DNA of 22,628 nucleotides from an uncultured Methanosarcinales archaeon (GTDB lineage: Archaea > Nanobdellota > Nanobdellia > Woesearchaeales > ARS49), in NCBI GenBank assembly GCA_964637115.1, contig CAZWVL010000012.1, forward strand, positions 1 to 22,628. The letters run 5' to 3'. The notes beneath the pieces were generated by a model. The model searched no databases, was not told the origin of the DNA, and saw nothing but the letters and a program-made list of their open reading frames with translations. Both the position numbers and the translations under genes were made by a program. This document shows, piece after piece, positions 1 through 22,628 of this stretch (the stretch's first letter is position 1; the number at the start of each line of letters is the position of its first letter).

Positions 1-226
1 GGCTGACGAAACAGGCGCACGCACCATCAAAGATTCTCACAGTCTCGCCAGCGCACTGAACAAATTAGAGCACGGCTGCAAGGCAAAGCCATTGCGCTTT
101 GGTAATCCTACAACAAGTTCGTTGTTTATCGTGAATCCTTTTACTGCCCACGGTCTGGTTAGTTTATTCAGTACGCATCCCAGTACAAAATTGCGCGTAG
201 AACGATTAATGAAGATGAAATTCTGA
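1..226 (+). CDS. htpX: HtpX-like M48 zinc metalloprotease, C-terminal fragment (5' truncated by window edge)
   Basis: Not in the ORF track. Frame from nt 2 reads ADETGARTIKDSHSLASALNKLE...LFIVNPF...LFSTHPSTKLRVERLMKMKF* (TGA 224-226). AD..GA, LASAL.KL, LFIVNP and FSTHP...R..RL are typical HtpX C-terminal motifs. Confidence 0.88.
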   Translation, partial: ADETGARTIKDSHSLASALNKLEHGCKAKPLRFGNPTTSSLFIVNPFTAHGLVSLFSTHPSTKLRVERLMKMKF

Positions 227-256
227 TTGGAAAAACCGTCCGATAAGGTAGAGGAA

Positions 257-264
257 TTTATATA
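257..264 (+). promoter_or_regulatory. Archaeal TATA box (TTTATATA) with purine-rich BRE-like GAGGAA upstream
   Basis: Ends about 25 nt before ATG 290, the spacing expected for a leaderless archaeal transcript. Confidence 0.55.
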
Positions 265-289
265 GATTGTGTACGGACTTGTCCACTGA

Positions 290-961
290 ATGGCATGGAA
301 CACTGAGAACTTCATCAAGGGCAGGATTGCAGAAGTGTTAGCTGAGAAGCTCTTACGAGAGTTGGGCTTTTTTGTGCTTCCTTTTGGTAAAGAGCATGCT
401 GCTGCACCAATCATCGATATGAAGTCGTTCATAAAGGCATGTGGCGGTAAATTCGAGTTTGATAAATCATCTAAAGACTCCAATACTGCTAAAGAATTAT
501 TGGATCATTCGCCTGATTTGATTGCAGTTCATTCGTCAGGAAGAACAGAACTCATTGAGGTCAAATATAGGCAGAGCGGACAAATTATTGAAGAGGGTAA
601 GAAGTTCTTCAAATTGTATCCTGAGGCAGTCCTTCTTGTTGTTAATTTGGAAGTGACTCGAGATGTTGTAGAACCCAAAACGCCAGCTGATAAAGAATTT
701 GTCGCAAGCTTGCGAAAGGCGAGGTTTCACATATGGCAGCACGATGAACCTAAAGTAGGAACTGCGGATGATAAGGCCCGCAATCCTATTTCTTTGAGTC
801 AGTGGTTAATTGAAGAATTTAAGTGCGATAAGGTGCAAGTTGAACGAATAGTCAAAGAATATGAATTATACGTGACCCACTGGTTTTCCAGGGCAGTCAA
901 ACCTGAAAGGGAACTAAATGATGTTAAACCTCTTCTTAAAAAATTAGGATTGATAGATTGA
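290..961 (+). CDS. PD-(D/E)xK nuclease-fold protein (Hjc/YraN/restriction-endonuclease-like)
   Basis: 223 aa. N-terminal helix GRIAEVLAEKLLRELGF, then SPDLIAV...LIEVKYR, matching the E...PD...ExK arrangement. Confidence 0.65.
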   Translation: MAWNTENFIKGRIAEVLAEKLLRELGFFVLPFGKEHAAAPIIDMKSFIKACGGKFEFDKSSKDSNTAKELLDHSPDLIAVHSSGRTELIEVKYRQSGQIIEEGKKFFKLYPEAVLLVVNLEVTRDVVEPKTPADKEFVASLRKARFHIWQHDEPKVGTADDKARNPISLSQWLIEEFKCDKVQVERIVKEYELYVTHWFSRAVKPERELNDVKPLLKKLGLID

Positions 962-1157
962 GAAACCCCTTGCCTTTAATAGTTAAAAAGTTTCCTCTGA
1001 ACTGAGTTTACAACATTAAACAAAGTTTCATTTCTATCTCCTTCAGGCACGTTAAGTGAAATTTTTACGCTGCCTTTTTGACTATAGTCTCAAAAACCTT
1101 CAGTTTTTTGGACGGTTCAAACAAATAATAAAATAACCATTCATTCCAATAGTATTT

Positions 1158-2318
1158 TCACCACGTCGCCACCAATTCCGCTTCTTTTTTCAGAATTATT
1201 GCCTTATCCGTTTGTTCCCACGGTAAATCTTCCTTTCCGAAGTGTCCGTAGCAGCTTGTTTTGCGGTAAATCGGCTTTTTCAGTTGGAAAAAGTCAATAA
1301 TCTGCTTTGGCTTGATTGGAAAATGCTTGTAAACCAAATCTACAATCGTTTCTTCGCTCACTTTTCCAGTTCCAAAAGTGTTTACGTTTATGCTGACAGG
1401 CGCCGCAACACCTATTGCATACGCCAATTGCACCTCGCACTTGTCCGCTAATCCAGCCGCAACAATATTCTTGGCAATATATCGTGCTGCATATGCCGCG
1501 CTTCTGTCTACTTTGCTTGCATCCTTGCCTGAGAATGCTCCGCCGCCGTGTCTGCCAGCTCCGCCATACGTGTCAACAATAATTTTTCTTCCAGTTACTC
1601 CAGCATCTGCATATGGACCGCCTCTTACAAACTTTCCAGTCGGATTTGTAAGAATTTTGCTGTTTGCATCCAGCCAGTTGCTGACAACTGGCGTTATGAC
1701 TTTTGCAATAACGTCCTTGCGTAATGTATCCTGGTCTATTCCTTCGTCGTGCTGTGATGAAACAAGCACTGTATCGACCCTAATTGGCTTGTGATTCTCA
1801 TATTCTACTGTTACTTGAGTTTTTCCATCTGGTCCTAGATATGGTATCACTCCTGCTTTTCTTGCATACGCTAATCTTTGTGCTAATCTGTGCGCTAGAA
1901 GAATAGGCAGGGGCAGGAGTTCAGGTGTTTCATTGCTGGCAAAGCCAAACATGAGTCCTTGGTCTCCTGCTCCCTGCTCTTTTGTTGTTGAGGCATCGAC
2001 ACCTTGTGCTATGTCTGGTGATTGTTTTTCAAGATGAACTAGAACTGCGCAAGTGTCTGCATCTATGCCATAACTGGACTTTGTATAACCGATTTCTTTC
2101 AGCACAGTGCGCGCAATTGTCGGAATGTCAAGCTGTGCTCTTGTCGTGATTTCTCCTGCTACAACAATCATTCCTGTTTTTGTTAAACATTCAACTGCCA
2201 CTCTGCTGTCCGCGTCTTGTTGCAAACAAGCATCAAGTACTGCATCACTCACTTGGTCGCATATTTTGTCAGGATGACCTTCTGTTACCGATTCTGATGT
2301 AAATAGTGTTCGTACCAT
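1158..2318 (-). CDS. metK: S-adenosylmethionine synthetase, bacterial/eukaryotic type
   Basis: Motifs [32 protein letters not shown]. Start moved from GTG 2324 to ATG 2318, which has SD GAGGTGA 6 nt upstream. Confidence 0.97.
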
Positions 2319-2377
2319 CTTCACTCACCTCTTTTGCCGTTATTTCATATGTCCGCTTAAATAAACTCTTGACAGAA

Positions 2378-2395
2378 TTATTCCGAAAGGAATAA
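2378..2395. promoter_or_regulatory. Inverted repeat TTATTCC-GAAA-GGAATAA in the metK / HTH-CBS divergent promoter; candidate operator
   Basis: Perfect 7-bp arms with a 4-bp spacer. Overlaps the TATA-like TAAATATT (2393-2400) and lies about 12 bp from the metK TATA-like TTTATTTA (2365-2358). Confidence 0.5.
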
Positions 2396-2419
2396 ATATT
2401 CCAATAGTACAGCAACTTT

Positions 2420-2950
2420 ATGATTGAGCTGAAAGACATCAAGCAGTCCAGAATTCGTCTTGGTCTTACCCAGACAGAGCTTGCAAAAGAGGCAGGTGTT
2501 TCTCAGTCAGTTATTGCAAAAATAGAGTCTGGCAGGATTGACCCGAGTTATACTATTGCGAAAAAGATTCTTGCAGCCCTGGAGCAGAGGCGCATGTCCA
2601 ATTCACCAAAGGCCCTTGACGTTATGCATCCGAGCGTTATTTCAGTTAAATCTTCTGTTAAGGTTGCAGATGCTGTCAAGCTGATGAAAAAGCATTCCAT
2701 TTCCCAATTGCCCGTGCAGGATGAGCGTATTATGGGAATTATTACTGAGGGCACAATTATGTCGCACTTGACTTCGTTGAACAGAACAGTTGGAGACATA
2801 ATGGAAGCTACCCCTCCAATGGTGCCTCCAAATGCAGACTTGACGGTTGTCTCAAATCTTTTGCAGCATTATCCGATTGTGCTCATTGTAGAAAAAGGAA
2901 TATTGGTTGGCATTGTTACCAAGTCTGATGTTCTGGCTGCGCTGGTTTAG
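2420..2950 (+). CDS. XRE-family HTH plus tandem CBS domain transcriptional regulator
   Basis: N-terminal RIRLGLTQTELAKEAGVSQSVIAKIESGRIDPSY is a Cro/C1 HTH. The C-terminal part has two CBS repeats (DVMHPSVISV...ISQLPV...GIIT; DIME...PIV...GIVTKSD). Confidence 0.92.
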   Translation: MIELKDIKQSRIRLGLTQTELAKEAGVSQSVIAKIESGRIDPSYTIAKKILAALEQRRMSNSPKALDVMHPSVISVKSSVKVADAVKLMKKHSISQLPVQDERIMGIITEGTIMSHLTSLNRTVGDIMEATPPMVPPNADLTVVSNLLQHYPIVLIVEKGILVGIVTKSDVLAALV

Positions 2951-3682
2951 TTACATATGCTTGTTGAACCACGAAACGACCATTGATGCCAACTTGTCTA
3001 AATCCTCTTCCAGTCTATGTTTCCAGCCTTTCATAATTTCTAATCTTGATTCGGATGGAAGAAATCTCATTGCTTCTTTAGAATGATTAATTGGAACGTG
3101 TTCATCTTGGTCTCCGTGTATAATAAGAACTGGGCACTTGATTTTTGATAATATCTCGTCTTGTTTTACTGATTCACGTTCTTGAAGATACTGTTTCGGA
3201 ATTACAAAATTTTTATTTTCTTTTATAATTATAATGTGCCCTTTTTGTTCAACTTCAGCGCGCACTTTTGGGTCTGCAAATTCAGAAGGCGTTTTTGCCT
3301 TTGTAACAGGAGCCAATAAAACAATAGTTTTGATATCCTTGTCATACGCAAGTAAGCAATTAAGTCCGCCAAGGCTGCTTCCTAACAGTCCAATTTTGGC
3401 GTATCCTTTACTTTTGACGTAGCGAATTGCGGAATTTAAGTCGTCGACCTGATTTTTAACAGTTATCTCAGCGAAATCACTCTCTCCGGACCCGCCAAAA
3501 TCAAAACGTAGAGTTGCAAAGCCTGTTTTGTTTAACTCATTGGCTATTTTCATAGATTTTGGTTTGTCTTTGTTGCTCGTAAAACCGTGCGCCATGATGA
3601 CGATTTTGTCCTTATTCATAGGCTCAAGAATTCCAACCAGTTTCAATCCTCTGCTATTTGTGAAAGTAACTTTTTCAGCCAT
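2951..3682 (-). CDS. Alpha/beta-fold hydrolase (serine esterase/peptidase)
   Basis: HGF oxyanion motif, RFDFGGSGES, nucleophile elbow GSSLGG, HGDQD acid residue and a C-terminal His (KHRL). Confidence 0.92.
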   Translation of the reverse strand: MAEKVTFTNSRGLKLVGILEPMNKDKIVIMAHGFTSNKDKPKSMKIANELNKTGFATLRFDFGGSGESDFAEITVKNQVDDLNSAIRYVKSKGYAKIGLLGSSLGGLNCLLAYDKDIKTIVLLAPVTKAKTPSEFADPKVRAEVEQKGHIIIIKENKNFVIPKQYLQERESVKQDEILSKIKCPVLIIHGDQDEHVPINHSKEAMRFLPSESRLEIMKGWKHRLEEDLDKLASMVVSWFNKHM

Positions 3683-5864
3683 ATTCCTTCTCCGCCAGCT
3701 CCTTTATTGCTTTCGCAATCTTGTCTCCAACTCCCGTTACTCGTTTCAATTCTTCTTCATTCGCATTTATTATGTTTTTTACCGATTTGAAATGTTTTAG
3801 CAGCTCTCTGGCCAGTTGTGGTCCAACTGAGGGCAGTGAGCTCACCAGGTATTCTTGCTGTTCTTTGAGAGTCATTGGTTTTCTGTCTGCGTGTGGAGAA
3901 AAATCCTTCTTGTTATCGTCCTGTTCTCTTTTTGCTATCGTTAGCAACAGCGCCGCACTGTCTTTCTCGTCTTTTGTGTAAAGAATTGGAATTCCATAGC
4001 TTATGGCAATCGTTCCAAGCATGCCGCGTATAGCATTCGGATGTACGTTTCTCATAGAATACAAATCCTGTGTTCCTTGAATAATAATCAGCGGTCGTTC
4101 ATAGCTTCTTTTCAATGTTTTCAATTGTTCAAGCAATCTGCCGTCAATTAAACTATCCACGAAATCCGCAGAAGTTTTTAATTCCACCCCAACGCGTGAA
4201 CTTAGCACGTAGTCTGCGCATTGCAGCATGTCTAGCTTTATGCTCACGCCTAATTCAACCAATTCTTTTACAGTGCCTGTTGTTTTCTCGCGATAGTCTG
4301 CAAATATCTTGATGTTGTGGTCAAATTGTGCAAGTGTTGGCTGTTTTGGTGCCAATTTTATTGTCAAATCTTTGCGCATTTGTTCCAGTATGTGCACCAT
4401 TCTGTTTTCTTTGTGTTTTGCGCTCCAGGAATATGCCTCGTCTCGTGTTCCTTTTGTCATGAAGATCGCTACTCTTCCTTTTTCCTGTCGTCCTGTTCTT
4501 CCTCTTCGTTGTATGTGTCTGATAGCGCTCGGAATTGGTTCGTAAAACAGGACCAAATCCACTTTTGGAATATCCAGTCCTTCTTCTGCAACGCTCGTGG
4601 CAATTAGTATGTTGAAAAGTCCGTCTCTGAACATATCGAGCATTTCTTTTTGTTCTTTCTGGCTCAGTCCTGTTTCTTTTTTCTTTGCCTGTCCGACAAA
4701 TATTTTTGCCAGTGCGCCTTCTTTTTTGTTCAGCGCCTCATTCAGCGTTACTGCCGTGTCCCTGTATTGGGTAAACAGTATTATCTTCGTCATTTTGTTC
4801 TGTTCAAGTTCTTTGGAGACAAAATTAACCAGCGTTTCAACTTTCGGATGTTCTATTTTCTGTTCCAGTAATTTTTGTGCTAGAATAAACGCGCTCTTGA
4901 ACGCCAAATCCGCAGTCAGATTCTTAACTGCCTTTACTTTGCTGCTTTCTGCCTGCTCATAAAGTCCTGTCAAATATTTGTTAAGTGGAGCAATTCCTTG
5001 CGTTTCCAATAATTCAAGTGCGTGCTGTGCCTTGATTATTTCTGCAAGTACGCTTATTGCTTTCATCGCTTCAAAGTTCTTTTCCCCTTCTGATATGCTC
5101 TTGTGCAGTTGTGCTTGTAATTGCAGAAGGTCTTTCTTGCTCATGAATCCTGCCTTGATGTTGAATTGTTTGAGCTGGTCCACTTTTCCTTTGATGCACT
5201 GCTGGAGAAGATGCTGTATTTTCTTGAATGTTTCTGGCAGCTCTACCTTTATCCATTCGATATCTATTGGCTGGATGTATGGCTGCACATCAGGGTCTTT
5301 GTCAGTCCTAATTTCTACCGCTTCTATGCCCAGATTGTTGCATACTTCCTCTATTTTTGCCGTCTCGCTTCCTGGGCTTGCAGTTAATGCCAGTATTCTC
5401 GGATAATCAGACTTCCTTTGGTATTGTTTTGCTAGGAACACGTAACTATAGTCTCCTGTTGCTCTGTGTGCTTCGTCAAATACTAACAAACTCACTTTTG
5501 AAATGTCAATTTTGTCTCCAATCAGGTCATTTTCTAGTCCTTGCGGTGTTGAAAAAATAATCTGCGCGTCCTGCCAGAGTTGTACGCGTTTTTCAGGAGA
5601 AACGCTTCCAGTAAATAACACAAATTTCTCTTCGGGCAGGTCAAACACTTGTCTGAAAGTCGTCAAGTGTTGTTCTGCCAGTGGTTTTGTGGGCGCTAGT
5701 ATGAGAATTTTTGATTGGGGGTAGTTCTTGAGGCGCTGTGCAGCGAGCAGCACCGCAACTCCTGTCTTTCCCATTCCTGTTGGCAGAACTACCAGCGTGT
5801 TTTTCATCGCCGCAGTGGCGAGTATTGTCTCTTGATACAATCTTGGTGTAAACCCCCTTAGCAT
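3675..5864 (-). CDS. hef: Hef: SF2 (FANCM-like) helicase fused to ERCC4/XPF nuclease and HhH2
   Basis: LPTGMGKT, DEAHR, TASPG, TSVAEEGLD, QRRGRTGR, then ERCC4 ADYVLSSRVGVELKTSADF and HhH LPSVGP/VTGVGDK. Start ATG 5864 preferred over GTG 5879 because TTAAATA lies about 25 nt upstream. Confidence 0.95.
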   Translation of the reverse strand: MLRGFTPRLYQETILATAAMKNTLVVLPTGMGKTGVAVLLAAQRLKNYPQSKILILAPTKPLAEQHLTTFRQVFDLPEEKFVLFTGSVSPEKRVQLWQDAQIIFSTPQGLENDLIGDKIDISKVSLLVFDEAHRATGDYSYVFLAKQYQRKSDYPRILALTASPGSETAKIEEVCNNLGIEAVEIRTDKDPDVQPYIQPIDIEWIKVELPETFKKIQHLLQQCIKGKVDQLKQFNIKAGFMSKKDLLQLQAQLHKSISEGEKNFEAMKAISVLAEIIKAQHALELLETQGIAPLNKYLTGLYEQAESSKVKAVKNLTADLAFKSAFILAQKLLEQKIEHPKVETLVNFVSKELEQNKMTKIILFTQYRDTAVTLNEALNKKEGALAKIFVGQAKKKETGLSQKEQKEMLDMFRDGLFNILIATSVAEEGLDIPKVDLVLFYEPIPSAIRHIQRRGRTGRQEKGRVAIFMTKGTRDEAYSWSAKHKENRMVHILEQMRKDLTIKLAPKQPTLAQFDHNIKIFADYREKTTGTVKELVELGVSIKLDMLQCADYVLSSRVGVELKTSADFVDSLIDGRLLEQLKTLKRSYERPLIIIQGTQDLYSMRNVHPNAIRGMLGTIAISYGIPILYTKDEKDSAALLLTIAKREQDDNKKDFSPHADRKPMTLKEQQEYLVSSLPSVGPQLARELLKHFKSVKNIINANEEELKRVTGVGDKIAKAIKELAEKEYG

Positions 5865-5896
5865 GAGAATTTTCAGCACGCTGTTCTATTTAATGC

Positions 5897-6217
5897 TTAC
5901 GCGGTCCTAATCAGCTTCTTGCTGTGCAGCCAGTATCCGATTAGTATTCCTGCAAGGAGTAAAAGCGCTATTATGCGGAGGTTTGCGAATATTCCTCCTA
6001 AAATAAATCCAAGGAAGAATGCCATTATTGTTAGGAACGCTGGAATTAAATGGCTCAGTTTGGATTTGTACCATACTCTGCCGAATAATAATCCTGTGAG
6101 AAAACAAACCGTGTATAGAATGCTGGCATTTCCGGAAAAAACAGCCAACAGGAATCCTATTATCAGAACAACCAGAGAAAGGATTTCCGGCCAGTCAAAC
6201 ATGACGTCTACTTTCAT
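5897..6217 (-). CDS. Small hypothetical membrane protein (about 4 TM helices)
   Basis: 106 aa with four hydrophobic stretches. ATGA overlap with the upstream gene's stop. Confidence 0.8.
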   Translation of the reverse strand: MKVDVMFDWPEILSLVVLIIGFLLAVFSGNASILYTVCFLTGLLFGRVWYKSKLSHLIPAFLTIMAFFLGFILGGIFANLRIIALLLLAGILIGYWLHSKKLIRTA

Positions 6218-6966
6218 TTGATTCCTCGTGCTTCCTTTTCAAAGAATATGTAAAACAACAACCACACTATTCCTCCTATCAGGAGCGCGTAAATGTATGA
6301 ATAGATGGCAAACATGTAAACCATGATTACGTATGATGCCACTGAGCCGAACAGGAAGGCATATACGAGTCGTGAATAATAAAGTACTTTTGAGCCGTCA
6401 AGTGGTGGTATTGGGATTAAATTCCACGCGGCAAAGGTGATGTTGAGCACAAATAATTTTTCTGCGATGTATGGGTTGAGCATGCCTGCCCATTCCATGC
6501 TTTTGATTATTGCTGAGAAGAAAATGTTGAGCAGCGGTCCTGCTAAAACAATTTTTGAAAGTGTTGTTGTTCCTGGTCCGTATCTGAATGCTCCTAACCT
6601 ATGTGCTGGCAGCATGTATGCTATTGTCGATGTTGCTGCCAGGAATTTGATCTTGCCGTCCGATATTATGACTAAAATTAGTCCGATGAGGAATCCGTAC
6701 CACCATATTCTTTGTTCTGCGCGCAGGCCAACTCCGAGCGCCATCATGCGCTGTCCTGCGTGATGAACGAATACCGTTATGGCCAAGAATATTATTGCTA
6801 TGCCGAAATTTTTCAGTCCAGTTGAAAGGCTGAATCCATTTGTTCCCCATTGGTCCCAGGAGTATATGAATGCCATAGATGCAACAACTATCCAGAATGA
6901 TAGCCATTCTTCTTTTGAAAACCAGAAGTACCTCTTCAGTTTGTCCAGATAGTTGCGAAAGCTCAT
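6214..6966 (-). CDS. Site-2 protease (M50)-like membrane protein with degenerate zinc motif
   Basis: LAGPLLN and WNLIPIPPLDGSKV are S2P hallmarks, but the HExxH position reads HHAGQ (6765-6751). Start ATG 6966 sits 1 nt after the traB stop; the track's 7002 start overlaps traB. Confidence 0.8.
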   Translation of the reverse strand: MSFRNYLDKLKRYFWFSKEEWLSFWIVVASMAFIYSWDQWGTNGFSLSTGLKNFGIAIIFLAITVFVHHAGQRMMALGVGLRAEQRIWWYGFLIGLILVIISDGKIKFLAATSTIAYMLPAHRLGAFRYGPGTTTLSKIVLAGPLLNIFFSAIIKSMEWAGMLNPYIAEKLFVLNITFAAWNLIPIPPLDGSKVLYYSRLVYAFLFGSVASYVIMVYMFAIYSYIYALLIGGIVWLLFYIFFEKEARGIK

Positions 6967-6967
6967 A

Positions 6968-7660
6968 TCATCTCTTTTTTTGTATACGTTCTTTTTCTTC
7001 ATTTATATAACTTTTCAGCAATCGTGTTATTTCTTTCTCGTGTCCTGCTCCTACTACCGCTACAATGGTGTCTTCTGGATAGTGTTTAATGATGTGGAAT
7101 AGCTTTTTGGCCATATACTCGTTTCTTTCCTGCACCAGTACTCTGTACACATTGGGATACCTTTTTCTGACGTCTTCAATTAGTTGTTCAATGAGTTTTT
7201 GTGGGGGAACTTTTGACAAATCAAATTTTACTCCTTTTTTTAGCACAACTCCTTTGAATATGTCGACAACAAAGGCCCATTTTTCTTTCCAGGTTAGAGC
7301 TTTTGAAAACCTTTTCAATGTTACTTCAATATCCTGGTCGATTAGTGCGGTTTTAGCTCCAACTTCTTGTGCCAAGGCAACTGCTTTGAGCATTTCTGCT
7401 CCTGGAGAAACTCCTACTTTTGCCCCTAATTTTCTTTCCGCCCAGGCTCCTATTAGTGCAAACAGCCAGCCTTTGAATCCAATGCGTCTGATGTCCCTGA
7501 TGCTTATTGACTGCTGTTTTTTTGAGAGTAACGCAAACAATCGCTTTTTGTCCAGCTCGATAGCAACAATACCTGGCTTGATTTCCCTGATGTTTTTCTC
7601 CACTTTTGCCAGGCTTTCAGGGGCAATATGAGAGGTGCCGATGATTTTTATGCGTGCCAT
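6968..7660 (-). CDS. TraB/PrgY/GumN (TIKI-superfamily) protein
   Basis: IIGTSHI, VAIELD, LIDQDI, QERNEYMA and VAVVGAGH are TraB-family motifs. Confidence 0.88.
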   Translation of the reverse strand: MARIKIIGTSHIAPESLAKVEKNIREIKPGIVAIELDKKRLFALLSKKQQSISIRDIRRIGFKGWLFALIGAWAERKLGAKVGVSPGAEMLKAVALAQEVGAKTALIDQDIEVTLKRFSKALTWKEKWAFVVDIFKGVVLKKGVKFDLSKVPPQKLIEQLIEDVRKRYPNVYRVLVQERNEYMAKKLFHIIKHYPEDTIVAVVGAGHEKEITRLLKSYINEEKERIQKKR

Positions 7661-7757
7661 TGGTTTTTTGAGTTATTACAACCTATATTAATATGGCACC
7701 ATAATCTTTAAATAGTTTCCACTCTCCTGAGTGATAACTTATAAGGAGGTATGTTGC

Positions 7758-8051
7758 ATGCTCAGACTAAAAAAGATTCAGGAAACGTATGATATGAAGG
7801 TTTTTACCGATCAGGGTGACTATTTTGGTGATATTGAAGAGGCTATTCTTACTCCAACTAAGGTGCACGGATGGCGTGTGCGTGCAACAAAGAATTCATT
7901 CTTGAGTAAGGTGTTGGGAAGTGCAAAGGGAGTTATCGTTCCCCATCAACTTGTTAAGGCAGTGGGCGACATTATGATTATTAGCAAGGCAGCAGTGCCC
8001 AGTTATTCTGAAGAAGGCGAGGAAGCGCCTGCTGAAGAACTTACTGCATAG
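7758..8051 (+). CDS. PRC-barrel domain protein with acidic tail
   Basis: MKVFTDQGDYFGDIEEA...GVIVPHQLVKAVGDIMII is the archaeal PRC-barrel pattern. SD AAGGAGGT precedes ATG 7758. Confidence 0.85.
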   Translation: MLRLKKIQETYDMKVFTDQGDYFGDIEEAILTPTKVHGWRVRATKNSFLSKVLGSAKGVIVPHQLVKAVGDIMIISKAAVPSYSEEGEEAPAEELTA

Positions 8052-8112
8052 TTGTTGTCACGTTCCTGGAAAGATAAAAGTTTAAGTAGCTCAGTTTTTA
8101 ATTTTCGCATTT

Positions 8113-8526
8113 ATGGATGTTTCCGTTGAGCTGAAAGAGTGGGCGCAGATTTTTCTCAAGAGCCGTGACGTGATGCAAAAAACCATTTCTGGCTTTGAAA
8201 ATCTAAATGGAGATTTTGTTGTGCATAAAACAACAGGCGATGTTTTGTTTATGATTCGTCCAGAATTGTTGAATGTCGAGGAAGTTTTGCAAAAAACATC
8301 AGACAGTTCCGGTTTAGTCGTTCTTAATACGAAAAAAAATGTTGATGCAGTTATTGCTAATTGGGACAAGCTTGCCAAGTTAAAGGGCCTGTGCATTTAT
8401 TTCGTGAACCCAAAAGCAAATGAGAAATGGCTGTTGTATCCGTATACTCATGATCAGATTACGGAAAAACCTGCTTTGCGCCGCGGTCTTGAAAGTTTGT
8501 TCTCTATGGTACCTAGTTACCAGTAA
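8113..8526 (+). CDS. Hypothetical protein (137 aa)
   Basis: Normal globular composition. TATA-like TTTAAGTA about 25 nt upstream. Fills the gap between genes. No family recognised. Confidence 0.75.
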   Translation: MDVSVELKEWAQIFLKSRDVMQKTISGFENLNGDFVVHKTTGDVLFMIRPELLNVEEVLQKTSDSSGLVVLNTKKNVDAVIANWDKLAKLKGLCIYFVNPKANEKWLLYPYTHDQITEKPALRRGLESLFSMVPSYQ

Positions 8527-8828
8527 GAAAGAATTGCCACACCTATAATGCCAACAAGCGCACCAACAATTGTTTCTGTCATCGTGTGGTGTTTTCTTTG
8601 GTGGATTGCGTGGTGGATCGTAAAGCATAGGACTACGTATGCAACAATCGCTGGTGCTGAATCGAATCCAGTTTGCAGGGCAATACCGAATGCCGCTGCT
8701 CCTGCAAGTGCTGCGTGTGAGCTTGGCATTCCGCCTACTTTGAAGAAAGCTGAAGCGTCGCGCGACAGTATCATCTTAAGAACTTGGTTTATGACCCACG
8801 TGCCAAATACTGCAACAAACAAGTTCAT
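8517..8828 (-). CDS. Short divergent PAP2 / DUF212 (acid phosphatase/haloperoxidase-related) membrane protein
   Basis: GGMPSSHAA signature and a C-terminal R..H...T..GALVG segment. ATG 8828 preferred over TTG 8837 from the TATA-like TTTATAAC at 8858-8851. Confidence 0.75.
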   Translation of the reverse strand: MNLFVAVFGTWVINQVLKMILSRDASAFFKVGGMPSSHAALAGAAAFGIALQTGFDSAPAIVAYVVLCFTIHHAIHQRKHHTMTETIVGALVGIIGVAILSYW

Positions 8829-8959
8829 GCGGTCCAAAATGCAGTTCTTAGTTATAAACTATTCGTCGACAACCTCTTAGTATACAAAATAGTAACATTT
8901 ATATATCAGTTTACTTTGAATTTACCTCACTGGCGAGTGTTCAAAAGAGGTGTTGTAAT

Positions 8960-9700
8960 ATGGAAGATAAGATTCTTCAAAAAGTTGTCTCAAGTGTCAC
9001 GGAAAACGTGAATGAGATTCGCGCGAGAGAGCAGAAGCTTTCTCAGTTTAGGCAGATTCTTCCTGCTTTGTTGGAAAAGGGTTTGGAAAATATTAACTTG
9101 TCAATGTTTGATGAGCAGACAAGAATGTCCTTGCTCAACGCATTTGGCGACGAGTACGTTAGAAAGGGTCGCCTGCCGGAAGCGATGAAGGCATTTATTC
9201 TTGCTGGAAACAGGCAGAAGCTCACAGAATTGGGCGAAGATTATGAAAAGGTTGGTTTGTTCAGCAATGCCATCGAATGTTATCGTTTGGCGGACAATAC
9301 CGAAAGACTTTTGAAATGCGGAAATCGTTGTCTTGAAGAGGGAAAAACTGGTGATGCAATCCGTGCCTTTCTTTCTATTAAGGATGTGGAACGACTTACC
9401 CGCGTTGGAGAAGATTGTTTGAGAAAGGAAAAGTATGATCACGCAATTGAAGTGTTCAGCGCTGTTAACAACAAGCAGAAGCTTGCTGAAGTTGGCGATA
9501 AGGCATTGAGAGAGCGTCAGCTTGGTTATGCTGCAAAGGCTTACGAGATGGCAGGAGATCAGCAAAGACTGTCAACATTGGGCGATACTTGTTTGCGCGA
9601 GGGCTTACTTGCAACTGCTTACAAGTCTTACACGCTTGCAGGTAATGCAATGATGGCGCAGTTTGTCAAGGAAAACTTTGGTAGTCAATTCACACTATGA
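8960..9700 (+). CDS. Alpha-solenoid (TPR-like) repeat protein, six 29-aa repeats
   Basis: Gly at aa 63, 92, 121, 150, 179, 208 (exact 29-aa period), consensus G.. (C/Y/A)l..g....A...(F/Y).... ....L. SD GAGGTG upstream. Confidence 0.85.
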   Translation: MEDKILQKVVSSVTENVNEIRAREQKLSQFRQILPALLEKGLENINLSMFDEQTRMSLLNAFGDEYVRKGRLPEAMKAFILAGNRQKLTELGEDYEKVGLFSNAIECYRLADNTERLLKCGNRCLEEGKTGDAIRAFLSIKDVERLTRVGEDCLRKEKYDHAIEVFSAVNNKQKLAEVGDKALRERQLGYAAKAYEMAGDQQRLSTLGDTCLREGLLATAYKSYTLAGNAMMAQFVKENFGSQFTL

Positions 9701-9942
9701 GCATGAAATGTGATAAGCATAGGAAGGACCACGTCGGTGGTTGTATGTGGTGCGGCAGGCGTTTATGCGAATATTGTATTGCAAAGCGCGATGGCGTCAA
9801 GTTTTACTGCGATAAGTGTTCAATAAACTTGGGCGGCATTCGTCGTGAGTCTCTGCCTCAAATTAGCATAGAGCCGCGTGCACCAGTAACAGGCAAACGA
9901 TTTGTTCTGAAAAACGGATACTTAGAGATGGAAGGTGAGTGA
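9697..9942 (+). CDS. B-box-type zinc-finger protein
   Basis: C-x2-H-x7-C-x2-C-x4-C-x2-C ... C-x2-C (CDKH...CMWC...CEYC...CDKC). ATGA overlap with the upstream gene. Confidence 0.75.
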   Translation: MSMKCDKHRKDHVGGCMWCGRRLCEYCIAKRDGVKFYCDKCSINLGGIRRESLPQISIEPRAPVTGKRFVLKNGYLEMEGE

Positions 9943-9944
9943 AT

Positions 9945-10385
9945 ATGGACGTTTTCAAGTTGCAGCGTGTGAATAGCTTGGCAGCTGAACTACGCAAGCA
10001 CAATTTTGCGAATTCCAGTGATGATGCAATGCAGCAGGCAGAGCAGGTGTATATGGAAAAAGAGCCTCAGGTTGTTTCTGATGTTCCCCAGGTTGTTGTC
10101 CAAAAAGCAGATCTGTTGGCAGAAAGACGTTTTGAACTCATACTCGAGCAGAATAATAAAAAGTATGAGCAGGAATTGGGTTTGTTGCGTTCTGCCGTGA
10201 ATTCTCTGGCTCAGCAGCTTGAAAGTTTGAAATTGGAATTGTTTAAGCTTCACGAGTCTCCAAAACCAAAAGAAGTTCAGGCGCCTTTGAAGACTGAGCC
10301 GAAGGAAGACCATCCTCGTCAGGGCAAGTTCTGTTCAGCAGATGTAGACATTCAGAAGATGTTTTACTTCGGTGCTAAGCGTTAG
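9945..10385 (+). CDS. Hypothetical coiled-coil protein with aromatic C-terminal tail
   Basis: Heptad-like segment LILEQNNKKYEQELGLLRSAVNSLAQQLESLKLEL; tail HPRQG...DVDIQKMFYFGAKR. SD GGTGA favours ATG 9945 over GTG 9939. Confidence 0.8.
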   Translation: MDVFKLQRVNSLAAELRKHNFANSSDDAMQQAEQVYMEKEPQVVSDVPQVVVQKADLLAERRFELILEQNNKKYEQELGLLRSAVNSLAQQLESLKLELFKLHESPKPKEVQAPLKTEPKEDHPRQGKFCSADVDIQKMFYFGAKR

Positions 10386-11227
10386 AAGTAAAGCACCGCA
10401 ACTGTTAGCATTCCCCATATGATCATGGAAATAATTATTCGTGTGTCCATGAACACGTATTCTGGGTGTCTTGCTATTTTGCTTCCTGAACTGATTAGTC
10501 CGTCGTATCTGAAGATGGCGTAAAGTGCTACTGGCAACGTAATGTACAATAAATGGTGTTGTCCGAAGAACACGAACAGCGTGTATGATAAGACAAGCGA
10601 TGTTGTTGCAACAGCGCTCAGGCGTGCTACGATTTCTAGTGAATATGCGTTTAGTGTTTTTCTGTGCAGTGCTGCCTTGTCTTTTAGCAGTGCTATTTCG
10701 CTTCTTCTTTTTCCCAGAAGCAGGAATAATGCCATGAAGAAAACTCCTAAAATCAGCCATGGGCTGATCGGTACTGTGATTGCGAATGCTCCTGCAACGG
10801 CTCTTATGACGAAGTTTGTTGCGATTGCGAGGATGTCTGCGAATGCTTCGTGTTTGAGCCAGACAGTGTATAATTGTGATAAGACAAAGTACATTAATGC
10901 CATGTAGAGGAATGTTGTTGGCAGTAAAAGTGCAAGTCCGAATCCGATTACGCTCAGGAGTAATGCAATTGATAATGCGGCAGGAATGCTCACTGCTCCG
11001 GATGCGATTGGCCTGTTCCATTTTTCCGGGTTTAATCTGTCCTTGTGCCTGTCCGCGTAATCATTGATTATGTAAGTGGCGGATGAAAGTGCGCAGAAGC
11101 TTGCAAAAGCGATTGCTGCCTGTTCAATTGCGGCAAGGTCATATAATCTTCGTGCAAAGACGACTGCCAGGAACACTAGAAGATTCTTGTACCATTGCTG
11201 TGGTCTGAGCAGCTTAACATATTTCAT
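10382..11227 (-). CDS. UbiA-family prenyltransferase, decaprenyl-phosphate phosphoribosyltransferase-like
   Basis: LLRPQQWYKNLLVF, YIINDYAD...D...P.K..RPIASG, LKH, IRAVAG, GKRRSE match the DPPR-synthase subfamily. ATG 11227 has TTTATATA about 22 nt upstream. Confidence 0.85.
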   Translation of the reverse strand: MKYVKLLRPQQWYKNLLVFLAVVFARRLYDLAAIEQAAIAFASFCALSSATYIINDYADRHKDRLNPEKWNRPIASGAVSIPAALSIALLLSVIGFGLALLLPTTFLYMALMYFVLSQLYTVWLKHEAFADILAIATNFVIRAVAGAFAITVPISPWLILGVFFMALFLLLGKRRSEIALLKDKAALHRKTLNAYSLEIVARLSAVATTSLVLSYTLFVFFGQHHLLYITLPVALYAIFRYDGLISSGSKIARHPEYVFMDTRIIISMIIWGMLTVAVLYF

Positions 11228-11298
11228 ACTACTTTTTGGTAGTGAACTATATATAAAGATTGTGACTGGCAAAGTATAAAAAGCACATATTATTCCAT

Positions 11299-12408
11299 AT
11301 GTCTATGAGAGGTGTAACCGCAGTAATAGCGCTTTCTTTGATGCTGCTCTCTGGCTGTTCGTTCATAGACTGGGTTGTGGGCGGCGTTGAAGGTATGTTT
11401 TGTCCTTTCTTTGGCGATGAAACCGAGGATCATTGTTATCAGGACGCTGCCGTTCGTCAGGCCGATTCAGATGATTGTGCAAAAATAAAGGCAGAGGGCT
11501 TTACAGAAGCACAGGGTCCTGCTCCGCGTGACAAGTGTTATTTGCGTATTGCAGAGAAAACAGGCGATCCCGAGCCCTGCGATAAGATTGAGGGCGGCGC
11601 GATTAGTTACACAATACAGGAATGTATGTACCTTGCTGCGCTAAAATCAGGAGATGTTTCGATTTGTGAGAAAATTGTTGGATCATCATCGAGTATGTTC
11701 AGAGGTACGTTCAGCAAGGAAACGTGCTTGAAGAACATCACACCAAAAGAACAGCCCGAGGAAGAGGAAGAAGAAACAGAGGAAGAACCTGTAAAGGGTG
11801 AATGCAAGTATGACAGCGACTGCAAGAGTTTGTGTGAAGCTAACATTATGTGGAAACAGGGCTGCAATGCTCGTACAAACAAATGTGAGAAGACTTTTGA
11901 TTACAACTGCGCTGAGCAGTCTGATACTATTCAGGATCATGCCGAGCCGAGGATTTGTTTGAATGGCGCCTGTATTTTTAACAAGAATGCATTCCTTAAC
12001 TATCGTCAGCAACTGAGCACAGAGGCAAAAGGACTCCTGCAGGAGAAGCAGGAGTTGACTGCATTGATGCTTGAAGTTAACAAGAACTGCATCAATGGAA
12101 TTGCTGATGTCACAAATAAACTTATTATTGATACTGCGCAGCTTGCAGCCACGGCGTTAGCACCGGCCGCTGGAATATCAAAAAGGCTGAATGAGTTCAT
12201 TGGAGAGGGTGTTGTGCAGCTTATTGAGGAAATCAAGGCAAGTCCTCCGATGAAAACAAAACCAGAGGATTATATTGCATTGAACTGCAATCTGTATAAG
12301 CAAATTGGTGATGAACTTCCAAAGATTGACGCAGAAATAAAACAGATTCATGATAAAGCGCAGAATCTTGAGGCTGATATTATCTTGAAGAGCTTTGAGC
12401 AGAAGTAA
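11299..12408 (+). CDS. Secreted lipoprotein with Cys-rich repeats and a C-terminal helical hairpin
   Basis: Signal peptide with lipobox LLSG-C20. Three C-x13-C repeats (C46/60, C80/94, C109/123), a poly-Glu linker and 19 Cys in total. Confidence 0.8.
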   Translation: MSMRGVTAVIALSLMLLSGCSFIDWVVGGVEGMFCPFFGDETEDHCYQDAAVRQADSDDCAKIKAEGFTEAQGPAPRDKCYLRIAEKTGDPEPCDKIEGGAISYTIQECMYLAALKSGDVSICEKIVGSSSSMFRGTFSKETCLKNITPKEQPEEEEEETEEEPVKGECKYDSDCKSLCEANIMWKQGCNARTNKCEKTFDYNCAEQSDTIQDHAEPRICLNGACIFNKNAFLNYRQQLSTEAKGLLQEKQELTALMLEVNKNCINGIADVTNKLIIDTAQLAATALAPAAGISKRLNEFIGEGVVQLIEEIKASPPMKTKPEDYIALNCNLYKQIGDELPKIDAEIKQIHDKAQNLEADIILKSFEQK

Positions 12409-12412
12409 TCTT

Positions 12413-14218
12413 CTATACGGCTTCAATATAATGTCTGAAGCGTTCTATTAGGAAAGATGATTTTTTGATAATCTTGTCAAGGCAGTCCTTTCTTACAAAG
12501 AATCTTACTGAGACTGCCTGCTTTCGTGCTTCTTCAAGTAACGCATGTTGCATGTGCGGGTGCATATCTTCAAGAAGTCTGATTGGAGGTCCTTGTTTTC
12601 TGTAAACCCAAGTATCGTCTATTTTCAGTTTGCTGAGCTTTCCTCCGTGTGCGATGAGTATGTCTAATGGTTCCAGGCCTGCATCTTCGCATAATTTTTC
12701 TTCAAGTGTTTTTCTTTCTCGTACTGGAATTTCGAGGAATTTTGCATATTCCTCTTCTGTGATAGCATCAACTTTAATTTCGGATTCTTCAAGTATTTCT
12801 GAGTCTTTCAGGCGCATGCTGGCAAGGCATCTGTACGCATTTTTTACAATTCCATCTCCGCCCAGTTTTTTCAGTTCCTTATTGCCCTGTTGTTCAGCAA
12901 GTATGTTGTGATGGTCATACCATAAATCGTTGAACCTTTGCCATTCTTCGGGCAAGGCGCCGGAATCAATGCCTATTTGTCCAAGAAGGGTGAATAATCT
13001 TTGGCTGAGTCTTGTGTACGGGCTGAAGTAGGTGTTTGCATAAGTTGTGTGGTATAGCAGGATTTGTTTGAATGCGCTTTCTGATGCAAATTGGTCAATT
13101 CCCAGTTTGCCGTTTTCGTAAACGGTATGGCGGAGAAGTAAGTCAATGTTGTCATACCCGCCTTTTCCTGTGGCAATGCCGTCGCGGAGCAAATAAGCCA
13201 GTTTGTCCGTACCAAGCACTTTATCGCTTACAATTGCGTGTAAAGGATTCTTTTTGTCAAAGAACTCGACGAGTTTTTCCAGGTTGATGTCGCATTCTTC
13301 AAGCGCTTTTGCAAAGCTTTCTTCGGAAATTATTTTTTTTGCTGCCTCAGTCTGGTTGAGTTTTGATATTTCTTCCAGTTCGTGGCTGTATGGAGTGTGG
13401 CCGATGTCGTGCAGCAGTGCGTAAGCAAGCACGTGTCGTTTTTCTTCTTCGCTTAAGCGCAGATGTCCTAGCATGTCATGCGCGAATTTGAACGTCAGAA
13501 CAGAGTGTGCATATCTGGTGTGTGTTGCGTCAGGATATTCCCAGAAGAGTGCTCCAAGTTGTTTCACTTCGCGCAGTCTGCGCATTAGTGGATGGTCGAT
13601 TATTGCTTTGAATCTGGTAAGGTCTACCGTATAATTGGGAGTTATTGTTTCAAAGTGTTCTTCCGTGCCTGGTGGGAGTAATTTTCTGCCGATGATGGGG
13701 TCTTCATGCACATACCATCCTTTGACTTTGTTGTCGATGTGAGTGGCTATTTGTTCCAAGGTTTGTTCCCTTTTGCCGTAAAAAATTTTATGACAGCTTT
13801 TTGCAACCATTAGGTTTCTGTCGTAGTACGGGTCTATGAAATAGCCGTTTTCGTCTACAAACAAGTCTCCTTTTTTTGTTGCAGGGCCGTATTTGGTCAG
13901 CGGGTCTTCTTTTTTGTCTTTATATCCGAGAATTACTGCTCCAAGGCCCATGCCTAGTTCTACAGATGTGCCATCATCGGTGCATTTGCCCCGGAAATCG
14001 TTGATGTCTGCTACGATAACGTGGCAGCTTCTCGCGTCTTCTTTGCAGGCATTGTAGATTTTTTCAGGATCTCCTAGAATACTGTGTCGTGCTGGATGTA
14101 GAACTTGGAATTCGTGTTTTCTGCCCCATTCTTCTGCAAATGCGCGGTCGTCTATGTTTGTGTTAAAGACTTCAGGTCCTGCAAAATAGACGATTGGCTC
14201 TTCAATAATGCGGAGCAT
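12413..14218 (-). CDS. Fusion: nucleoside 2-deoxyribosyltransferase-like domain + SAMHD1-like HD phosphohydrolase (dNTP triphosphohydrolase family)
   Basis: N-terminal VYFAGP...DDGTSVELG...NLMV (NDT/RCL/MilB motifs). C-terminal RRLREVKQLG, HTRYAHS, LLHDIGHTPYSH, DKLAYLLRD. Confidence 0.85.
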   Translation of the reverse strand: MLRIIEEPIVYFAGPEVFNTNIDDRAFAEEWGRKHEFQVLHPARHSILGDPEKIYNACKEDARSCHVIVADINDFRGKCTDDGTSVELGMGLGAVILGYKDKKEDPLTKYGPATKKGDLFVDENGYFIDPYYDRNLMVAKSCHKIFYGKREQTLEQIATHIDNKVKGWYVHEDPIIGRKLLPPGTEEHFETITPNYTVDLTRFKAIIDHPLMRRLREVKQLGALFWEYPDATHTRYAHSVLTFKFAHDMLGHLRLSEEEKRHVLAYALLHDIGHTPYSHELEEISKLNQTEAAKKIISEESFAKALEECDINLEKLVEFFDKKNPLHAIVSDKVLGTDKLAYLLRDGIATGKGGYDNIDLLLRHTVYENGKLGIDQFASESAFKQILLYHTTYANTYFSPYTRLSQRLFTLLGQIGIDSGALPEEWQRFNDLWYDHHNILAEQQGNKELKKLGGDGIVKNAYRCLASMRLKDSEILEESEIKVDAITEEEYAKFLEIPVRERKTLEEKLCEDAGLEPLDILIAHGGKLSKLKIDDTWVYRKQGPPIRLLEDMHPHMQHALLEEARKQAVSVRFFVRKDCLDKIIKKSSFLIERFRHYIEAV

Positions 14219-14220
14219 CT

Positions 14221-14967
14221 TCAGTCGTTTTCGACTCGTGGTGCTAGAATGAAGCTCAAAAGCAGTTTGTCAACAATTTTGTATTCGAGCTTCAGTGGAT
14301 AGTCTTGGTTGAAGAATATCGAGACCTCATTTGCCAGTTTGCCTGCATTCATCATTTTTTTCAAATATTCTATTGAATATTTTGCCTTGATTTTTGCAGG
14401 GCTTTCGCTCTTGATTTTCGTATCTTCACTATTTTTAATTTCAATATGCGCCTTGCTTAAGTCTCCTTCTGCTGAGATTGTGAACTTTTCAGGCTCTACT
14501 GCAAGGGTTACGCTTTCTGCAACAATATCCGCATCTGATATGGCATCGTTCAGCACAGTGCTTGTTGTGCTGATTATTATTGGAAAAGTCAGGTTTGGCA
14601 CTCTTTGTTCTTTTTCTTCAAGTTCTATTAATGGCAGGCTGAACGTTCTTGTCGTGCCGCCTTTTAGCTGTATTTGCAGCTTGTTTTCTCCTGTGAGTTC
14701 AAGTGTGAGGATGTCGCTTGCTCCCACTCTGCGCAGGATTTGCTTGAAGTTTGCCAGATTAACTGCTATTTCCTGTTCTTTTTCCACGTCATATTCAGTG
14801 AAACTGCTCGAAAGAAGTTTGAAAATGACCATTGCGACATTTGCGGGGTCCATGGCTATTAATTCAAGGCCGTCTCTTGTTATCTTGAAGCGTGCTTCGT
14901 TGACTAGGTCTGAGATGACTGAAATGCTGTCTTTTAGTAATGTTGGATCCGCTAATACAAGCCTCAT
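14221..14967 (-). CDS. pcn: DNA polymerase sliding clamp (PCNA)
   Basis: 248 aa; AMDPANVAMV, YSIEYL, YPLKLEY, FILAPRVEND C-terminus; SD-like AGGGGGT. Confidence 0.97.
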   Translation of the reverse strand: MRLVLADPTLLKDSISVISDLVNEARFKITRDGLELIAMDPANVAMVIFKLLSSSFTEYDVEKEQEIAVNLANFKQILRRVGASDILTLELTGENKLQIQLKGGTTRTFSLPLIELEEKEQRVPNLTFPIIISTTSTVLNDAISDADIVAESVTLAVEPEKFTISAEGDLSKAHIEIKNSEDTKIKSESPAKIKAKYSIEYLKKMMNAGKLANEVSIFFNQDYPLKLEYKIVDKLLLSFILAPRVEND

Positions 14968-15049
14968 TTTATACCCCCCTGATAAAAATTCGAGTGCTCG
15001 ATATTTAAATGCTTTATTGTGATGGAGTAGTTACAACCGTGGGGGTTGA

Positions 15050-15074
15050 AGGGGGACGGCGGTTGAGTCCCCCT
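15050..15074. other. GC-rich stem-loop between rnj and pcn (terminator, processing site or small repeat)
   Basis: AGGGGGAC (15050-15057) and GTCCCCCT (15067-15074) form an 8-bp stem with a 9-nt loop. Confidence 0.45.
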
Positions 15075-15092
15075 GAATATGGTTGCGTTAGC

Positions 15093-16433
15093 CTAAAGTT
15101 TAATCCTCTGCCCGTTCGTTAATGGATAAAGGTTCTTGTTCAGTTTATAGCCCATTTCTGTTGCTAAAGAATTGAATGCGTTCATCATGCTCGGATCTCC
15201 GTGTGTTGGCAGGATGTTTTTTGGTTTGACCATGTTTATCATGTCTCTTAGGTCTTCTCGTGAGCTGTGTCCTGAGACATGGATGTCGTTAAACATTCGT
15301 ACTCCAAGTTTTTTGAGCTTGTCATCCATTATTGCGCGTTGTCTTACATTAATTTCTGCTGGAATGATGTGTGAGCTGAAAATCATGTGGTCGTCCGGCG
15401 AGAATTTCCAGTTGTATACGCCGTCTATCATTTTGCTCAGGGCGCTTTGTGGTTCTCCTTGGTGTCCTGAGACGACAAGCAAATATTTGTCTTTTCCTTT
15501 TGCTTGGATTTCTGCGAGTTTTCTGCGTATTTGCCTTGAATATTTCAAAATTTCCGCGTGTTTGAATAAATCAATGACATCAGCATCTTTTGCCGCATAA
15601 CAGTATTTTGCCGTGCTTCTGCCCATGAAGACTACTTTTCTGCCGAGCATTTTGCCGAATTCTGCTATCGATTTTAATCTGGCAATGTGGCTGGCAAATG
15701 TTGTTACAATGATGCCTTTTCCTTTGCTGTCCACGTCCAGCAGGACTTCTTTGAGCATTTCTTTGGCGACTTGTTCGCTTGGTGTTTTTCTGTATTCAGC
15801 CGCATACAAACAGTCTTGTATTAATGCCAGCACTCCTTTTTCTCCCAAATTTTTCAAGTGGTCAAAGTTTGCAGGGCTTCCCAGTGTTGGGTGCAAATCT
15901 AGTTTGTAGTCATTGCCGTACATTATGATGCCGTGTGGTGTATGTAATGTTGCAATGATTGTTTGCGGCGTGCTGTGCGTGATGTGGCAGAATTCGAGTT
16001 TGATATTTTTTGACAACGGCATTGTTTGTCCTGGCTTTAATGCAATTATCTTGTTTGGCATGTCTATTTTTTCGTCTCGGCAGATTGTTCTCAGTAATGC
16101 TGCAGTAAATGGGGTACAAATTATTGGTACGTCATATTTTGATGCCATGTATGGTGCTGCGCCCATGTGGTCTAAGTGTGCGTGCGTTAGCACAATTGCC
16201 AGAACATTTGGCCGCCAATCTTTTATTAAGCTGTCTTGGGGAATTGCGTCTGCCCGTTTCAGGCTTGCTTCAGTGAGGCTTCTGAACTCTCCCATTTCTT
16301 CTTCAGTTAGTGCGATATAGTTGGGCAAGTGCAGGCCCATGTCAAAGAGAACTACTTCGTTGTCTACTTTGACTGCCGTCATATTTCTGCCGACTTCTCC
16401 CCATCCGCCTACTGCTGCTATTTCTACGCTCAT
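15093..16433 (-). CDS. rnj: Ribonuclease J (archaeal, beta-CASP metallo-beta-lactamase)
   Basis: GGWGEVGRNMT, DMG, THAHLDHMG, HS, DYK, GHQGEP, HVSGH, PTHG. Confidence 0.95.
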   Translation of the reverse strand: MSVEIAAVGGWGEVGRNMTAVKVDNEVVLFDMGLHLPNYIALTEEEMGEFRSLTEASLKRADAIPQDSLIKDWRPNVLAIVLTHAHLDHMGAAPYMASKYDVPIICTPFTAALLRTICRDEKIDMPNKIIALKPGQTMPLSKNIKLEFCHITHSTPQTIIATLHTPHGIIMYGNDYKLDLHPTLGSPANFDHLKNLGEKGVLALIQDCLYAAEYRKTPSEQVAKEMLKEVLLDVDSKGKGIIVTTFASHIARLKSIAEFGKMLGRKVVFMGRSTAKYCYAAKDADVIDLFKHAEILKYSRQIRRKLAEIQAKGKDKYLLVVSGHQGEPQSALSKMIDGVYNWKFSPDDHMIFSSHIIPAEINVRQRAIMDDKLKKLGVRMFNDIHVSGHSSREDLRDMINMVKPKNILPTHGDPSMMNAFNSLATEMGYKLNKNLYPLTNGQRIKL

Positions 16434-16552
16434 GCCGGTGTGCTATTGCGTTGTCGTTATAAAGTTTACCTCCCTATGATTTCCATTCGAAGTAGGAGAA
16501 AACGTACTGTACATGCCAAAGATTTAATGGTCGTTTTTTCTGATATAAATGC

Positions 16553-16663
16553 ATGCAAAAGCATATTTCGATATGGTCATTGTTGATAGTGGCATTGTTG
16601 GCACTGATTGTTCTGGCAGTTACTGGTCTGAATGCTACAGCATCATGTTCATTTCTCGGATAA
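16553..16663 (+). CDS. Candidate 36-aa single-TM small protein
   Basis: Below the track cutoff. MQKHISIWSLLIVALLALIVLAVTGLNATASCSFLG*, with TATA-like TTTAAT about 25 nt upstream. Confidence 0.45.
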   Translation: MQKHISIWSLLIVALLALIVLAVTGLNATASCSFLG

Positions 16664-16700
16664 CATTTAAAAACGAGTGCTAAAACATGTTCTATAATTC

Positions 16701-16735
16701 GCGGGCAGAGCCGAAAGGTTTTTCGGCTGGTCCGC
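16701..16735 (+). repeat. Stem-loop upstream of tRNA-Leu
   Basis: GCGGGC/GTCCGC outer stem (one G-U) and AGCCGAAA/TTTCGGCT inner 8-bp stem with a GGTT loop. Confidence 0.6.
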
Positions 16736-16750
16736 TTTCGCTTCGCTCAA

Positions 16751-16860
16751 GCGGAGGTTCCCGAGTGGTCAAAGGGGATAGCCTCAAGCACAACTTGACA
16801 CAGATTGTGGTGAAAGCTATTGGCTTAGTGCCTTCGCAGGTTCGAATCCTGCCCTCCGCA
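16751..16860 (+). tRNA. tRNA-Leu(CAA) with 26-nt intron at 37/38 (16789-16814); CCA not encoded
   Basis: Acceptor GCGGAGG/CCTCCGC + A. D arm CCC-GAGTGGTCAAA-GGG. Anticodon stem ATAGC/GCTAT with CAA at 16785-16787. Variable arm GGC/GCC. T arm GCAGG-TTCGAAT-CCTGC. Confidence 0.95.
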
Positions 16861-16907
16861 TAGAACTTAACTTGGATAGCACAGAGTGCTTTCATGTTGA
16901 GATATGC

Positions 16908-16959
16908 ATGCGGGGACAGACCAGCGAAACTGCAGTTTCGCGCTGCCTGCCCTCCGCAT
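16908..16959 (+). repeat. Stem-loop downstream of tRNA-Leu containing an 18-bp palindrome and a 14-bp copy of the tRNA 3' end
   Basis: GCGAAACTGCAGTTTCGC (16924-16941) is a perfect palindrome. CCTGCCCTCCGCAT at 16946-16959 equals 16848-16861. Outer arms ATGCGG/CCGCAT. Confidence 0.7.
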
Positions 16960-17003
16960 TCTATTAAGAAATTATTATAAATCCAGGCCGCGCGCACATT
17001 ACT

Positions 17004-17738
17004 ATGCTATTAAAAGGTAAGGTTGCTCTTGTTACAGGAGCAAGCAGGGGGATTGGGAAGGCAACTGCTCTTTTGTTTGCGAAAGAGGGTGCTAAAGTCA
17101 TCATTAATTATGTGAACGCGAAGAAGGATGCTGATGAGGTTGTCCGGAAAATCAAAGCACTGGGTTCGAACGCCATTGCTATACAGGCAGATGTTTCTGG
17201 CGAAACTGCAGTAAAAAGGATGGTTAATGAGAGCATTAAGAAGTTCGGTCGAATAGATATTCTTGTTAACAATGCAGGCATAGTTTTTGATGTGCCATTT
17301 TTTGAGAAAACCTTGGCACAATGGAAACGAACTATTGACGTGAATCTCATCGGAGTGTTCCTTTGCACGAAATTCGTGGCGATTCAGATGCTAAAACAAA
17401 AGTCAGGAGTCATCGTGAACATCGCTTCCAACAATGGTCTCAATAAAGGCAGCCCGGATTCGATGGATTATGATGCCACAAAGGCAGGCATCATTAACAT
17501 CACGGCATCTCTTGCAAAAGAATTGGCTCCGCATATCCGCGTCAATGCAGTATCGCCAGGCTGGGTTGATACTGATATCAATAGGAACTTATCAAAGGCA
17601 TACCGAGAAAGCGAAACTGAAAAAATCTTGCTGAAACGCTGGGCAAAGCCAGAGGAAATCGCGGAAGTCATACTCTTTTTAGCATCCGACAAAGCAAGTT
17701 TTGTGAATGGAAACAACATTATCGTTGATGGCGGTTAA
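17004..17738 (+). CDS. Classical SDR oxidoreductase (FabG-like)
   Basis: TGASRGIG, NNAG, catalytic YDATK, NAVSPG, VDGG; TATA-like TTATAAAT upstream. Substrate not assignable. Confidence 0.93.
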   Translation: MLLKGKVALVTGASRGIGKATALLFAKEGAKVIINYVNAKKDADEVVRKIKALGSNAIAIQADVSGETAVKRMVNESIKKFGRIDILVNNAGIVFDVPFFEKTLAQWKRTIDVNLIGVFLCTKFVAIQMLKQKSGVIVNIASNNGLNKGSPDSMDYDATKAGIINITASLAKELAPHIRVNAVSPGWVDTDINRNLSKAYRESETEKILLKRWAKPEEIAEVILFLASDKASFVNGNNIIVDGG

Positions 17739-17763
17739 TGGTAAGAAGTGGGCTTTGGCGGTT

Positions 17764-19237
<1,474 letters not shown>

Positions 19238-19238
<1 letters not shown>

Positions 19239-19693
19239 TGAGGAACGCGACATTAATCCTCGTCCTTGATGGTAGCAAAATTCTTCTCGGGATGAAAAAG
19301 AAGGGTTTTGGCGCTGGAAAGTGGAACGCTTTTGGCGGAAAAGTGGAAAATGGGGAAACAATTGAAGCTGCAGCAATTCGTGAATTAAGGGAAGAATCCG
19401 GTTTGCTGGTTGAAGATGTTAAAAAATCTGGTGTTATCACTTTTAAATTCCCTCAAAAGCCGGATTGGGATCAGGTCGTGCACGTCTTTACAGCGGATAC
19501 GTGGGCAGGAAGTCCAATGGAAACAGATGAGATGAAGCCTGAATGGTTTGAGCTTGATAAAATCCCATTTGATAAGATGTGGCCTATTGACCCTCACTGG
19601 ATGCCGCACGTGCTAAATGGCAAATTTGTGACCGCTACAGTTGTGCATTCTCCAGATGGAGCAATCATTGAGAAAGATATAAAAATTCAATGA
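19238..19693 (+). CDS. Nudix hydrolase, MTH1/NUDT1-like (oxidised purine dNTP triphosphatase)
   Basis: WNAFGGKVENGETIEAAAIRELREESGL Nudix box plus KMWP. TAATG coupling to pyrB. Confidence 0.88.
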
Positions 19694-19709
19694 AATTGTG
19701 AGCAAGGTG

Positions 19710-20600
19710 ATGATGAATAAAGCCTGTCTTATCATCGCATCGCTTTTCTGCGCAATACTGCTTGCTTGTACAGAACCAGTAGTTGTGGAAAAGCCGATTG
19801 TCCAATGCTGGGACGGAAGCACAACAGAGTCAATTGAACAATGTCCGCCTCTTCCTCAAATCAGAGAAGAACCAAAGATAGAAGCGCAACTCAAAGATGT
19901 TGGCGATTTTAAGGTTGTTTATGCCTCAAGTACTAAGTATAACGACCTGCAAAGGGCGCTCCAAGAACAAAAATATTTTGATCCTGGTATTGATATATTA
20001 AATGAACAATTGATTTTACCTAGTGACGTTTCTGTAGTTCTTCTTGAATGTGGAGAAGCAAACGCGCAGTACGATCCTGATAGTTACCAAATTAAAATGT
20101 GTTATGAACTTATAGAACAAATAGTATCATTATTTTCTAATTACAATGAATCAGAAGAAGAGTTGGATGTTTGGACTTCGCATGCCCTTGCTTTTATCTT
20201 CTACCACGAAGTTGGACATGCACTAACTCATTTGCTTAATTTACCAGTAACTGGCAAAGAAGAAGATTCTGTGGACCAATTAGCCACCCTCGTACTCACT
20301 GAGATCGGTGAAGTGGGAGAAGATGCCGCATTAAACGCAGCTGTTTTTTTCTTGGAACTATCAGAGCAAACAAATATTGAAGATTTAGCATTCTGGGACG
20401 AGCACTCTTTAGATGAACAACGATTTTATAATATTGCCTGTTGGGTTTATGGAAAAAACCCGGAAAGGCATAATTACTTGATTGAGAAAGAATTGTTACC
20501 AGAAGAAAGGGCAGAAAGATGTGTTGCAGAGTATCAACAGTTATCCAATAGCTGGAACACATTACTGATTCCTTACTTCAAAGAGCAAGTTGATTCTTGA
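19710..20600 (+). CDS. Putative secreted zinc metallopeptidase (DUF4344-like), probable lipoprotein
   Basis: Signal peptide ending LLAC. FYHEVGHA (HExxH), EEDSVDQLA, DEHSLDEQRFYNIACWVYG. Start uncertain (GTG 19698 / ATG 19710 / ATG 19713). Confidence 0.8.
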   Translation: MMNKACLIIASLFCAILLACTEPVVVEKPIVQCWDGSTTESIEQCPPLPQIREEPKIEAQLKDVGDFKVVYASSTKYNDLQRALQEQKYFDPGIDILNEQLILPSDVSVVLLECGEANAQYDPDSYQIKMCYELIEQIVSLFSNYNESEEELDVWTSHALAFIFYHEVGHALTHLLNLPVTGKEEDSVDQLATLVLTEIGEVGEDAALNAAVFFLELSEQTNIEDLAFWDEHSLDEQRFYNIACWVYGKNPERHNYLIEKELLPEERAERCVAEYQQLSNSWNTLLIPYFKEQVDS

Positions 20601-20618
20601 GAAAGTAGTCAAAATAAA

Positions 20619-20984
20619 TTAATCCAGGCTTCCCAGTCTTTCTTCTATTTTTGCCAGTTCTTCTTCGAGAACGTCTATTTTGTTTTTTCCAATCTTTGCT
20701 GGCTTTCCAACAATTCTTGTCGGCTTTGTTCCTTCTCTCATTTCTCTGAGTGCAGGAACTTTCATAGGAATGCGCGGCAGGTGGTTGCGTAATTTTCTGT
20801 TCAAAACCAGCAGTTCATCAAACACTCTTTTCAGTTCGATAATGTGTCGTAGTTTTTCTTCTTTCAAGTCTTTGAATGCTTCATAGCGTCGTAAACTATC
20901 AATTAAATTCTTTGAAGAAGTAAGCAGCTCTTTTCTTAATTCAACAGGGTCCCGTATTCCCACAAAGAATAGTTCTTCTTCCAT
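20619..20984 (-). CDS. Hypothetical coiled-coil protein (paralogue 3 of tandem cluster)
   Basis: FFVGIRDP followed by long helices. ATG directly follows the upstream TAA. Confidence 0.8.
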   Translation of the reverse strand: MEEELFFVGIRDPVELRKELLTSSKNLIDSLRRYEAFKDLKEEKLRHIIELKRVFDELLVLNRKLRNHLPRIPMKVPALREMREGTKPTRIVGKPAKIGKNKIDVLEEELAKIEERLGSLD

Positions 20985-21212
20985 TTAGATGCTCGGTTCG
21001 AACAATGACTTGTCAACGCTTGAAACTCTTGCTTCTACGTCTTCAAGCTCTTTTGCCCAGGTTGCGAGTTCTTGGTCTTCTTGCGCTTTTAGCTCCGCAA
21101 CTTTGTCCAGCAAGAACTTTGCCTGTCGCAATTTCTCGCGCATTAATGTCATAATGTCCATTATGTCCTTGTACTCATCGATTTTGACAAATACAGGTGC
21201 TTTTCCGTCCAT
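20985..21212 (-). CDS. Hypothetical coiled-coil protein (paralogue 2 of tandem cluster)
   Basis: PVFVKIDEYKDI then coiled coil. SD GGGTGA. Confidence 0.8.
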   Translation of the reverse strand: MDGKAPVFVKIDEYKDIMDIMTLMREKLRQAKFLLDKVAELKAQEDQELATWAKELEDVEARVSSVDKSLFEPSI

Positions 21213-21216
21213 GTGT

Positions 21217-21735
21217 TCACCCTGCCTTTGCTATGAGCTGGTCGACGTAGTTCATCTTCTTTTCAACGTCTTCCAGTAATGTTCTCCAGCGTTCAAACGA
21301 CCGTTCTTCTTCATTTTTCAGATCTCCGAGTCGTCTTACAAAATTTTCTGCATCCATTAATTTCGACCTTATTGTGTTCGTGTCATTTATGATGCGTTTG
21401 TAATCTTCCACAGCAACAAATGCCGGCTTTGGTATTGTCCGCACCACTTCGTGTATTGGTTCTTCTTCCGGCTGCTGCACTGTTCTGTCGTATACTACCT
21501 CTTCTTCCCCCATCATTGGCGTTCTTGTGTATGATGTAGGAGCAGGCAAGGCTGGTGGTAATTCAGGTAAAACTTCTTCGTGTTCTTCAAATGGAGGCAT
21601 TTCAGAAGGTATTTCTGGAGCTCGTATCTGGTCAAAGTCACCTCTGAGAAGCGGTTGTAATTCTGGCGGGCTTGGTGGCGGTGGAAGTGGTAGTTCTTCC
21701 TGTCTTTTTTTGCCAAATCCGAATAATCCCATCAT
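21217..21735 (-). CDS. Hypothetical protein: MGLFGFGKK tip, Pro/Glu-rich linker, C-terminal coiled coil (paralogue 1)
   Basis: PAFVAVEDYKRI then coiled coil. SD GGGGTG. Confidence 0.8.
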   Translation of the reverse strand: MMGLFGFGKKRQEELPLPPPPSPPELQPLLRGDFDQIRAPEIPSEMPPFEEHEEVLPELPPALPAPTSYTRTPMMGEEEVVYDRTVQQPEEEPIHEVVRTIPKPAFVAVEDYKRIINDTNTIRSKLMDAENFVRRLGDLKNEEERSFERWRTLLEDVEKKMNYVDQLIAKAG

Positions 21736-21855
21736 TGCACCCCAGCCAGTCTTTTTAATTTGTCATTAAAAGCTTTTGTAACTATCTGACAATAACAAAA
21801 CGGCCTATTTTGCCGAGGAAAAGCTTTATAATGCTTCTATGTTCGCACTACCATC

Positions 21856-22419
21856 ATGGAACAACAACCGATAGTGGCCAGAGCGATAGTGGAAATCATG
21901 GGTGCGCCGAAGGAATTTGTCAAAAAGGCGCTTATGGACCACGTGGACAAGATTAAGCAGGAAGGCTTGAACGTCCAGTTTGAGAAATATGCTGAGCCAA
22001 AAGAGCAGGATAATTACTTTACCCAATTTGTAGAGCTTCAGATATCGTTTAAGGACTTGGAGCAGTTGCTTGATTTTTGCATTGACAGCATGCCCAGTGC
22101 TGTTGAAATAATGAGTCCAGCAAAGCTTGAGCTTGACATGACAGTGTTTGAGGGCTTTATTAATGACTTTCAGGCAAGACTGCATCATACCGACATGATG
22201 CTCAAGGGTCTGCAGGCTCAGAAGAGCGTGTTGGACAAGAATGCTTTGAACACTTTCCATAATTTTATCAAATTTGCCTGCCGTGCAAAGCCGCAAGACA
22301 TTGATGAACTAGCAAAACTGCTCGGCATCGGTTCAAAGGAATTAATTGCTTTTGTTGAGAATATGGTGTCTAAGGGCGAATTGAAAAAAGAGGGACAGGT
22401 GTACGTTACGAATGGATGA
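21856..22419 (+). CDS. Archaeal hypothetical protein with alpha/beta N-domain, coiled coil and probable C-terminal winged HTH
   Basis: IVEIMGAPKE...FVELQI...MPSAVEIMSP. C-terminal DIDELAKLLGIGSKELIAFVENMVSKGELKKEGQVY has a wHTH pattern. TATA TTTATAAT at 21825-21832. Confidence 0.75.
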   Translation: MEQQPIVARAIVEIMGAPKEFVKKALMDHVDKIKQEGLNVQFEKYAEPKEQDNYFTQFVELQISFKDLEQLLDFCIDSMPSAVEIMSPAKLELDMTVFEGFINDFQARLHHTDMMLKGLQAQKSVLDKNALNTFHNFIKFACRAKPQDIDELAKLLGIGSKELIAFVENMVSKGELKKEGQVYVTNG

Positions 22420-22628
22420 AGAACTGAAGCGCATGGTGGAGGCGATTTTGTTTGCCGCTGCCCGCAAGCTTGAGTTGGAAGAACTGGCGAGCTTGTGCAA
22501 ACGCTCGCCGGAAGACGTGCTTGCCATTTTGAACGAATGGAAAACTCAGCTGGACTCGTCTGACAGTCCAACCATGCTTTTGCAGGATGGCACTGCCTGG
22601 AAGCTTACAGTCAGGGAGAAATATATTC
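22412..22628 (+). CDS. scpB: SMC-ScpAB complex subunit ScpB, N-terminal fragment (3' truncated by window edge)
   Basis: Not in the ORF track. MDEELKRMVEAILFAAARKLELEELASLC...WKLTVREKYI; the VEAILF and W.L.V..Y pattern is typical of ScpB. Overlaps the upstream gene by 8 bp. Confidence 0.85.
   Translation, partial: MDEELKRMVEAILFAAARKLELEELASLCKRSPEDVLAILNEWKTQLDSSDSPTMLLQDGTAWKLTVREKYI

Follow-up and report, generated by a model that had tools for sequence, protein, structure and literature searches.

The locus described here raises the question of what a SAMHD1-like dNTPase does when it is joined in one protein to a nucleoside 2'-deoxyribosyltransferase (NDT) domain and encoded directly behind the gene for a replication clamp. 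In animals, dNTPases of the SAMHD1 type have a central part in dNTP homeostasis, genome stability and antiviral restriction; what is known of their roles in prokaryotes comes mainly from anti-phage dGTPases. We analyzed positions 1 to 22,628 of contig CAZWVL010000012.1 from an uncultured, small-genome archaeon of the Woesearchaeales; this whole stretch of 22,628 nucleotides is referred to as the window. A preliminary description of the gene had proposed three roles for the fusion protein, namely rebalancing or salvage of dNTP pools, removal of modified nucleotides, and depletion of dNTPs against viruses.

Gene arrangement and the unit with PCNA

The fusion gene is the second gene of a two-gene unit on the minus strand. 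It forms one uninterrupted ORF, as had been reported before without mention of the strand. The features of this unit were:

12413..14218, minus strand: NDT-HD fusion gene, uninterrupted ORF of 601 aa plus stop codon
14221..14967, minus strand: PCNA sliding clamp, 248 aa, gene 1 of the two-gene unit (Pfam PCNA_N and PCNA_C; NCBIfam DNA polymerase sliding clamp, E 1e-58)
14974..14979, minus strand: Shine-Dalgarno-like GGGGGG run ahead of PCNA (GGGG kept in 6/6 aligned loci)
15002..15020, minus strand: putative archaeal promoter element ACAATAAAGCATTTAAATA, BRE/TATA-like, about 38 nt 5' of the PCNA start codon (core of the alignment)

The stop codon of PCNA and the ATG of the fusion gene are separated by 2 nt (GAC TGA AG ATG), which leaves no room for a promoter there. 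The core of the BRE/TATA-like element was invariant upstream of PCNA in six aligned relatives, one of them without the fusion gene. We infer that this element is a promoter common to PCNA and the fusion gene. PCNA itself is 83-94% identical across the relatives of the genus.

The order of PCNA followed by the NDT-HD gene was found in six distinct loci, including locus L015 despite its different wider flanks. Within the same HD subfamily, HD-only proteins are encoded directly 3' of PCNA as well (P0020 in locus L037, and P0017), and in more distant HD-only relatives PCNA was not directly upstream. The neighbours of the fusion gene are core genes (RNase J, PCNA, UbiA and Hef), and no defence genes were seen near it with Pfam, NCBIfam and PADLOC. 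The preliminary description had asked whether the gene lies in a defence island or among replication genes, and the context spoke for the latter. Of all contextual evidence, the tight link with PCNA, which is conserved, is the strongest, and it indicates replication and not a defence island.

This arrangement bears on the proposed antiviral role, in which the HD domain would starve viral DNA synthesis, as SAMHD1 and the dGTPases of bacterial defence do, and the NDT domain would destroy the deoxynucleosides irreversibly, so that virus-encoded kinases could not re-phosphorylate them. Such a role fits less well with a gene that is always found among core genes, not in a defence island or a mobile element, and that is predicted to be co-transcribed with an essential replication gene with no sensor or regulator partner. 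PADLOC was also blank on the two neighbouring ORFs to which it was applied.

A complex prediction for PCNA and the full-length fusion protein gave a score of 0.00, which is no verdict for or against binding. Visual inspection of the family alignment showed no canonical PIP box (Qxx[LIM]xx[FY][FY]).

The N-terminal NDT domain

The N-terminal third of the protein was assigned as follows:

13724..14218, minus strand: NDT domain of the TbPDT/LmPDT type, aa 1-165 (PF05014, profile against PDB, model)
14087..14089, minus strand: Arg44 codon, at the position of the active-site Asp43 of LmPDT (alignment)
13958..13960, minus strand: Glu87 codon, predicted covalent nucleophile of the motif DxGTxxExG (aligns with Glu85 of LmPDT)

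Pfam family PF05014 (Nuc_deoxyrib_tr) matched aa 10-105 with 41.5 bits (cut-off 28.8), and in the whole-genome scan the fusion protein scored 43.9 bits. Sequence matches in the PDB were 6QAI and 2A0K with E of about 1e-5, and a profile of the N-domain improved these to 2e-41 (2A0K) and 5e-38 (6QAI). The AF2 model of aa 1-185 reached a pLDDT of 94.4. Its best Foldseek matches were 2A0K of T. brucei (TM 0.77, rmsd 2.7) and 6QAI of L. mexicana (TM 0.81), with E of 1e-8 to TbPDT as compared to 1e-4 to 1e-3 for DNPH1 and MilB. The model therefore has the flavodoxin-like NDT fold on which the earlier assignment depended.

The trypanosomatid purine 2'-deoxyribosyltransferases (PDTs) TbPDT/NDRT (2A0K) and LmPDT (6QAI) share the fold and the sequence subfamily with the N-domain. 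Common to all are the motifs YxAGPxVF, FRG, DxGTxxExG and NLM as well as the nucleophile Glu, the sugar-binding Asp and Asn and the general acid. In the translation, where every motif quoted in the preliminary description from YFAGP to DKLAY was located, the NDT motifs are VYFAGPEVF (aa 10-18), DDGTSVELG (aa 81-89) and RNLMV (aa 134-138). The family alignment, mapped on LmPDT, showed Y11, F18, D81, T84, E87, N135 and M137 to be invariant. Y11, D81, T84, E87, N135 and M137 correspond to Y8, D79, T82, E85, N128 and M130 of LmPDT, whose active-site residues, including the nucleophile Glu85 and Asp43, have been described (bioRxiv 10.1101/2024.11.29.626018). Glu87 was invariant in 46/46 aligned sequences. 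The general-acid position 129 (E121 in LmPDT) holds E in 13/14 sequences and D in the 601-aa protein studied here. In this enzyme family the Tyr positions the nucleophile, and the general acid comes from the partner subunit. Deoxyribosyl transfer or cleavage is the predicted activity of this domain. By analogy with solved enzymes it would form a dimer, in which two residues of each active site come from the neighbouring subunit.

Several features differ from the PDTs. The NDT domain makes up the first third of a longer protein of 601 aa here and its C-terminus is not free, the EDFG motif of PDTs reads ExxxD, and Asp43 and Asn56 of LmPDT are replaced by invariant R44 and C58. Arg44 is invariant in the archaeal clade and is also present in the stand-alone sister NDTs L011 and P0061. 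Cys at the position of LmPDT Asn56 is a minority state (4.6%) in natural NDTs, and it alters sugar selectivity when engineered into LmPDT (bioRxiv 10.1101/2024.11.29.626018). Since Arg44 and Cys58 are unlike the characterised purine transferases, the substrate and the outcome of the reaction are uncertain.

With regard to the substrate, Asp81 sits six residues before the nucleophile as in nucleoside-specific NDTs, which favours nucleosides over nucleotides. In DNPH1 this position is presumably held by a phosphate-binding Ser. DNPH1/Rcl, MilB and BcmB of the PF05014 superfamily have the same fold at lower similarity and use the same Glu nucleophile in a double displacement, but they act on 5'-monophosphates and their sequence similarity to the N-domain is far weaker than that of the PDTs. 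Given the weak fold match and Asp81 in place of Ser, the domain was not placed among the DNPH1/Rcl-type N-hydrolases.

DNPH1 is a sanitiser of the nucleotide pool, and the removal of aberrant nucleotides is the second role to be weighed. Here, aberrant dNTPs (dUTP, dITP, oxidised or modified forms) would be dephosphorylated preferentially and their base then removed, so that one enzyme would act both as a house-cleaning NTPase and in the manner of DNPH1 ahead of the replisome. The positively charged R30 and H56 of DNPH1 stabilise the anionic leaving base (PMC12751057), and the invariant Arg44/His45 loop could do the same in the fusion protein. Co-expression with PCNA would fit as well. On the other hand, the preference for nucleosides suggested by Asp81 speaks against this role, and no determinant of specificity for an aberrant base was identified.

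The linker and the HD domain

The remaining two parts of the protein and their sites were:

13619..13723, minus strand: beta-strand linker, aa 166-200, including HEDPxxGxKLLxP (conserved in the alignment)
12416..13618, minus strand: SAMHD1/EF1143-type HD dNTP triphosphohydrolase core and C-terminal lobe, aa 201-601 (PDB sequence matches, Foldseek)
13571..13585, minus strand: MRRLR, aa 212-216, instead of the family-typical FQRLR (alignment)
13505..13507, minus strand: H238 codon, primary metal ligand (alignment with SAMHD1)
13406..13411, minus strand: His270-Asp271 codons, metal-binding dyad of the HD domain (alignment with SAMHD1)
13352..13354, minus strand: Gln289 codon, at the position of SAMHD1 His233, the second-metal (Mg3) ligand (alignment)
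13205..13207, minus strand: D338 codon, primary metal ligand (alignment with SAMHD1)

In the linker, H171, D173, G177, K179, L180, L181 and P183 are invariant, and the model has strands at 169-173, 177-181, 189-192 and 196-199.

PF01966 (HD) matched aa 235-304 with 34.3 bits (cut-off 22). Sequence matches of the HD part in the PDB were 2HEK, 2Q14 and EF1143 (E 1e-14 to 1e-16) as well as 2O6I and SAMHD1. The full-length model found the EF1143 entries 4LRL and 3IRH first (E 4e-12, TM 0.67, about 460 columns) and then SAMHD1 entries. SAMHD1, EF1143 of E. faecalis, Aquifex 2HEK and BT4208 thus share with the HD part the same fold of catalytic core and C-terminal lobe. For both domains, the earlier assignment as NDT and SAMHD1-like HD domain is borne out by Pfam and by PDB sequence and fold matches. 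The SAM domain of SAMHD1 is replaced here by the NDT domain, and the gene is part of a PCNA operon.

The HD motifs are MRRLR (212-216), HTRYAHS (233-239), HDIGH (270-274) and DKLAY (338-342). H238, H270, D271 and D338 correspond to the primary ligands H167, H206, D207 and D311 of SAMHD1, and R235, H274, H279 and E282, which include the catalytic His residues, to R164, H210, H215 and D218. The roles of these SAMHD1 residues and of the primary ligands are described in PMC7311409. Invariant in the family alignment were R235, H238, H270, D271, H274, H279, E282, K339, Y342 and D346, the last corresponding to SAMHD1 D319. D338 is the fourth metal ligand within the motif DxD[KR]xDY and is D in 11/14 and E in 3/14 sequences. 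The HD domain would accordingly be expected from its sequence to turn dNTP into deoxynucleoside and triphosphate.

The HD ligands had been described as intact. This holds for the four primary ligands but not for the equivalent of SAMHD1 His233, which is an invariant Gln289 in the fused family and His in SAMHD1, EF1143, 2HEK and all more distant HD-only relatives. His233 of SAMHD1 binds Mg3, and the exchange H233A lowers kcat about 300-fold (PMC7311409). In addition, Ala341 is found in place of the Asp of the family-typical DY motif. With Gln289 and Ala341, the dNTPase may work slowly, bind its metals differently or follow an altered chemistry. The reading MRRLR, already pointed out in the preliminary description, is specific to the fused family, and FQRLR is the norm among HD-only relatives. 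The guanine-specific allosteric site 1, a feature of SAMHD1 that does not define the wider HD dNTPase family, is not kept: Q142 is replaced by Arg213, and the position of D137 holds D, E, A or N; of its residues, R145 is retained, as R216.

These exchanges could mean that one domain is non-catalytic; the HD domain (Gln289, Ala341) or the NDT domain might, for instance, only bind deoxynucleotides or deoxynucleosides and so regulate its partner. The change of the second-metal His to Gln and of the DY Asp to Ala specifically in the fused family and the loss of the allosteric-site-1 residues would agree with this. However, Gln is able to ligate Mg2+, and the primary catalytic residues of both domains are kept (D338 as D/E, 129 as E/D) at an overall identity of only 54%. 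Mere binding would not need the conservation of Glu87, of the acid at 129 and of Asn135. We consider a non-catalytic domain highly improbable.

Distribution and origin of the fusion

In total, about 16 full-length NDT-HD homologues with 54-78% identity and a conserved linker were found in independent assemblies. An assembly artefact, named in the preliminary description as a possible refutation, is ruled out by these homologues. The fusion is very rare. Clustered at 50% identity, it makes up a single cluster in a set of 1.84 billion representatives. In a profile search of the same 1.84 billion representatives with the N-domain, the only NDT-HD cluster within the best 150 matches was that of the fused family itself; the other matches were stand-alone or tandem NDTs and one NDT fused to a Lar domain. 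A word-based search with the N-domain alone found the same fused family only, and the ESM Atlas added nothing. A metagenome scan added two copies only, L041 with 60% identity, located beside malic enzyme, and L042, which is frameshifted and of low quality.

The literature searched describes no combination of a deoxyribosyltransferase with a dNTPase, a triphosphohydrolase or an HD domain, in line with the earlier statement that the fusion is uncharacterised, and no archaeal dNTPase linked with PCNA was found in it.

Within the genus, the gene was present in 3/15 genomes, a tally that takes in the unpublished genome G010 without the fusion gene. Other genomes showed a clean absence at the same site. 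Among the genomes sampled from the class it was present in 2/401. The fusion gene is dispensable.

The fused N-domains are monophyletic (support 98/96) and sister to stand-alone NDTs, which adjoin MazG-like genes. P0017, which consists of the HD part only, nests inside the fused clade and retains the linker at its N-terminus, which indicates a secondary loss of the NDT domain. Hence, there was a single gain of the NDT domain and at least one loss. In another archaeal lineage, the fused L010 and the stand-alone NDTs L011 and P0061 are located directly downstream of a MazG-like pyrophosphatase.

The patchy, accessory distribution with clean presence or absence at one site is an argument for an antiviral effector. 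In other members of the genus, different large HD proteins take its place, which may be read in the same way, and PADLOC gave a partial and weak dGTPase match (aa 194-283, E 1e-7, 29.7 bits). Furthermore, there is a precedent for an NDT-like defence effector in retron Ec86/Eco1, where such a domain destroys nucleotide-related metabolites as a dimer. That effector is part of a retron with reverse transcriptase and msDNA, depletes NAD+ or adenine derivatives, has no HD domain or PCNA linkage, and was absent from the sequence and fold matches obtained here. Against an antiviral effector, inheritance of the fusion gene looks vertical with losses, and a search of viral contigs found no homologue. 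Taken together with the core-gene context, an antiviral role appears unlikely, if still worth considering.

Nucleotide metabolism of the genome

The genome encodes two RNR genes, ThyA, a dCMP-deaminase-type domain, thymidylate kinase and cytidylate kinase. Pfam searches did not find TK, dNK, PNP_UDP_1 or DeoC, the kinase result covering two Pfam families in a genome that is 98% complete. Matches to PF01712 were considered as deoxynucleoside kinases and proved to be the cytidylate and thymidylate kinases. With regard to recycling of the base or the deoxyribose, DeoC was not found in 14/15 genomes of the genus. Pribosyltran had a single match in G000 and none in G009.

A salvage or rebalancing role requires that surplus dNTP is dephosphorylated, that the NDT domain swaps the base for a scarce one and that the new deoxynucleoside is re-phosphorylated. 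TbPDT and LmPDT, the closest solved relatives of the N-domain, are true transferases for the interconversion of deoxynucleosides. In T. brucei, a SAMHD1 orthologue (HD52/HD82) and a PDT-type NDT both take part in deoxynucleotide metabolism, and the role of HD52 is metabolic and not immune, feeding a biosynthetic route from dCTP to dTTP (PMC10208901). Unlike the fusion, HD52/HD82 and NDT are separate proteins for which no physical or genetic coupling has been reported, and the T. brucei pathway depends on a thymidine kinase, which was not found in the archaeal genome. As neither kinase nor phosphorylase was found, no route is apparent by which a deoxynucleoside with a swapped base could become dNTP again. 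The genome also has its own route through RNR and ThyA, and each cycle would waste three phosphoanhydride-equivalent bonds. Of the three roles proposed in the preliminary description, salvage or rebalancing is thus the least supported, and we regard it as very unlikely.

The genomes were also informative for the removal of aberrant dNTPs. A search of the 15 genomes of the genus for dUTPase (PF00692) found none, and MazG turned up in just two of them, which would leave room for such a function, and the position of L010, L011 and P0061 behind a MazG-like pyrophosphatase is in keeping with it. However, 12/15 genomes lack the fusion gene and dUTPase alike, and therefore the gene is not the general answer of this lineage to dUTP. 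An essential replacement of dUTPase was rejected for the same reason. Overall, a sanitising role is distinctly unlikely.

Proposed function

Based on the domain content and the operon, we suggest that the protein is a bifunctional enzyme of deoxynucleotide breakdown, co-expressed with PCNA, which acts as a one-way drain for dNTPs around replication; we hold this proposal to be evenly balanced between right and wrong. The HD dNTP triphosphohydrolase would convert dNTP to deoxynucleoside and triphosphate. The NDT domain would dimerise, and Glu87 would attack C1' of the released deoxynucleoside in analogy to solved NDTs. The base would be freed and a deoxyribosyl-enzyme left, which either water (hydrolysis) or a further base (transfer) could resolve. 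Two sequential steps are reasonable, since both catalytic sets are conserved. With no deoxynucleoside-recycling kinase or phosphorylase found, the net effect would most likely be to drain the dNTP pool in one direction and thereby to limit or reset it around replication. The NDT fusion would then be an accessory and dispensable refinement of an older pair of PCNA and HD-dNTPase.

Some observations speak against this proposal. A pure drain has no obvious need of an NDT domain, and HD-only forms exist. The patchy distribution is a pattern that is also typical of defence genes.

Implications

The locus hard-wires a SAMHD1-like enzyme genetically to the replication clamp, and the fusion argues for further processing of the deoxynucleoside product by an NDT, a step outside current schemes of dNTP catabolism. 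The natural His-to-Gln variant of the second-metal site and the NDT domain, in which Arg and Cys occupy two of the active-site positions targeted for selectivity engineering, would both be of interest to enzymologists and to those who use NDTs in the synthesis of nucleoside drugs. If the role were immune, archaea would have in this one protein a new effector of nucleotide depletion.

In a wider and more speculative sense, possible although we rather doubt it, the sharing of a transcript by PCNA and a SAMHD1-like dNTPase in these small-genome archaea may correspond to the way in which SAMHD1 is coupled to the eukaryotic replication cycle. The NDT domain, captured in part of the lineage, would then add an unrecognised, irreversible two-step pathway from dNTP via deoxynucleoside to free base, which together with the pairs of MazG and NDT might represent a widespread module of deoxynucleotide destruction for replication control, immunity or both.

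Domain composition and N-terminal domain

12413-14218, minus strand: fusion gene of 601 codons, NDT domain followed by a SAMHD1-like HD dNTPase domain

The ORF reads through without interruption, as given in the preliminary description, and all motifs listed there were recovered in the translation. Two Pfam domains scored above the curated cut-off, namely PF05014 (nucleoside 2-deoxyribosyltransferase; aa 10-105) and PF01966 (HD; aa 235-304). Among PDB sequences, the protein matched the SAMHD1-family entries 2HEK, 2Q14 and EF1143/2O6I (E 1e-14 to 1e-16), human SAMHD1 (E 1e-7) and the deoxyribosyltransferases 6QAI and 2A0K (E ~1e-5).

The N-terminal domain had been proposed to be of the NDT type. 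A model of aa 1-185, computed from 46 aligned sequences (pLDDT 94.4), superposed on T. brucei NDRT (2A0K, TM 0.77) and L. mexicana PDT (6QAI, TM 0.81), its top structural matches. Bacterial NDTs ranked next, and the nucleotide N-glycosidases DNPH1 and MilB were far weaker. The subfamily profile likewise found 2A0K (E 2e-41) and 6QAI (E 5e-38) in the PDB.

Active-site residues of L. mexicana PDT (LmPDT; description in bioRxiv 10.1101/2024.11.29.626018), their equivalents in the fusion protein by HMM alignment, and their state in the homologue alignment
Tyr8: Y11, invariant
Phe15: F18, invariant
Asp79: D81, invariant
Thr82: T84, invariant
Glu85 (nucleophile): E87, invariant
Glu121 (acid): D129, Glu in 13 of 14 homologues
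Asn128: N135, invariant
Met130: M137, invariant

D81, six residues ahead of the nucleophile E87, is by its sequence the nucleoside-type state. Within the LmPDT active-site set there are two departures, both invariant: Asp43 is replaced by Arg (R44) and Asn56 by Cys (C58). Cys at the latter position is a minority state in nature and shifts sugar selectivity when engineered into LmPDT (bioRxiv 10.1101/2024.11.29.626018). Since the fold matches and the catalytic residues are kept, sequence and model place the domain firmly within the PDT-like NDT subfamily.

C-terminal HD dNTPase part

In the full-length model (pLDDT 82, pTM 0.82) everything C-terminal of about aa 170 aligned with EF1143 (4LRL, 3IRH; TM 0.67, ~460 columns), followed in rank by SAMHD1 structures. 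The protein therefore contains the entire dNTPase core and the C-terminal lobe.

Residues of the fusion protein and their SAMHD1 equivalents (from PMC7311409)
R235: R164, conserved
H238: H167, conserved
H270/D271: H206/D207, conserved
H274: H210, conserved
H279: H215, conserved
E282: D218, conserved
D338: D311, Asp in 11 of 14 sequences, Glu in the other 3

Additionally, K339, Y342 and D346 fit the motif DxD[KR]xDY...RD in the alignment. The HD ligands had been described as intact, which holds for H238, H270/D271 and D338. However, the second-metal ligand, His233 of SAMHD1, aligns with Gln289, a real deviation that is invariant in the fused family. This His is kept in EF1143, 2HEK and all more distant HD-only relatives; the HD-only protein P0020 carries Leu, the other relatives His. 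The exchange H233A lowers kcat of SAMHD1 ~300-fold (PMC7311409).

In total, three HD changes are family-specific: Gln289, Ala341 in place of the Asp preceding the conserved Tyr, and MRRLR where relatives read FQRLR, the last of which confirms the earlier reading. The position equivalent to the allosteric-site-1 Asp of SAMHD1 is variable in the fused family. Gln can ligate Mg2+, so that dNTPase activity of the domain is plausible despite Gln289. By sequence and model, the protein has the fold and catalytic residues of both families; only the SAMHD1 His for the second metal is missing. It is very improbable that one of the two domains is non-catalytic.

Linkage to PCNA and neighbouring genes

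The fusion gene starts 2 nt past the PCNA stop codon (GAC TGA AG ATG). PCNA is preceded by a BRE/TATA-like element (ACAATAAAGCATTTAAATA) and by a GGGGGG run of the ribosome-binding type; both are conserved, also in one relative without the fusion gene. Owing to the short gap and the promoter-like element, PCNA and the fusion gene should share one transcript.

The order PCNA then NDT-HD was found at six distinct loci, including L015 with a different wider neighbourhood. In another of the six, L016, a 144-aa ORF without Pfam match (2803-3237) lies between the two genes and overlaps both. The genes of two HD-only dNTPases of the fused proteins' HD subfamily also directly follow PCNA: P0020 (L037:3246-5275, GCA_023269535.1; 44% identity, 11 nt past PCNA) and P0017 (57% identity). 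HD-only relatives at 26-27% identity were not adjacent to PCNA. The PCNA-dNTPase pairing is thus a trait of the HD subfamily, independent of the NDT domain.

Further features of the window were as follows.

15045-15075, minus strand: GC-rich hairpin (GGGGGAC...GTCCCCC) just past the RNase J stop, ahead of the PCNA promoter; it probably terminates RNase J transcription
11299-12408, plus strand: 369-aa ORF between the fusion gene and UbiA, no Pfam or NCBIfam match
1158-2324, minus strand: S-adenosylmethionine synthetase of the bacterial/eukaryotic MetK type (PF00438, PF02772, PF02773)

The 369-aa ORF adjoins PCNA in the genomes G011 and G003, and G009, G013 and further relatives lack it; the ORF is thus a second indel at the site. 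Archaea usually carry their own type of S-adenosylmethionine synthetase, so the MetK-type gene was possibly acquired horizontally.

In a second archaeal lineage, a gene for a MazG-like pyrophosphatase (219-257 aa; L010:7214-7987; L011:4620-5300; P0061 contig) directly precedes the fused gene in L010 and the stand-alone sister NDTs in L011 and P0061, near Kae1. This MazG-NDT pair is conserved there. A malic-enzyme gene adjoins the fused gene in L041 and a stand-alone NDT in L035.

Distribution and origin

Among 5.8 billion protein clusters searched, ~16 homologues (54-78% identity) carry the fusion at full length; fragments were found besides. The N-domain profile gave 1126 NDT matches among 1.84 billion 50%-identity representatives; in the best 150 of these, an HD fusion occurred only in the cluster of the fused family, the others being stand-alone (160-190 aa) or tandem NDTs. 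Whole-genome searches found the fused gene in 3 of 15 genomes of the genus and in none of 26 further relatives; across the class it was present in 2 of 401 sampled genomes. In fusion-less genus members the next gene directly follows PCNA, with no remnant of the fusion gene.

The fused N-domains formed one clade (support 98/96) with stand-alone archaeal NDTs as sisters, which already carry Arg44 and Cys58. In the HD tree P0020 was basal. P0017 was nested in the fused clade and retains the conserved linker at its start; it has therefore lost its NDT domain. Together, distribution, the PCNA site and both trees indicate that the fusion was gained once, that the NDT domain was lost at least once and that the whole gene was lost many times.

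Several related ORFs were also seen. A copy of the fusion gene with 38% identity, split over several frames (L042:620-2439, on a 2979-bp metagenome contig), is either a pseudogene or the product of a low-quality assembly. Elsewhere in the genome of the window, a 135-aa ORF (contig C3, L022:1405-1812) shows a further, very weak resemblance to NDTs (PF05014 21 bits, below cut-off). Two genus members without the fusion, G011 (L004:817-3165) and G012 (L006:460-2817), encode ~782-aa proteins in which aa 385-470 form a SAMHD1-like HD domain and the N-terminal 380 aa have no Pfam match.

Deoxynucleotide metabolism and putative role

The genome of the window (1.27 Mb, 98% complete) carries two RNR large-subunit genes, ThyA, two deaminase-domain genes, thymidylate kinase and cytidylate kinase. 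The cell can make dNTPs de novo. Thymidine kinase, deoxynucleoside kinase, a PNP-family phosphorylase (PNP_UDP_1), dUTPase, ThyX, NrdD and DeoC were not found in it. Within the genus, DeoC was present in 1 of 15 genomes and PF00692 dUTPase in none.

A function in dNTP rebalancing or salvage is weakened by the lack of a visible route for deoxynucleoside re-use in this genome, and we consider it quite improbable. The enzyme could instead sanitise non-canonical dNTPs, for which we see a small chance. An essential role against dUTP is unlikely, since most relatives have neither dUTPase nor the fusion gene. Antiviral dNTP depletion is also rather unlikely: neighbourhood annotation showed no defence genes or integrases near the gene, and no homologues were seen in viral contigs. 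NDT-like retron effectors are one of the two nearest precedents. The other is T. brucei, where, in contrast to the fusion, the PDT and SAMHD1 orthologues are separate proteins (PMC10208901).

Some homologues bear the automated label 'HD superfamily phosphohydrolase/nucleoside 2-deoxyribosyltransferase'. Our literature search found no paper describing the fusion, in line with the earlier statement that it is uncharacterised, and none on a PCNA-dNTPase operon in archaea. We conclude that the gene is real and that it joins two well-studied enzyme families in a rare, uncharacterised fusion.

In the proposed mechanism, the HD domain would hydrolyse dNTPs to deoxynucleoside and triphosphate. The NDT domain, probably a dimer by analogy with homologues, would then cleave the glycosidic bond via a deoxyribosyl-enzyme at Glu87, to be resolved by water or another base. 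The most informative new fact is the conserved link of the fusion gene to PCNA. We infer, with about even confidence, that the enzyme performs a two-step, irreversible removal of dNTPs and would be expressed in step with PCNA.
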